Origin: a virus | Virus record (IMG/VR): IMGVR_UViG_3300010430_000018 | Location: 18,421 to 82,420 of that record | Reading direction: 5' to 3' (one strand) | DNA: 64,000 nucleotides | In this document: in pieces, positions 1 through 64,000 of the stretch | Numbering within the stretch: the first letter of the stretch is position 1 | How the letters are laid out: each line of letters begins with the position of its first letter | Made by a program: the position numbers and the translations under genes | Notes under the pieces: model-generated | Database searches by the model: none | What the model was told of the DNA's origin: nothing | The model's input: the letters and a program-made list of their open reading frames with translations, nothing else

Positions 1-2
1 TT

Positions 3-3000
3 AGAACTGAGTTTGCTAGAATAAACAGAGAAGCAAATAATGCAACAAAAACTCAAGAAGATATATTAGGATATACTGACGGAAGAGCACTTACATTTTT
101 TAACACTAAGACATTAATGTCTGAAGAACAACAGACTTTTCTTATTAACGCAGCAATTCAAGCAGGTAATGCAGGTAATGTTATCACACTAGATGATGCT
201 TTAGCAGGAACAGTGACAGTTGCACAACAAACTGGTGAGGTTACCAATGAGGTATCTGGAATGACAGCATTAAGAGAAGGTGTAGTTGATAGCTTAGAAA
301 GCCGTTTTCAAGTATTTGAACAGTTAATAGATGAATTAAAAATAGAAGACCAAATATCTAATCAAGTAAAATCAGGTCCTATTATAGCAGCTGGTGTAAG
401 TAGAACTGCTCTTGTACAATCTGCTTCATTATTAAATCTTAATGATAACTACAGACATAATCTTAAACAGATATTTTTTAATGATGCTATAAATTCATAC
501 TCTATAAATGAGATTCTTTTAGGTGATCAAGCTGTTTCTTTAAAAGATTCAGTAGATCAGATTAAAAGAGCTAAAATGCAAAACGGTGCATACTATAGTG
601 CATACTCAGCTATAACGGCTCCATCTCATGGTGTTATCCATCCTGTAGATGATATAAGTTTAGTTACATTAGAAGAACCGGAAGACAGTGGAATTGATAT
701 TGCCGATGCTCAAATGTATATTACAACAAAAGCATTTAGATATATGTGGTTTGGTTTTGGTAAATTAACAGCAGCTCAAGCTGAATTGATTAATAGAATT
801 GAGACAGGTCAAACAATAACTTCTGATTCAGTATTTGGAAATGAAGCTACACCTGAAGGTTATGCTAAGATGCAAGCATTATTAAATTCCAAAAAGTTTG
901 TTTATGGTGATGGAAGTACATTTCTTAAAATGTCTGCTTTTACTTTAACACCAGAATATACATCTATATGGGATGGAGATATAAAGATGTGGTTGCCAAA
1001 ACCGGGACTGGAATCACTTCATAATCTAAGGGTAAAGTTAGAAGCTATTGAAAAAGAAAAAGAAACAATTGCAATTGCTGCTCCATTAAGTGCAGTTAAA
1101 ATGAAAAAACAACGTGTTAATTCACTTGAAGAACTAGCCGATGGTAATCCATTTACCAAGGGTTATACTACATTAGATGCTAGATTTATGGGTCTACAAC
1201 AATTAAATCCATCTAATAAATTAGAGCAAGTTGATCCTACACAAATAAAACAGATATTAACATCTGAACAAAATGATAATCAATTTGTTCCAGCATTAAA
1301 TATGACTGTTGGTGAAATTAGAACAGAATATAATAAAGCTGTATCAGAAAGAGTTACTTTAAGATTTAAAGATAAAAGAAATTTAATATTTAGTTTTGAT
1401 GGTGCAATGGATGAATTAAGCATATCTCAAGCTTCTGGTAAAGTTACACCTAAGCTTGCTGCATTTTTAGAGTTTGCATTAAGCGGTCTTAAAGCCTCAC
1501 AATCTAGTAGCCAGATACTTGAATTCTTTTCTATGACTGGTGGAGTACCAAATTATAACTTAAATAATCAAATCACAGTAAGAAAGTTTGAGCAATTATT
1601 TTTAAGCTACTTTAGTAAAGGGGTATTTTCAGAAAGAACACCTGGCTTAGGTCTTACATTAGTATCAGACTTTGGAAATAAAGTTTATAGGAGAGTATTT
1701 GAAATTAAAGATGGAATACCAATTAGATCTGAAATTATAAGAAGAGCTGCTTGGCAAGGAAATGAAAATGATTTACTTAATATTGATTCTTTAACACAAG
1801 AGAATATAGGTCCAGAAGGCGTTGTTGTATTAGATAGATTAAGACATGGTGTAATGGAATATGATGCTAATGGTGAACCTACAGGTCAAAGATATACTGA
1901 GATGATGATGCCATCACATCATAAATCTGTAATGGATTTAATTGAAAATACACCTTCAGCAACTATGCCTGAAGTAATATCAAAAATGTTTGGTGTAAGA
2001 ATACCATCTCAAGATAATCACTCAGCAATGAATATTAAATGGGTTGATTTTATGCCTGTGTATTTTGGTTCATCAGCAATGTTTGCTAGAGAATTAATTG
2101 AGGTATCTGGTGCAGATTTTGATATTGATAAAGTCTTTGCACAGTTTAAAGACTTCTATGTAAAAGATGGAGAATTTTTTGAGTATGGTAATAAAAATAC
2201 AGTTGAAGAAAATTATTCAGATTATATTAGATATGTAAATACTAATGTAAGTAAGTCTGGAACAATATACTCTGAAGCTTATTTAACTTATGATGAAAAT
2301 TTAGATGCAGCTAAAATTGAAAATAGCCTTTCAGAATCTGAAGAAAAAGCATACTATCAATTTCTAACAAAACAAAATATTGTTACAGATGCAGGATTAA
2401 AAGAAGCAGGTGTAAAGGCATTACAAATGCTTGGTTTACCTATTACCAAAGCACAATACGGTGAGTATGTTGCTAAATTTGGTGAACCATATGCTGCTCC
2501 ATTAAATAACAAAATTTTAGATTATAAATATGCATTACTTGGAAATGATAGTGTAGCATCTGGAGAAAATCCTATTTCTTATTCACCTGCTACATTAGAT
2601 ATACTTGAAACTACATTATCATTATTAGCTGAAGAATCAAAATTATTTGAGAATAGAATGTTAGAGGAAAATAATGATGTAGATGATTTGGTTGGTAAGA
2701 TACTTGCTTTCAAAGCAAATAAAGGAGCTTCAATTGGAGCTGCTGTATTACCTAATTTATATCTGAGTTTGTTAACTGAATATGATATTGATTTAAAAAG
2801 CCCAATTAGCATAGATGGTGTTACTTACGACTCATTTAAATATACTATAGAAAAAAAGAATGAGGGTAATCAAAGAAAACAAGATACAATATCCTCTCTT
2901 ATTACTATGGCTACAGATAATGCTAAAGAGCGTTTGTTTTCTAAGCTGGGTTTAAATAGACATGCATTAGGTTTGGTATCAATGATGACTTCATTAAGTG

Positions 3001-4946
3001 TACCTATTAGAACATCTATATTATTAATAAACAATCCCGTTATACAAGATTTGTATTCTCAAGCATTAAACAAAAAAGATAAGTTTGATCCGGGCATTGA
3101 AAAATTAGTAGAAAACAAAATAAAGGAATTAGTTGAAGATGGATCTAAATCAACATTAAAAGTTAACGATGAATTATTACTAAATGCCATTAATGAACCA
3201 GAGGGGGTAAGTGATCAAGATACTGTAAGTATACTGTCAAAGTTTAAAGAGTTTATGGATCTTGAAACTTTTACAAATAAAATGAGTGCACCCACAAGTC
3301 TTACTAAAGGTCTAGGTAAAGATATTGCAACTGTATTAGATAAGAAAAAAGATATACAAACTTTGCTTGATCCCAAAGCTCCACTAGATTTAACTAAAAT
3401 TTATAGCAGTAATACATGGAATAGTACATATTTAAAGTTGTTTAAACAGCTTACTGATGAATTATTACCGGTAACATTTTTAAGTAGTTCACCTGTTTTT
3501 CAAGATATATTAGATAATGTAGTTGACAATATAGATACAAGGCCTACAACATTAAAAACAGAAGACGTGCAAAATATTGCATTGGATCTTTTATCTTATC
3601 TTAATATAAAAGGTTATCAGTATAATCTTTTACAAAACGGGACGCTTAATGAAAAAGTATTAAGTAATGATTTAATATATCCTAATTCAGATAGATCTAT
3701 TGTTGATGTTATAAATGAAATAAAAGAAGTATTAGAATCAAAAAATGAATCAAATTTCTTTATTGATAATTTTGTTATACCAGAATCTGCATCCGATGTA
3801 GGTAATAATTCAGGTCTTAATATAGCAATGGCTAATACATTTAGAAACTTATCTGCTCCACAAAAGGTGGATTTACAAAATAGCTTTGCACAACTATATG
3901 GCTCTCTTGATACTAAAAATCAAGCTCAGACAATAATTAACTATATCATGGTTAAAGATGGGTTACAATTAAGATATGGTAGTTTATTAGAAGCAATTGC
4001 CCCATTTACAATAAATAAATTTTTATCCCATATTAATACTGTTGAACAAGCGGTTAGAGGAGATGTTTCTTTTGAATCTGTATTTGGGATATCTCAACAA
4101 GAGTTAACAAAAGAATTTACAGAAGGTTTTCTTGAGTCTAACATTAATGGATCAAAGCTTTGGACTTTTAAAAGGTCTACAGTAACGGGAAGTTTAAAAA
4201 AGGGAGTTCAAGTAAAAGACAATGAAGTAACAGTAAACTGGATGGCAGTTGGTTTAAGTAGAGATGTTATACCAAACTATGTTAGAATTGTTGATGTACA
4301 AGGTGTAATCAAAACATATAAGTTAGATTCAGAATCTAAAACATATAAGGAAATAGATCCGTTTGGTTCTAATCAACAAACACATATTGGTTTTATGTTT
4401 GGACCTAGACCTACGTATAAAGAAGTAAGAGCTTTTGTAGATTCTAAAAATGGAACAACACAAAAAGATCCATCAGATTTTACAGTAGCAATAGATGATG
4501 CCGTAGCAATACAAGAGGAAATATTAAAAGCTGATAATGTAAATATTGAGGCAAATGAAAATAGTATTGAAGTACAACTTGATCCTGAAGCAACTATGAC
4601 TAATGTTGCTGACACAGCATTACTGTTAGAGCAACTTGGGTTAAATCAAGATGCACAAGATCAAAGTGAATTAGAAGCAAATGTTATTGATAATGTTGAT
4701 ACATCATTACCTGAAATAGATGAGGTGGAAAGCCTGATGACTTTAGATTTTGAAATGGAACTAGAAGAACAATTTCCAACACTTACTAATTTTTGGGATG
4801 CTAACATACAAGGAAATAAAGAAGCAATGGCATCTTTGAGAGAAAATAATATCCTATCTTTGGAAGACTTCATTGATGAATATAATAACGGAATCTATGA
4901 AAATGAAGAAAGTTTCATAGATCAAATTAAAAAATGTAATTTATAA
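3..4946 (+). CDS. Giant virion-packaged two-barrel RNA polymerase (crAss-like), 5'-truncated by the window
   Basis: Catalytic motif SGADFDIDK preceded by RIPSQ. The frame is open from nt 3, so the ORF-track start at 117 is internal. Size and position match the Crassvirales vRNAP. Confidence 0.9.
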   Translation, partial: RTEFARINREANNATKTQEDILGYTDGRALTFFNTKTLMSEEQQTFLINAAIQAGNAGNVITLDDALAGTVTVAQQTGEVTNEVSGMTALREGVVDSLESRFQVFEQLIDELKIEDQISNQVKSGPIIAAGVSRTALVQSASLLNLNDNYRHNLKQIFFNDAINSYSINEILLGDQAVSLKDSVDQIKRAKMQNGAYYSAYSAITAPSHGVIHPVDDISLVTLEEPEDSGIDIADAQMYITTKAFRYMWFGFGKLTAAQAELINRIETGQTITSDSVFGNEATPEGYAKMQALLNSKKFVYGDGSTFLKMSAFTLTPEYTSIWDGDIKMWLPKPGLESLHNLRVKLEAIEKEKETIAIAAPLSAVKMKKQRVNSLEELADGNPFTKGYTTLDARFMGLQQLNPSNKLEQVDPTQIKQILTSEQNDNQFVPALNMTVGEIRTEYNKAVSERVTLRFKDKRNLIFSFDGAMDELSISQASGKVTPKLAAFLEFALSGLKASQSSSQILEFFSMTGGVPNYNLNNQITVRKFEQLFLSYFSKGVFSERTPGLGLTLVSDFGNKVYRRVFEIKDGIPIRSEIIRRAAWQGNENDLLNIDSLTQENIGPEGVVVLDRLRHGVMEYDANGEPTGQRYTEMMMPSHHKSVMDLIENTPSATMPEVISKMFGVRIPSQDNHSAMNIKWVDFMPVYFGSSAMFARELIEVSGADFDIDKVFAQFKDFYVKDGEFFEYGNKNTVEENYSDYIRYVNTNVSKSGTIYSEAYLTYDENLDAAKIENSLSESEEKAYYQFLTKQNIVTDAGLKEAGVKALQMLGLPITKAQYGEYVAKFGEPYAAPLNNKILDYKYALLGNDSVASGENPISYSPATLDILETTLSLLAEESKLFENRMLEENNDVDDLVGKILAFKANKGASIGAAVLPNLYLSLLTEYDIDLKSPISIDGVTYDSFKYTIEKKNEGNQRKQDTISSLITMATDNAKERLFSKLGLNRHALGLVSMMTSLSVPIRTSILLINNPVIQDLYSQALNKKDKFDPGIEKLVENKIKELVEDGSKSTLKVNDELLLNAINEPEGVSDQDTVSILSKFKEFMDLETFTNKMSAPTSLTKGLGKDIATVLDKKKDIQTLLDPKAPLDLTKIYSSNTWNSTYLKLFKQLTDELLPVTFLSSSPVFQDILDNVVDNIDTRPTTLKTEDVQNIALDLLSYLNIKGYQYNLLQNGTLNEKVLSNDLIYPNSDRSIVDVINEIKEVLESKNESNFFIDNFVIPESASDVGNNSGLNIAMANTFRNLSAPQKVDLQNSFAQLYGSLDTKNQAQTIINYIMVKDGLQLRYGSLLEAIAPFTINKFLSHINTVEQAVRGDVSFESVFGISQQELTKEFTEGFLESNINGSKLWTFKRSTVTGSLKKGVQVKDNEVTVNWMAVGLSRDVIPNYVRIVDVQGVIKTYKLDSESKTYKEIDPFGSNQQTHIGFMFGPRPTYKEVRAFVDSKNGTTQKDPSDFTVAIDDAVAIQEEILKADNVNIEANENSIEVQLDPEATMTNVADTALLLEQLGLNQDAQDQSELEANVIDNVDTSLPEIDEVESLMTLDFEMELEEQFPTLTNFWDANIQGNKEAMASLRENNILSLEDFIDEYNNGIYENEESFIDQIKKCNL

Positions 4947-4949
4947 GTC

Positions 4950-7900
4950 ATGGCTAGATGTCCTAACAAAAATACTGCAGAATATAAAGTATTACAGAAT
5001 GTATACAAAACAGAGATTGCTACAAACAATGTTATAAATCAGTGGCAAGATCTTAATAATGTAGACATTTTTCCTACCGTGCTTGAAGCTGCTGATTTTG
5101 TAAGTAATCAAAAATTATTATTTGCTTTAAAACAAAGAAATTTTTCTGAAAGCCTATTAAATAATTTAAGAAGAGAAAGAATAGGTCATAGCTTTCAAAA
5201 TCAATTTTATATAAATAATTCAAATCCTAATACACAAGAGTATGATGAGTTTTATTTAAATAGTAATTTAAAAAGACTTAAAAGATATCTTTCTATAAAT
5301 AATATTCCAGAAAATAGAGTAACTATTGAAAGAACACCACAATCATATAGAGTTATTGTAAATGAAGATATGTTTACAACTAAAGATATGATTGAATCAT
5401 CAAGGGCTTGGGATACCCCTAGAGCCAGAGCAGTTGTAATGCATCTTAAAAGAATGTTTCCTCAAGTCAATGTTCAAATGTTATCTGTATCTGATGCTGA
5501 GGCTATGTATAACGAAATGCCATCATGGAAAAAAAGCAATGTTCCTTTTGATAAGGTGAGATCTTTTTATGTAGACGGAACAGCATATTTAATAAAAGGA
5601 AGAGTAACAAATGAAGTAGCAATAGAAGAAATGCTACATCCATTTATAGATGCAATTAAAGTAGATAATCAAACATTATTTGATAATTTATTAGCTGAAG
5701 CAAGAATTAATTTTCCAGAGATGGTACAAGAAATTACTGATTCATATAATAAAGAAAGACGCTTTAGTGAAACAGACAGAAATCTAGAGATAGTTACACA
5801 AGCATTAGCTAGACATTTTAGAGAAGAATATGAAACTACACCAACAAGTAGATTTTCAAATTTAATACAAGATGTGTTAGAGTGGTTTATGAATGTTATA
5901 AACAACTTAAATGAATATCTTACAGGGAGATCAGCACCGGTATCTGCAATAAATTCAGACACCAACTTTACTGATCTTGCTAAACTCTTAAATACCGAAG
6001 GCATTCAATTCAAACTTGAGAAAAGAGTAAATGGTAAAATTAGATATAACCTTTCTCCACAAAAGAAAAAGGCTTTAGACATACAAAGGAATTCAGCAAA
6101 TGGTGTACAAAAAATTATACTAGATAAAATGTTTCATGTTGCACAGACAACAGAAACAGATATTGATTTTTTATCAGCAAATCTAAAAGATACCTCTGAT
6201 GGGTCAATTGTTATTCTTAATGAAAAAGATCATACATATTATAATATAAATACCGGTGAACAATATACTTCTGTCACTACGGCTATAAAAGGTAAACTAA
6301 AAAATCAAGAAGATGTACAATTAAATCTTGACTTAGGTAATGATGTAGATGCTTTATTAGATGCTATTATTGCTGGTGAAGCTTTAGATAGTGTAAGTTT
6401 AAGTTTGCTTACACCTGAAATTGCTAATCAAGTATACAATCAATTAGAATCAAGTTTAAAATTTTTGATGCCTGAAGATTCAATAGCACTATCTCAAGTA
6501 GTTCTTTTTGATGATGCCACTAAAACAGCAGGTACAGTTGATTTAATGATTATTGACAAAAACGGTAAAATTAGAATATTAGATTTAAAGACAAGTAAGA
6601 ATTCAATTCAATCTAAATACTTTAGACCAACAAAAGGTGGATCATTAACACTTAAAAAATATGATAAATCTTGGGATTTGAGTTCTGAAAGCTTACTATA
6701 TCAGAAAGGAGTTCAATCATTATCTACTAGAGAGCAACATAATTTACAGGTTAACATCTACAGAAGGATGGCTGAAAATATGGGGTATCAAGTATATGAA
6801 GGTGATTATGCAGCTGCAACTATACACTTTGTAGCAGATATAACTGGCAAAGGTAAAGATCAAAAGTTTGGTGGTAAGATTCAAGCAGATGGTGTTGTGG
6901 ATCACCCGCCTAGCCAGAACTTAGATATGGTAAATATGATTGTCCCTGAATCATTAGATTCTGCAAACAAAACAAAAAAGCTTGAAGAGGCTATTGCAGA
7001 TCAATATAATGCACCATTTGTTCCAGAAGATCAATTTAAAAAAGATGAAGAAATAGCAGATAATATAGATATAAATGATTATCCTGAATATAATACTATT
7101 TTAGGTGCATTAGAAACTTATAGAATTGGTTTGATCAAAAAGAGAGATGCTATTGATTCTGTAAGAAGTAGTGTCTTTATGGATAGAAGTCAAAAGGATA
7201 TGAAAGAAGATATTGCAAGTCATCTTGCATATATTGGGATTGCTATTGCAGAAGGTCCTGTATCTCAATCTCAGGCATATTCAGCATTGTTAAGAGATGC
7301 TCTTAAACAAATTAAAGCATTTACAGAATATGTTGAAAATCCTGAAAATTTTGCTAAACCGGAGTTTATTACTTATGTAAATAATTTTGACAGATTTATC
7401 AAAACATTTGAAGGTTTATATTCTATTGAAGAGTCTGGTGAATTAAATGCAACTCAAAGATCTTTACTATTATCACTACAACTTTCTTTAAATAAACTAG
7501 CCGGTAGCCAAACTGATGGGGCAGGTATTATTAATGAAGCAGTATCTAACTTTGTTACTGAACAAGTAAGGCTTAATTCTAACAATGATTTTGGTGGTGT
7601 GGGTAGTGCATTTACTGAGCAAGATCTTATAGATCTAATAGAAGGCAATGGTGTTAAAGATATTGATACAGTTGCGTTACAAACTAGAGACATGGCAACA
7701 TCTCCAAAAGTTTTACTTGCTGTAATGGATAGATTATTCAAAGCTAAAAAACAAAGGTTGTTAGATAATATAGGATCTAGAAATGAGATATTAGCAAAAA
7801 CATCAAATAAACTTCTTAAACTTTCACCTACTGATGATAGACAAAAGATTTATGATTTTATGCATGAATCTGATGGTAGATACGTTAAACCCATTGGTCA

Positions 7901-10622
7901 ACAGTATTATGATCTACAAGATGAATTACGTAGTGTACTTTACGACAATGAAGGTCATCCTTATGTTTATAATGATATTACTGATTTAGATTCAGCATCA
8001 CAAGAAGATATTAATTATAACATCAAGTTAGCAAATGATAAAAGAGCATTTAGTCAGTTTTTTGCTGCTGAGGCAAAAGATGAAGATGGTAATTTAGTTG
8101 ACGGAATGTACCATAGATACACATCAGAATTTAAAGAAGAAAGAAAAAAATATGAATATTGGACACCAGGTACAGAAAATAATCCATATGGAACTTGGAG
8201 AAGAAAGAACTCAAGAACTATTTCAGATAAAGAGTATTCAATATATGAAGCAAAATATTATGATATAATTGACTACACCAAAGCACAACGTAATTCATTA
8301 GGTGAAGCAACTGGTATAGTAGTGCGTGGTCAAACATTTAGAGCTGTAAAAGAACAGTATAGAGATGTACGTTTAGAAACCGCTGATGGTAGAGATATGG
8401 CTAGTGCTAAATACAGATCTATAATGAATCCTACAGATGCATTAGGACAAGCACAAAAAGAATTCTATGATATGTATATAGATATATATGAAAATGATTT
8501 ATTAAAGAAGCTTCCCGTAGGCATTATGACACAAATGATGGGTAGAACTCCTTTGGTAAAGAATAATTTTATAGAGGATCTTAAAAAGCGCCCAAGCTTT
8601 TTTACAAGGGCATATGCAAAAACGATTGGTAATGAGGCCTGGAAAATATTCCAATCAACTTCACAACAACGAGGTATAGTAACTGATGAAAATGGAAACT
8701 TAATAAGTTCATTACCTATTTATTATGTTGGCAGACCAAGGCTTGAAGGTGAGTTAGAAGATATACAAAAACAAATAGTTACTTTACAAGATAAGAAAAA
8801 GAAAGGTTTAATTGGACCATCTGCTTATTCTAAAGAACTTGCTGAACTAAAAGGTAAAGAGTCAAAACTACTTGCTCAACCAGCAACAAATGAAATTAGC
8901 AGAGATCTTGGTGAATCATTAATGAAGTTTAGTGCTATGGCAGAAAACTATGAGGTGATGGGTACTATTGAAGATACTCTTCTTGCTTTTGTAAATGTAA
9001 TTGAAAAAAGAGAATATCAACCCGCTGATCCTGCTATAACAACAGGGACAAGAATAGATGGTGCTTTTCAAGAAAGAGGTATAATAAAAGGTGCAGACTC
9101 AAATATATTAAGGAAAGCAAAGAAGTGGATGTCTATGACCTATTATCAAGAAGATAGTATGAGTAAAGGGGCAGTAGATAAAATATCAGACGGATTAATT
9201 CAACTATCTTCATTATCTTATGTAGCATTTAACCCTTTTGGTAACTTTAATAACTACGTTATTGGTAGAATTAACAATAATATAGAAATGCTTGGTTCAA
9301 GATTTTTTAGCAAAAAATCATATAGAAGAGCAACTTGGGAGTTTAACAAAAGAGCAGTTCCAGATTTAGTCCAAAGATCTTCTTATGTTGTTGGTGATTT
9401 AGGAGATGTACTAACTTTTGGGTTAGTTCCGGGATTACAAAATTCAACATATGATGCTAAGAAACCTAATAGTAAATATGAAGCATTTGTTGATATGTTT
9501 AGAATGATGGATAAAATGTCAGATCTACGTGAACAAACAACAGATACAAGCACTGGCAGGAGTTGGTTTTCTAAAGCAAGTGAATGGGGATATATACTTC
9601 AAGATGCTGCAGAATATAATGTTCAAACTAAAGTTGGTATGGCAATATTAATGGATACTCAACTTAAAAATAGTGAAACGGGTGAATCAATGTCTTTATA
9701 TGATGCTTTTATATATGACTCTAAAACGCACAAAAATAAAATAAAAGATGGTTTTGATACTGTAATAAAAAGAAATGGACAAGAGGTACCATATACTGAT
9801 GAATTCAGATATGAAATAAGAAATGAAATAAGAGAGGTGAATAAACAAATTCATGGTAACTATGCAAAAGAAGATAGAGTTGTTATGCAAAGTACTACCA
9901 TAGGTAAATTAGCTTTTCAATTTCATAAATGGGTTGCTCCAGCTATTAGAGCAAGATATCAAAGAGAATATTTTGATCAGAACTTAGGTTGGATGGAAGG
10001 AAGATATATATCTGCATTTAAGTTTTTAAATTATGTTAAGGGTGAGTTAGTAAAAGGTAATAAAGAATTTTCTAAATATGATGAAGGTTTCTTAGAAGCC
10101 TATGGTTATACAGGTGAAGGTGGTAATTTAGACCAAAGAGCTAAAAATAAACTATATGGGTTTTATAGAAGTATGGGTGAGATAGGTATTATGTTATCTA
10201 CTTTTGTTTTATCTCAAGTATTATCAAGTTTACTAGCCGGTGAAGATGATGATAGTGATACAACTAAAAGGTTAAAGAATATAATAAGATACCAGGCAGA
10301 TAGAACTTATAAGGAACTTGTAATGTTTACACCATTACCTGATGGTTTAGAGCAGCAATATCAAATGTTTAAATCACCAATAGCAGCAACAAGAACTATG
10401 GGTGAATTAGGTGAAGCAATATCATTAAGTATAACAACACCAATGGCGTATTTGTATTATAGTGATGAGGAGTTTAGAACTAACTCTAATTATGTATATC
10501 AACAAAAACCTAGAAAAGGACAACTTAAAGTTTATAAAAACTGGAAAGATGTAATTCCTATTCTATATTCTATACAAAAGTATGATGCTTACTTAAGAAT
10601 GAACAACTACTTCATTAAATAA
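4950..10622 (+). CDS. Giant virion/ejection protein with a PD-(D/E)xK nuclease-like domain and a degenerate zincin-like motif
   Basis: 1890 aa, directly after the RNAP gene. Contains GTVDLMIID...ILDLKTS...QVNIY (PD-(D/E)xK) and IEEMLHPF (HExxH-like). Confidence 0.75.
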   Translation: MARCPNKNTAEYKVLQNVYKTEIATNNVINQWQDLNNVDIFPTVLEAADFVSNQKLLFALKQRNFSESLLNNLRRERIGHSFQNQFYINNSNPNTQEYDEFYLNSNLKRLKRYLSINNIPENRVTIERTPQSYRVIVNEDMFTTKDMIESSRAWDTPRARAVVMHLKRMFPQVNVQMLSVSDAEAMYNEMPSWKKSNVPFDKVRSFYVDGTAYLIKGRVTNEVAIEEMLHPFIDAIKVDNQTLFDNLLAEARINFPEMVQEITDSYNKERRFSETDRNLEIVTQALARHFREEYETTPTSRFSNLIQDVLEWFMNVINNLNEYLTGRSAPVSAINSDTNFTDLAKLLNTEGIQFKLEKRVNGKIRYNLSPQKKKALDIQRNSANGVQKIILDKMFHVAQTTETDIDFLSANLKDTSDGSIVILNEKDHTYYNINTGEQYTSVTTAIKGKLKNQEDVQLNLDLGNDVDALLDAIIAGEALDSVSLSLLTPEIANQVYNQLESSLKFLMPEDSIALSQVVLFDDATKTAGTVDLMIIDKNGKIRILDLKTSKNSIQSKYFRPTKGGSLTLKKYDKSWDLSSESLLYQKGVQSLSTREQHNLQVNIYRRMAENMGYQVYEGDYAAATIHFVADITGKGKDQKFGGKIQADGVVDHPPSQNLDMVNMIVPESLDSANKTKKLEEAIADQYNAPFVPEDQFKKDEEIADNIDINDYPEYNTILGALETYRIGLIKKRDAIDSVRSSVFMDRSQKDMKEDIASHLAYIGIAIAEGPVSQSQAYSALLRDALKQIKAFTEYVENPENFAKPEFITYVNNFDRFIKTFEGLYSIEESGELNATQRSLLLSLQLSLNKLAGSQTDGAGIINEAVSNFVTEQVRLNSNNDFGGVGSAFTEQDLIDLIEGNGVKDIDTVALQTRDMATSPKVLLAVMDRLFKAKKQRLLDNIGSRNEILAKTSNKLLKLSPTDDRQKIYDFMHESDGRYVKPIGQQYYDLQDELRSVLYDNEGHPYVYNDITDLDSASQEDINYNIKLANDKRAFSQFFAAEAKDEDGNLVDGMYHRYTSEFKEERKKYEYWTPGTENNPYGTWRRKNSRTISDKEYSIYEAKYYDIIDYTKAQRNSLGEATGIVVRGQTFRAVKEQYRDVRLETADGRDMASAKYRSIMNPTDALGQAQKEFYDMYIDIYENDLLKKLPVGIMTQMMGRTPLVKNNFIEDLKKRPSFFTRAYAKTIGNEAWKIFQSTSQQRGIVTDENGNLISSLPIYYVGRPRLEGELEDIQKQIVTLQDKKKKGLIGPSAYSKELAELKGKESKLLAQPATNEISRDLGESLMKFSAMAENYEVMGTIEDTLLAFVNVIEKREYQPADPAITTGTRIDGAFQERGIIKGADSNILRKAKKWMSMTYYQEDSMSKGAVDKISDGLIQLSSLSYVAFNPFGNFNNYVIGRINNNIEMLGSRFFSKKSYRRATWEFNKRAVPDLVQRSSYVVGDLGDVLTFGLVPGLQNSTYDAKKPNSKYEAFVDMFRMMDKMSDLREQTTDTSTGRSWFSKASEWGYILQDAAEYNVQTKVGMAILMDTQLKNSETGESMSLYDAFIYDSKTHKNKIKDGFDTVIKRNGQEVPYTDEFRYEIRNEIREVNKQIHGNYAKEDRVVMQSTTIGKLAFQFHKWVAPAIRARYQREYFDQNLGWMEGRYISAFKFLNYVKGELVKGNKEFSKYDEGFLEAYGYTGEGGNLDQRAKNKLYGFYRSMGEIGIMLSTFVLSQVLSSLLAGEDDDSDTTKRLKNIIRYQADRTYKELVMFTPLPDGLEQQYQMFKSPIAATRTMGELGEAISLSITTPMAYLYYSDEEFRTNSNYVYQQKPRKGQLKVYKNWKDVIPILYSIQKYDAYLRMNNYFIK

Positions 10623-10717
10623 GACAAATTTACAGTTAAAATGTTTTAATAACTGAGAGATATTCTCTATATTATAGTATAAACCAACTGAATTTAAAAT
10701 AATATTAATATTTAAAT

Positions 10718-11989
10718 ATGAAAAAATATTTAAGTCTGTTGGTTTTTATTGTGGTTCTTTGTTTACCTAATACTTCTCACTCACAAGAAGTAAAACAAAA
10801 AGGTAAATTCTTTAAAGCATTGTACGAAGACTTTTTACAGTATGGAACTATATATGCAGCAGGAGATGCACGCAATTCTTACCAGACAAGCAGACAAGAC
10901 TTTTTTGTAGAACGACCAGCGGATGGTGATCTTTATGCTATTCCTCGTGTAATAGATGTAACAGAATACTTTGAATTTGATTATAGAATAGGATTTGGAA
11001 TAAGGAAACTAGCTAGATTTAACTATGAAAGAAAGCCAAGAAATTGGTATGACGGAACTGAACAACAATTAGCATTCACAGCCCCGTCTTCAGCTCTAAC
11101 AGGATTAGAATATCAGTTGCATTTTGAAAAAGAAAGATTACGTGGTGAAGAATTTAATAACCATAGAATATTTATTAAACATACTGGAAAATATCATATA
11201 ATTAAAGCTGAATCAAGAGAAGTAGGAAGCATTAACTTAAACTATAGGTCAGCAGAAGCCAGGTTACGTTTACCTATTGGTAAAAAGTTTAGCATATCAG
11301 CTGGAGCAATCTACCGTACACATGAGCGTGCTTATGGGTACAATCCAATTGAGATATGGCTTAATGAAACCGAACTGTTCTTTGACCCAGATGGTAATCC
11401 TTTTTTAGATGAGAATGGTAATCCTATTGAGTTTCCAGCTAACCCATGGTATTCTTTAGGTTATGAATATGGATACACAGATGTTTATTTTACTGAAACT
11501 AGTATTGATCCTAATACAGGGGAAGAAATAGAAAGATCTGATTGGTATTGGGTAGATTCTGATGGAAATAGAGTTGCTGATTCAGATTTAGAATTTAGAA
11601 ATACTGTTTTTAGAGATTTAATAAATACATATAATAATGAACAATGGGATCTTTTAAGTGGATTTGGTGAGATAGCACCTGTAGTAGGATTTGATTTCTA
11701 TCATTATAAAAGTAAGTTTTGGTTGCATGCTTATGCAAACTATATATTACCACATCATAAATACATCTCTGGAGATGAGGACTTTAGTTATCTAAATAGA
11801 AACAATTGGGGTAAAGGTGGACTAAGAATAGATTCTGAACATGAGCAATGGGATGACTACAATGTAGGAGTTAACTTAGGATGGAAATTGAGTAGACATT
11901 TTGGTGTCTTTGTAGAAGGAGAGTATGGCAAATTTTGGGATAGTGAATTATACCAAACTAGCATTGGATTAAATTTTTCATTTAAATAA
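10718..11989 (+). CDS. Putative outer-membrane beta-barrel protein
   Basis: Sec signal peptide, amphipathic aromatic-rich strands, and C-terminal ...SIGLNFSFK resembling a beta-signal. Confidence 0.65.
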   Translation: MKKYLSLLVFIVVLCLPNTSHSQEVKQKGKFFKALYEDFLQYGTIYAAGDARNSYQTSRQDFFVERPADGDLYAIPRVIDVTEYFEFDYRIGFGIRKLARFNYERKPRNWYDGTEQQLAFTAPSSALTGLEYQLHFEKERLRGEEFNNHRIFIKHTGKYHIIKAESREVGSINLNYRSAEARLRLPIGKKFSISAGAIYRTHERAYGYNPIEIWLNETELFFDPDGNPFLDENGNPIEFPANPWYSLGYEYGYTDVYFTETSIDPNTGEEIERSDWYWVDSDGNRVADSDLEFRNTVFRDLINTYNNEQWDLLSGFGEIAPVVGFDFYHYKSKFWLHAYANYILPHHKYISGDEDFSYLNRNNWGKGGLRIDSEHEQWDDYNVGVNLGWKLSRHFGVFVEGEYGKFWDSELYQTSIGLNFSFK

Positions 11990-11995
11990 TAAATA

Positions 11996-12286
11996 ATGGC
12001 ACAACAAGCACCTCAGATAGGGGAACAAACTAAAGTAACTTTAGATTTAAAAACAATTGGCATGATAGTAGGGTTTGTAGTTTCTCTGTCAACCATGTGG
12101 TTTACACTTAAGGCTGATATAGCTCTAGCTATGGAAAGACCCGAACCTCCAATTGAAAGAGTAGAATATGATCTTAAAGATGAACTTGTTAGAGAAACTA
12201 TAATGACTACCCAAGAAGACGTTGAGGAAATTAAACAAACCTTAGCTAAAATGGAAGAACGCTTATATGAACTAAGTCAGAGATAG
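11996..12286 (+). CDS. Single-TM coiled-coil membrane protein
   Basis: Hydrophobic segment IGMIVGFVVSLSTMWF followed by a heptad-rich C-terminus. Confidence 0.6.
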   Translation: MAQQAPQIGEQTKVTLDLKTIGMIVGFVVSLSTMWFTLKADIALAMERPEPPIERVEYDLKDELVRETIMTTQEDVEEIKQTLAKMEERLYELSQR

Positions 12287-12288
12287 AC

Positions 12289-12678
12289 ATGAAAAAGTTA
12301 ATGTTAATTTTATTACTCGTTGTTTGCAATACTATGCACGCACAGGAGTGGATAACAGATGATGACTTTGATGTTAAAATTAGTGGTAAAAATGCTTATG
12401 GTGAGTCATATGCAGTTGTAGTTGTAGAATTTTATGCAAGCTTTAATAAAGATAATGAGTTTAAGGATTGGGATTTACTTGAAGGAGTTAAATATTATAA
12501 GTGTGATATCAAAAAAGCCCCACAAGCAAAAAAAAATTACAAAGTTAGAATGGCACCTACCATAATAATATACTTAGAAGGTATACTACATGAAGATTAT
12601 AGAGCAGGTCTTGATTTAGTATGTCCTGTAAATCTTGTTGAGCTACAAGAAGAAATAGACAAAATTAATAAGTATTAA
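12289..12678 (+). CDS. Secreted thioredoxin-fold protein lacking CxxC
   Basis: Signal peptide; VVVEFYASFN in place of VDFWAxWC; cis-Pro-type motif VRMAPTIIIY. Confidence 0.65.
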   Translation: MKKLMLILLLVVCNTMHAQEWITDDDFDVKISGKNAYGESYAVVVVEFYASFNKDNEFKDWDLLEGVKYYKCDIKKAPQAKKNYKVRMAPTIIIYLEGILHEDYRAGLDLVCPVNLVELQEEIDKINKY

Positions 12679-12768
12679 CGTAGCTCCAACATGTAGCTGT
12701 GGTAAAGTTATGACTTTTTATGAAGGTACAATAATAGATGGTCCTTTTTGGTTTTGCAGCAATTGTGA

Positions 12769-13110
12769 TTATATTGAATTTATAAAATGAATTGTCCAAG
12801 CAACTAAACCATTAAGTTGTAAAACTACTAGATTCCATTGTCTTCTTGATATTACCTGTAAAAGAACACAACAAAAACCAAGTATAAAAAGTATAGGTTC
12901 AACAGTCCACTGACCAGCAATAAGAAAACCCACACCCATATAACCAGCTCTTGTAGCTAGCCTTTCTATAGGTGTTAGTCTTCTATCACGCACCATCATT
13001 CTAAGAATGTCACGCCACCAGTTGTATTCACACTTACGACATGTTTTCTTTTTCTCTGTTTTAAAAAGCCAATCAGGCCTTTTGTTTTTACAAACGTTGC
13101 ATGTTTTCAT
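12769..13110 (-). CDS. Zn-finger (CxxC...CxxC) membrane protein
   Basis: N-terminal CNVC/CRKC pair and about three C-terminal hydrophobic segments. Confidence 0.55.
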   Translation of the reverse strand: MKTCNVCKNKRPDWLFKTEKKKTCRKCEYNWWRDILRMMVRDRRLTPIERLATRAGYMGVGFLIAGQWTVEPILFILGFCCVLLQVISRRQWNLVVLQLNGLVAWTIHFINSI

Positions 13111-13127
13111 CTGATAAAAATAAAAAT

Positions 13128-14753
13128 TTAGCCTTCACAACTTGAACATTCTAATATATTTCTAGCAAAGTCTTGAGCGCTACTCTTACTAAATTGATAG
13201 TATAAAGTTTTTACACCTTCTTCCCAAGCATACAAATACAATTGATTAATTTGTTTAGCAGATACTGATGGGTCAATCATTAAGTTTAGTGACTGAGACT
13301 GATCAATATACTTTTGTCTTTGTGCTGCCTGTAAAACAAGTTCTTTAGGTGATATTTCAACAAAAGACTTAAACACTTCTTTAGTTGGAAAATCAAGATG
13401 TTGTACACTTCCGTCTTTACTAAGTATAGACTTCCAAGTTTTATCTGTATTTAAGCCATACTTTTCTAATTCACATTCTAAGAATGGGTTTTTATAAACC
13501 GTTTTAGACTTAGCAAGATCTTTAATAAAGTAATTAGATTTGATAGGTTCTATACCCATAGACACAGCACCATGAATAAAACTGCTGGACTTAGTAGGAG
13601 CAATAGCCATTAGTGTAGTATTGGCATAACCTTCTCTAATAGATGTATAGCCATATTCTGAATGTAACTTTCTAGATGCTATTTCACTTCTATCTTTAAT
13701 TGTTCTAAATATTTCAGAGTTTAAACCTTTAGCCTTTAAAGAATCAAAGTTTATTAATTTTGATTGAAATAAAGAATGATAACCTAATACACCTAAACCA
13801 ATTGCTCTATGCTTTTTAGCAAAGTTATGAGCTCTTTTCATACCGGGCATAGTTTCTGACTTAATTATAAACTCATCCATTACGGCATTTAAAAAGTATA
13901 CATATGTTTGTACTGCATCTGTTTCTTTTATTTCTTCCCAGTGTAATAAATTAATAGATCCAAGACAACATACAAAAGAGTTGTAGCTATCTGTAGGCAA
14001 TTGAATTTCAGAACATAAATTTGAAGCTGTAATTTCCAAACCTAACTCTTTATATGGTGAATTATTATTTGAGTTATCTTTAAACATAATATAAGGAAAA
14101 CCAAATTCAGATCTACGTTGTATGATCTTAGCCCATATCTTACGTTTCTTTCTGTCTCCGGCTTTCATTTCTTCCATCCAGGTATCACTAACTGTGATGC
14201 CATACTGTAAGTTTTGTATTGGGTTTCCCTCAGTACCAATATCTAAGAACTCTTCAATATCTTTATGTTCTACAGGTAGATATACTGCGCATGCTCCACG
14301 TCTTGCTTCAGATTGTTTACACACATCCACAACAGTGTCATATATTCTAGCATAGTGTATGGGCCCATCTGCAAAGCCACCTGTAGATATAACACTACCT
14401 CTTGGTCTTATATTACCTAAGTAAGCACTAGTACCCCCTCCATATTTAGACATCATTCCTATCTCTCGTCCTGCATTAAGTATGCTATCTAGATTATCAT
14501 CAATGTTAGATCCATAACAACTAATTGGTAAGCCTTTTTGTTTTCCAAAGTTAATCCATACAGGAGTTGACAAAGAGTAATAACCTTTTGCCATATAATC
14601 CTCAAATTTTTCTGCAAAACCTTTTATATTCAAATACTTTTCTGCCTTGATAGCAATGTCTTTGATTCTTTGTTCAGGGCTTTCTGATATATATCCTCTT
14701 GATAAAAATGTGCGGCTGTCTTCATTTAGCCAGTAATATTTATTATATTCCAT
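13128..14753 (-). CDS. nrdA: Ribonucleotide reductase class I alpha subunit (no ATP cone)
   Basis: Motifs SNLCSEI, PISC, APTKSSS, KTLYY and C-terminal CSSC. Confidence 0.95.
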   Translation of the reverse strand: MEYNKYYWLNEDSRTFLSRGYISESPEQRIKDIAIKAEKYLNIKGFAEKFEDYMAKGYYSLSTPVWINFGKQKGLPISCYGSNIDDNLDSILNAGREIGMMSKYGGGTSAYLGNIRPRGSVISTGGFADGPIHYARIYDTVVDVCKQSEARRGACAVYLPVEHKDIEEFLDIGTEGNPIQNLQYGITVSDTWMEEMKAGDRKKRKIWAKIIQRRSEFGFPYIMFKDNSNNNSPYKELGLEITASNLCSEIQLPTDSYNSFVCCLGSINLLHWEEIKETDAVQTYVYFLNAVMDEFIIKSETMPGMKRAHNFAKKHRAIGLGVLGYHSLFQSKLINFDSLKAKGLNSEIFRTIKDRSEIASRKLHSEYGYTSIREGYANTTLMAIAPTKSSSFIHGAVSMGIEPIKSNYFIKDLAKSKTVYKNPFLECELEKYGLNTDKTWKSILSKDGSVQHLDFPTKEVFKSFVEISPKELVLQAAQRQKYIDQSQSLNLMIDPSVSAKQINQLYLYAWEEGVKTLYYQFSKSSAQDFARNILECSSCEG

Positions 14754-14767
14754 AATTGTTGGTTTAA

Positions 14768-15748
14768 TTAGAATAAGTCATCAACCGTGATGCTTTTACT
14801 TTTTTTATTGTAATCAACACTTTTTTTGTAGAAAAAATCTCCTTCTTTTGTTCCAGTAATCTCTATATCAAACCATTCTACTGATTTTAATATATCATAA
14901 TTAACTTCAAAGATTGGTTTCATACCTATCTTTTCTAAAGAATTATTAAATCTATTTTTTATAAAGTGTTCTATAGTAGTTTGTGGTAAAAAATTGAGCT
15001 CACCTTTTTCAAAGATCCAATCTAGTATGCCACATTCTGCTCTATATGCTTTTCTACATGCAGAATAAATAAGCTCTTGAAATTCTACATCAAACCACTC
15101 AGGGTTTTCTTTTTTGATGATATTAATAATCTCAGCACCAAAGTTACCATGTATCTCTTCTTCTTTACTGGTAGCCTCAACAACATTAGATATACCCTTA
15201 AGCACATTCTTTTCTTTATTAAAACTCATCATGATTAAGAACTGACTAAATAAACTTACGTGCTCTATAAATAAAGAAAACAAAAGTACAGATTTAGTGT
15301 ACATTTTATCATCTCTAGAACGTGTTCCATCAAGATACTTTTTTAAATACTTAAGTCTTCCTTTAATAGCAGGTACTTCAACTACTGATTGAAATTCTTT
15401 TTCTAAACCTAATATTCTAAGTAGTCTAGCATATGCATCTTTATGACGTACCTCTGACTCAGCAAAAGTAAAACCAACGTCACCTACTTCTGTAATAGGC
15501 ATGCGTTTATATAGGTCACCCCAAAAAGTCTTTACATTAACTTCTATTTGTGCAATAGCTAACATAGTTTTTTTTATAACATCTTTTTCATTATTTGAAA
15601 TTGTTATTTTAAAATCTTGTATATCTTCTGTAAAATTAAATTCTGTGTCTATCCAGTAGGAATGTCTTATTGCATCTTTGTATGCTAGTAGTTGTGGGTA
15701 TTCATAAGGTAATATGTTTGTTCTGCTTTTAAAAATGTTTTTATTCAT
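14768..15748 (-). CDS. nrdB: Ribonucleotide reductase class I beta subunit (class Id-like)
   Basis: Ferritin-like ligands E69, E99xxH102, second EEIH; radical Y106; K73; C-terminal DFF. Confidence 0.95.
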   Translation of the reverse strand: MNKNIFKSRTNILPYEYPQLLAYKDAIRHSYWIDTEFNFTEDIQDFKITISNNEKDVIKKTMLAIAQIEVNVKTFWGDLYKRMPITEVGDVGFTFAESEVRHKDAYARLLRILGLEKEFQSVVEVPAIKGRLKYLKKYLDGTRSRDDKMYTKSVLLFSLFIEHVSLFSQFLIMMSFNKEKNVLKGISNVVEATSKEEEIHGNFGAEIINIIKKENPEWFDVEFQELIYSACRKAYRAECGILDWIFEKGELNFLPQTTIEHFIKNRFNNSLEKIGMKPIFEVNYDILKSVEWFDIEITGTKEGDFFYKKSVDYNKKSKSITVDDLF

Positions 15749-15796
15749 ATTGGGTTTATTTATGTAATTAATATATATTCCTTATAGGATATAAAA

Positions 15797-15821
15797 GCCG
15801 CACCTTAGAAAAAAGTGCAGC
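15797..15821 (-). terminator. Intrinsic terminator-like hairpin upstream of nrdB
   Basis: Minus strand reads GCTGCAC-11 nt-GTGCGGC-TTTT. Confidence 0.5.
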
Positions 15822-15866
15822 AGTTAAGTAATTATAAAGTATGAAATATTTATGAGACTTAAAAGA

Positions 15867-16055
15867 CTAATCACTGATATTTACATAACTTAATGTCAAA
15901 AAAATTAAACCTACTTCTATACCTGTTACGGGACGGTATTTTTCATCTGTACATAGGACTTCACAGTTGACTGCTTTAATTCCTAAAAGAGTTTCCGTAG
16001 GGAAAAACTCTATACTAAATTTATTTTTAAATTGTATTGGATCTATTTTATTCAT
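15867..16055 (-). CDS. Small hydrophobic beta-strand-rich protein
   Basis: 62-aa ORF with an A-rich start and TATCTTTG upstream. Confidence 0.55.
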   Translation of the reverse strand: MNKIDPIQFKNKFSIEFFPTETLLGIKAVNCEVLCTDEKYRPVTGIEVGLIFLTLSYVNISD

Positions 16056-16111
16056 AAATTAAAATTTATTGGATTACTAAAATGATTATAATTTGAGCAT
16101 CCATTGGCTAA

Positions 16112-16119
16112 CAAAGATA
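16112..16119 (-). promoter_or_regulatory. Bacteroidota sigma-A -7 element (TATCTTTG)
   Basis: Matches TAnnTTTG and lies upstream of the 16055/nrdB/nrdA unit. Confidence 0.55.
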
Positions 16120-16198
16120 ATATATCTTTATGTGTTTCAGTTGTTATATTGATACAAAATTTGTATATTATTTATATAGTACCCTAAAATACTCAGTG

Positions 16199-16456
16199 AT
16201 GATAAAAAAATTTTTAAAAAAACTAATACATATTATTTGGACATTTAGTTTACAAGATTATTGGAAAGCTATTTGGTCAAAGACGTCTGTTGATGAAAAA
16301 GCAATAGCTACTGTTAAAGAGGTTAAAAAAAGATTTAAGTTAACAGCTGATGAGCTAGCTGATGTTGGTAGAGCAATAAAGGAAGTTGGTAATCAACTTG
16401 GAGATATTGATGATGCTGTTAAAGGCAAAGCAAGAAAGGGCAGAAAGAAAAAATAA
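16199..16456 (+). CDS. Hypothetical helical protein with basic tail
   Basis: ORF-track 16130..16456; the likely start is MIKKF at 16199. Confidence 0.6.
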   Translation: MIKKFLKKLIHIIWTFSLQDYWKAIWSKTSVDEKAIATVKEVKKRFKLTADELADVGRAIKEVGNQLGDIDDAVKGKARKGRKKK

Positions 16457-16581
16457 TGGCTAGAATTATAACAGGTGTATATAAAAAAGTGTCTGGTAAA
16501 AAAAGACCAGGTATACATAGTAAAAATGCATCTAAAGGTCAAAATGGTTATAAACAAAAATACAGAGGTCAAGGAAGATGA
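16456..16581 (+). CDS. Small basic protein ending YRGQGR (41 aa, not in ORF track)
   Basis: MARIITGVYKKVSGKKRPGIHSKNASKGQNGYKQKYRGQGR; TAATG coupling to the upstream gene. Confidence 0.65.
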   Translation: MARIITGVYKKVSGKKRPGIHSKNASKGQNGYKQKYRGQGR

Positions 16582-16679
16582 GACAAGTATGTTTATTTAT
16601 ACAATGGATTACGAGAGGTAAAATTTGTTTAGGGCATTGCCGTCAAGGTTTATGTCATAAGACAAAAAGCTCAGTGTAA
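16578..16679 (+). CDS. Small Cys-rich protein (33 aa)
   Basis: MRQVCLFIQWITRGKICLGHCRQGLCHKTKSSV; ATGA and TAATG overlaps on the two sides. Confidence 0.5.
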   Translation: MRQVCLFIQWITRGKICLGHCRQGLCHKTKSSV

Positions 16680-16822
16680 TGAATTGGGAATTAGAAATTG
16701 CATTTCATTGGCCACATGATAGATTGGCTCTTGGATGGGATATAATTAGACCTGATAAAGAGTTTAATTATAACACAATAAAATTATATATGTTTTTTGT
16801 TACATTAACATTAGACTTTTAA
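16679..16822 (+). CDS. Small beta-strand-rich protein (47 aa)
   Basis: MNWELEIAFHWPHDRLALGWDII...IKLYMFFVTLTLDF; translationally coupled. Confidence 0.55.
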   Translation: MNWELEIAFHWPHDRLALGWDIIRPDKEFNYNTIKLYMFFVTLTLDF

Positions 16823-16833
16823 ATAATAATAAT

Positions 16834-17046
16834 ATGAAAAAAAATAGACCTTGTTTACCTATGCAAAAAGAACCAAAGAGTGCTGGAAAATTATTATCCA
16901 GTAATGGTGGTGAGTTAAATGAAATGATGATGGGTTCAGTAATTGCTAAAATGCGAGAAGGTGGAAACGCAAAAAGAGTTGCTAGTAAAGCAGACGGCAC
17001 AGAACAATTACAATCATATAAAATAGGTGGTTGGACACATTCATAA
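16834..17046 (+). CDS. Small protein with xxGG motifs
   Basis: 70-aa ORF containing MREGG and YKIGG. Confidence 0.55.
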   Translation: MKKNRPCLPMQKEPKSAGKLLSSNGGELNEMMMGSVIAKMREGGNAKRVASKADGTEQLQSYKIGGWTHS

Positions 17047-17058
17047 ATAAAACAAAAG

Positions 17059-17922
17059 ATGAATATCTTAACTGATGTATTAAGTTTAATTAAAAGATCT
17101 GTTTTTGCAAAGAAAGCAAGTTTAGATGATGTTCTTATCTTAGGAGTTAATGAACAACCTGAAATGACAGGGGTTGCATCACCAATACCCTATAAAAGCA
17201 TAAAGGTTATAAAAGTGAGAGATTTAAAGGTTGCTGCTGAACATTGTGGGCAGGCTAATTCTCCAGCTACTCCAGCTGCTGGCACAGGACAAGTATATCA
17301 GAAGACAGTATCTGATGAAGTTGAAGAGACTTGTACTGTATATTTCAGATCTCTGAAGTCTCTGAGTAGCAACCTAACTCTTGCTAATTCATCAGATGAT
17401 GATTATGTAGAGATAACAACAAGTGGTGAGCCAAATACAGCTGCAAGCGTAGGTACTGGATTTGCTATTTGGAAAGACAAAGTTGGTGAAACATTAAACT
17501 TTAGATCTTTAGTAGGAGGTACAAATGTAACATTGGCACAAACTGCAAATGAAATAACAATAAATGCCACAGATAGTAAGCCATATACAAGCTATGTAGC
17601 ATTAATAGCACAAGCGGGTACAGCGGCTCCGGTGGCTACAGTATTAGAAAATACAACAGGTAAAACATTTACTTTTGTCCGTACAAGTGTAGGAAATTAT
17701 GATGTAACATATGATTCAGCTGTTGCTGACGCAGACAAAGTAGTTATAGATTTAAGTATGACATTTAGAGGGGCAGGGACAGCCTATGCAAATGCAAATG
17801 TTCATAGTACAAATACTAATGGATTTAAAATTGTTGCAGTAACCCAAGACTCTTCTGGATTAGAGATAGCAAGTGATGATGTATTTCTTAGAACACCACT
17901 AACAATAAAAATATATTCGTAA
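17059..17922 (+). CDS. Putative fibre/decoration structural protein
   Basis: Thr/Ala/Val-rich beta protein with two FRSL repeats; N-terminus resembles that of 19662..23036. Confidence 0.6.
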   Translation: MNILTDVLSLIKRSVFAKKASLDDVLILGVNEQPEMTGVASPIPYKSIKVIKVRDLKVAAEHCGQANSPATPAAGTGQVYQKTVSDEVEETCTVYFRSLKSLSSNLTLANSSDDDYVEITTSGEPNTAASVGTGFAIWKDKVGETLNFRSLVGGTNVTLAQTANEITINATDSKPYTSYVALIAQAGTAAPVATVLENTTGKTFTFVRTSVGNYDVTYDSAVADADKVVIDLSMTFRGAGTAYANANVHSTNTNGFKIVAVTQDSSGLEIASDDVFLRTPLTIKIYS

Positions 17923-18395
17923 TGAGCACAAAACCTAAAAAGAAATTTAGTGAAACTAAAGTAGGAAAATTCTTAACAGATAAAGTACCTTCTATAGTGG
18001 GTTTAGTTGGTAATGCACTACCAGATGCTGGTGTATTAGGTTTGGTTAAAGGTTTAATACAAAAAGAACCAGACATTGTATTACCTCCAGAGGATAAAGA
18101 AAAAGCATTAAAACTATTAGAACAAGACATGGTTGAAATGCAAGAGGTAAGTAAGAGATGGCAAGCAGACATGAAGTCAGATTCATATTTATCAAAAAAT
18201 ACAAGACCATTAACTCTGATATTTTTGACTGTTTCATTAGTTATCTTTATCTTGTTAGATGGTTTTGACATAGACTTTAGTATTGATGGAGGCTGGGTAG
18301 ATTTACTTAAGTCACTTTTAATAACTGTCTATGTAGCTTATTTTGGTTCTAGAGGAGCTGAAAAATTTAAAACAATTAGTAATAACAACAAATAA
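17922..18395 (+). CDS. Putative holin (GTA/3TM holin-like)
   Basis: RWQADM.SDS.LSKNTRP, two TM segments, YFGSRG.EK. Confidence 0.7.
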   Translation: MSTKPKKKFSETKVGKFLTDKVPSIVGLVGNALPDAGVLGLVKGLIQKEPDIVLPPEDKEKALKLLEQDMVEMQEVSKRWQADMKSDSYLSKNTRPLTLIFLTVSLVIFILLDGFDIDFSIDGGWVDLLKSLLITVYVAYFGSRGAEKFKTISNNNK

Positions 18396-18407
18396 AAATT
18401 AGAAAAC

Positions 18408-18683
18408 ATGGGAACAAAAAAAGGAATGAAACGCAAAACAGCTAGGAGAGCTTATATGCCAAAAGCTGAGATGGGTGGCGGTGGATTCACTTATGGTGCA
18501 GGAGACGGTGATATATCTCCAAGAGAAGCAAACATGAACCAGATGGCTGCAGGTGGTGGTCTTAAAGGCTTTAAAAGCGGTGGTAGTGTTATGGATGGAA
18601 TGGAAAAACCTAGTTATAAAAAAGGTGGCACTAAGAAAGGTATGAAAAGAAAAACTGCACGTAGAGCTTACATGAAAAAATAA
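18408..18683 (+). CDS. Small basic protein with identical terminal repeats
   Basis: GTKKGMKRKTARRAYM at both ends; four xxGG motifs. Confidence 0.7.
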   Translation: MGTKKGMKRKTARRAYMPKAEMGGGGFTYGAGDGDISPREANMNQMAAGGGLKGFKSGGSVMDGMEKPSYKKGGTKKGMKRKTARRAYMKK

Positions 18684-18688
18684 AAGTT

Positions 18689-18964
18689 ATGCCAGCAAAA
18701 AAAATTAAACCTGCTAAAAAAATAGGAACTATGCCTAAAAGTGTAGTATCTTATAAAAAAGGAGGGTCTAAAAAATCTGGTAAAAACTGGATCAAAGGTG
18801 CAATTAAAAAGCCGGGTGCTTTAAAAGCTACTGCAAAAAGAGCAGGTGCTATGAAAGCTGATGGAACTATTAAAAAATCTTGGCTCAGAGAAAAAGCAAA
18901 AGGTAGTGGTAAGACTGCACAGCGTGCTAGACTTGCTTTAACATTAGGTAAAATGAAAAAATAA
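18689..18964 (+). CDS. Small Lys-rich protein
   Basis: WIKGAIKKPGAL...ARLALTL; highly basic. Confidence 0.7.
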   Translation: MPAKKIKPAKKIGTMPKSVVSYKKGGSKKSGKNWIKGAIKKPGALKATAKRAGAMKADGTIKKSWLREKAKGSGKTAQRARLALTLGKMKK

Positions 18965-19050
18965 TGAATAATAAAGGAGTACAATGTATATGTGGATGCA
19001 CACAAAATCCTGATGGGTTATGTGATGGTTCACATTTATTAAATAAATAA
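18964..19050 (+). CDS. CDGSH-type [2Fe-2S] micro-protein (28 aa, not in ORF track)
   Basis: MNNKGVQCICGCTQNPDGLCDGSHLLNK; coupled by TAATG and ends 4 nt before the next ATG. Confidence 0.7.
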   Translation: MNNKGVQCICGCTQNPDGLCDGSHLLNK

Positions 19051-19054
19051 AACT

Positions 19055-19300
19055 ATGGGAGCATCAAAGAAAAAAATATCTTTTCCTATGAAGGATCAAA
19101 GATATGTTAGAGAAACAACTAATAGTTATTATAATCCAACTTCTGTAACTCAAGCTATTCAACAAAAAAAGAATAGAAAGGCAGTAGAAGCAAAGATTAA
19201 AATGGCTAAAAAAACAAATTTAAATCCACCACAAAAGTCTACTAGAGCTAAAGAACCTGTTCAGTCAGCTGCTTTTAAGAATGGATATAGAAATAGTTAA
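19055..19300 (+). CDS. Small basic protein
   Basis: 81-aa K/R-rich ORF within the operon. Confidence 0.6.
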   Translation: MGASKKKISFPMKDQRYVRETTNSYYNPTSVTQAIQQKKNRKAVEAKIKMAKKTNLNPPQKSTRAKEPVQSAAFKNGYRNS

Positions 19301-19305
19301 AAATT

Positions 19306-19650
19306 ATGGCACAATTAACAGCCCAACAGATATCACAATCTGGTTTAGAACCAACGTATGTCACACCCGCAGTGGGTGGTGATCAATTGGCTAATACAGG
19401 AAAAGAATTTTTTCATGTACAAAATAATGGTGCAGTTGCAATGACTGCAACTTTAGTACCTTATGTTACTACCTATGAAGATCCTTCATTAGGTAAATTA
19501 GTTAAAGAAAATGCGGTTTTAAATTTAGCAGCAGGTGAAGAAGGTTTTTTGGGGCCGTTTGAAATTGCTGCCTTCAGTAGTACTGACGGTAATATAACAA
19601 TAACATGCTCAGCTCAAACAAGTATATTGGTTGCAGCTTTGTATTTATAA
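19306..19650 (+). CDS. Putative small virion structural protein
   Basis: 114 aa, beta-rich, with motifs GDQLANTGKEF and GPF. Confidence 0.55.
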   Translation: MAQLTAQQISQSGLEPTYVTPAVGGDQLANTGKEFFHVQNNGAVAMTATLVPYVTTYEDPSLGKLVKENAVLNLAAGEEGFLGPFEIAAFSSTDGNITITCSAQTSILVAALYL

Positions 19651-19661
19651 ATAATTGAATC

Positions 19662-22600
19662 ATGAGTGTATATACACAAGAAGTCTTAGGGCTATTAAAA
19701 AGAAATAAAAAGAAGACCACACTTGATAAAATCAAGGATCATTTTGAGTTTGGTAAGCTATACCGAAATAGCTCCTTAAATACAGGGGCCGTTTATAATC
19801 CAACTATGGAACCATTTGTTATTAAATGGGGAGACTTCAAATGTGCTACAGAAGAAGGTATGGTAAGACAAGATCCTACCGGCACTGAAGAACGTTACAT
19901 TACTATGTGGACAGACCCTGTCTTTCAAGGTGAATGTAGCACTGCAACTATTACTAAAACAATTATATCACAAAATGCAGCAGCAAATGAAATTAATATT
20001 GCTGGTGATTTAGATGTAGATAATAACCTAAATGTTGATGGTAATGCAGTAGTTGATCTACAGTTAACAGCTGGTTCAGCAAATATATTAGACCTTACAG
20101 ATAACCGTATAGTTATAGTAGGGCCCAATGGTGAACTTGAAGATGATGCAAATTTTACTTTTGATGGTACAGAATTTAATATTGGTCAAGGCAACTTTAC
20201 TGTTCAGGTAGGTACAGGTAATACTCAAATTATTGGTACTTTAGATGTTGATAGTCAAGCAACACTTGCTAGCGCTAACGTTGAAGATCTTACTGATAAT
20301 AGAATTGTAATAGTAGGTGTTAATGGTGAGTTAGAAGATGATGCTAACTTTACAATGGATGGTACAACTTTTACAGCAAATGTAGATGTAGTACATGGTA
20401 CTGATGTAGCAGGAGTTCCAGCTACGACAACAGCTATAAACTCTAATCTTAAGTTAGAAGGTCCAGTATATGATTCACAAGGAAACATTGCACAATTATC
20501 TCAGGTATTAGTAGGGCTTGCTGATGGTAGAGTAATATGGTCAAATGATGATGTTGTTGAAGCATTGACATATGGATCATTATGGCAAGGTAATTCAAAT
20601 AATTTAAAACAAGAATTAGCAATTGGTACAGTTAATCAGATTCTTATATCTGACGGAACTACATTTTCATGGCAAGATGACCCATATGTAGATGGTAGTG
20701 GTACACTATATAGATTACCTTTATGGACTCCTGACGGAGATTCATTAGGAGACTCTCTTTTAATACAAGATGGAGATGTAAGTACTCCAGCTACCCAAGT
20801 GCAAAATGATGGTATACTAAAGAATGTTGGTATAGTTAAATTAGACAGTGTTGCACAAGATGATACACTTACTCAAGTACTTGTTAGAGATCCAGGCAGT
20901 GCAAATGAAGTAAAATTTAGAGACGCAGCATCAATCAAACCACAAGTTGGCTTTGATACATTAGACATGTTACCTGATGGGTGGGCATCTACTGATGGTA
21001 ACTATAATGCATATGTAAAGCTTGATGACACAACAACTGCAGTCAAAAATATTAAAGATATGGATTGGCTTGTTGATGGAGATAGAGTTGTAGTAATTGC
21101 AGAGAATACTAAAACCGGTACATTATTAGCTGATAACGTTATTCAGTTCCCATCATGGCAGTATCCAGGTCCAGGTAGAGCAGTCTCTAATTTTAGTTCA
21201 TGGAATCAAGCAAGTATAGGTGTTGGGTGGACGGGTGCTGTTAATAATGGATATCAGACCTCATCTATTTTATTTGGTGAAAAAATTAAATTTAAAGCAG
21301 AGATGTATGCTGTACCAGGTTCTCTAAATAATCAACTAAACTGGGATGCATGTTGCAAGATATATTCTAATAATACATGTCCTACAGGTTCAAATGGTTC
21401 AACCACTATTAATGAAGATACATCATTTAGCGGATCATTTAATGGTATTGATGATGGTTATGGTGGATATGGATTAACATATTCAATTGTAGCCGCTCCT
21501 TCAAATGGTACGGCAACCCTTACTGACCCTAGCACAGGAGCTTTTACATATACACCCAATGCTAATTACTTTGGTACAGATGTTATTAAATGGGAAGTTA
21601 CAGATGGGTATTGTACTAGTAATCAATATACTTTTACAATTACAATTAATGCTGTAGACGATGCTCCAGTATGGACATCTACTGATCCTGTAACTGCAAA
21701 TACATATCCAACCCTAACAGGTGGTGATACATGGACTTATAATTGGACAGTAGCTGATGCAGACACTCCATGTGCAAGTTTAACTTTCCCATCTCAAACT
21801 ATACCAAGCTGGTTAACGTTTACTAATAATGGAGACTGTACCGGAACACTCTCTGGAACTTTTCCTAATACTGGTGGTACATTTTCAGTTCAACTAAATG
21901 TTAGTGATGGAACAAGTACTGCTTCACAGTCTTTTGAAATTGGAGGGTTAGCAGTAGATAATGATACATACTTTGTGAATTGGTTTGATGGTTCTGGATC
22001 AATGGATGATACAGGTAGAATTCTTTCACAACTTTCTAGTACAGCTACTGTGATAGCTAAATCTAATGGAAGTGGTACTGGAACACCTAACTTAACACTT
22101 GAAGCTGGTGTTGCAAATGATGTAGGCATGTATGTAGATGATCCATCAGGAGATGCATTTAATGGTTATGAACTTCTTGTAGTTGGTATGACTGTTTCTG
22201 GTACTGGTATACCTGCAGGAACAACAATAACAAACGTATCAGCAGGTTCACCTTCGGTAACCTTAAGTAATAATCATACAACTGGTGCTAATGCTGTAAT
22301 TACTTTTGCTAGAACAGCCGCACAAAAAACTACTGACTATAATGATGTAAGTACATTTAGAAACTTACTTCAAGATTTTTATGCTACAGGAGGAACTGAA
22401 AGCAGTGGCAATACAGATTCAGCTACAAATGGTGCTGACAGATATGATACTCACGTAAAATTTGGATGGGATCAATATCCTACTGAAGGTAATGGAGAAA
22501 GACAAATACAATATCTGGCCAACTTAGGTAACCCAATTAACACAGCTGCAGGACAGCTTTTTGAAAGTGCTTCTACAGTTGTAATAATGGCATGGGGTGA

Positions 22601-23036
22601 TGAATCAGATAACTGGTATTACTCAAATACTGGAACTGGAACTTTATTTACTGATCCTACTTCAAGTTTTGGTTTAAGAGTTGCTAATGATGTAGCAGAA
22701 GTACAACAATTTATAACAACGTCAGAAACTAATGCTGGTAGTAATCAAATTTATAGAGGTATTTGGTTTAGTGTTGCTAATAATACCCCTTATAGACAGA
22801 TTGGTGAAGGATTACAAAATGGTATAAGTCCTAACTCACAATTTACAGGCACTTGGACTGATGCTGATTTATTAACAGCTCAATCATCCGGTTCTCCTAC
22901 AAGAATACAATATGCAGGACAGACAGGAGACACAAACTATCCAACCGGTATTACTGCAAATAATACTACAGCAGGGTATTATAGAGGCGTAGTACTTGCC
23001 AAATTACAAGATAGTGGATTTACAACTTTAACCTAA
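19662..23036 (+). CDS. Large fibre/adhesin with Ig/cadherin-like domains and a C-terminal vWA-like domain
   Basis: INEDT...PSNGT...FTYTPNANYFGTD...VNDAP-type (Big_9), PSWLTF...GTLSGT (He_PIG-like) and FDGSGSM (MIDAS-like). Confidence 0.75.
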   Translation: MSVYTQEVLGLLKRNKKKTTLDKIKDHFEFGKLYRNSSLNTGAVYNPTMEPFVIKWGDFKCATEEGMVRQDPTGTEERYITMWTDPVFQGECSTATITKTIISQNAAANEINIAGDLDVDNNLNVDGNAVVDLQLTAGSANILDLTDNRIVIVGPNGELEDDANFTFDGTEFNIGQGNFTVQVGTGNTQIIGTLDVDSQATLASANVEDLTDNRIVIVGVNGELEDDANFTMDGTTFTANVDVVHGTDVAGVPATTTAINSNLKLEGPVYDSQGNIAQLSQVLVGLADGRVIWSNDDVVEALTYGSLWQGNSNNLKQELAIGTVNQILISDGTTFSWQDDPYVDGSGTLYRLPLWTPDGDSLGDSLLIQDGDVSTPATQVQNDGILKNVGIVKLDSVAQDDTLTQVLVRDPGSANEVKFRDAASIKPQVGFDTLDMLPDGWASTDGNYNAYVKLDDTTTAVKNIKDMDWLVDGDRVVVIAENTKTGTLLADNVIQFPSWQYPGPGRAVSNFSSWNQASIGVGWTGAVNNGYQTSSILFGEKIKFKAEMYAVPGSLNNQLNWDACCKIYSNNTCPTGSNGSTTINEDTSFSGSFNGIDDGYGGYGLTYSIVAAPSNGTATLTDPSTGAFTYTPNANYFGTDVIKWEVTDGYCTSNQYTFTITINAVDDAPVWTSTDPVTANTYPTLTGGDTWTYNWTVADADTPCASLTFPSQTIPSWLTFTNNGDCTGTLSGTFPNTGGTFSVQLNVSDGTSTASQSFEIGGLAVDNDTYFVNWFDGSGSMDDTGRILSQLSSTATVIAKSNGSGTGTPNLTLEAGVANDVGMYVDDPSGDAFNGYELLVVGMTVSGTGIPAGTTITNVSAGSPSVTLSNNHTTGANAVITFARTAAQKTTDYNDVSTFRNLLQDFYATGGTESSGNTDSATNGADRYDTHVKFGWDQYPTEGNGERQIQYLANLGNPINTAAGQLFESASTVVIMAWGDESDNWYYSNTGTGTLFTDPTSSFGLRVANDVAEVQQFITTSETNAGSNQIYRGIWFSVANNTPYRQIGEGLQNGISPNSQFTGTWTDADLLTAQSSGSPTRIQYAGQTGDTNYPTGITANNTTAGYYRGVVLAKLQDSGFTTLT
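20076..20366 (+). repeat. Two 32-codon internal repeats in the fibre gene
   Basis: SANILDLTDNRIVIVGPNGELEDDANFTFDGT (20076-20171) and SANVEDLTDNRIVIVGVNGELEDDANFTMDGT (20271-20366). Confidence 0.85.
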
Positions 23037-23042
23037 AAATAA

Positions 23043-23063
23043 AGGGCACTGTAATGGTGCCCT
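23043..23063 (-). terminator. Terminator at the convergence of the + and - blocks
   Basis: AGGGCAC-7 nt-GTGCCCT followed by a T-tract on the minus strand. Confidence 0.7.
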
Positions 23064-23202
23064 ATAACTTAGCAAATAAAGAAATAAATTCATAGACTTG
23101 ATAGCTCATTAAACGTTCATTTGTTTTATCATCATACCAAGTATTATTTTTTTTTGTAACGGAATTACCTGTTACGTGACTTCTATATATTTTATTTCTC
23201 AT
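23062..23202 (-). CDS. Hypothetical protein (46 aa)
   Basis: MRNKIYRSHVTGNSVTKKNNTWYDD...; its start overlaps the end of the upstream gene. Confidence 0.45.
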   Translation of the reverse strand: MRNKIYRSHVTGNSVTKKNNTWYDDKTNERLMSYQVYEFISLFAKL

Positions 23203-23476
23203 TTTCTAGTTCTTTTTCTAAGCATGCGAGTGCACGCCATGCTACTTTAGCCGTATGACGAATTCCGTCATCATCTATAGTGCCAGCATCAATTAAATGT
23301 CTAGCGAGTGCATCATAATCATCTTTTGATTTATTACGATCCCAATGTAATGGTTTATCAGGATGATGCTGTTTGTTTCCTTGTAAAGAAACTCTTGCTA
23401 TTTCCATAATTGCTTTAGGAAAATACTTTATAACACCAGTAAAGACCGGTCTTTCTTTTCTATCTTTTGCGTTCAT
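23192..23476 (-). CDS. dATP/dGTP diphosphohydrolase-like (DUF5664-type) protein
   Basis: P.AI.EIARVS..G..., DALARHL, D.DG..H.AKVAWRALA; likely start MNAKDRK. Confidence 0.7.
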   Translation of the reverse strand: MNAKDRKERPVFTGVIKYFPKAIMEIARVSLQGNKQHHPDKPLHWDRNKSKDDYDALARHLIDAGTIDDDGIRHTAKVAWRALACLEKELENEK

Positions 23477-23644
23477 TATTAATTCTTTTTTAAAGGGAGA
23501 AATTAAAGGAGAAGGGGAATAAGAATGCAAAAACTTATCCCCCTGTTGGTTTACATCTCCCGGACTAAAACTTGTCCATGTTGTTATTATGAGTTATGTA
23601 AAAACAAAATATAATTCCAAAAATGATAAGGAACCAAATCATAG

Positions 23645-24544
23645 TTACCTTCCCATAAATATATCTTGAACTAGTCTTTTTTCTGTTACATCCTCATCTA
23701 TTTCTATAGCCCAGTCTGTATCAGTATTATCAATATCTAATTCACTATTATCATTATTTAGTTCATATGCTTTTAAATTATTAGGATTCAATACCCTATT
23801 ATTTAAACATTCAGCTGTCATAAAATCATGAAAGTTCTGTTGGTCATTTAACCAATCCCGTGGGTGAGCTTTCTTTAATGAGTGTGTAACATGATTATAA
23901 AAGGCCCAAGCGCTTGCATTAATTTCTGTTTCACCATAATCAAATGATGGTTTATCCATCTCTTTTTTAAGACATGTCATTTGCTGTGTATCAAGCATAT
24001 CCTCCTCAATAAAAAGTCTTCCTGCAAGTTCTGACTGTTGCTGACAATTTAATTTTATTGACTTAAACATATCTTTGTCTGTTATTAACCTCTTGTAATA
24101 CTTCTCACCATTTTTAATTTGGCTAGCAATTTGGTTTCTAACGTCCATATCTGCTGATCCAGTATGTTTTCTTTTAAAATTATACATATCTCCAGCTACC
24201 ATCCCATTAGAACAAACTTTTACATAAGCTCCAATAGAACATTGAAATCTTGTACTTTTATCATATGAATTAGTCCAAGTAAACATCATACCTAATTCTG
24301 ATTCACTATTTACAGCGTCATCAGTTGAGTTAGGTATTATATAATATATGCCACGGGCAACGTTAGCATTCATATTACATGTATATAATTGTTCTGTAAC
24401 AGTAAATCCACTATTCTCAAGTAGATTTAAAGTGTTGTCTATCACTGTTTTATGTGATATTACTGTATAGCTCTTACCATGATTAGGTAAGGGCGCATTT
24501 TCTAGATAAGATCTAGTTGTATCAATTGGTTTTTTATATCCCAT
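23645..24544 (-). CDS. DUF932/DUF945-like protein
   Basis: Y..ISH, NSYDKS, VCSNGM, KHT and W.FYN.VT motifs. Confidence 0.75.
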   Translation of the reverse strand: MGYKKPIDTTRSYLENAPLPNHGKSYTVISHKTVIDNTLNLLENSGFTVTEQLYTCNMNANVARGIYYIIPNSTDDAVNSESELGMMFTWTNSYDKSTRFQCSIGAYVKVCSNGMVAGDMYNFKRKHTGSADMDVRNQIASQIKNGEKYYKRLITDKDMFKSIKLNCQQQSELAGRLFIEEDMLDTQQMTCLKKEMDKPSFDYGETEINASAWAFYNHVTHSLKKAHPRDWLNDQQNFHDFMTAECLNNRVLNPNNLKAYELNNDNSELDIDNTDTDWAIEIDEDVTEKRLVQDIFMGR

Positions 24545-24595
24545 AGTTTTAAACTTTTAAAGTGTAAATATAGTTAATTAATCTGACTCAACAAA

Positions 24596-24931
24596 TTAAT
24601 ATCCTTTTTCTTTTAGAAATTTTTTGACACAGTCTGGACAAGGTTTGACATTTTTCTTTACCCATATTAGATAGTTCAAGGGTATATTCTTAGGTTTTTT
24701 ACCCTTGTACTTGCCAAAACTTAATGTAGGCCTTCTATCAGGCTTTATCATTCTTGTATTTCCATCTTGATTCCAAGACATTCTAAATGTAAATTGTTTA
24801 TTATTGTGTGTGACTGTAGTTTTATCTTTTATAGATTTATTAACTTTAGTAATTGGTATTTTAAAGTATTCTGAGGCCAGTTTTTTAGATTCAAACTGTT
24901 GTCTACTCTTCCATTCTATTATAGATATCAT
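24596..24931 (-). CDS. NUMOD1-like HTH plus DUF3820-like FGKYKG domain
   Basis: FES.KLASEYF and LSFGKYKG...IP.NYL.W; start probably MISII. Confidence 0.55.
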   Translation of the reverse strand: MISIIEWKSRQQFESKKLASEYFKIPITKVNKSIKDKTTVTHNNKQFTFRMSWNQDGNTRMIKPDRRPTLSFGKYKGKKPKNIPLNYLIWVKKNVKPCPDCVKKFLKEKGY

Positions 24932-25211
24932 ATAATTGGTATTTAGTAAAGAGTTCATCTCCTTTTTCAATAAATTTTAATGTAGTAAGACGTATAACAT
25001 TTCCTACAACTATTAACTGTACATTAGGTTTATTATTATGATTTATAAATCCACCTAATGGAGTTCTAATATAATTATTCTCAAAATTTTCATCATAGAC
25101 ATGTGTTATCCCAAGCTCAATACCTTTAACAATATCTTGTTTAGCAAACAACCCCAAGCCATGAATAGGAGAGTCTTTTATAGTTAGACTCTCCGGTAAT
25201 GGTTTATACAT
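24903..25211 (-). CDS. Minimal SET-domain lysine methyltransferase
   Basis: S.IHGLGLFA...I.KG, FINH...PN and I..GDEL...Y. Confidence 0.88.
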   Translation of the reverse strand: MYKPLPESLTIKDSPIHGLGLFAKQDIVKGIELGITHVYDENFENNYIRTPLGGFINHNNKPNVQLIVVGNVIRLTTLKFIEKGDELFTKYQLYDIYNRMEE

Positions 25212-25212
25212 A

Positions 25213-27204
25213 TTAAAATAATTTTAACTGATTATTGTTGACGGTGATAATACTATTTATCTCAGACTCTATAGCTTGCATATAATAAGACTTATTAATT
25301 TTATAGTTTTCCCATTTAGGTTCTACCTCCATCTTATTAAATATAGTTTGTAACCACTGGCCTGATTCTAATTGTATTTCTCTACCATCATTTTTATTTA
25401 CTTTAATTACTTTTTTACCTGCAGTAGATATAAAATATCTATTTATCTTTTGTAATTCATCTTCTACAAAAGAACCATCTTTTAAATATCTTGCTACTTG
25501 TTTCCAATCTCCTTTTGATTTTCCACCAATACAGTAATCTAAGATGTTTTTATTTTTATCTAAATAATCTTCTGGTAATACATCATGTACAAAGTAATAG
25601 TAAATTGCTTTAGGTATAACTAACTTTGATTTATTCTTGTGTAATTGTAAATTATAAAAATCAAAACGTCCCTTTAGCTTTACAGGAGCAAAACTAAATT
25701 TGTCTTTGTCTACCTTATATAAATAATGTGGTTGACTTTGTTTTAGCTCTCTCCATTTAGTAATATCTACCTCTACAAAATTGTTTACACCAATGTAATT
25801 ATTTACATCAGCAAGTACAAGTTTTTGATATTCATCATGTTCAAGATTGAGATTCGTCTTATCCTCCCATTCTTTACATATTTCCATATATAAATCAATG
25901 TGCTCTCTAGGTATTATTGTTTCAACACCATCTGTATTTTGTAATAAAGCAACAGCACCTGGAATTCTTTCCATTATCTGTTCATATAACATCATAAGAG
26001 TCAACTGACCATTAATAGTTATACGTAAACAAAGCTCAGGATCATAGAAAAAGCTATTAATATCATTGCTAAGACCAAAAGTAGAGTTAAGTATAATCTT
26101 ATATACATAATTCATTGGATTGCTCTTAGGGATCTTCTTACGCTCTTCAAAGAACCATTCATACTGATTACAAAATTCTTCTTTGGGAAAGTGGCCAGGT
26201 GACCATTTATTTTTAATAGCTAGATTAGGATAAAAACTAGTAACATCAGATGATAGTATCACAAGATCTTCAGAGCTTTCATATATACCTTTCTTTGCTG
26301 CACCGTGTGCACCACCTAAACCAAAATGTGTTTTAACACCTTTATAATCTATTTTATATTTAAAACTACCTTTAAGATTGCTAGCATTAACTTCTAATGC
26401 ATTAAATCTAGCATGTAGAGACTTAAATTCATCTGACGTAAACGATACACAAGGTAAAATTATATCTGATACTTTTATTGTATCTCTATGTGTTCTCATT
26501 TTCCTTAAATCTCTTTTAGGAATATTAAGATTTTGAGATAGATAGTAACCAAATATTTCTTTACTAATTCTTGGCTCAGAGGCACTAAACATATTTATAT
26601 TATATGTCATTGTAAGCTCTTTTCTAAGCCCTATTTGTGATTTAGATCTATTATATATCTCTTTAGTTGATCTAACATCATTGATACAGTACTCAAGAAT
26701 AGTATTAATCTGTTCTTGTGTAGTTATCTCTGTCTCATGATGAATAGGCATATCAAGAATGTTTTCCCAATCCATACTATACTGTATCCATTTAAGACTA
26801 GAGCGTTTAGCCGGGTTGTCCCAATGATGCAATTTAAAAACATCTATTTGACCAATCTTCATTTTCCATTGTGGATAATCACTAAATTCTTTTTTATTAG
26901 ATTTTTGAATACAAAGTTGAGCATATCTATAAATAACATTAGCAACCTCACAACCACTGAGATCTGACCAATCTTGATGATTATCTATTATATAGTGAGT
27001 GACTTGACCATCAAAGGCCAATCCGTTATAGGATATATGCCACTCTTTGTTATTAATATTATCTTCTAAAAAAGATATGAAATCATTTATATCATTACGC
27101 AGGTCATGTATAACAAAGACTTTAGTTTCCGTAGTCTTATAATGTTCAAATACCCCTGTAAAACAATTCTTTAATGTTTCATAATCCATTACCCAATGTC
27201 TCAT
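25213..27204 (-). CDS. Family B DNA polymerase with 3'-5' exonuclease
   Basis: DYET, YN...FD, YC.NDV, DVTSFYP, KIILNS.FG and NTDG. Confidence 0.92.
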   Translation of the reverse strand: MRHWVMDYETLKNCFTGVFEHYKTTETKVFVIHDLRNDINDFISFLEDNINNKEWHISYNGLAFDGQVTHYIIDNHQDWSDLSGCEVANVIYRYAQLCIQKSNKKEFSDYPQWKMKIGQIDVFKLHHWDNPAKRSSLKWIQYSMDWENILDMPIHHETEITTQEQINTILEYCINDVRSTKEIYNRSKSQIGLRKELTMTYNINMFSASEPRISKEIFGYYLSQNLNIPKRDLRKMRTHRDTIKVSDIILPCVSFTSDEFKSLHARFNALEVNASNLKGSFKYKIDYKGVKTHFGLGGAHGAAKKGIYESSEDLVILSSDVTSFYPNLAIKNKWSPGHFPKEEFCNQYEWFFEERKKIPKSNPMNYVYKIILNSTFGLSNDINSFFYDPELCLRITINGQLTLMMLYEQIMERIPGAVALLQNTDGVETIIPREHIDLYMEICKEWEDKTNLNLEHDEYQKLVLADVNNYIGVNNFVEVDITKWRELKQSQPHYLYKVDKDKFSFAPVKLKGRFDFYNLQLHKNKSKLVIPKAIYYYFVHDVLPEDYLDKNKNILDYCIGGKSKGDWKQVARYLKDGSFVEDELQKINRYFISTAGKKVIKVNKNDGREIQLESGQWLQTIFNKMEVEPKWENYKINKSYYMQAIESEINSIITVNNNQLKLF

Positions 27205-27219
27205 ACTTTCATAACTTAT

Positions 27220-27429
27220 TTATTTAATAATTTCTACTTCAGCCCATGCTACTAAATGTACTACTTCATTATCACTATTAGTACAATAACTATACATTCC
27301 ATCTACATGGCTAAAATTTAACACTTCTTGCTCTTCAATATTTTGAGCAGCGGGAGGTGTTTTAATATCTCCTAATACTCTGATTTTACTATTTCTAGGT
27401 ACATCGTATAATTTCATATTACTTATCAT
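27220..27429 (-). CDS. Hypothetical protein
   Basis: ORF track, 69 aa. Confidence 0.55.
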   Translation of the reverse strand: MISNMKLYDVPRNSKIRVLGDIKTPPAAQNIEEQEVLNFSHVDGMYSYCTNSDNEVVHLVAWAEVEIIK

Positions 27430-27736
27430 TCAAAAGATTTTCATTATTATAATTCTCAATTGCTGTAACTTTTGCATCACTTAAAAGATCCATGATACAA
27501 TCATAAATACTTTCTACAGCCTTTAATTGATCAGGATCTAAAGATTTATTAATCTCTTTATCATATCTTTCAACAGCATTAATTACTTGTTTAACTCTGT
27601 ATTTAGCTTTATGTTTATGAAGAAATTGCAAACCATGTGCAGTTTCTGACATGCATTTATTTAATGCAAATAATATATTTACTTCTAATGATTCCTCAGC
27701 AGTTAATTCAGTCATATTATTGTTTATTAGTGCCAA
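27419..27736 (-). CDS. Hypothetical protein
   Basis: ORF track, 105 aa. Confidence 0.55.
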   Translation of the reverse strand: MALINNNMTELTAEESLEVNILFALNKCMSETAHGLQFLHKHKAKYRVKQVINAVERYDKEINKSLDPDQLKAVESIYDCIMDLLSDAKVTAIENYNNENLLNDK

Positions 27737-27738
27737 AA

Positions 27739-27760
27739 AAAGCCCAAATCAATGGGCTTT
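27739..27760. terminator. Bidirectional intrinsic terminator
   Basis: AAAGCCCA-6 nt-TGGGCTTT flanked by A and T tracts. Confidence 0.7.
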
Positions 27761-27791
27761 CTTTTTTAAGTCAATAGAGTCAACCAATGAA

Positions 27792-28211
27792 CTATTGACC
27801 AGGTAGTATAATATTAGATTTTTTAGTTTCTTTTAAATCAACATTTAAGAATGAACTATAATCAAATTGTTCTGCATTTACTGCAAACATATTAATAAAT
27901 AATTCAATATCATTTTTATCTTGTAAATAAAATTCTGAAAAAGTATCAACAAGTCTTCTTTCTTCTTTATGGGTTTTACCGGTTTGTTGATTTGGAGCTT
28001 TTAATCTTACAGGTTGACCTGTATCATCTAGTTTTGGTACCATGTGGTATGATTGTTTCATAACCTTACTGATAACTGCTAATACGCCTGATGATGGGTC
28101 AAACATAGCTTCTACATATGGTGAGTCAATACTCACTGGAATAAGTGTAAATGATTTTGCATTTCTGAATGCTGAATTTACCAGCATCATATTTTGTCCT
28201 ATTTGTGTCAT
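27792..28211 (-). CDS. Hypothetical protein
   Basis: 139-aa ORF; TATCTTTG upstream at 28232-28239. Confidence 0.65.
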   Translation of the reverse strand: MTQIGQNMMLVNSAFRNAKSFTLIPVSIDSPYVEAMFDPSSGVLAVISKVMKQSYHMVPKLDDTGQPVRLKAPNQQTGKTHKEERRLVDTFSEFYLQDKNDIELFINMFAVNAEQFDYSSFLNVDLKETKKSNIILPGQ

Positions 28212-28222
28212 TGGTTTAATTT

Positions 28223-28798
28223 TTATTTAGCCAAAGATATGGAACTTTTTTTTAATAATTGAAAGATTATTTGACTATTATCTATTAAAGTTTCTTTTTC
28301 TAAGTCTGGTGGATCACATACTTCGTATGTGTTTTCTATTAATTCCACATCTACCCCTAACTCATCAGCATATTCTTCATGTGCTGTGTCTGGAGATAAA
28401 AATCCTTTTACGTATGATGAAATCTTTTCTTGTGATCCAAAGAAATCAACTATATTAATTTTACTATTTAATGATAGTTTAGAATATGAACCTTTAATAA
28501 AATGCTCAAAGTCATATCTCAATGATTTATAATCAAATATAAATAAATGTCTATTATCATTTAACTCAATATAATCTTCAAACATTGTGTGATTTTGAAG
28601 ATAATTAAAAGAAAACTTTCTAAATTCAGGGGTCATTTTTGTTTTATATTCACACATGAATTTATTATCATCAAGAGCAAAAACATTATCCCATGCAATA
28701 TAAGTTTGCACGGGAACATGTGTTACGCCTTTCCTAATCTTTAATAAAGGATATAAAAAGACTTTGCTCTTTTGAAAATAATCTGTATAGACCCCCAT
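28223..28798 (-). CDS. Hypothetical protein
   Basis: 191-aa ORF within the replication operon. Confidence 0.65.
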   Translation of the reverse strand: MGVYTDYFQKSKVFLYPLLKIRKGVTHVPVQTYIAWDNVFALDDNKFMCEYKTKMTPEFRKFSFNYLQNHTMFEDYIELNDNRHLFIFDYKSLRYDFEHFIKGSYSKLSLNSKINIVDFFGSQEKISSYVKGFLSPDTAHEEYADELGVDVELIENTYEVCDPPDLEKETLIDNSQIIFQLLKKSSISLAK

Positions 28799-28799
28799 A

Positions 28800-29786
28800 C
28801 TATAATTTAATCTTATTTACTAAGAAATCATAGGGTAAAGAAAAGTTTCTTTCTTTATAATGATAGTCAGCAGTTTTTAACGTACCACTTAAACCACTGG
28901 CCCACTGAGCCATAGTTTCCTGTGAAACACCAAATACATAGACTTGATTGTACTTATCAATTACTATAAAATTAAATATAAATGTATATTCATCTGCATC
29001 ATCTCCAAGAGAATCATAGACTAATTTACTGTAAATAGCGGCCTGCAACCAATAGTTATAAAAGTCAACACTATCTCTAAAATCTACAATTGTTTTACCA
29101 GATGTTTTTAAATCACATATTGTTACTGTTTTTGATTCACTATCAACAGTATAATAATCTATATAACCATGTATTCCAAAAGGGTAACCTTCTAATTCAG
29201 AAGATAAATACTTTTCTGCATGTGTAGTTATTGGATCTAAATCAAAATCAGTTTGTTCATTTTTAAATAAACTCATTACTTCATCATTAGATTTTATAAC
29301 TTCCGCTTTAGCTGTACAATCCTCTAAAGTATCTTGATTCACAACATCAACATTACTATTAGATAAAAACTTCCAATATGGTTCATTATCTTCTGTTCTT
29401 ATCTTAGCTATTCTTGACTCATCTGCTTTAAGAGATTGATATAAGTTTAAACTTTTTAATGAATCTAATATAATAAAGTCATCACATTCTTGTAGCGTTG
29501 GTGCATCTGTTACTAGTGACATATCTTTTAATACCTTTCTAACACTATCTGATGGTGCTTTACCGGGTACTACGTTAAACTTTTTATTTAAGTTCTCAGG
29601 TTCAAACACTAAACAATGTACAAGCTTACCTTCTACTAAATGTTTATCAGTTCTGACCTCACGATCTTTTAATATATAGTCCTTATAAAATAAGGATGGT
29701 GAAAATAATAATCTATTAAGAGAAGAGTAGCTAAACCTAAATGGTTTAGCATAAAACTCCTCTTCTTTTTGCAAGTCTTTATTCAT
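28800..29786 (-). CDS. PD-(D/E)xK exonuclease (RecB/ExoVIII-like)
   Basis: SYSSL, G.LVH, GYID...ICDLKT and Y.LQAAIY. Confidence 0.85.
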   Translation of the reverse strand: MNKDLQKEEEFYAKPFRFSYSSLNRLLFSPSLFYKDYILKDREVRTDKHLVEGKLVHCLVFEPENLNKKFNVVPGKAPSDSVRKVLKDMSLVTDAPTLQECDDFIILDSLKSLNLYQSLKADESRIAKIRTEDNEPYWKFLSNSNVDVVNQDTLEDCTAKAEVIKSNDEVMSLFKNEQTDFDLDPITTHAEKYLSSELEGYPFGIHGYIDYYTVDSESKTVTICDLKTSGKTIVDFRDSVDFYNYWLQAAIYSKLVYDSLGDDADEYTFIFNFIVIDKYNQVYVFGVSQETMAQWASGLSGTLKTADYHYKERNFSLPYDFLVNKIKL

Positions 29787-30891
29787 CTATATGTTTTTGC
29801 ATTTCTTCTTTTATATTTAAACAATCAATTGGCATTTTAAATACTGCAGCAGTATCTCCAATTATAGAACCTAATATATTTTTGTATAAACGTTCTCTTG
29901 TTTTATTTAAAACAAAGGTAGTTAATTTTTCATCTTCTATCAATAATTGTATATACTGATTATATGAATGTATTCCTTCACTTATACCGCCTTCATATTT
30001 TTTCATCCTTTTTCTGAATGATTTAACATTAACTGACTGCCAGTTTGAAGAATCTTTAAACCAATCATAATGCCAATAGTATAAGTAACTTACAACATTG
30101 AATGACTTATTTATATTACAATTTGCAAGCATTTCTACTGCAAGTGATCTACTATCTCTATCTCCTGATGTAATCATTTGTTTAATAGTTTCAAACTCAT
30201 CATCACTTATTTCAGCAAGCCCTTCATCAATTATATCAGAAACTTCAGTATCAAATATAATTTTTTCCGGGTTTGTATTCATAATATCATCTAAAACTGG
30301 AATCATATCTTTTTTAATATATACAATTCTGTTGCTACGATGATCTGGAAATTCAAATTTAGAAACTGTAAGTTTAGTAGATGAATTATAACTCCATGGT
30401 CTTTCTATAATTAACATACAGTCTTTAGGTAAACCTTCTACTATTTGCTTTACTTTAGTATAACCACTCTCTGATAAAAGTTTTTCTTCTACAAGATGTT
30501 TAAAGAATTTAAAACCTATTGTAAATGGATAACTTTTATCCCAACTGGTTTCTAATAAACTTTCAAAATACTTTGTTGATACAATTCTATAATCAGCAGT
30601 ATCAACTTTTCTTGTAACTTTTAGATTATATTTATCCTTTAGTAAGTCAACTTTTTGTGTTGGTAAAGTTAATTTGGGATATCTATATATATTTTTATCT
30701 TGAAGATTTATTACATTATTATTTTCTGGTAATAAATGTTCTCTAATAAAAGATCTAGTTATATGCCACCCTGCATTATCCGCTACATAGTTTCCTAATT
30801 CTTTTACAGTAAAGGCTGAACTATTAAATTTTTTATCTGGAGTGATACATTCATCATTTGAACTTAATTTTATTTTATATAATTTTTGCAT
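29779..30891 (-). CDS. Hypothetical protein, BRCT-like paralog A
   Basis: KNIYRYPKLTLP...LKVTRKVDTADYRIV resembles the same segment of the neighbouring gene. Confidence 0.6.
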   Translation of the reverse strand: MQKLYKIKLSSNDECITPDKKFNSSAFTVKELGNYVADNAGWHITRSFIREHLLPENNNVINLQDKNIYRYPKLTLPTQKVDLLKDKYNLKVTRKVDTADYRIVSTKYFESLLETSWDKSYPFTIGFKFFKHLVEEKLLSESGYTKVKQIVEGLPKDCMLIIERPWSYNSSTKLTVSKFEFPDHRSNRIVYIKKDMIPVLDDIMNTNPEKIIFDTEVSDIIDEGLAEISDDEFETIKQMITSGDRDSRSLAVEMLANCNINKSFNVVSYLYYWHYDWFKDSSNWQSVNVKSFRKRMKKYEGGISEGIHSYNQYIQLLIEDEKLTTFVLNKTRERLYKNILGSIIGDTAAVFKMPIDCLNIKEEMQKHIDE

Positions 30892-30897
30892 TTTTTT

Positions 30898-31932
30898 TTA
30901 TTTTAAATATTTCTGATATTCTTTTTTTACAGCTACCTTGAATGTATAAAGATCTCTATTCTGAATGCTTATTTCTCTTCTGACTATTGGTTCTAAATAT
31001 CTGAAAGTTGTTTTGCATAATTTATCATTTTCCTCTAACCATAGTATCATGTCTTGTGCACATTTACGACTTAAGGAATTAAATTCAGATGCTTCTATCC
31101 AATATTGTAAATCTTTATCTCTATTGTCTGCATATGTTATAAAACTACAGTCTTGTGCAAACTGCCATAACAAATGATAGTTATTCTTATAGTCAATAGT
31201 TGGTATAATTTTAAGAGCTAAAGCTTTATCATCACCATGCGAATTTAACTGAGCCTTAAGATCACTAAATAGTTGTTCGTCAAGAGTCATTTTAGTTGCA
31301 GAAGCATGAAGTACTGTTTCAGGATCAATAACACTTACATCTGTGGTGTCAATAATATGAGCTATACTTAATGCCATACCTGTAATCATCCAAACATCAT
31401 ATAAACTATCATTAATGTCTAAATCATAATATCTTACTTTATCAGTTAACTTATTAGTTATTATACATTCTTCTCCTGAATTATAAATTTGTAATTCTAA
31501 AGATTGAGTTGCTGATGCTCTTCCATTAGTAGTTTCATAATTCCATAACTTATTCATCATTAAAGTAGAAGGAATATTCTCTCCATTTTCTAATCTATAA
31601 CTTGCTATGTCGTCATGACCTATAATTAAATCTGCTAATTCATAATCATTTGTTACAGATATACCTTGCTCTTTGAGAGCAGCTTTTAATCTATCTTGAG
31701 ATACACTACACTTAGGTAATATAAAAGCTTTCTTTTTTGTTCTAAAAGTTTGTTCATCTTCTGTGGGAACAGTTAATATTCTATATATTTTATCATATGT
31801 TTTTTCATCTTGAGTACATAATACTTTACTTACCCCTGAAGTAGAAAGGACACCATAAATAGTGTCCTGTTCTAAATCAAAGTAAGATAAAGCAGTAAGA
31901 TCAAGATTTTGATATACTGATTTATTTGCCAT
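30898..31932 (-). CDS. Hypothetical protein, BRCT-like paralog B
   Basis: KKAFILPKCSVS...ISVTNDYELADLII. Confidence 0.6.
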   Translation of the reverse strand: MANKSVYQNLDLTALSYFDLEQDTIYGVLSTSGVSKVLCTQDEKTYDKIYRILTVPTEDEQTFRTKKKAFILPKCSVSQDRLKAALKEQGISVTNDYELADLIIGHDDIASYRLENGENIPSTLMMNKLWNYETTNGRASATQSLELQIYNSGEECIITNKLTDKVRYYDLDINDSLYDVWMITGMALSIAHIIDTTDVSVIDPETVLHASATKMTLDEQLFSDLKAQLNSHGDDKALALKIIPTIDYKNNYHLLWQFAQDCSFITYADNRDKDLQYWIEASEFNSLSRKCAQDMILWLEENDKLCKTTFRYLEPIVRREISIQNRDLYTFKVAVKKEYQKYLK

Positions 31933-31933
31933 T

Positions 31934-33205
31934 TTATTTCATTGTCATTTTGATAATCTCTGGAATCATCATTAGTTTATTAAACTTTTTCTTATTACCA
32001 TTAAATATGGTGCGTACAACTAAATACTTAAGATCATTAGTAAAGTAATCTAAAGTACATAGAGACTTAAGTCTATCAGTAATTTTTTGTGTTATAGTAT
32101 TATCTTTAGAATATACTACAGCATAATTACCAAGTCTTGTTGCCAATGTAGCAGCAATATCTGCACGGTAAGTATCATCTTTACCAATACAACCTCTAAG
32201 TTCACCAAGTATATAAGATTCATTTTCATGTGATAACAAATCTTTAGGTGTAACTAACTTATCTAACTTATTATTAATAAAGGTTGTAAACATAGAAGCA
32301 AAAGAATCACCAACACTACCTTCTCCAATCATTTGGATCAGAGATAAATTATCTTCAAAGTTGTCAAAACTAGATATAGCATTAAAGAACGTTGTAATGG
32401 ATCTTGCATTTGTTTCTTGTGTTACTAACTCTGGATGGAGCAACAGGAAGTTAATACATCTTGTATCAATTCCTGCACCCTCAGCCCATTGTGCCCATAC
32501 ATTAACATCAAACTTTAAGTTAGCGGTTACATATCTAGTCTTCTGTGCACTATCTACACTGTTAACCATATAGTCTCCATTATCCGGGTTTGCTGTCAAA
32601 ATTATGTGCCAGTCTTTTGGTAATGTCCATGAAATATAAGATTGTCTATCAATTAATTCCATAACTGCTTGAATAAATCTTGTATCAGCACGGTTCCAGT
32701 CATCTAGTAATAAGATACCACCGGCCTTTGCATCAGCAATCCATTCAGGAGCACAATAAGACATTCTATTTTTACCTGTCATTTTATATCCATTTTTAAG
32801 ATACTCTTGTACGGCAAGTTCATCTACCCACATCCCTACTTTTTTAGTAGTAGTAGTAGACATATTTGCTAGACTTGTACCAGCCGCTCTCTGTGCTGCA
32901 GTTACCATAGATAAATCATCTATTTTCTTTGCAGGTACAGTTTTTTCTTTATACATCTGAAATTGACGTACAGGAAAACCAACAAGATCACCTAACTCTT
33001 CTATCTGAGCTAAGTTTAATTTTACAAACTTTAGATTATTTTCTTGAGCTAACTCAACAATTGTAGAAGTTTTACCAATACCTGATTCACCTACAACTTC
33101 TACTGATACAGAGTTTTTATTCTCATCTTGCAAAAATCTATTGTTTTTTATTATGTGATTTATAAATCCTTTTAATTCTGTTACGTTTAAATTTACTTGT
33201 GCCAT
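31934..33205 (-). CDS. MoxR-like AAA+ ATPase
   Basis: Walker A GESGIGKT, GDLVGFP, Walker B LLLDDWNR and TANP. Confidence 0.88.
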   Translation of the reverse strand: MAQVNLNVTELKGFINHIIKNNRFLQDENKNSVSVEVVGESGIGKTSTIVELAQENNLKFVKLNLAQIEELGDLVGFPVRQFQMYKEKTVPAKKIDDLSMVTAAQRAAGTSLANMSTTTTKKVGMWVDELAVQEYLKNGYKMTGKNRMSYCAPEWIADAKAGGILLLDDWNRADTRFIQAVMELIDRQSYISWTLPKDWHIILTANPDNGDYMVNSVDSAQKTRYVTANLKFDVNVWAQWAEGAGIDTRCINFLLLHPELVTQETNARSITTFFNAISSFDNFEDNLSLIQMIGEGSVGDSFASMFTTFINNKLDKLVTPKDLLSHENESYILGELRGCIGKDDTYRADIAATLATRLGNYAVVYSKDNTITQKITDRLKSLCTLDYFTNDLKYLVVRTIFNGNKKKFNKLMMIPEIIKMTMK

Positions 33206-33211
33206 TTTCTA

Positions 33212-34375
33212 TTAATTTAATTTAATTTTTAATCCTGGTAATTCTTCATTTATTTCAGATACACTACTATGAACCCATAAAGTGTTCTTAGGACAGTCAT
33301 CTGGAGAATATGCTTCACCATCTGTTAAATATATAAGAGCTGTATATTGCCCTTTTTTTTCATTATAGTGATCAATAACTGGTTGGAAGCTTGTTCCACC
33401 ACGACCATGTATTTCCCAATCTTTTTTTGGATTGAATTCTTTCACGCTTTTCAAGCGAGTATCACACTGTGCAACAGTAATCTTATGACCCGTCTTATGC
33501 ATATGCGTAAGTTCACTAAAGAATTCTTTTAGCTCATCATTATTTACAGATCCACTTGTGTCAACTCCAACAAGTATATGATTTTTAAACTTGATTTTAA
33601 GACCAGGATTAGCTGAGTAACGTTTGTTATACTTACGTCTCAGCTTTTTAGTATATACTATACTTGAATTCCCAACAAATCTTCTTAAATAACCTCTCCA
33701 ATCAAATTTAGGTGGCTCAACATGTAAAAGCCTATGTATGATATCAGCAAGTTCACCGGGTATATTACCACATTTTTTTTCTGTTTGCTCTGCTGTATCT
33801 TTTAACTGATGCTCAATTTGTTTTTGCATAAGTTTCTTATCTGCTTCAGGTAGCTCATCAAATTCCTCCCATGTACTATGACAATAAGGTGATTCACCAT
33901 TCATTTGGTTCATCAAATTATCAAGAGATGGACATGTACCATCTTCTTTAGCTTGTAAAAGTAAATTATAATATACTTTTGTACCTGCTTTAGTAGGAAG
34001 TTTTAATTCAGGAAAACTACTCAACAATAAACCTCCCTTAGGAAGTTTACTTTCCAGTATGTACTGGTTAATCTCTAGATCTGCAGCTATATTAAATAAT
34101 TTATGATCAGAGTATAAGTCTCTCATTATTAAATGACCAAATGCAATATGCAATAGCTCATGTTTAATTAATCCAAATCTGTGATCCTCACTTAAATTAA
34201 TATAGAACTCTGGATTTATAGTCAATTGTATACCAATACCATGTTTACTTACACCTGCTGTAGGTATACGTTCACTATATTGTTTGTTTATACCAATTAA
34301 AAAGAGCCCGTAAAAGGGCTCAGTAAATATTAAAGTTTTAGTTGTTTTAGCAACTTGATCTTGTATATTAATCAT
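33212..34375 (-). CDS. DUF2201-type metallopeptidase-vWA protein
   Basis: HELLH, N.AADLEIN, VDTSGS, GRGGT.F.P and YLTDG. Confidence 0.88.
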   Translation of the reverse strand: MINIQDQVAKTTKTLIFTEPFYGLFLIGINKQYSERIPTAGVSKHGIGIQLTINPEFYINLSEDHRFGLIKHELLHIAFGHLIMRDLYSDHKLFNIAADLEINQYILESKLPKGGLLLSSFPELKLPTKAGTKVYYNLLLQAKEDGTCPSLDNLMNQMNGESPYCHSTWEEFDELPEADKKLMQKQIEHQLKDTAEQTEKKCGNIPGELADIIHRLLHVEPPKFDWRGYLRRFVGNSSIVYTKKLRRKYNKRYSANPGLKIKFKNHILVGVDTSGSVNNDELKEFFSELTHMHKTGHKITVAQCDTRLKSVKEFNPKKDWEIHGRGGTSFQPVIDHYNEKKGQYTALIYLTDGEAYSPDDCPKNTLWVHSSVSEINEELPGLKIKLN

Positions 34376-34376
34376 C

Positions 34377-34682
34377 TCATTTATTTTTAGTTATTTGTTT
34401 AAGTATTTTATGATATATATCATTTGCTTTATCAAAAGCCATATAAGCAACTATATTATTACTATATAAAGTTTCTATATGAATGTCCATTTTAACAGCA
34501 TCTATAAAATACTTTCTATTATCAAATACTAATGCTTTACACATAAGTAAATCAAGTAGTTCTTTTTCTTTATAGTTACTATTATTATATATTTGACAAG
34601 CCATAGCTTGATCATCAGGTAAACCGTTAAACATTTCAACTAACTTAAAAAACTCTTTCTCTGTTATAATGTTTTTTGCCAT
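34377..34682 (-). CDS. Hypothetical protein
   Basis: ORF track, 101 aa. Confidence 0.55.
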   Translation of the reverse strand: MAKNIITEKEFFKLVEMFNGLPDDQAMACQIYNNSNYKEKELLDLLMCKALVFDNRKYFIDAVKMDIHIETLYSNNIVAYMAFDKANDIYHKILKQITKNK

Positions 34683-34684
34683 AC

Positions 34685-35077
34685 TTAATTAAAATCAACT
34701 ATTTCTATCCAAACTCCTGGATTTTGTTTATCATATGTATATTTCTCAAATGCTGGTATAATAAATTCTGCATTATCATCTTCTATCCATCCATACTTAA
34801 CCATATCATCTTGCACTGTTTGTGCAGGATTTATATAATCAAACTTATGACGGCTACCTCTAATAAATTCAAAAGATATTTTTATTGGTAACTCACGTGT
34901 TTTTAATGCTTCTTTAAATTCATCAGTATAGCTTAAATAAATAGCCTTAGTGGCCTTTCTATAATTCATTACAGCTTTACTAGCAATAAAGTATTTACCT
35001 GTCCAGCGTCTTCCGTTCTTACTTGAAGGAACATTACCTGGTATCCACCAACGCATTACTTTTTTTATTTCTCCCAT
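34685..35077 (-). CDS. RusA-like Holliday junction resolvase
   Basis: VPSSKN, D..N....VQD.M......DDN. Confidence 0.75.
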   Translation of the reverse strand: MGEIKKVMRWWIPGNVPSSKNGRRWTGKYFIASKAVMNYRKATKAIYLSYTDEFKEALKTRELPIKISFEFIRGSRHKFDYINPAQTVQDDMVKYGWIEDDNAEFIIPAFEKYTYDKQNPGVWIEIVDFN

Positions 35078-35078
35078 G

Positions 35079-36056
35079 TTATTTATTTAATGCTTCTTTT
35101 AATAGCGGTTTTAACATTGCATGAACTTTTTGGAAACCGTGTTCCCTCATTGCATCTGCAATATCTTTACTTAAAGTAGGATGAGTGCCATATACTTCAT
35201 ATGTCTTAGCATATCTTTCAATAGCTTCTATACCTGCTTTATCATTATCAAATAAAGTGATTACTTTTTTATACTTTTTTTTCAGATATTGTATTATGTG
35301 AGGTTTAATCATAGTATTCTCTGAGTCTGGTGCTATAACCTCTAAGTTATATCCCATACCTTTAAGACACATAGCATCTTTTAATGAAGAACATATTACT
35401 AAATAAGGTTGATTATATTTTAATTGATCTAACCCTTGTAAATAGTTTTTTACTTTAAAGAACTTATGTGTTTTACTTTTTGGTTGATAAAATTTAAATG
35501 GTTGCCCATCTTTATCAAAATATCCAAAACACATACTATTACCAATGCGTAAACTTTTAAATTCTGATCCTTTAGTTTTAATTAAATTAAAATAATCAAC
35601 AGGCTTAACATTATATTCTTCTAGTATTGTTTTTCCTATTCTATAACTTAACCAATACTTTTGATCAATTATACTCCAACCTTTAGTTTTAACAAAATCC
35701 AGTTTCCACTTAGGTTCTGGTACAATATCTTGAGTTTTATATTCGGGTGACTTTACATATTTATTATAGTCTGCAACTATTCTTTGCATAGCTTCTGCAT
35801 ACTCTATTTCAAATAGTGACTTTACTAAATCTATTTTATTACCACTTTTACCAGTTGAAAAATCTTTAAACTTATATTGCATTATTGTTTTATCAACATA
35901 TATGCAAAAGCTTGGTGTTCTTTCAGATGGATTAAAGATTGATTTAATCTTTACATCTTGTCCCGTAAGGGGTTCTGATAAATTTAAATAATATTGAAAT
36001 ATCCATGTGCTTGGTGCATCCGATCCTTCTAATACAAAATTTTTAGTACTAAACAT
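35079..36056 (-). CDS. DNA primase (crAss-like DnaG/TOPRIM)
   Basis: ERTPSF, FKDFS, LFDNDKAG and KDIAD. Confidence 0.8.
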   Translation of the reverse strand: MFSTKNFVLEGSDAPSTWIFQYYLNLSEPLTGQDVKIKSIFNPSERTPSFCIYVDKTIMQYKFKDFSTGKSGNKIDLVKSLFEIEYAEAMQRIVADYNKYVKSPEYKTQDIVPEPKWKLDFVKTKGWSIIDQKYWLSYRIGKTILEEYNVKPVDYFNLIKTKGSEFKSLRIGNSMCFGYFDKDGQPFKFYQPKSKTHKFFKVKNYLQGLDQLKYNQPYLVICSSLKDAMCLKGMGYNLEVIAPDSENTMIKPHIIQYLKKKYKKVITLFDNDKAGIEAIERYAKTYEVYGTHPTLSKDIADAMREHGFQKVHAMLKPLLKEALNK

Positions 36057-36077
36057 AATCCAAATGTATTAAAAAGA

Positions 36078-36106
36078 AATGGGCTCAGCATTACACTAAG
36101 CCCATT
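36078..36106. terminator. Intrinsic terminator
   Basis: AATGGGCT...AGCCCATT with a GTAA loop on the minus strand and T-tracts. Confidence 0.7.
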
Positions 36107-36119
36107 CTTTTAATTAATA

Positions 36120-36794
36120 TTATAGGTCAAAATCATCACCTACTACTTTAGCTGGTTCAAAGCTATTTGTTTTAGGTTCATCATTTTTTACTAATTTTCT
36201 TAAATGATTAGTATTATTACTATCAAATTGTAAGAGTCTGCTGTTCTCAGCATTTAAAGCTTCAATTGGTACACCGTCTTTACTTCTCTTAGGTAAAAAT
36301 AGATCATTATTAATATAACCATCTCTGTTTTCCCATTCACGTGCACCTAAACAAACATTAATGTATTCACTATTAGAGAATAATTTATTACACTCTACCA
36401 TAAATGTTTCAATTGTATTGGCTTCAATTTTATCTAGCTCAGCTCTTTTACCAAGTGCTTCTGATAAAAACACCATAGATTTTAATACTTCTGTATCTCT
36501 AGATATTTCTGTTCCACTTTGTAAAGTTGTATCTTTATATGGATACGGGCTAAATCTTACTCTACCAACTTGTCCTTCATATTTTGGTCCATTTGGGTTG
36601 TCCATATCTTTTAAGAAACCATTAAACTCTCCTGTTACAGGCTCTGATTCAACATGCAGTACAATATTGTATGCTTCTGTATCATAAGGTGTTTGATCAA
36701 ATGATATTGAGTTAATTTTAACTACTTGATTACCTGGTTCAATTACAGGTTTTGTTCCGCCTGTGTTTACAGACATGTCTTTAGTACTAAACAT
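36120..36794 (-). CDS. Putative ssDNA-binding protein (DUF669-like)
   Basis: Lies between the Sak4-like ATPase and the primase; acidic-aromatic tail GDDFDL. Confidence 0.6.
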   Translation of the reverse strand: MFSTKDMSVNTGGTKPVIEPGNQVVKINSISFDQTPYDTEAYNIVLHVESEPVTGEFNGFLKDMDNPNGPKYEGQVGRVRFSPYPYKDTTLQSGTEISRDTEVLKSMVFLSEALGKRAELDKIEANTIETFMVECNKLFSNSEYINVCLGAREWENRDGYINNDLFLPKRSKDGVPIEALNAENSRLLQFDSNNTNHLRKLVKNDEPKTNSFEPAKVVGDDFDL

Positions 36795-36826
36795 AATTTA
36801 CTTTTTTTATTTATTTATTAATTAAT

Positions 36827-37510
36827 TTACTCTTCATATTTTTCAATGCAATCTTTTACATACTGTAGGTCATTAGGAATGAAGAAATCCTCAAACATAC
36901 CCATAGGTGATTTACATGTGTTCTCTCCTGAGTTTTGAGTTTCAAAACCATATTCAAGCACACCATCATCATTTTTATTTACTCTTCCAAATAATACTAT
37001 AGAAAAGAGACCTTCCAAAGTTAAAGCATTATCAATCATTTTACCAATTGTTTTTGCTTTGATCTTTCTATTTCCGTTTATATCAGTAGAATCTTCTGAG
37101 TGTGTCAAAAAGATTACAGTTAAGTCTTCTCTTAAATCTTTAGGTAACTTAGCAACCATGGCTAAATTAGATGCAATCTGAGTAAACTTATCATATCCTT
37201 TTTCATTAGCTCTATCAAAATATTCAAAAGAACTCATATACTGCCAGTCATCAACAACTATTGTTTTTATATCTGGCATTTTATCATTAACATGCTTCAT
37301 TGCCTTTATAATACCAGGAGCACTTGCTGCTGATGTTAAATTACCTTTGGGGTTATCTTTAGTTATTTGAGTATACTTACTCTTATAACCTTTGAAAGGT
37401 AAAGGCTTATTTGCAATGTTTATAATGAAAGTCTCTTTAGGGTTTAATGTTCTGATTGAGGTAGACTTTCCTGTACCTGAATCTGCAATTACTAATACGC
37501 TTTGTGCCAT
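36827..37510 (-). CDS. AAA_24/Sak4-like ATPase
   Basis: ADSGTGKS, IVVDD, LTH.E and CKSP. Confidence 0.8.
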   Translation of the reverse strand: MAQSVLVIADSGTGKSTSIRTLNPKETFIINIANKPLPFKGYKSKYTQITKDNPKGNLTSAASAPGIIKAMKHVNDKMPDIKTIVVDDWQYMSSFEYFDRANEKGYDKFTQIASNLAMVAKLPKDLREDLTVIFLTHSEDSTDINGNRKIKAKTIGKMIDNALTLEGLFSIVLFGRVNKNDDGVLEYGFETQNSGENTCKSPMGMFEDFFIPNDLQYVKDCIEKYEE

Positions 37511-37511
37511 T

Positions 37512-38066
37512 TTATTTAATTAATTTATTGATTACTTTTGTTAAGGTTATTATTGACTGATTGATATCTTCTAATTTATTTACCAATGCGTCTTCTTTAT
37601 TAACTGGATCTGGTCCGGTTAAATCTTCAAAGGGTATAGGTTTACTTATATTAGTAATACTACCCTTTCTATTTGTTACATCATTAATAACTTTTAACTC
37701 TGTAACAGGAATAAGATGTCTTTGAAAACCTGTACTGGAAGTAATTAATTCATATTCAGTTTTCCAATGAGGATTATACTTATGTAAGTACAATGTTCTT
37801 TTTGGATCTTCTGAATCATAATCTATACTAACAAATTCAGTATATACATTTTCTTCTTTTTCAAGTTCACTTGGAAAAAAGCTAACATGTAATTCATCTT
37901 TGCCTTTAGGTCTATAAGCCATCTTAGGAATATATAAAGCATTTATAATACCTTCTTTTTGAAAGTAATCTTCATGCTCTTCTCTTAATGTTGCAACTTT
38001 TTTTTTACGTTGCTCTGGTGTTAATCCCATTTTCTGTGTTTTATTTATGTTTTTAGTATTTATCAT
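37512..38066 (-). CDS. Hypothetical protein
   Basis: ORF track, 184 aa. Confidence 0.6.
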   Translation of the reverse strand: MINTKNINKTQKMGLTPEQRKKKVATLREEHEDYFQKEGIINALYIPKMAYRPKGKDELHVSFFPSELEKEENVYTEFVSIDYDSEDPKRTLYLHKYNPHWKTEYELITSSTGFQRHLIPVTELKVINDVTNRKGSITNISKPIPFEDLTGPDPVNKEDALVNKLEDINQSIITLTKVINKLIK

Positions 38067-39019
38067 CTTCTTTCTTGTTGGCCCGGAGTAGGCATTTCTT
38101 CTATTTGCATTTGTTCAAACTTTGCTTTAAAGAAACTCATTCTTGCATCTCCATTTCTGGCTTTTAAGAAGTGTAAAACTAAAGTTCTATCATTTTCTAT
38201 TATATATCTATCAGGTCCATAGAATCTAATTTTTTGTTTAGCAGGTCTGTTAATACCTATTAAAGTATCTGCATGCTGTAACATTGCATCTGATCCAAAT
38301 ATATCTGACTCAAGTATATAATTTCCATATTTACCATCTATTGCTCTGTCAGGATTATCTATATTCCTATTAAGTTGTGACAAAGCAATAAATAAACAAG
38401 GATAATCTCTTTTACATTGCGTAAAGAATTCACCTAACTCAAATAACATATCTAATGTGCTATTTTGGTATGGTGCTCTCTTAACTAACATAGTATGATC
38501 AAGAGTTATCATTGTATTTTTACCTTTATGTGCAGTCATATATTTATCAATTTGCTCACGCATTTGATTAACTGTCATAGGTGTAGATATAATATCAACA
38601 GGATACTTTACTCTTTCTTTAGCATACTGGTGACATTTATTTAAAGTGTCTGTAGTTAATACACTACCAGCACTACATAGTTCTTTATAAGTTTTACCCG
38701 TTATAGAACTAAACTCTCTTATAGCTGAGGTTCTTCCTACCATTTCAAATTGAAATTCTAAAACTCTGAATTCATCATTTGGATTTAGCATGAATGACTC
38801 TCTAATTATTTGATCTTTAATTAACGTTTTACCTGAGCCAGGTCTTCCACCAATTACAGTTAGAGTATTCCATTCTAAACCATCAGTGGTTGCGTCATTA
38901 AATTTAGGCCATGGAGTATAGATTGATTTCTCTTCTCCTGTTGACCTTCTAAACATATATTTAAGCGCTTCATTAAAGGCAGTATACTGCCCCACCCATG
39001 ATTCTTTGGTTTTACTCAT
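38063..39019 (-). CDS. dnaB: DnaB-like replicative helicase (C-terminal domain only)
   Basis: GGRPGSGKT, FEM, LDH, LSQLNR and KARNG. Confidence 0.9.
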   Translation of the reverse strand: MSKTKESWVGQYTAFNEALKYMFRRSTGEEKSIYTPWPKFNDATTDGLEWNTLTVIGGRPGSGKTLIKDQIIRESFMLNPNDEFRVLEFQFEMVGRTSAIREFSSITGKTYKELCSAGSVLTTDTLNKCHQYAKERVKYPVDIISTPMTVNQMREQIDKYMTAHKGKNTMITLDHTMLVKRAPYQNSTLDMLFELGEFFTQCKRDYPCLFIALSQLNRNIDNPDRAIDGKYGNYILESDIFGSDAMLQHADTLIGINRPAKQKIRFYGPDRYIIENDRTLVLHFLKARNGDARMSFFKAKFEQMQIEEMPTPGQQERR

Positions 39020-39606
39020 ACTACATTTTCTTTAAAGTGTTCATCTTCTGTAGATATACCTTCAATAGTCATATCACAGTAGTCTGCTAACGTAGAGTGC
39101 TTTACTCTATGCTTATCTTGCTTACATATAAAGTATTGACTTGTTTGCATATACATATACTCTTTGTCTCTATACTCATTAACATACATGCTTGTTGCTT
39201 TCATCACATCATCCCATGTATGATCATATGTCTCAAAGAACCATCTAAATGCATCACTAAGTGCTTTAACATTATTTCTTGCTGGCTTACCACTTGGTAA
39301 TTTTTTAGCAGGAAATATTTCTCTATAAGTATTTATATTATCTATAGAGTTTTTACCCATTAATGCTATATCTGTTTTCTTTTTTGCTTTTATAAAGTAA
39401 TTGTCCATTCTAACTATAAATAGTTTAGCTTTAGGTGTTAGAACAAACTTACTGTCTTTTTTTTTTAAGTACTTTTCATCAATTAAATCAAGTACATCTT
39501 GTTTAGTTATGTATGGCAAGGAGACGCCTTGCTTGATCCCAAATAGTATCTGTAACTGGTTTGGGGTCATCTTTGCTTTTAAGATTTTCTGGAATAGTTC
39601 CCACAT
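39016..39606 (-). CDS. Putative replication initiator/helicase-loader-like wHTH protein
   Basis: Winged-helix-like N-terminus; directly upstream of DnaB. Confidence 0.45.
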   Translation of the reverse strand: MWELFQKILKAKMTPNQLQILFGIKQGVSLPYITKQDVLDLIDEKYLKKKDSKFVLTPKAKLFIVRMDNYFIKAKKKTDIALMGKNSIDNINTYREIFPAKKLPSGKPARNNVKALSDAFRWFFETYDHTWDDVMKATSMYVNEYRDKEYMYMQTSQYFICKQDKHRVKHSTLADYCDMTIEGISTEDEHFKENVV

Positions 39607-40021
39607 AATTTTTTAGTTCATTAATTATATTATTATATACATCTATTGTAAACTTATCATTGATATCCATACCATTACTAACTCTTTTACATGAATTTAT
39701 AACTGTAGCATGAGTTCTTTCTAAGTATATTCCTATTTTATTTTTAGTGTATCCTAAACTATATGCTATATAACAAAAATTATGTAGGTATATCATATAC
39801 TCCTTAACTCTTGTTCTATTTAATAGGGAAGTTATGTGTGTAAATTTTGGAATATCACGGTAAAGTGTTGCTAAAGTAACTATTTCTAAAGTTGTTAGTG
39901 TAATTTTATTATCTTCTTTAGGTGGTACAAATACATGTAGGTTCACACCATAATCAGCATAAAATTTACTCTTGAAGTCACGTATTACTTCTTTTTGTTC
40001 AACTAATTGGCTTTCAGGCAT
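39503..40021 (-). CDS. DnaA domain IV-like HTH protein
   Basis: IGIYLERTHATVINSCKRV matches the IG..F.RDHTTV pattern. Confidence 0.7.
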   Translation of the reverse strand: MPESQLVEQKEVIRDFKSKFYADYGVNLHVFVPPKEDNKITLTTLEIVTLATLYRDIPKFTHITSLLNRTRVKEYMIYLHNFCYIAYSLGYTKNKIGIYLERTHATVINSCKRVSNGMDINDKFTIDVYNNIINELKNYVGTIPENLKSKDDPKPVTDTIWDQARRLLAIHN

Positions 40022-40057
40022 TTATATTGGTTTTTGGTTATACAAATGTAATGATTA

Positions 40058-40768
40058 TTACCATTGTATACAAGCTTTATCTTGTTTAATTAGTTCATCA
40101 TTAACTTTATTAAATACGTCTTTACAATCCCATTCTCCACCCCTATAAGCGGCAGATGCAGGATGTGCTACTTTAAATATTTTCATATTAGATAATAAGG
40201 GTGCCCACTCTTCAGCTTTTCTACCCATTAAAATAAATATCAAATCTTTATTATGTCTATTTAGTGTATCAAATAGATATTCTGTAAATGATTTCCAAAT
40301 TCCATAGTGTGAACCAATTTTATTTACTTCTACAGTTAATGCTGTATTAATTAATAATACGCCTTGATTAGACCAACGCTTTAGATCACATTCTTCTGGT
40401 GTATATATAACTCTACCTGTGTCAGTAAAATCACCTATAGTTTGTTTAAGTATATACTGCAGGGATTTTTCAGCTTTTCCTTTATTGCTACAGCTAAATG
40501 CTATACCATCAGCTACACCTAATTGTGGATATGGGTCCTGACCAACTATAACTACTTTTGTTTCTTTATAAGGACACTCTACAAAAGCATTAAATGTATC
40601 CTTAAATTTAGGTGTAAATCTTCTACCATTATTTACACTATTAACTAATGTATTCATAATATGGTCAAAGCTTAATCCATTTATATATGGTGATAGTACA
40701 CGTTCCCATCCGCTATCATTTAATTTTTTAATTAGATTATCTCTTAAATTATTTATATTGATTTCCAT
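40058..40768 (-). CDS. ung: Uracil-DNA glycosylase family 1
   Basis: GQDPYP, QGVLLINTALTV and HPAS; likely start MEININ. Confidence 0.93.
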   Translation of the reverse strand: MEININNLRDNLIKKLNDSGWERVLSPYINGLSFDHIMNTLVNSVNNGRRFTPKFKDTFNAFVECPYKETKVVIVGQDPYPQLGVADGIAFSCSNKGKAEKSLQYILKQTIGDFTDTGRVIYTPEECDLKRWSNQGVLLINTALTVEVNKIGSHYGIWKSFTEYLFDTLNRHNKDLIFILMGRKAEEWAPLLSNMKIFKVAHPASAAYRGGEWDCKDVFNKVNDELIKQDKACIQW

Positions 40769-40811
40769 TTTTATTATATTATTACTATATTTACACATTA
40801 AAATTATTACT

Positions 40812-41246
40812 ATGGCAGAAGATAAAGAAAGATTACAAACCTATGTTACTTATGATTTAGCATCTATAATTAAAGATATTGAAGTATCTGCTTCTTACAT
40901 TCCTGCATTACAATCTATGATTACTAGAAAGATTATGACAAGTGATAAAGTTGATGAAATTGGTACCATCTTTACTAAGTTTGAAAAAATGGTTAAAAAC
41001 TCACAAGATAAAGTACCTGAAGATGAGGCTAATTTATCTTTTGATCAATGGGAAGCTGATTTATACATTTTATTTTCTTTAGTTCAAATGTTTAAGTATA
41101 AAGCTAAAGAACAGAATCTTGAAATTAAACAAGAGACTACTACTACTAAAGCTGAGTTTGAACAATTAGCAAGAGATGCATTTAACGGTGAAGATATTAC
41201 ACAAAAATTAAAGGACTTAGACTCTACACTAAAAATAGTTAAGTAA
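40812..41246 (+). CDS. Hypothetical acidic helical protein (lone + strand gene)
   Basis: ORF-track 40758..41246; likely start MAEDK. Confidence 0.65.
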   Translation: MAEDKERLQTYVTYDLASIIKDIEVSASYIPALQSMITRKIMTSDKVDEIGTIFTKFEKMVKNSQDKVPEDEANLSFDQWEADLYILFSLVQMFKYKAKEQNLEIKQETTTTKAEFEQLARDAFNGEDITQKLKDLDSTLKIVK

Positions 41247-41636
41247 CTATCTTAATTGCATACCACTAAAATCTCCTATCTCAAGACATGCTTGTATAGC
41301 TAGATTTAGTTCTTCTTTATCACATTTACCAAAAGACTTACAAAACTCTACTCCATTTTTATTAAAACATAGGCCAGCTTTACGCTTGACTTGTAGTTTT
41401 ACTTCTTCAAAAGTATGACCTATTTCATTTGCTATTTCTCTTATCATAGCATGTACTCTGGCTAATTGTGGATTACTACCTTTACCATCTTGTACACCTA
41501 TAAATAATTCTATACGTGCACCTTCAGGCATTTCTTTTAAAAAATTATTATATTTACTTTCATAAGCTTTTATAGGAAAGTGTAATTTACCATCTTTTAT
41601 TGTTGCTTGAACAAATAGTTGATTTCTCATAAACAT
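41247..41636 (-). CDS. NinB/YbcN-like protein
   Basis: S.PQLARVHAMIREIA.E.GHT.EEVK. Confidence 0.55.
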   Translation of the reverse strand: MFMRNQLFVQATIKDGKLHFPIKAYESKYNNFLKEMPEGARIELFIGVQDGKGSNPQLARVHAMIREIANEIGHTFEEVKLQVKRKAGLCFNKNGVEFCKSFGKCDKEELNLAIQACLEIGDFSGMQLR

Positions 41637-42065
41637 TTATTTATTATAGATAAGACAATCAGTAAGCCCAAACATGCTAATATAGTTATACCAGCAACTT
41701 TTTCTGTTTGTTCTACTTGATACTTACTTCTTCCCTGTCTGTATTTTTTGTCTTCTTCTGTCATAACATTTCTTTTATTTCTATTAGTAAAGAATATGCA
41801 ACGTCTAGATTTCTTTGATTCATACCTGGCATTACTTCCACGTCTTCCAAATAATCTATGACATCATTTAATTTATCCTTTATTTCATTTATATTATCAT
41901 CTATTCTATTTATCATCATCTTTTATTTTCTAGATCCCATAACCAACCATAATCTGGATCATGTGGATCTACTTCATCCTGCGTATGAACTCTTACACGA
42001 ACCCATACATCATTGACTAATTTATATGTTTTACCGTTTTTATGTTTTACTATTTCTTCACTCAT
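41627..42065 (-). CDS. Three coupled small hypothetical ORFs (42065-41916, 41919-41761, 41764-41627)
   Basis: 49, 52 and 45 aa with ATGA overlaps; the last has a TM segment. Confidence 0.5.
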
Positions 42066-42321
42066 GATATTTTTCAATTATTTCATCTGATAAAAATTCT
42101 GGATCTATTAATCCTAATACATCTACTATACTGGAACTACCTTCATCATTTTCTAATTCACACCATATACGAATCATTTCTGCTGATGGAGCTGTTCCTG
42201 GTGTTCCTGGATCTCCATTTGAATCATACATTTGATCAGGTTCTCCAGGATAATAATAATATTCTACTTCTACTTCATTACCAAATAAAGTCATTGGTAC
42301 TACGTTTACTGATGCTCCCAT
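42058..42321 (-). CDS. Small acidic hypothetical protein
   Basis: ORF track, 87 aa. Confidence 0.6.
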   Translation of the reverse strand: MGASVNVVPMTLFGNEVEVEYYYYPGEPDQMYDSNGDPGTPGTAPSAEMIRIWCELENDEGSSSIVDVLGLIDPEFLSDEIIEKYHE

Positions 42322-42563
42322 TATTTATATCTTAATACGTTATTATCTATAAATATGAACTCTTGTCCACATTTTTTACATACACCTTCTTCTTCATGAG
42401 TTCTTAAAACATAACTCCTTGTACAATTTGGACATGGTGTTTCTTCTGAAGGTATAAACTCTTCAACTGAAGGGCGTGCAAGACCATGTATCATAGCATC
42501 ATGTGCACCACGATACTCAGAGTTATGTCTTTCTTCCATAAATAATTCTTTCATTTTTCCCAT
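42321..42563 (-). CDS. Zn-ribbon protein
   Basis: CPNC...CKKCG. Confidence 0.65.
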   Translation of the reverse strand: MGKMKELFMEERHNSEYRGAHDAMIHGLARPSVEEFIPSEETPCPNCTRSYVLRTHEEEGVCKKCGQEFIFIDNNVLRYK

Positions 42564-42703
42564 TGTGTTGTTTTTTTAATGTATTCTTGTTTATTTTCTG
42601 CTTCATACCACTCATCTAAATGTTTATCAAAATGCCATCTATAATCTAAACCTGAACAAAAGGTTTCAGAACATCTACTACATTTAATGATTGGTTTACA
42701 CAT
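42551..42703 (-). CDS. C2H2 zinc-finger micro-protein (50 aa, not in ORF track)
   Basis: CSRCSETFCSGLDYRWHFDKH = C-x2-C-x12-H-x3-H; TAATG coupling. Confidence 0.65.
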   Translation of the reverse strand: MCKPIIKCSRCSETFCSGLDYRWHFDKHLDEWYEAENKQEYIKKTTQWEK

Positions 42704-43854
42704 TACTTTTTTAATGGATTATAATATAAAACTTTAGATTGATCAAAATCTTGAATTGCATTATTTACCCATGTTTCATCTTGTGTATTCTTGTAACACA
42801 GTATATGACATGTTGCTGTCTCAGTTGGATTAAGTCTTAATAATCTACCAATTCTTTGTGCAGTCTTACGTTCATTACCATATGCATGCATAATAATACC
42901 TGCTTTAAGCTTAGGAATTGTAACACCTTCTGATAATTGTAACACGCATGATAGTTTATCAATCCTGCCATCAGAGAACAACTCAAGGTTTTCCTCTGAT
43001 TTTGGATTTTTAGAATGATAACTATGTTTACATATTCTGTCTGCTTGTTTTTGAGTATTAGCAAATATAATACACTTTGTATTTATATTTTTTATTATAC
43101 TCTTAACATAGCTCTCTTTACTTGTATAATCCATTATAGCACGCATTCTCATAATTCTACCAAATTGAATTTGCTTAGATGTTTCTGCGTCTTGTAATCT
43201 GGATGTTGCATAGTTATAATCCTTTCTTTCAGATGTATACCAAAAACCACCTTTTTTATTTTTTTTCTTTAATGTAGGTAATTTTGATAGTTCTAACTCA
43301 TGAATGATTATTTTGTAATCATTTAATATGTTTGAGTCAGTTGCATCATCTACTTCAAATGTATATTTGATTGGACAATACTTCTGAACAAGTTTTCCTT
43401 TTTCAGATTCTTTATCTCTAGGTGGTGTACCAGTTAATCCTAATATTTTACCTTTGAATTGAGATAAAAAAGCTTCATGTGATTCTTTTAAACTATGCCA
43501 CTCATCTAAATAAACTATATCATAATCATTTGGATTTTGTTTATTAAGTGATAAGTAAGTTGTAAAAGTAATATGATCTTCAAGAATATTATTATTCATT
43601 TTATCTAATTCATCATACCAAGACTTCATTACAGACTTTTTTGGTACGGCTACTAATACTTTTATAAATGGATTAAAGTTTGCTAATAAGTGTTGTATAG
43701 CAATTCTTGTTTTGCCTACACCCATAGATATACCTAAGCCACATCTTCTATGTTGTGATGCTATTGTCAATGCATCCGCTTGTACTATGTCCCTATGACT
43801 AATTTCCATACTTGATGCCATAATAATATTGTTATTGATGCTATAACGCACCAC
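42703..43854 (-). CDS. Superfamily 2 helicase
   Basis: MGVGKT, LDEWH, LTGTP and QRIGRLLR. Confidence 0.88.
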   Translation of the reverse strand: MVRYSINNNIIMASSMEISHRDIVQADALTIASQHRRCGLGISMGVGKTRIAIQHLLANFNPFIKVLVAVPKKSVMKSWYDELDKMNNNILEDHITFTTYLSLNKQNPNDYDIVYLDEWHSLKESHEAFLSQFKGKILGLTGTPPRDKESEKGKLVQKYCPIKYTFEVDDATDSNILNDYKIIIHELELSKLPTLKKKNKKGGFWYTSERKDYNYATSRLQDAETSKQIQFGRIMRMRAIMDYTSKESYVKSIIKNINTKCIIFANTQKQADRICKHSYHSKNPKSEENLELFSDGRIDKLSCVLQLSEGVTIPKLKAGIIMHAYGNERKTAQRIGRLLRLNPTETATCHILCYKNTQDETWVNNAIQDFDQSKVLYYNPLKK

Positions 43855-43897
43855 GTTATCATTTTAATTAATCTATTTTTTTCCCATTCATCCATAA

Positions 43898-44086
43898 CTA
43901 AAAATTTAATAAAAATAATCTACGTTGATATTTTCTTATTAGTAATGTATTATTTTTGATGCTTCTATTATGACCTTTATCTTTAAAGTCTTCCATTGAT
44001 GCTTCAAATGTTTTATTTAATGTATCATATTTTAAATTATATAGATACTTTCTTACGTATTGAATATGTTTTTTCTTTCTTCTCAT
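43898..44086 (-). CDS. Small basic hypothetical protein
   Basis: ORF track, 62 aa. Confidence 0.45.
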   Translation of the reverse strand: MRRKKKHIQYVRKYLYNLKYDTLNKTFEASMEDFKDKGHNRSIKNNTLLIRKYQRRLFLLNF

Positions 44087-44090
44087 AATT

Positions 44091-44360
44091 TTAGTGTCTT
44101 GATTGTGAAAATCCTAACTCATAAGCTTCTTGTGGGTGTGTTTCTATCCATGTGTGACAGTTTCTACAAACTGGTAACCATGTAGATTCATCAAGATGAT
44201 ATTCTCCACGTCCTTTCTTATGATGAACTTCTGTAGCATGCAAAGAACACTTATGGATCTTTGCATGACAGATGTTGTGGTCAGATAAATACTTTCTACG
44301 CTGTTTAGAATAGGCAGTATTTATTTTAGCCATTTTACTTGATACTTTTTTGATGCTCAT
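44091..44360 (-). CDS. HNH endonuclease-like protein
   Basis: C....C...EVHH...CRNCH..I. Confidence 0.75.
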   Translation of the reverse strand: MSIKKVSSKMAKINTAYSKQRRKYLSDHNICHAKIHKCSLHATEVHHKKGRGEYHLDESTWLPVCRNCHTWIETHPQEAYELGFSQSRH

Positions 44361-44877
44361 TTGGACTTAATGTAAAATAATTTTTAGGTAATAAACCTAT
44401 AGATAAAAATTTAAGAACTACATCTTCATAGGTTATACCTAAATCTTTAAATGTAAATGTATTTTTAAAGTCATCTAATATTTCATCAGCAGGTATACTT
44501 ACTATATACTGTGCTGTAGGAGAACTTTTAAAAGTTTTACTAAGATAAGCATTTACTTTTTTATTACAAAGAGTTTGTTTCCAAGCATTTATCTCTCTTT
44601 GTCCTCTTCTCCATACTTTACTTATACGTCTTTTTTTATCCCAATGAAGCTTTTTAACTTCTTCAGGTTTATAAACTTTTAAACCGTGGAGTACACGTTT
44701 AAACAAAAAATGTTGATAAGGATTAAGTTTATTGTATTGAAATGAGTTTATTATTGATGGAGGATGCAATTGATACTCCGTTAATAAGCCTAAATATTGA
44801 TACCTTTCTATGCGTTTGCTTAGTTTTATCTGATCTTTATTAAGTTTTAGTTTTGATATTTGTTCTTGAGATAGCAT
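44335..44877 (-). CDS. Basic hypothetical protein
   Basis: ORF track, 180 aa. Confidence 0.6.
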   Translation of the reverse strand: MLSQEQISKLKLNKDQIKLSKRIERYQYLGLLTEYQLHPPSIINSFQYNKLNPYQHFLFKRVLHGLKVYKPEEVKKLHWDKKRRISKVWRRGQREINAWKQTLCNKKVNAYLSKTFKSSPTAQYIVSIPADEILDDFKNTFTFKDLGITYEDVVLKFLSIGLLPKNYFTLSPNEHQKSIK

Positions 44878-44987
44878 ACATGTTTATTTAATGATTAAGT
44901 AATTAAGTGATATATATAAATGTCCAGGAGTAGCTTGTGGCAACGATTCCACTTACTACTCCCTTTCATTTCTTAGAAAACTAACGT

Positions 44988-45563
44988 TTATAGTTCAAAT
45001 GTTTCTTCTTCAAGAACATCTTCTGTTTCTTCTACTTCACTTACTACTTCTTCATCTACTACTTCTTGATCATTTGCATCATCATCTCCTTCTAAACCAA
45101 ATGCTTCAGCGGGAGTTACTGTAGTTTTAACTGCATTAGTATTCATACCATTGGCTTCACGGATTGCATCTCCATTAGTATGAGCAATTAATACATCCTC
45201 AGCTGTAGCATCAGCTACAAAGAATGTTTTCCTATAAATAGGTTCACCTTCTACTGCACAGATAATTCCTGTTTCTCCAGCCATTTTTAGATCTCTATCT
45301 GGATCATTGTTACTAAATGGTGTAAGAGATTCTTTTACAATTATCTTACCAGTAAGCGGTGTGTTAACGTTTAGTTGTAAATTCTGTAAATCATCCATTT
45401 TACCATGTAATAATGTTGATCTATTTGAACTTTTAACCCATCCGGTATTTCCAAAAACTACTCTTTGTTGTTCTAATCTAATGTGACCGAATTCTGCGTT
45501 TTTACTTGATTGACGGATGATATTACCCATATCATCAGCCACAATGTTGACTTTGTTTTGCAT
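44988..45563 (-). CDS. Hypothetical beta-rich protein with acidic tail (SSB-like)
   Basis: Ends in a long E/D-rich tail, ...EETFEL. Confidence 0.5.
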   Translation of the reverse strand: MQNKVNIVADDMGNIIRQSSKNAEFGHIRLEQQRVVFGNTGWVKSSNRSTLLHGKMDDLQNLQLNVNTPLTGKIIVKESLTPFSNNDPDRDLKMAGETGIICAVEGEPIYRKTFFVADATAEDVLIAHTNGDAIREANGMNTNAVKTTVTPAEAFGLEGDDDANDQEVVDEEVVSEVEETEDVLEEETFEL

Positions 45564-45605
45564 TTTTAATAAAATTTAGTGAATTAATAAATAATTGAGT
45601 GATGA

Positions 45606-45869
45606 TTAACTATCATCAGAGTGAAAATACGGGTCATCTAGTTTTTCATAAGCATCAATTTCATCTAATCTTGGTTCATTCTCTTGAATAAACTCTTCCT
45701 GTATCTCAGGAGGTAATGATTTTGAAAAGCTATTGTAAAACGGGTTACCCACTTCCTTTGTATATGCTGAGCTAAGGCCATTAAGATCTTTATACTCATC
45801 ATCTGTTAATGATAAGTATTGTTCTAATGAGCACTCTATTATGCGTCCATTTGGAAGTTGTATAATCAT
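45606..45869 (-). CDS. Small acidic hypothetical protein
   Basis: ORF track, 87 aa. Confidence 0.6.
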   Translation of the reverse strand: MIIQLPNGRIIECSLEQYLSLTDDEYKDLNGLSSAYTKEVGNPFYNSFSKSLPPEIQEEFIQENEPRLDEIDAYEKLDDPYFHSDDS

Positions 45870-45979
45870 CTTTTTATTAATATTTTATAAAGATAACTAT
45901 TTACTTCTATTGACTCACATAATATAATATATATTAAACTCAGATTATAAAATAAAAAGCATTAATATAGCTAACGGTG

Positions 45980-46231
45980 TTATTTAATTATTAGCTTTCT
46001 ACCAATTCTTTTTACGTATTTATATGTTTTAAGCTCTTTTATCCATCTGTCTATGCTTGATTGACTTGAGCCAGTGTCATCAGCTAATGTACTTATTGAT
46101 GGAAAACATGTTCTGTTTTTATTTGCATAGCAACATAACACGCTATATAATGTTTTAGCACCAATTGATAAATTAGGATCTGTTATTACCTCACGGTTTA
46201 CTATACCAAATCTATTTTTCTTTGTATACAT
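45980..46231 (-). CDS. Winged HTH protein (HTH_36-like)
   Basis: LS..AK.LY..L...CFPSISTLA...S..SI.R.IKEL. Confidence 0.8.
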   Translation of the reverse strand: MYTKKNRFGIVNREVITDPNLSIGAKTLYSVLCCYANKNRTCFPSISTLADDTGSSQSSIDRWIKELKTYKYVKRIGRKLIIK

Positions 46232-46403
46232 GATCTTTTAATAATCTTAAAAGAGCCATATTATCATCTTTTTCTTTTGCTAACTCAATATCATTAAGTT
46301 TATACATTTCATTCATTGTATAACCAAATGTAGAATTAATTGACTCTTTCTTTTTCCATTGGTTATAGTGTGATCTGATCAGTTCCATTGATAATTTTGG
46401 CAT
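46212..46403 (-). CDS. Hypothetical protein
   Basis: ORF track, 63 aa. Confidence 0.5.
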   Translation of the reverse strand: MPKLSMELIRSHYNQWKKKESINSTFGYTMNEMYKLNDIELAKEKDDNMALLRLLKDHVYKEK

Positions 46404-46914
46404 CTTTTTTATTTTTTAATTGGTTTTCCATTGATTTAACTAATTTATTTAGCTCTCTTGTTTTTAATTTTTTTAATTCAAAAGGACTAGTAGTATCTTC
46501 AATGAATGCAAGGTTACGGTTTTCATCATGATATAGATATTCTATCTTTAACTGACTATATAAAGGATTATACTTATTGTTTGTTGACCAGCTATTATCT
46601 GATATTACTTTTGCATAAACCATATTATCTTCAGGTAGTAAATCCATATCTTTCAGTATATCTTTTTCATATTTACTGCCTTCATGATAACTTGGTGGCC
46701 TTACTTTTACTAAATCATTAGGATATACTAATTCATAATGTTCTTTAGTTAACATAAGTTCTACTACATTTTCTAAAGTACTATCAGACATATTATTAAG
46801 TATAATATTTTTGATATGATCAAAGTTTAAAGGTTCTTGTACACCTTTATTTGATAATATAGTTGATACAATGTTCATTAAGCTTTCTTTTCTAATGCTT
46901 AGTGTATTTGACAT
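46363..46914 (-). CDS. Hypothetical protein
   Basis: ORF track, 183 aa. Confidence 0.6.
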   Translation of the reverse strand: MSNTLSIRKESLMNIVSTILSNKGVQEPLNFDHIKNIILNNMSDSTLENVVELMLTKEHYELVYPNDLVKVRPPSYHEGSKYEKDILKDMDLLPEDNMVYAKVISDNSWSTNNKYNPLYSQLKIEYLYHDENRNLAFIEDTTSPFELKKLKTRELNKLVKSMENQLKNKKDAKIINGTDQITL

Positions 46915-47096
46915 ATTTTTTAATTTTTTAGTTATAAATAATTAGACAGTCCCTTCCTAACAAGTATGAGAAAAGAAAGGGTGTCTGTCTAATTGATGGT
47001 CCACTTAACCATTAATCAATCTTTTTGGACCTATTGTAGTACTTTTATTATATGATATATAATTACTGGTACTGTTAGTACGTTACACGTAACGTT

Positions 47097-47945
47097 TTAT
47101 AATATAAATCTACGTAAATCTGATGGTTCAAATGTATATTCTGGTGTATTGATATAATTCATATCATCCATAGAATACCAAACATCTAAAGTCAGTGGAT
47201 TTAATAATATGTGTTGTTCTTGTGCTGGCATATAACTTTGAGCTAACATATATATTTTATGTCCTGCTTTATTTACTGCCATATCTACTACGGTAATAGC
47301 ATGTCCTGGAAATCCTCCAGTTACAAACACATCACCCGGTTGCATATCCCAATAACTTACTGATTCAGTATCATACTGTTCTATTGAATATGTTCCGGCA
47401 TAACTCCATACAAGATCCAACCATTTTCTAAATGTTTTACAATTATCTTTACGGCTTTTACCTTGTTTAGTTACTATATCACGACCAGCATTAATTGGTG
47501 TTGGATTAGCTCCCTTAAGATAATCTATATAAGAAGTTCTATAACCATTTGTAAATGTAAATTGTAATCTATCTAAGAAACCGCTTGAATAGTTATACGA
47601 TGCTCTAAGATATATAGCTGCATCAGCACAGTGATGTAAATCTCTTGTGCCTATTTCATAATCAAATACTGCTGCATAAATAAAATTATTATGCTTAATG
47701 TTTCCATTATAATATTCAACTTCTGATTTCTCTTTTAATGGGTGAGCTATCAACCATTCAGAGTATGCATCCATATTGTTTCTTTCATAGCCACCTGGTA
47801 CTGTAAATACAGATGAGATTGACTCATGATTCATTTTTTTTCCTTTGTATGTGCTTTGTGCACTTACTCCAAGTACAAATAATAACATTGCTAATACTAT
47901 CAATTGTAATTTTAATACGTTTTTACTATACTTTATATCTTTCAT
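47097..47945 (-). CDS. Secreted DUF4846-like protein (papain/NlpC-P60-like Cys-His)
   Basis: Signal peptide; DLHHCADA, YAGTYS, PGDVF..GGFPGHA and AQSYMPAQ. Confidence 0.75.
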   Translation of the reverse strand: MKDIKYSKNVLKLQLIVLAMLLFVLGVSAQSTYKGKKMNHESISSVFTVPGGYERNNMDAYSEWLIAHPLKEKSEVEYYNGNIKHNNFIYAAVFDYEIGTRDLHHCADAAIYLRASYNYSSGFLDRLQFTFTNGYRTSYIDYLKGANPTPINAGRDIVTKQGKSRKDNCKTFRKWLDLVWSYAGTYSIEQYDTESVSYWDMQPGDVFVTGGFPGHAITVVDMAVNKAGHKIYMLAQSYMPAQEQHILLNPLTLDVWYSMDDMNYINTPEYTFEPSDLRRFIL

Positions 47946-48003
47946 AATTAAGTGGTGTTATATAGGAACCTCACTTTTTATGTAAGGTTCCTATTATTAA
48001 TAT

Positions 48004-48318
48004 TTATTTTTTCCATTTTACTTCTATTGTAGTAAATGGTAATACTATCATCAAAGAAGTTTTTTGCCAAGCTACTCCTAATCCAATTATTGATTCAAAT
48101 CTTGCATCTATTTTAGGTAATAATATCACCTTATCCATAAATACAGTAAAAAATACTGCATTTAAAATACAAAATATTGACATTGATACTATAATAATGG
48201 TTACAGGCATATATCCTGATCCATATTCATTAAAATATAATGCTGAACTAACTATACCAAGTATTGGTACAATTACTACGTACAATAGTTTAATGAATTT
48301 TTTGACTAAGTGTTTCAT
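48004..48318 (-). CDS. Membrane protein
   Basis: Two N-terminal TM helices. Confidence 0.6.
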   Translation of the reverse strand: MKHLVKKFIKLLYVVIVPILGIVSSALYFNEYGSGYMPVTIIIVSMSIFCILNAVFFTVFMDKVILLPKIDARFESIIGLGVAWQKTSLMIVLPFTTIEVKWKK

Positions 48319-48331
48319 CTTGTTTAAAATT

Positions 48332-48802
48332 TTAGTTAATAATATTTACTTCATCTCCTGCATCTATGAACATATTTATGTCATATGGTATTAAGAACTT
48401 ATTCCAAGTATTATCTACTTGATATGTTGTTCTTTGTTGATTAGTAGCATATTGTAATGTTGATATAACAAACGCATCAGCAAAGCTGTTGAGTGTATTA
48501 GCGTCACCATCATAATATGTACTTGCATAATTCATAAATTCTTCTCCTGTAACCGGCATATTAAACGATGTAGCATATACTACAAAATTTGACCAAGCTA
48601 CTATAAGTTTATCTTCTGCAGATACACCATTATCTTCTGACTTATACAACATATATAAATATCTTGTAGTGTCTGTTGTTGGTGCATATACTTGAGAGAA
48701 TAACTTATATTCATCTGGATTACTTTGTACCTCCATTAGAGGCTCCTGTTCACAACTCATAAATGATATTGCAAACAGGAATATTACTAATGATCTTAAC
48801 AT
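48332..48802 (-). CDS. Lipoprotein
   Basis: MLRSLVIFLFAISFMS-C-EQEP lipobox; likely start 48802. Confidence 0.7.
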   Translation of the reverse strand: MLRSLVIFLFAISFMSCEQEPLMEVQSNPDEYKLFSQVYAPTTDTTRYLYMLYKSEDNGVSAEDKLIVAWSNFVVYATSFNMPVTGEEFMNYASTYYDGDANTLNSFADAFVISTLQYATNQQRTTYQVDNTWNKFLIPYDINMFIDAGDEVNIIN

Positions 48803-48957
48803 CTTGTATATTTTTGTTTCTTTGCGTTCCAACATTTCTTTTGGTACATAGATTTTTTATACTTTGACGATTTACAGCTTCTGGTTGAACCACAAGACTG
48901 TAATAGTGGTGCTCCTATAAACATAAAGAGCATTAAATAAATGATTTTCTTTTTCAT
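48796..48957 (-). CDS. Small basic Cys-containing lipoprotein (53 aa, not in ORF track)
   Basis: MKKKIIYLMLFMFIGAPLLQS-C-GSTRSC...CWNAKKQKYTRC; overlaps the next start. Confidence 0.65.
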   Translation of the reverse strand: MKKKIIYLMLFMFIGAPLLQSCGSTRSCKSSKYKKSMYQKKCWNAKKQKYTRC

Positions 48958-48969
48958 AATTAAGTGGAT

Positions 48970-49254
48970 TTAGTTGTAACTGTTTGCATACGCAAGAAAG
49001 TCCATTGTATGTTGTTCAGTCACTGTTATTAATTGATTTTGTTTTGCTACGAACCTAAGCTCCGGGTTATTCTCTAATTCTATTAAGAGATCTACTAACG
49101 ATGGAGAACCTAACTGTTCACGTTTTACACGACTATGATCCATATCTCCTGTAAAGAAGTTAACGAATAAGTCTTGTTCTCTGCTATATAAGACAATGCC
49201 TATAGCATTACCCCATGTAACGAATTGTTCTGGATTATTTACTTTGATTTTCAT
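48970..49254 (-). CDS. Hypothetical protein
   Basis: ORF track, 94 aa. Confidence 0.6.
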   Translation of the reverse strand: MKIKVNNPEQFVTWGNAIGIVLYSREQDLFVNFFTGDMDHSRVKREQLGSPSLVDLLIELENNPELRFVAKQNQLITVTEQHTMDFLAYANSYN

Positions 49255-49573
49255 ACTTGTTTTATTAAATGATTATTTGCAATATTGCGGGTACTATGCC
49301 TATTATCCTATAGAGGAAGAGACAAACTAACACTAATAACTAGAGTGCTTATCCTATTTTCAAAGCCTTTCTCTAGTTATACTTGTGTTAGCTATATATA
49401 TAATTATACGTACCTTTAGTTTTTTAGTGGTGGTAATAAGTGGGTTTTTGTGGGTTATAAGACCTCACCTTTAGTGTGACACACACATATTTTATTATTT
49501 TACCACAATAATTGGTAACAATAGTACAATATATGGCTGGGGAGCAGAAGAAATAAAGAATAAGAGCAGATAG

Positions 49574-49622
49574 TAGTTAGTAACTGTATATATTAGTTAG
49601 TAACTGCAATGTATTGTTAGTA
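49574..49622. repeat. 20-bp-period direct repeat
   Basis: TAGTTAGTAACTG at 49574 and 49594, and a partial copy TTGTTAGTA at 49614. Confidence 0.7.
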
Positions 49623-49852
49623 TAAAAAGAATAGTAGTCAATCCCCGCTCTTCATTTGACTTTAATACTAATTTTACGGACATTATAATGCTGTCCTAAA
49701 AGTATCAGGCATAGAGTGCACTTCTATGTTTATACTATTCTTGTTATGCTCTGTTCTTAGATAAAAAAATTGACACTCGTTGGTTATCCTTAGCCTGATG
49801 TCCATTGAGTATGTAGGCATTATCCCACAAGGCAAACTGTGTCAATTAATTA

Positions 49853-49876
49853 AAGGAGTGCTGTTACACACTCCTT
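49853..49876 (-). terminator. Hairpin just after the 49886..50215 gene
   Basis: AAGGAGTG-8 nt-CACTCCTT with a GTAA loop on the minus strand. Confidence 0.6.
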
Positions 49877-49885
49877 GTTCTTAGA

Positions 49886-50215
49886 TTAGGCTTGTTCAAC
49901 CCAACGCAAGTTTGTTTCTTCCCCTGTGTTTAAATCAATCACAGGATTGTCACTTAGCTGAAAGCCTTTCATTTCATCTCCTGCATTAAGCTTACTTTGT
50001 AGAGCTTTAATTGTTGGATGTTTAGCGTTCATTACTTTATTAGTTTCAGGGTCTATAAGAGATAGAACGCCAAAGGTTATGTTACCTTGAGTTCTTGTTC
50101 CTACTTTCATTCCTGCTAATTCTCCAACCTTGCTTGAGATAGGTTGGTCTGTTACGATGATAGTAGCTGTTCCTGTACTATCATTTACTCTTAATTTTCT
50201 AAAAAATACTGACAT
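49886..50215 (-). CDS. First gene of the minus-strand (early) block, hypothetical
   Basis: Likely start MSVFFRK after an A/T-rich leader; the ORF-track extension to 50380 looks spurious. Confidence 0.65.
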   Translation of the reverse strand: MSVFFRKLRVNDSTGTATIIVTDQPISSKVGELAGMKVGTRTQGNITFGVLSLIDPETNKVMNAKHPTIKALQSKLNAGDEMKGFQLSDNPVIDLNTGEETNLRWVEQA

Positions 50216-50449
50216 AATTATTATATTTAAATTAATACTTGTTAAAGCAACGGGGGGTATCCCCGTGCCAATTTTTAGCTGGGGATCAGATTGGTAGAAC
50301 CTCTTAAGCACGCCAAACACATAACTTTTAGGGGGGCGTGAGCAAATTTTACATGAGGCGGGGCATATGTTCTGACTCAAAAATTTTTATAGAAATTTTA
50401 AATTTAGTATATTGTTCTTATAGAAGAGTTACTAACTTAAATAAATGTT

Positions 50450-50758
50450 ATGGCAGAATCTAATGAGTCAGATGATATAATGGGTAAAATACAACAGCAG
50501 CAGTTGGATGATATATTACTAGACCAAGCGTATAATAATTCGTGGCTTATACTTTCGGGGCAAATCACTTTTGATGAATTGATACAACATGAGTTTAATA
50601 GTGGTAAAGAATTTATAATGTCTTATGATCCGGACAACGGACCCAAAGAGGAAGAATTAGAAAATATGATAGCGTACTATATAGATACTGAGGACTATGA
50701 GAAATGTGCAAAGCTTCAAAGTATATTAGATAATGCTTATCCAAAAACAACAGCATAA
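50450..50758 (+). CDS. UVR (UvrB/UvrC) motif protein
   Basis: C-terminal EDYEKCAKLQ. Confidence 0.65.
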   Translation: MAESNESDDIMGKIQQQQLDDILLDQAYNNSWLILSGQITFDELIQHEFNSGKEFIMSYDPDNGPKEEELENMIAYYIDTEDYEKCAKLQSILDNAYPKTTA

Positions 50759-50961
50759 TGGCACTAAAGAAATCAAGTAAAAAGAAAAGTACAGTTAATA
50801 GTAGTGGCAATTACACTAAACCTACAATGCGTAAAAGATTGTTTAATTCAATTAAAGCAGGAAGTAAGGGTGGACGTGCTGGTCAATGGTCTGCTCGTAA
50901 AGCTCAAATGCTCGCAAAACGTTATAAAGCAAACGGAGGAGGATATAAAACAAAGAAATAA
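50758..50961 (+). CDS. Small basic protein (DUF5872-like)
   Basis: NYTKP.MRKR...GGRAGQWSARKAQ...YK..GGGY. Confidence 0.7.
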   Translation: MALKKSSKKKSTVNSSGNYTKPTMRKRLFNSIKAGSKGGRAGQWSARKAQMLAKRYKANGGGYKTKK

Positions 50962-51080
50962 TGGATGCAAAAAAATTAAAAGAAATATCAAGCCAATTAA
51001 AAAAGGCATCTGCTATGCATAAAGGGCAAGCAGCTAAAATTGACAGATTAATTAAGTCAATGTCAAAAAAGAAAAAATGA
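50961..51080 (+). CDS. Small basic protein (39 aa)
   Basis: MDAKKLKEISSQLKKASAMHKGQAAKIDRLIKSMSKKKK; translationally coupled. Confidence 0.55.
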   Translation: MDAKKLKEISSQLKKASAMHKGQAAKIDRLIKSMSKKKK

Positions 51081-51196
51081 TTAAGTTTATAAAAGATAAA
51101 ATTAAACGTTTTAGATTTACATACAATACTCTTATGAGAATTAATCTTGGTCAACTAAGAATAACTAAGAAAGGAAAAGTAAAAAAAAATGAATAA
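51077..51196 (+). CDS. Small basic protein (39 aa)
   Basis: MIKFIKDKIKRFRF...; ATGA overlap. Confidence 0.45.
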   Translation: MIKFIKDKIKRFRFTYNTLMRINLGQLRITKKGKVKKNE

Positions 51197-51374
51197 AAAA
51201 ATTATTTCAATAATGTTATGTTGTATGTTATTATTTACTTGTGGTTCATCCAAACCTTCACTAGAAAAAGATGAACAAAAAAAAGAAGTGGTATATGATA
51301 ATGATGATCCATTAATGAATTTACTTTTATCAGCTTTAGTTATTTATTCAATAAAAATATTATTTGCAAGATAA
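51189..51374 (+). CDS. Small lipoprotein with C-terminal TM
   Basis: LFT-C-GSS lipobox and a hydrophobic C-terminus. Confidence 0.55.
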   Translation: MNKKIISIMLCCMLLFTCGSSKPSLEKDEQKKEVVYDNDDPLMNLLLSALVIYSIKILFAR

Positions 51375-51616
51375 TGGCAAAAACTAAACAACAAAAAAGT
51401 CTTACTAGATGGACTAAGCAGAAGTGGAGAACACCAAGTGGAAAGAAAAGTTCTGTAACTGGTGAAGTGTATGCACCATCTAAAACTATTTCAAAGTTAA
51501 AGAGTACAAAAAAAGGAAAAGCTAAATTAGCTGCAGCAAATAAAAAGAAACGTGCTGCCACTAAAAAAGGCAAACAACATGCTAAACACGGATTGCATAA
51601 AGGTAAAAAAAGATAG
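51374..51616 (+). CDS. Small basic protein
   Basis: Q.SL..WTKQKWRT.SGK.S..TGE.Y.P. Confidence 0.7.
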   Translation: MAKTKQQKSLTRWTKQKWRTPSGKKSSVTGEVYAPSKTISKLKSTKKGKAKLAAANKKKRAATKKGKQHAKHGLHKGKKR

Positions 51617-51625
51617 ATTAATAAT

Positions 51626-51952
51626 ATGGCTAGAATACCAATATATCAAAAACAATTTGTAACATTAACACAGGCAACATTACAACCTGCTGCAGGAATA
51701 GCTGGTCAGGTACAAACAGATATATATGGGGTGCCCATTGCTCCAAAAATAACAACACAACCATTATATATAGATGCCACACAAATTATAGGTGTTACAG
51801 AATATTATGACATACCTACAACTACATATTTAGATTTAAGATATATATATACTGGTGTTGGTTTATTACCAATTATTGTTACGCAAACATATGCAGAAAT
51901 AAAAACAATATTAGATGGTATAGATTGTGATGATCTATGTACTGACTCATAA
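51626..51952 (+). CDS. Hypothetical (possibly structural) protein
   Basis: ORF track, 108 aa. Confidence 0.6.
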   Translation: MARIPIYQKQFVTLTQATLQPAAGIAGQVQTDIYGVPIAPKITTQPLYIDATQIIGVTEYYDIPTTTYLDLRYIYTGVGLLPIIVTQTYAEIKTILDGIDCDDLCTDS

Positions 51953-51962
51953 AATAAAAAAC

Positions 51963-52253
51963 ATGGCAAAGAAAAAAGATAGTAGATTAACAAGAGCAGG
52001 TGTGTCAGGTTATAATAAACCTAAACGCACACCATCACATCCAAAAAAGTCACATGTAGTTGTGGCTAAAGTAGGAGATAAAGTTAAAACAATACGTTTT
52101 GGAGAGCAAGGTGCTAGTACAGCAGGCAAACCTAAAGCAGGTGAATCAGCTAGAATGAAAGCAAAACGTAAATCTTTTAAAGCAAGACATGGTAAAAATA
52201 TTAAAAAAGGTAAAATGTCTGCTGCATATTGGGCTGATAAAGTAAAATGGTAG
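51963..52253 (+). CDS. Small basic protein (DUF6321-like)
   Basis: KTIRFG.QG...RKSFKARH...SAAYWA...W; start MAKKK. Confidence 0.7.
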   Translation: MAKKKDSRLTRAGVSGYNKPKRTPSHPKKSHVVVAKVGDKVKTIRFGEQGASTAGKPKAGESARMKAKRKSFKARHGKNIKKGKMSAAYWADKVKW

Positions 52254-52393
52254 ATCAATTAATAAAAAGTGCGTCAGAACACGGTCAAGAAAGTAAATTG
52301 ATTGAAGAAGTAAATAGATTAAAAGCAAATAATCCAGATAAGTCAGATAATACTTTATATAATTTAGCTTATCAAATAGTTATGAAGACATGA
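52247..52393 (+). CDS. Hypothetical protein (48 aa)
   Basis: Fills the gap between neighbours with overlaps on both sides. Confidence 0.45.
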   Translation: MVDQLIKSASEHGQESKLIEEVNRLKANNPDKSDNTLYNLAYQIVMKT

Positions 52394-52632
52394 CAGAGTC
52401 AAGTATTAAAAAATTAGGATTTAAAAAGGTACATGTAAGTGCTGATGAAAGTGGGGATACACCATTTTATTTTTATACTTATAGAGTGGGCGGTATTGAA
52501 TTAATATCTAATAGTCATGATAATCTTCAAGATGAATCATGGATAGTTGAAATATTGGAAGGAAATATACAATTTAACAATATATCTGATGTCAAAGAGT
52601 TGTTAATTATTCTTGAAAGAAATAAATTATAA
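52390..52632 (+). CDS. Hypothetical protein
   Basis: ORF track, 80 aa. Confidence 0.55.
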   Translation: MTESSIKKLGFKKVHVSADESGDTPFYFYTYRVGGIELISNSHDNLQDESWIVEILEGNIQFNNISDVKELLIILERNKL

Positions 52633-52695
52633 TAAACTTTTTTAATTTAAACATTTTTTATATATATTTGTTATTATTAACATAAATTTATAAAA

Positions 52696-52995
52696 ATGGA
52701 AAATACAAAAACCAATCCTGAGTTATCTGAAAAAAATCCACAGCTAACTAAAGAACAACTTGCAGAACGTAGAGAAGAAATAACTGCATTCTACAAAGAC
52801 AACATTCCACATTTAGAAGTACAAGCTGATTATGAAATGCTTTTATCTGCAATTGAAAAAGCTAGAGCAGAACGTATGCAAGCTCAAATGTACATGGCAC
52901 AACAATATGCTGCACAAAAAGAAGGAGGTCAACCATCAACTCCTGAAGCAGATGAATTTAAAGCTGCTATGGATAATGCAATGAATCCTTCATAG
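52696..52995 (+). CDS. Hypothetical coiled-coil protein
   Basis: ORF track; TATATTTG upstream at 52663-52670. Confidence 0.65.
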   Translation: MENTKTNPELSEKNPQLTKEQLAERREEITAFYKDNIPHLEVQADYEMLLSAIEKARAERMQAQMYMAQQYAAQKEGGQPSTPEADEFKAAMDNAMNPS

Positions 52996-52996
52996 T

Positions 52997-53917
52997 ATGA
53001 AGATGTTAAAAGTAGGATCATCTGGTCCTAACGTAGTTGTACTTCAAAACAAATTAGGGATAAAAGCTGATGGTATCTTTGGCCCTAATACTGAAAAACA
53101 TGTAGATAGATTTCAACTTACACATAATTTACCTGTTACAGGTATAGTAGATAATGATATGTGGTCATTGTTAATGAATTTACAATTGACTAGACCGGAA
53201 GAAATTGATGAAGATACTGACTTACAAGGTCAGTATTATAAAACAAATTTTGATCAAACAATACATAAACATTATTTACCTAAAGGAGAATATATTAATG
53301 GACCTATAGTCAATGAATATATTTTTTTACACCATACTGCTGGTCATGCCAATCCTCATGCATGTATAGATATGTGGGGTAGAGATTCACGTGGGCGTAT
53401 AGCAACTGAATTTGTATTAGGTGGTATTGATCATAGAAATGGAAATAATGAACATGATGGTACTTTAGTTCAAGCTTTTCCTACAGGTGCACAAGGTTGG
53501 CATTTAGGTAAAACAGGATCAGGTTGGATGAACCGTCATTCAGTTGGTATAGAGATTTGTTCTATGGGGTATTTAACTCATGATAATAGAACATATGTAA
53601 ATTCACTATGTCAAGAAAATCAAGTTACTTTATTAAACGAACCATTTAATGGACATAATAAGTTTCATAGTTACTCAGAAGCTCAAATAAAAGCAACAGA
53701 GAAATGGATAAGGTATATAGGTGAAAGAGATCAAATTGACATTAGATTAGGATTAAAACAATTTATACAAAAGCATGGACCTACTAAAGGATTTGGATTT
53801 CAAAAAGATGCATATTTAGGTAATGTAAAAGGATTATTAACACATACAAATGTTAGGAAAGATAAAACTGATTGTTATCCTCATCCTGATTTAGTTGATA
53901 TGATATTAAGTTTATGA
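52997..53917 (+). CDS. Endolysin: PG-binding domain plus N-acetylmuramoyl-L-alanine amidase
   Basis: DGIFGP.T...FQ, LHHTAG, WH.G, GIEI and H.NVR.DK.D. Confidence 0.88.
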   Translation: MKMLKVGSSGPNVVVLQNKLGIKADGIFGPNTEKHVDRFQLTHNLPVTGIVDNDMWSLLMNLQLTRPEEIDEDTDLQGQYYKTNFDQTIHKHYLPKGEYINGPIVNEYIFLHHTAGHANPHACIDMWGRDSRGRIATEFVLGGIDHRNGNNEHDGTLVQAFPTGAQGWHLGKTGSGWMNRHSVGIEICSMGYLTHDNRTYVNSLCQENQVTLLNEPFNGHNKFHSYSEAQIKATEKWIRYIGERDQIDIRLGLKQFIQKHGPTKGFGFQKDAYLGNVKGLLTHTNVRKDKTDCYPHPDLVDMILSL

Positions 53918-53918
53918 T

Positions 53919-54290
53919 ATGGCATTAGTTAATAAAGTTGATTTAAAAATGAAAGTTGATATGGATATAAGTATTCAATATCAAATTATGACATATTGTT
54001 TTTTTAATAATATACTTATTAGTAATTCAGATCTAAAATTTTTAGCAGAACTATCAAAAAATAAAGATATAGAGTTAACTAAATTTTGTTTGAAACTTGT
54101 ACAAGATGGTGTTTTTAAAAGTCCTCAATCTGCTAGAAATGCAATTACAAAAGCTGAAAGAAAAAGTTTATTAATTAAAAAAGGTAATAATAAAAAAACA
54201 ATAGCTCTTCAAAAGAATATTAGTGTTCAAACAGAAGGGTTGGTTTTGCTTGATTATAAAATATTAGGTAGTGAATCCAAAGAGCCATAA
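53919..54290 (+). CDS. Putative HTH DNA-binding protein
   Basis: S.QSARNAI.K.....L; adjacent to the IHF-like gene. Confidence 0.5.
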   Translation: MALVNKVDLKMKVDMDISIQYQIMTYCFFNNILISNSDLKFLAELSKNKDIELTKFCLKLVQDGVFKSPQSARNAITKAERKSLLIKKGNNKKTIALQKNISVQTEGLVLLDYKILGSESKEP

Positions 54291-54627
54291 AGATATTAAA
54301 AAAGGTATTGCAGATGAAGTTGGTGTACATAATACAGTTGTAGATGAATTTATAACTTTTTATTATGCTAAGCTTAGAAAGAAATTATCTAATTTAAATT
54401 ACCCAAGAATACAAGTAGATGGTTTAGGAACTTTTTATTTAAGAAAAAACAAACTTGAAAAAGCAATTAAAAAGAATAAAAGTATTTTAGGTAATTTAGC
54501 TAAAAGAACTTATGTAGGATTTGCAAAAAGTGAAGAAATTAATAAAAATGTTGAACAAATGGAATCAGCACTACAACAAATGGAAAAAGATATATTAAAT
54601 AAAAAGAAATTTAAGAATGAAAAGTAA
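54271..54627 (+). CDS. IHF/HU-like DNA-binding protein
   Basis: IA.EVGV....V..FI...RIQVDGLGTFY. Confidence 0.75.
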   Translation: MNPKSHKDIKKGIADEVGVHNTVVDEFITFYYAKLRKKLSNLNYPRIQVDGLGTFYLRKNKLEKAIKKNKSILGNLAKRTYVGFAKSEEINKNVEQMESALQQMEKDILNKKKFKNEK

Positions 54628-54949
54628 GTGGAAAAAATATTTAGATATATTTAAAAATGCTGATAAAATTGCTGATGGCATTGCTAACTCACTTTTTAAA
54701 AAAGAACATGTTGAAGCTATAGCTACAGCTAGATATCAAATATGTATAAAATGTTCACTCTTTGATGCACAAGGTAATGATTGTGTTGCTCCAGGAACAC
54801 AACCATGTTGTTCAGATTGCGGTTGTAGTTTAGGATTTAAAGTGAGATCATTAGCATCTGAATGCCCTAAAGGTTTTTGGGATGCAGTGACATCAGAAGA
54901 ACAAGAAGAATTAATTAATAATCAAATAGAAAACAATGGTACAGATTAA
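54617..54949 (+). CDS. Cys-rich metal-binding protein
   Basis: R..IC..C...C...CC..CGC...K.R.....CP...W. Confidence 0.7.
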   Translation: MKSKWKKYLDIFKNADKIADGIANSLFKKEHVEAIATARYQICIKCSLFDAQGNDCVAPGTQPCCSDCGCSLGFKVRSLASECPKGFWDAVTSEEQEELINNQIENNGTD

Positions 54950-55029
54950 TTATTACATAAACAATGAAGTAACAACAGTATACACCAATCAAGAGAATCA
55001 ATTGTGGTATACTACAATAGTATAATATT

Positions 55030-55845
55030 ATGGCAATAAAATTTCAAGAAGAAGGTCATGTATATGAAAGTATAGATGGTGACAATATTCAATGGACTGG
55101 AGTAACAACTTTTATAGGTAAATTTAAACCAAAATTTGATAGAGATGGTCAAGCTAAGAAATCATCAAAGAATAGAAGGTCTAAGTGGTATGGTATGACA
55201 CCTAAAGAAATTATTGCAGCATGGGATGGTGAAACTGAAAGAGCTATTACATTAGGTAATTTTTATCATAATCAAAGAGAAGCAGATATGCTTGACTTCA
55301 AGACTATTGAACGCAATGGTATAGAAATACCTATTATTAAACCAATAATAGATGATAATGGTATTAAAGTTTCTCCAAATCAAAAACTAGAAAATGGATT
55401 ATACCCTGAACATTTGGTTTATTTAAAGTCTGTTGGTTTATGTGGTCAAGCAGATGTTGTAGAAGTAGTAGATGGAGTGATAAATATAAATGATTATAAA
55501 ACAAATAAAGAAATAAAAGAAAAAGGTTTTACAAATTGGGAAGGTATAACAAACAAAATGTATAATCCAATAAGTCATTTAGATGATTGTAATCTTAATC
55601 ATTATAATTTACAATTAAGTATATATATGTATATTATTAAAAAGCATAACCCTAAACTCAAAATTGGTAAAATGACAATTCAACATGTTAAGTTTAAACA
55701 AGTTGGAGAAGATAAATTTGGTTATCCAATTAATGAACATGTCAATGGTGAACCTGTATTAGATACAATTAAAATTTATGAACTACCATATTTAAAAGAT
55801 GAAGTAATGTCTTTGATGATGTGGATAAAAGATAACAAATCATGA
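55030..55845 (+). CDS. PD-(D/E)xK nuclease (Cas4/RecB-like)
   Basis: H.Y, G..FH, GQAD...INDYKT and Y.LQLS.Y. Confidence 0.85.
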   Translation: MAIKFQEEGHVYESIDGDNIQWTGVTTFIGKFKPKFDRDGQAKKSSKNRRSKWYGMTPKEIIAAWDGETERAITLGNFYHNQREADMLDFKTIERNGIEIPIIKPIIDDNGIKVSPNQKLENGLYPEHLVYLKSVGLCGQADVVEVVDGVININDYKTNKEIKEKGFTNWEGITNKMYNPISHLDDCNLNHYNLQLSIYMYIIKKHNPKLKIGKMTIQHVKFKQVGEDKFGYPINEHVNGEPVLDTIKIYELPYLKDEVMSLMMWIKDNKS

Positions 55846-56360
55846 TAGTAAGATTATTTGATATAGAAAATAGTAATTTAGTAATAACAGAACATTGTCA
55901 TGCATTACCTTTTCTTAAAAAAATTATGGAAGAATATCCAGACACTTATATGTCCATCTATAAATATTTATTTTACATGACATGTCCTAATCCAGATTTA
56001 AATCCTTTTTTTAATTTACCTGAACATGAAAAGGAAGATATTATTATTGAAGAGATTGAGCTTGAAGAATCAACTGAAGATCCTCCAATTAGATATGCTA
56101 AGGCAATGTGTGAAAAATTATATCAAACACCAACTTATAGGGCATATGTGGGTATTAAATCTATGTTAGATAGATTAGCAAAATATATGGAAGTAACAGC
56201 TATTGAACATGGTAGAGATGGAAATATAAATTCAATGGTAAATGCTGCTGCAAAATTTGAATCAATTAGACAATCATATAAAGGAGCATTTACAGATATG
56301 AGACAAGAACAAGACAGCTCTGTGCGTGGTGGTGCAGGTTTAGCTTATGACCAATTATAA
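55842..56360 (+). CDS. Conserved hypothetical protein (candidate terminase small subunit)
   Basis: Helical protein upstream of TerL, ending in VRGG. Confidence 0.45.
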   Translation: MIVRLFDIENSNLVITEHCHALPFLKKIMEEYPDTYMSIYKYLFYMTCPNPDLNPFFNLPEHEKEDIIIEEIELEESTEDPPIRYAKAMCEKLYQTPTYRAYVGIKSMLDRLAKYMEVTAIEHGRDGNINSMVNAAAKFESIRQSYKGAFTDMRQEQDSSVRGGAGLAYDQL

Positions 56361-56371
56361 AATCAACAATT

Positions 56372-56647
56372 ATGGCAGAAAAAATTATTCCAGTAGGACA
56401 AAAATTATTAATCAAAGAAATAAAGGCAGAAACTAAAACTGCATCAGGACTTATTATTCCAGAAATAGCACAAAAAATAACTTATAGAGGTAGAGTTGTT
56501 GGAATAGGTGATTCTGTAAAAGAAATAAAAATTGGAGATGTGGTGCAATATGCTGAACATGCTATGCCAACTCCAATGAAACATGATGGGCAAGAACACC
56601 TATTATTGCAAGTAGGGGACGTATATGCCATCATAAGAGATGAGTAG
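56372..56647 (+). CDS. groES: Co-chaperonin GroES-like
   Basis: P.G.K.LI, mobile loop KTASGLIIP, G.VV.IG and IKIGD.V.Y. Confidence 0.9.
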   Translation: MAEKIIPVGQKLLIKEIKAETKTASGLIIPEIAQKITYRGRVVGIGDSVKEIKIGDVVQYAEHAMPTPMKHDGQEHLLLQVGDVYAIIRDE

Positions 56648-58829
56648 GATTATACCCATATTTGAAAATCATAAATGGTCAACTAGAGAGTTTGAGTCAG
56701 ATAATCATTTCAGAGAATTTTTAGAATCTATTTTTAAAGAACCTGGTAATTATGATTTTGACAACATAGCATGGCTATTTAATGAAGAAGCAAAAAGATT
56801 TAATTCAGAAGGAAACTATTGTAATAAACCTTTTAGATCAAAAGATTTTACTGCTTATTGGGAAGATCAAAAAAACAAATGTAGAACGGGAGTTATATTT
56901 AAAAGCGGTAATAAACAATGGTATCTTACTAGAGATTATTACATGTGGCTTAATTTCTTACCAATATTTGATAAAGAAGAAAAAAAATATGGATTTGCAA
57001 AAGTAAGAGATGCACAATACCATATGGCATTATATGAGATTATTGCAGAGTTAAATAATCAACATGCTGCCATTCTTAAAAAAAGACAGATAGCATCTTC
57101 ATATTTTCATATGGGGAAAATCATTAATCAATATTGGTTTGAAGAAGGATCTATATGTAAGATTGGTGCATCACTTAAAGATTATATAAATGATAAAGGA
57201 TCTTGGAAGTTTTTAGAAGAATATAAAACATTTTTAAATGAACATACTGCATGGTATAGACCAAGCAATCCTGAGAAGGTTTTACTTTGGCAACAACAGA
57301 TTGAAGTAAAAATAAATAATAGAAAAACATCAAGAGGTCTTAAATCAAAGATACAAGGTGCTTCTTTTGAAAAGAATGCTACTACAGGTGTTGGGGGTCC
57401 TTGTACTTATTTCTTTCATGAGGAAGCCGGTATTGCTAAAAACATGATGCAGACATATGAATATTTACGTCCTGCTATGTCTTCTGGTATGATGACAACT
57501 GGTCAATTTATTGCTGCTGGTTCAGTAGGTGATTTAGAACAATGTAATCCTTTAAAGGATATGATACTAAATCCAACTGCTAATGATATATATGCAGTAG
57601 AAACTAATTTAATGGATGCTGATGGTACAATAGGCATGGCAGGGCTGTTTATACCAGAACAATGGTCTATGCCTCCTTATATAGATAAATTTGGCAACTC
57701 AGAAATAGATGAAGCAATTGTAGCTATTAAAAATGAAAGAGCAAGATGGAAAAATGAATTAAGTGGTGAACAATATCAATTAAGAATATCTCAAAAACCA
57801 CTTAATATAGCTGAAGCATTTGCGTATAGAAAAGAGTCTGTATTTCCACAAGGTATATTAAGTAAGCAATTAAAAAAGATTGAAGAAAAAGAATATCCTT
57901 ATGAACTTATTGAACTTGATAGAGATCAAACAGGCATTACTGCTAAACGTACAAATAAATTACCAATAAGTGAATTTCCAGTAAATAAAAAACAACAAGA
58001 TAAAACTGGAAGTATTGTAGTTTGGGAAAGACCAATTGAAAATCCTGGTTTTGGAGCATACTATGGTTCTATTGACCCTGTGTCAGAAGGTAAAACAACT
58101 ACATCAGATTCATTGTGTAGTATATATATTTATAAAAATGCTACAGAAGTAACTAGAGATATAGGTGCTGGGGATGTTGAACAATTTATTGAGAGAGATA
58201 AGATAGTAGCAGCATGGTGTGGTAGATTTGATGATATTAACAAAACACATGAAAGATTAGAACTTATAATAGAATGGTATAATGCATGGACAATTGTTGA
58301 GAATAATATTTCTTTATTTATTCAACATATGATAGCTAGGAAAAAACAAAGATATTTAGTTCCTAAACAACAAATACTATTTTTAAAAGACTTAGGATCT
58401 AATAGAACAGTATATCAAGAATATGGATGGAAAAATACAGGAACATTATTTAAAAGCCATTTAATATCTTATGCAATTGAGTTTTTAAGAGAAAGCATTC
58501 ATGAAGAAACAGATGATCATGGATCAGTTATGTCACAGACATTAGGAGTAGAAAGAATACCAGACCCAATGCTTATAAAAGAAATGCTAGCTTATTATCC
58601 TGGATTAAACGTAGATAGATTAGTTACCTTTGGTGCATTAATTGCTTTTGCTAAAATACAACAATCTAATAGGGGATATTCTAAAAGGCGTGAATCAGAC
58701 GATAATTCCTTGGTAAATCCAGAAAAAATAAGTAAATTAAAGTATAGTAGTCCGTTTAAAAATATTGGGCGTAAAAGAGGTTTGGGTGGTTCTAAAATAA
58801 AAAGATCCGGATTTAAAAACATTAAATAG
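56640..58829 (+). CDS. terL: Terminase large subunit
   Basis: KKRQIASS, HEEAG, IDPV, VENN and D... Confidence 0.9.
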   Translation: MSRIIPIFENHKWSTREFESDNHFREFLESIFKEPGNYDFDNIAWLFNEEAKRFNSEGNYCNKPFRSKDFTAYWEDQKNKCRTGVIFKSGNKQWYLTRDYYMWLNFLPIFDKEEKKYGFAKVRDAQYHMALYEIIAELNNQHAAILKKRQIASSYFHMGKIINQYWFEEGSICKIGASLKDYINDKGSWKFLEEYKTFLNEHTAWYRPSNPEKVLLWQQQIEVKINNRKTSRGLKSKIQGASFEKNATTGVGGPCTYFFHEEAGIAKNMMQTYEYLRPAMSSGMMTTGQFIAAGSVGDLEQCNPLKDMILNPTANDIYAVETNLMDADGTIGMAGLFIPEQWSMPPYIDKFGNSEIDEAIVAIKNERARWKNELSGEQYQLRISQKPLNIAEAFAYRKESVFPQGILSKQLKKIEEKEYPYELIELDRDQTGITAKRTNKLPISEFPVNKKQQDKTGSIVVWERPIENPGFGAYYGSIDPVSEGKTTTSDSLCSIYIYKNATEVTRDIGAGDVEQFIERDKIVAAWCGRFDDINKTHERLELIIEWYNAWTIVENNISLFIQHMIARKKQRYLVPKQQILFLKDLGSNRTVYQEYGWKNTGTLFKSHLISYAIEFLRESIHEETDDHGSVMSQTLGVERIPDPMLIKEMLAYYPGLNVDRLVTFGALIAFAKIQQSNRGYSKRRESDDNSLVNPEKISKLKYSSPFKNIGRKRGLGGSKIKRSGFKNIK

Positions 58830-58840
58830 AGTAAATCAAT

Positions 58841-61588
58841 ATGAGAGTATTAAACGCCATGCAAATGAAAAACGGTGCCACTGCAGAAAGTGGACCTACG
58901 TTTTCTAGTCTAACTCAACCAGTACAATTTTTACCATATTCTAAAAAGACAGATGATTGGGCAGCTTGGAATTTAGATTGGTTAGAACTTCAAGGTATTG
59001 AGTTTTTAAGACTAAATTCTAGAAGACTTCTTAAAAATTATAAACTTGCAAAAGGTATAATTGATAAAACAGATTATATTGTTGAGCCCGATAATGAGTA
59101 TAAAGATTTAATGGATACTTTAACAGCTGAGAATGACTCAGCGTTAGAATTAAAATTTTATCCTATTGTTCCTAATGTTATAAATGTATTAACAGGTGAA
59201 TTTGCTAAAAGATATACTAAAGTACAGTTTAGAGCAGTAGATGACGCATCTTATAATGAGATGCTAGAACAAAAAAGAATACAAGTAGAAGAAGCATTAT
59301 TAGCAGATGCAGAAGCTAATTTAGTGCGTAAGATGATTGAGATGGGTATGGATCCTTCATCAGAAGAAGCACAACAACAACTATCTCCAGAAGGATTAAA
59401 ATCATTACCTGAGATAGAAGACTTTTTTAGCAAGTCTTATAGAAGTATGGTTGAAGAGTGGGCATCACATCAACTTGCAGTGGATGAAGAAAGATTCAAA
59501 ATGCAAGAACTTGAGGAAAGAGGATTTAGAGATATGCTTATTTCAGATAGAGAATTTTGGCATTTTAGAATGTTAGAAGATGACTATGATATTGAGCTTT
59601 GGAATCCGGTACTAACTTTCTATCAAAAATCACCAGATCAAAGATATATAGCAGATTCAAATTATTGTGGTAAAGTAGATTTAATGACTGTATCTGATGT
59701 TGTTGATAGATATGGATATTTAATGGATGAAAAACAATTGAAATCTCTTCAAAAAATATATCCAGCTAGATCTGCACAATATCAAGTTAACGGATACCAA
59801 AATGATGGGGCATATTATGATGCAACTAGATCTCATGAATGGAATACACAAATGCCAGGTTTAGCATATAGACAATTTACATCTAATTATTGGGATGATC
59901 CTGCAAGAGGTGGTGATATACTTAGTGAAATACTAGATGAGAATGAAGATGTATCTATGTGGGGTGAAGGCAACTTAATGCGTGTTTCAACTATATATTG
60001 GAAGACACAACGTAGAATAGGTCATTTAACTAAAATTGAAACAGATGGTGAAGTAACCCAAGAAATAGTAGATGAAACATTTAAGATTACTAAAAAGGGT
60101 GTTTATGATAGTTCTATATTTAAACAAAAGAGTAAAGAAAATTTATTAGAAGGTGAGCATATTGAATGGATATGGATAAATGAAGTTTGGGGTGGTGTAA
60201 AAATTGGTCCAAATTTACCGGCTATGTGGAGATCTACTATGGGTGACAACATTAATCCTATTTATATAGGTATTAATAGAACTAAACCTGGTAGATTACC
60301 ATTTCAATTTAAAGGTAATAATACACTTTATGGTTGCAAACTACCTGTAGAAGGTAGAGTATTTTCTGATAGAAATACTAGATCTACATCATTAGTTGAT
60401 CTAATGAAAGCTTATCAAGTTGGGTACAATATGGTTAACAACCAAATTGCTGACATTCTAATAGATGAATTAGGAACAGTAATAATGTTTGATCAAAATG
60501 CTTTACCACGTCACTCAATGGGAGAAGACTGGGGCAAGAATAATTATGCAAAAGCATACGTAGCAATGAAAGATTTCCAAATGCTACCTCTTGATACATC
60601 AATTACAAATACTGAGAATGCAACTAACTTCAATCATTATCAAACTCTAAACATGGAGCAGACTAATAGATTGATGTCTAGGATTCAACTTGCAAATTAT
60701 TTTAAACAACAATGTTTTGATGCTATTGGTATTAATCCTCAACGTCTAGGCGGTGCTGTATCAGCACAAACAGCTACAGGGGTTGTACAAGCTATGCAAC
60801 AATCATATGCTCAAACAGAAATGTATTTTGTACAGCATTCAGATCACTTAATGCCAAGAGTACATCAAATGAGAACTGATTTAGCACAATATTACTATAG
60901 TACTAACCCAAGCGTTAGATTGTCTTATATATCTACAGAAGCAGAGAAGGTTAATTTTTCTATTAATGGTACCGAACTATTACTTAGAGATTTTAATGTA
61001 TTTGCAACTACTAAAACTAATCACAGAGCTATATTAGAAAACCTTAAACAAATGGCTCTTACAAATAATACTACAGGAGCAAGTATATATGAACTTGGAA
61101 ATATTGTCAAAGCTGATTCAATTGCTGAAGTAACAGATATTCTAAAAGATTCTGAAACTAGACAACAAACAATGCGTCAACAAGAAATGCAACAGCAACG
61201 TCAAATGCAAGAGCAACAACTACAAGCTAAAGCACAAGAAGAACAACAAAAGCTTCAGGTTGAAATTGATGAAAATGCTAAGGATAGACAAAATGATGTT
61301 ACTATTGCTGAGATAAGATCTGCAGGATTTGGTTCAATGGCTGACATAAATCAGAATCAACAGTCTGATTTTCAAGATGCTATGAAAGATATTAGAGAAA
61401 CTACTCAATACCGTGAACAAATGAATTTAAAACGTGAAGAGAATAGTTCAAAGTCTATGATGGAAAATAGCAGACTTGAAGTAGAAAGAGAGAAAATTAA
61501 TGCTTCAAAAGAAATAGCTAATACCAAACTTCAAATAGCTAAAGAAAACAAAAATAAGTATGATTCAAAAGAATCAGATAAAAAATAA
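58841..61588 (+). CDS. Portal protein
   Basis: 915 aa after TerL; FYPIVP..IN.L.GE, G....R.G and a Q-rich coiled-coil barrel. Confidence 0.88.
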   Translation: MRVLNAMQMKNGATAESGPTFSSLTQPVQFLPYSKKTDDWAAWNLDWLELQGIEFLRLNSRRLLKNYKLAKGIIDKTDYIVEPDNEYKDLMDTLTAENDSALELKFYPIVPNVINVLTGEFAKRYTKVQFRAVDDASYNEMLEQKRIQVEEALLADAEANLVRKMIEMGMDPSSEEAQQQLSPEGLKSLPEIEDFFSKSYRSMVEEWASHQLAVDEERFKMQELEERGFRDMLISDREFWHFRMLEDDYDIELWNPVLTFYQKSPDQRYIADSNYCGKVDLMTVSDVVDRYGYLMDEKQLKSLQKIYPARSAQYQVNGYQNDGAYYDATRSHEWNTQMPGLAYRQFTSNYWDDPARGGDILSEILDENEDVSMWGEGNLMRVSTIYWKTQRRIGHLTKIETDGEVTQEIVDETFKITKKGVYDSSIFKQKSKENLLEGEHIEWIWINEVWGGVKIGPNLPAMWRSTMGDNINPIYIGINRTKPGRLPFQFKGNNTLYGCKLPVEGRVFSDRNTRSTSLVDLMKAYQVGYNMVNNQIADILIDELGTVIMFDQNALPRHSMGEDWGKNNYAKAYVAMKDFQMLPLDTSITNTENATNFNHYQTLNMEQTNRLMSRIQLANYFKQQCFDAIGINPQRLGGAVSAQTATGVVQAMQQSYAQTEMYFVQHSDHLMPRVHQMRTDLAQYYYSTNPSVRLSYISTEAEKVNFSINGTELLLRDFNVFATTKTNHRAILENLKQMALTNNTTGASIYELGNIVKADSIAEVTDILKDSETRQQTMRQQEMQQQRQMQEQQLQAKAQEEQQKLQVEIDENAKDRQNDVTIAEIRSAGFGSMADINQNQQSDFQDAMKDIRETTQYREQMNLKREENSSKSMMENSRLEVEREKINASKEIANTKLQIAKENKNKYDSKESDKK

Positions 61589-61708
61589 TTGGCGTTAGCT
61601 ATATACTGCTGATTATTTTTATTTTTATACAAATATTATAAGTTTATAATATAAACTTTACGTATATTATATATGTAATGAATATTAATTATTAAAACCA
61701 ACATAATT

Positions 61709-63016
61709 ATGAGCACAACTCAAACAGAACCAGTGAAAAGTAACGTAGAACAAGTTGACGTTAATTTAGATGAAATATTCAATGCTGCACCTAGTGGAGA
61801 TGATATTATTTCACAAGACTCAAATAAACCAAAAAGTATATTTAGTGGTTTAACTGAGAAAGCAGATATGTCATTTGCAGATCCAGATAAGGATGATAAA
61901 GATGATTTAAATGCTAAAGTAGATGATAAAGAAAATTCTGAAGAACCTAAAGCTGAAGATGACAAACAAGTCTCTGAAGAAAAAAAGGTTGAGGAAAATG
62001 TAGATAATATATTAGATACATTAGATAGTGCAACAGAAGAAGAATCAAATGATGAAGAAACAAAAACAAAAAAAGGTAGAAAACCTATTGAAGGTATATC
62101 TGATGTTTTTTCAAAATTAATAAAGGATGATAAAATTGTACCATTTGATGATGATAAAGATTTATCTGAATATACTGCAAAAGATTGGGAGGAGCTTATT
62201 CAAGCTAATTTAGAAGAAAAAGCAAATCAAGTAAGACGTGAAACGCCTAAACAATTTTTTCAGTCTTTACCAGAAGAATTACAAATAGCAGCAAAATATG
62301 TTGCAGATGGAGGTAAAGATCTTAAAGCATTATTTTCTACATTATCACAAGTAGAAGAAAGTAAAAGTCTTGATGTTAAAAAAAGTAATGATCAGGAACA
62401 AATTATTACACAATATTTGAGTGCAACAGGATATGGTACTCAAGAAGAGATTCAAGAAGAAATTGAAATATGGAAAGATTTAGGTAAGCTTGAACAACAA
62501 GCAAATAAGTTCAAACCTAAATTAGATAAGATGCAAGAAAAAGTTGTTGCACAAAAACTTGAAGAACAAGAGTTAAAAAAGAAACAACAAGAACAAGCAT
62601 CAAAAGCATATATGAAAAATGTATATGATACATTAAAAGATGGTAAGTTAGGTGAAATTAAAGTTGATAGAAAAACACAAGCCATGTTATATAATGGTTT
62701 AGTTCAACCTAATTATCCTTCAGTAAGTGGACGTAATACAAATCTATTAGGTCACTTATTAGAAAAGTATCAATTTGTTGAACCTAATTATGCTCTTATA
62801 TCTGAAGCTTTATGGTTATTGCAAGACCCGGTAAGTTATAAGGCAAAAATTATGGATAAAGGTGCACAAAAAAGTGTTGAAAAAACTGTAAGGAAGCTTA
62901 AAACTGAACAATCAAATGCAGGAGGAGCATCATTAGGTGTAAATAGTGCAGAAGCAGAAAAGAAAAGTTCTAAAAGAAAATTAACAAGACCAACAAACAT
63001 TTTTAAAAGAATGTAA
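61709..63016 (+). CDS. Putative capsid scaffolding protein
   Basis: Acidic disordered N-terminus and coiled coils; lies between portal and MCP. Confidence 0.7.
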   Translation: MSTTQTEPVKSNVEQVDVNLDEIFNAAPSGDDIISQDSNKPKSIFSGLTEKADMSFADPDKDDKDDLNAKVDDKENSEEPKAEDDKQVSEEKKVEENVDNILDTLDSATEEESNDEETKTKKGRKPIEGISDVFSKLIKDDKIVPFDDDKDLSEYTAKDWEELIQANLEEKANQVRRETPKQFFQSLPEELQIAAKYVADGGKDLKALFSTLSQVEESKSLDVKKSNDQEQIITQYLSATGYGTQEEIQEEIEIWKDLGKLEQQANKFKPKLDKMQEKVVAQKLEEQELKKKQQEQASKAYMKNVYDTLKDGKLGEIKVDRKTQAMLYNGLVQPNYPSVSGRNTNLLGHLLEKYQFVEPNYALISEALWLLQDPVSYKAKIMDKGAQKSVEKTVRKLKTEQSNAGGASLGVNSAEAEKKSSKRKLTRPTNIFKRM

Positions 63017-63094
63017 AAATATTTAAAGAAATTTAATTAAGTAAATTAAATATAAACAGAGTAAAACAATTATTAACTAAAACAATCAAAAATT

Positions 63095-64000
63095 ATGGCA
63101 ACTCCAGTTTTAAATAATGGGATTTTCCTACGTGATACAAGCTACAAAGCTAGTTCACATGTTGATTCTTATCACCTTACCCAAATGCTTGGTAACCCTG
63201 AGCCTATGGATATGGGACCAATTGATTTATGGGCAATGACCCAGAAGGTAGAAATGCCTTTATATCAAATGGCTTCTTTTGGTGGAAAGAATACTATCAT
63301 GGTGGATAATGCTAGAGGTGAGTACAAGTGGCAAACTCCTATTGCACAAGATCTTCCTTATATAGTGGCAGACATTGAACCAGCTAATGCTAGCAAAGGT
63401 GTAGATGGTACTCTATTTAAGATTAAGGTCAACAAAAGAACATTTGGTCATGGTGATATTATCACATATGACAAATATAATGGTCTTGAATTATACATTA
63501 CAGCAGATGATATTATTCCTGCAGGTGATGGTTATGTCTATACAGTACAGTTGGTTAACAACAACAATGCTGCATCTTTAGACAACAAGTATCTTGCTAA
63601 AGGAACTAAGTTCTTTAGAAAAGGTTCTGCAAGAGGTGAATACGGTGAAAGATTTTCTGATATTGAAACAGGATCTGGGTTCCGTGAATTCTACAACTTT
63701 GTAGGAGGAGCAGAAGCACACGTACATTATTCTATTTCTAGCCGTGCTGATCTTATGATCAAAGGTGGTTTAAATGCTGATGGTACTGTACCAGTAACTG
63801 AAATTTGGAGAAACTTTGACACTGATCCTAATAATCCATCTGTACCAAGTATAGAAGGCTTAGTAGCAAATATGGGTAAAGCAGGAGCAAGAGAAGCATT
63901 TGAAAATGGAACTCTTACAAGAACTTTCATTACAAATATGGAAGCAGCTCACTTATCTAAAATTGCAACGGATATTGAAACTTACCTAATGTGGGGTAAA
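63095..64000 (+). CDS. Major capsid protein, 3'-truncated (not in ORF track)
   Basis: Open frame MATPVLNNGIFLRDTSYKASSHVDSYHL... to the window end; canonical TerL-portal-scaffold-MCP order. Confidence 0.85.
   Translation, partial: MATPVLNNGIFLRDTSYKASSHVDSYHLTQMLGNPEPMDMGPIDLWAMTQKVEMPLYQMASFGGKNTIMVDNARGEYKWQTPIAQDLPYIVADIEPANASKGVDGTLFKIKVNKRTFGHGDIITYDKYNGLELYITADDIIPAGDGYVYTVQLVNNNNAASLDNKYLAKGTKFFRKGSARGEYGERFSDIETGSGFREFYNFVGGAEAHVHYSISSRADLMIKGGLNADGTVPVTEIWRNFDTDPNNPSVPSIEGLVANMGKAGAREAFENGTLTRTFITNMEAAHLSKIATDIETYLMWGK

Follow-up and report, generated by a model that had tools for sequence, protein, structure and literature searches.

A stand-alone SET gene beside a DNA polymerase gene in a marine crAss-like phage

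The DNA analyzed here is a stretch of 64,000 nucleotides (the window, to which all coordinates refer) from a marine crAss-like phage. Seawater and viral metagenomes from 14 studies contain near-identical copies of the SET locus; no RNA dataset was listed among those with such copies, and no near-identical DNA was found in cultured phages. On the − strand, positions 24903–25211 hold an ATG-initiated gene for a stand-alone minimal SET-domain protein of 102 aa (PF00856, phrog_28741), a predicted SAM-dependent protein-lysine methyltransferase. Directly upstream lies a DNA polymerase gene (25213–27204, − strand; phrog_1252, E = 5e-128), whose stop codon is a single base away from the start of SET. 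By tblastn, the polymerase shares 32–35% identity with those of Cellulophaga phage phi14:2, a Nitrincola phage, and Vibrio phages. The original prediction had placed SET directly downstream of a PolB gene; the one-base gap bears out the adjacency, while the assignment to family B (or to family A) found no match in Pfam (E≤0.1), NCBIfam, or the PDB sequences (E≤1e-3).

Downstream of SET, a 124-aa ORF (24596–24970, − strand) overlaps the 3′ end of the SET gene by 68 nt, if the listed TTG is its start. It matches PF12843 (22.4 bits, cut-off 22), carries a C-terminal motif reminiscent of the C-terminal region of certain Pol III epsilon/ExoX proteins, and has a match to NCBIfam PRK06310 (E = 1.4e-6) that lies far under the cut-off of that model; the ORF was detected nowhere but in L002 and L003, the closest two SET-bearing relatives. 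Beyond it are a DUF932 gene (23645–24544, − strand; PF06067, 65.3 bits), a conserved gene bordering the variable slot that SET occupies, and a gene for a dATP/dGTP diphosphohydrolase N-terminal-domain protein (23192–23530, − strand; PF18909, 43.5 bits; phrog_27780, E = 9e-31), the last gene of this leftward block. A terminator-like hairpin at 23043–23063 (− strand; 7-bp stem with 5 GC pairs, then a T run) closes the block, and no earlier − strand terminator-like site was found from the polymerase gene through SET to the genes that follow it. A promoter scan returned 29 matches against a shuffle mean of 35.2, and was thus not above shuffles.

The genome also encodes small basic proteins in two clusters, as had been predicted: ten ORFs at 16.1–19.3 kb and 50.7–52.3 kb have K+R contents of 17–35%, compared with a background of 11.7% in 38 long ORFs, and net charges of +6 to +27 (nine with 22–35% and +10 to +27; one with 17% and +6). 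Both clusters are on the + strand, among holin/tail genes and endolysin/terminase/portal genes. Four of the mini-proteins fall in conserved phage families (phrog_20603, phrog_17747, phrog_14910, and phrog_7595). Those of the first cluster include B1 (16456–16581, + strand; 41 aa, K+R 29%, net +12; weak phrog_17967 match, E = 0.006), B2 (18408–18683, + strand; 91 aa, K+R 25%, net +17; G003 homologue, E = 6e-15), B3 (18689–18964, + strand; 91 aa; phrog_20603, E = 1.3e-8), and B4 (19055–19300, + strand; 81 aa, K+R 23%, net +15). B2 has a basic motif of about 16 residues, containing KTARRAY, that is repeated at both ends, and returned no tblastn match in cultured phages. The B3 module recurs within a 1012-aa frame at another site of the genome. 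The second cluster includes B5 (50758–50961, + strand; 67 aa; phrog_17747, E = 3.5e-35), B6 (50961–51080, + strand; 39 aa, K+R 33%, net +10; no significant family match), B7 (51374–51616, + strand; 80 aa; phrog_14910, E = 4.6e-15; weak DUF5872 match), which carries the N-terminal string that had been likened to the H3 tail, and B8 (51963–52253, + strand; 96 aa from an internal ATG; phrog_7595, E = 2.6e-43).

An IHF/HU-like gene, also predicted, survives as a weak candidate, a 118-aa ORF at 54271–54627 (+ strand) that matches a PDB HU chain (5eka, E = 0.031), six IHF chains (E = 0.35–0.67), and NCBIfam IHF-alpha (E = 0.0054; 16.8 bits, cut-off 111). PF00216 and PF18291 searched across the genome gave no match, and Pfam and PHROG scans, each of ten small ORFs with seven in common, detected no HU/IHF.

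The 102-residue protein retains the motifs of a SET domain

On eukaryotic chromatin, lysine methylation is written mainly by SET enzymes. The 102-aa ORF is a genuine minimal SET domain with intact catalytic motifs, in agreement with the original prediction. PF00856 scores 35.3 bits (cut-off 22.4) over a stretch that comprises residues 48–92 only, and this ORF is its single match in the whole genome; phrog_28741 covers residues 1–96 (E = 4e-25). No Pfam domain besides SET was found in the protein, which stands alone at no more than ∼120 aa with neither a pre-SET nor a post-SET region. Searches recovered 1584 relatives with lengths of 56–179 aa, and those compared with the 102-aa protein are 96–101 aa long.

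Residue conservation was counted over the window SET and 118 of 124 loci, those with fewer than 85 residues in the matched SET stretch being dropped. The GxG motif, which binds SAM in SET domains, is G18-L-G20 (G18 kept in 110/119 sequences, G20 in 118/119) and aligns to the GxG of KMT2 SET domains when the family profile is compared with PDB chains. The NH(S/N)xxPN motif, which functions in SAM binding and in the pseudoknot, extends from F55-I-N57-H58 to P62-N63 (N57 119/119, H58 114/119, N63 117/119). In the ELxxxY motif, E86 is kept in 119/119 sequences and Y91 in 118/119; Y91 aligns to the last Tyr of the KMT2 ELxYDY string, which we take to be the catalytic Tyr of SET domains. G20 and the positions of the NH and ELxxxY motifs are each kept in 114–119 of the 119 sequences. 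Based on these alignments, the protein is predicted to adopt the SET beta-fold and is apparently a catalytically competent methyltransferase.

A profile built from 53 relatives matched KMT2 (MLL) SET domains best among solved structures (e.g., PDB 4z4p, 5f6k, and 5f5e; E = 4.5e-8 to 1e-6), with an alignment that covers the N-terminal GxG strand, the NH motif, and the ELxxxY motif. Compared with KMT2 in the 5f6k alignment, the phage protein lacks about 30 SET-I residues and the post-SET part; unlike the multi-domain KMT2 proteins, it also lacks partner-binding regions. The same profile reaches vSET (A612L) of chlorovirus PBCV-1 (PDB 1n3j/3kma), its positions 8–91 aligning to residues 5–105 of the 119-residue chain (1n3j, E = 1.8e-6). 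Both proteins are virus-encoded and stand-alone, have no pre-SET or post-SET region, and share the GxG, NH, and ELxxxY motifs. A protein atlas search gave look-alikes at the family level only.

The phage protein differs from vSET in several respects. At 102 aa it is shorter than the vSET chain, and vSET is itself called the smallest histone methyltransferase in the part of a review used here (PMC7019647). Its family has invariant motifs of its own, an N-terminal Y-x-P-x-P and RTPLGGF. Its bacterial host lacks histones, H3 included, and its gene lies in the replication module and not among virion genes, whereas vSET, according to the same part of that review, is packaged in the virion and trimethylates H3K27.

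SET is an accessory cassette shared by unrelated phages and marine bacteria

Five close relatives whose polymerases are 78–84% identical to that of the window phage are without SET (0/5; positive control, 5/5), and two of them are complete genomes. In one complete SET-less genome (G016) the slot holds a MazG gene and an SPL-family gene, with the DUF932 gene kept beside them. The region that separates the polymerase gene from the DUF932 gene is thus a variable slot, and SET an accessory cassette within it.

Cultured phages that carry SET (eight records by tblastn) include Pelagibacter, Prochlorococcus, and Stenotrophomonas phages. Pelagibacter phage Kolga and Prochlorococcus phages P-SSM7 and P-RSM6 encode the same SET family at 42–50% identity, in genes that are unannotated, and ORF62 of Stenotrophomonas phage Ps15 is a distant member (28% identity) that the portion of the Ps15 paper used here lists as bacteria-like, with no assigned function. 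Like the window SET, these four proteins are stand-alone and about 100 aa long, but their genes differ from it in setting: the P-SSM7 gene follows nrdA and nrdB near a primase gene, that of P-RSM6 adjoins baseplate genes, and that of Ps15 lies among small early ORFs. The main texts of the literature searched yielded no study of phage SET activity or of a SET–metK linkage.

The family is also found at 62 loci in bacterial genome assemblies. Some assembly bins may include phage contigs, so that only syntenic SET loci on long contigs are safely chromosomal. At all 15 Marinimicrobia-type loci, on contigs of up to 643 kb, metK homology starts at the SET stop codon or overlaps it, and ahcY comes next; in Porticoccaceae, the order fabA-fabB-SET recurs in eight or nine loci. 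A quick, unrooted tree with few columns, which left out 6 of 124 loci (L015, L016, L058, L128, L136, and L137; SET match ≤80 query residues), groups the crAss-type SET clade with cellular clades, the joining node having 91% SH-aLRT, below the 95% star threshold. The family includes resident chromosomal genes of several marine bacterial lineages as well as genes of several unrelated phage lineages.

All five of the longer SET forms that were fetched carry a basic, Tyr/Trp-rich N-terminal extension of ∼80–90 aa, and tblastn against the stored loci located this extension module in L022. Pfam assigned no family to the extension or to the 253-aa L022 protein. Our impression is that the C-terminal part of the latter may resemble a class I methyltransferase and that the N-terminal part of two further proteins (P0123/P0124) may be NTase-like. 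A tandem SET-SET protein (P0121) was considered as a hint of dimerization and given no weight, as the catalytic Tyr is missing from the first of the two SET copies and the contigs measure ∼1 kb.

A conserved host protein is the most likely substrate

We propose that SET is a vSET-like lysine methyltransferase, carried as an accessory cassette, that most likely acts on a conserved bacterial host protein, a reading that we consider somewhat better than an even bet. A host protein is favored as substrate because close homologues of SET are chromosomal in marine bacteria and because unrelated phages of different hosts carry it; the bacterial homologues in particular make a host target likelier than a phage target. 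The argument for the host target is one from distribution, and not from a substrate that was seen. In the proposed mechanism, SET would be co-transcribed with the replication genes, immediately behind that of the DNA polymerase, a setting in keeping with the polymerase genes found on the SET strand at other loci (given below), and its expression would presumably share their timing. The conserved host protein, rather than the phage mini-proteins, would then be methylated during infection, and SET would be a core part neither of the virion nor of any DNA-packaging system.

SET may instead act at the replication fork, modifying a replication or nucleoid protein of the phage or its host, such as the polymerase, SSB, or an HU/IHF-like protein. 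A target at the fork would explain the repeated linkage of SET to polymerase genes: of 62 SET loci, 32 have a polymerase gene on the SET strand, 10 being crAss-type and 22 family A (PF00476, 225 bits); three arrangements and two unrelated polymerase types are represented, and at 19 of the 62 loci the polymerase gene is within 2.1 kb of SET. The primase and ribonucleotide reductase genes that adjoin SET in P-SSM7, the Pol III epsilon-like C-terminal motif of the downstream 124-aa ORF, and the weak HU/IHF-like gene point in the same direction. However, the linkage may reflect only a shared early or middle timing, and the settings of SET in P-RSM6 and Ps15 do not fit a replication role. The close relatives manage without SET despite their very similar polymerases, and the bacterial SET genes adjoin metK-ahcY or follow fabA-fabB, not replication genes. 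We therefore judge a target at the fork to be unlikely.

We give still less credence to a broader role, in which SET would be the prokaryotic-virus counterpart of vSET, a writer on DNA-bound basic proteins in general that silences the host nucleoid or marks phage DNA. Its targets would be host HU-type proteins, the phage HU/IHF-like protein, or the Lys-rich mini-proteins, whichever were at hand, and the basic Tyr/Trp-rich extension of some relatives would serve as a nucleic-acid tether. This extension would fit action on nucleic-acid-bound and possibly basic proteins, which comes close to the idea of the original prediction.

A dedicated pairing of SET with the basic mini-proteins is not supported

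The original prediction was that SET methylates the phage's own K/R-rich mini-proteins, which would condense or coat the phage DNA in a methylatable, chromatin-like system. The mini-proteins are real, very basic, and Lys-rich, and every near-complete SET-bearing crAss-type genome examined encodes some Lys-rich mini-proteins, including G003 and G006. Some SET relatives have the basic N-terminal extension. A precedent exists in Chlamydia, where cpnSET acts on a basic protein of the bacterium itself, methylating the H1-like Hc1, as described in the part of PMC10117894 used here. It is the nearest one for a SET/basic-protein pair, but no basic-protein partner co-occurs with the phage SET. Compared by description only, Chlamydia cpnSET/NUE and Methanosarcina Go1-SET are likewise encoded by prokaryotes, although as secreted effectors or cellular enzymes and not as phage genes.

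Co-occurrence of SET with these families across phages, whose absence had been named beforehand as grounds for rejecting the chromatin idea, is absent. In HMM searches that detected all positive controls in the window phage's own genome, none of the 16 SET-bearing records contained phrog_17747, phrog_14910, or phrog_20603, and one (Kolga) contained phrog_7595. Cultured-phage records with phrog_7595, phrog_17747, and phrog_14910 number 50, 17, and 13, respectively, and none of these is among the eight records with SET by tblastn. Conversely, all five SET-less close relatives hold a B2 homologue, and the SET-less complete genome G016 retains, besides B2, the whole second basic cluster (phrog_17747, phrog_14910, and phrog_7595). 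The B5 and B7 families are present in SET-less G013 as well as in G016, the B8 family in G016, and B4 homologues occupy the same position in SET-less G014 and G016. SET itself lies in the replication block on the strand opposite both clusters, and its bacterial homologues exist without phage mini-proteins.

We also considered whether the terminal KTAR[KR]AY repeats of B2 track SET, in a survey that left out L144. The motif at first fitted, being present in G000 and G003 and absent from the B2 homologues of SET-less G014 and G016, but the correlation is broken by SET-less G017, which has it, and by SET-bearing G001, G004, and G006, which do not.

The H3-like strings of the mini-proteins are present, but at chance level. 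With K and R treated as equal, the longest ungapped match to the ten-residue H3 string is 5 residues, which was reached in 371 of 5000 composition-preserving shuffles (7.4%); A[KR][KR][ST] occurs once against 0.91 expected, and the window phage has arginine where the ARK-like string has its lysine. The caution, voiced with the prediction, that the likeness to H3 may be purely compositional is thus upheld. The evidence excludes a dedicated pairing of SET with particular mini-protein families, and we consider it very unlikely that the mini-proteins are the substrate.

It is just as improbable that SET is a non-catalytic SAM- or peptide-binding module or methylates a non-protein substrate: the short chain (102 aa against 119 residues of vSET), the almost complete loss of the SET-I insert and the missing post-SET region in the alignments, and the lack of a study of phage SET activity in the literature searched would allow this, but near-invariant SAM-binding and catalytic positions over 119 sequences are unexpected for a dead domain, the stringing of Marinimicrobia SET with SAM synthetase and SAH hydrolase genes fits a consumer of SAM, and the characterized SET enzymes named in the parts of PMC7019647 and PMC10117894 used here are all protein methyltransferases.

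Implications

The main result is a negative one, in that a phage chromatin system pairing SET with the mini-proteins is unsupported. At about 100 aa, the family is smaller than vSET and could serve structural and engineering studies as a conveniently small SET. Naming the substrate of SET, which we suggest is probably a conserved host protein, would show whether phages take over their hosts by protein methylation.

A Minimal SET Protein in the Replication Block

The SET gene (24903-25211, minus strand) starts with ATG and encodes a 102-aa protein that scores 35.3 bits against the Pfam SET family (PF00856, cut-off 22.4) and matches phrog_28741, a phage family without annotation, over residues 1-96 (E = 4e-25). 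From 1587 candidates in a large protein collection, we retained 1584 relatives (E ≤ 0.001) with lengths of 56-179 aa. An alignment of 53 relatives contains 18 invariant columns, which include the GxG glycines, N57, E86, and Y91, as well as the family-specific Y2, P4, P6, and an RTPLGGF block. When the window sequence was compared with 118 relatives from phage and bacterial loci, N57 and E86 were kept in 119/119 sequences, G20 and Y91 in 118/119, and H58 in 114/119. With PF00856 above its cut-off and the catalytic positions kept in 114-119 of 119 sequences, the original prediction of a minimal 102-aa SET with intact motifs is borne out. The near-invariance of these positions fits the picture of an enzyme under purifying selection, and the phage SET is probably active.

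Among solved SET chains, 63 distinct ones matched the profile of the 53-relative alignment at E ≤ 0.01, led by KMT2D, KMT2C, and KMT2A (4.5e-8 to 4e-7). The minimal SET protein of chlorovirus PBCV-1, vSET (PDB code 1n3j, 119 residues), was matched at 1.8e-6 over profile positions 8-91. In the alignment with KMT2C, the stretch leading from the N-terminal strand to the NH motif is ∼30 residues shorter in the phage protein, and the SET-I insert is therefore nearly gone. Judged from its sequence, the protein is a minimal, stand-alone SET resembling vSET, and a marine crAss-like phage encodes it in its replication module.

The SET start codon lies one base past the stop of a 663-aa gene (25213-27204) that PHROG identifies as a DNA polymerase (phrog_1252, E = 5e-128). 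The polymerase proposed to lie directly upstream thus adjoins SET, but its designation as PolB is tentative, as no Pfam, NCBIfam, or PDB match decides between families A and B. It is 32-35% identical to the polymerases of Cellulophaga phage phi14:2, a Nitrincola phage, and many Vibrio phages. Scanning the window, we found no minus-strand terminator-like site between the polymerase gene, SET, and the three genes downstream; the first such site past this block is at 23063-23043 (minus strand). SET is followed by a 124-aa ORF (24596-24970, minus strand), which overlaps the SET 3′ end if the listed TTG is its start. This ORF matches PF12843 at its cut-off and NCBIfam PRK06310 at E = 1.4e-6, carries a C-terminal motif resembling some Pol III epsilon/ExoX proteins, and was seen only alongside SET, in the two closest relatives. 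The replication block ends 1.4 kb downstream of SET with a gene (23192-23530, minus strand) for a protein with a dATP/dGTP diphosphohydrolase N-terminal domain (PF18909, 43.5 bits).

The source IMG/VR record is 82,420 bp long and an estimated 72% complete, with the window covering bases 18421-82420. GC content is ∼30%, and PHROG names in the genome include large terminase, portal, holin, endolysin, ribonucleotide reductase, and helicase. The 23-28 kb stretch recurs in near-identical form in 20 runs from 14 studies, which are exclusively seawater, marine, or viral metagenomes.

Basic Mini-Proteins and Their Likeness to Histone H3

Ten small plus-strand ORFs lie at 16.1-19.3 kb and 50.7-52.3 kb of the window. 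Nine have a K+R content of 22-35% and a net charge of +10 to +27 (the remaining one, 17% and +6), compared with 11.7% K+R and 13.6% D+E in a background of 38 long ORFs, so the claim of many basic mini-proteins was correct. Four represent conserved phage families: phrog_17747 (B5, E = 3.5e-35), phrog_14910 (B7, 4.6e-15), phrog_7595 (B8, 2.6e-43), and phrog_20603 (B3, 18689-18964, plus strand, 1.3e-8). The first cluster adjoins holin and tail protein genes, and the second precedes endolysin, a GroES-like gene, terminase, and portal. The GroES/Cpn10-like gene (56372-56647, plus strand; PF00166, 54.6 bits) is immediately ahead of the large terminase gene. The phrog_20603 module of B3 also occurs inside a 1012-aa open frame upstream of the window in the same genome (G000:C1:969-1097); hence at least one of the mini-proteins doubles as part of a large protein, probably one of the virion.

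The proposed resemblance of these proteins to the H3 tail does not rise above composition. Their longest ungapped match to the quoted H3 string, with K and R treated as equal, is 5 residues, and 371 of 5000 shuffles contained a match at least as long; an ARKS-like pattern was seen once, versus 0.91 expected. The caveat that the likeness might be purely compositional agrees with the shuffle result.

The mini-protein B2 (18408-18683, plus strand) carries the same basic motif, containing KTARRAY, at either end. The motif spans ∼16 residues (GTKKGM.RKTAR.AYM; also in loci L068:15620-15904, minus strand, and L148) and is retained in a phage whose polymerase is only ∼30% identical. It is shared by the B2 homologue of the SET-bearing genome G003 (E = 6e-15) and absent from those of the SET-less G014 and G016; SET-less relatives retain the central Gly-rich core. 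This apparent correlation with SET is broken by the 99%-complete, SET-less G017, which has several motif copies, and by the SET-bearing G001, G004, and G006, whose B2 homologues lack the motif. Window B2 has arginine where an ARK string would have the target lysine.

SET and the Mini-Proteins Do Not Co-Occur

The SET family is present in 8 of 50,697 cultured-phage records, representing five phages: Pelagibacter phage Kolga, Prochlorococcus phages P-SSM7 and P-RSM6, marine virus AG-345-P14, and a distant member, Stenotrophomonas phage Ps15. Three mini-protein families, phrog_7595, phrog_17747, and phrog_14910, occur in 50, 17, and 13 records of this set, respectively (HMO-2011, CRP roseophages, pelagiphage podoviruses, S-CBS2, and others); by tblastn, these records do not overlap with the SET records. 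We also searched 16 SET-bearing records with HMMs, namely the five SET phages and 11 IMG/VR contigs of 21-114 kb, including the near-complete G003 (100%) and G006 (98%). Family phrog_7595 was found in 1/16 (Kolga), and phrog_17747, phrog_14910, and phrog_20603 in 0/16; as a positive control, the same searches gave matches in the window's own genome.

Five IMG/VR contigs reached through B2 encode polymerases 78-84% identical to that of the window, and SET was found in 0/5 of them, including 0/2 complete genomes (positive control, 5/5). In one, the 100%-complete G016, phrog_17747, phrog_14910, and phrog_7595 are adjacent at 20.0-21.6 kb, so the mini-proteins persist in genomes without SET. In place of the SET gene and 124-aa ORF of the window, G016 carries, between its polymerase gene and DUF932 (23645-24544, minus strand, in the window), genes for MazG (34.3 bits) and an SPL-family protein (64.2 bits). 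Because close relatives lack SET and G016 holds these other genes there, SET is an accessory cassette of a variable slot. The slot in G016 (L146:365-1493, minus strand), with its MazG and spore-photoproduct-lyase-family genes, marks a hot spot for such cassettes.

The co-occurrence expected of a joint chromatin and methylation system was thus not found. Both features, the SET gene and the group of basic mini-proteins, are real but independent of each other, and the phage chromatin reading survives only as a broad-specificity variant of low probability.

Hints of Nucleic-Acid-Bound Substrates

Longer SET relatives number 33, with 29 listed at 181-198 aa. All five examined among these 29 (P0127, P0132, P0137, P0140, and P0144) have a basic, Tyr/Trp-rich module ahead of SET that extends the N-terminus by 77-92 aa; its K+R content is 26-30%, and it contains 11-16 Tyr+Trp residues. 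The same module heads a different, 253-aa protein immediately after SET at L022:576-1337 (plus strand); Pfam has no family for either the extension or this protein. It may be a shared targeting module and could tether the enzyme to nucleic acid, which, if so, would suit nucleoid-type substrates of host or phage. One 199-aa relative (P0121) is a tandem SET-SET whose first copy lacks the catalytic tyrosine; it comes from contigs of ∼1 kb and might point to a function as a dimer or be a product of misassembly.

The SET-bearing G003 and G006 encode Lys-rich mini-proteins from other families. One such family, DUF6321 (47 bits), occurs in 306 cultured-phage records, mostly cyanomyoviruses, and is therefore far more widespread than SET. 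Its 98-aa basic protein (L068:15926-16222, minus strand, in G003; 11194-11490 in G006) is up to 93% identical between a crAss-like marine phage and Pelagibacter podophage HTVC027P, and its conservation across unrelated phages and hosts is unusually high. The HU/IHF-like gene of the window (54271-54627) gave weak matches.

SET Genes in Other Phages and in Bacterial Chromosomes

We compared 62 phage SET loci, 57 from IMG/VR and 5 from phage records. SET shares its strand with a polymerase gene in 32/62, many of the remaining loci being too short to tell; these polymerases divide into 10 crAss-type and 22 family A members (PF00476, 225 bits, for the latter). The polymerase is within 2.1 kb of SET in 19 loci. 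Among the phage records, SET is preceded by nrdA and nrdB (P-SSM7), adjoins baseplate genes (P-RSM6), or sits amid small early ORFs (Ps15). The polymerase linkage across loci, together with the window block uninterrupted by a terminator-like site, indicates that SET travels with replication modules, self-contained, in several unrelated phage backgrounds.

A motif scan of one genome per prokaryotic species also yielded 62 loci. One common chromosomal neighbourhood accounts for 15 of them, most labelled Marinimicrobia and on contigs of up to 643 kb, in which genes for SAM synthetase (three MetK Pfam domains) and then SAH hydrolase (441 bits) come after SET, in its orientation. In 15/15 (within L077-L107, e.g., L093:5001-7914), the region homologous to metK begins at the SET stop or overlaps it, and SET-metK-ahcY resembles SET plus a SAM-cycle gene string. 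In Porticoccaceae, eight or nine loci (among L110, L117, L122-L129, and L137) have the order fabA-fabB-SET, with peroxiredoxin, SSB, and MFS transporter genes on the opposite strand past SET; here the mini-SET is a resident chromosomal gene. Saccharibacteria and Flavobacteriaceae carry SET on long contigs. In a quick, unrooted tree built from few columns, the crAss-type SETs group in a single clade (98), which clusters with all cellular clades at 91% SH-aLRT, short of the 95% threshold for a well-supported node. A separate cluster (90) unites the SETs linked to family A polymerases, with cyanophage SETs outside.

A chlorovirus review describes vSET as the smallest histone methyltransferase, a packaged enzyme that trimethylates H3K27 and has been implicated in shutting off the host (PMC7019647). 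A review of bacterial methyltransferases reports that cpnSET methylates H3 and the chlamydial H1-like protein Hc1, and that Go1-SET methylates H4 in vitro (PMC10117894). The Ps15 genome paper gives the SET-domain ORF of that phage as bacteria-like and of unknown function (PMC9025141), and our literature searches found no study on the substrate of any phage SET. The SET family has a bacterial existence of its own and is tied to the SAM cycle in one lineage; on these grounds, the most economical guess at its target in phages is a conserved bacterial protein. Hence, the phage SET is probably aimed at such a protein.
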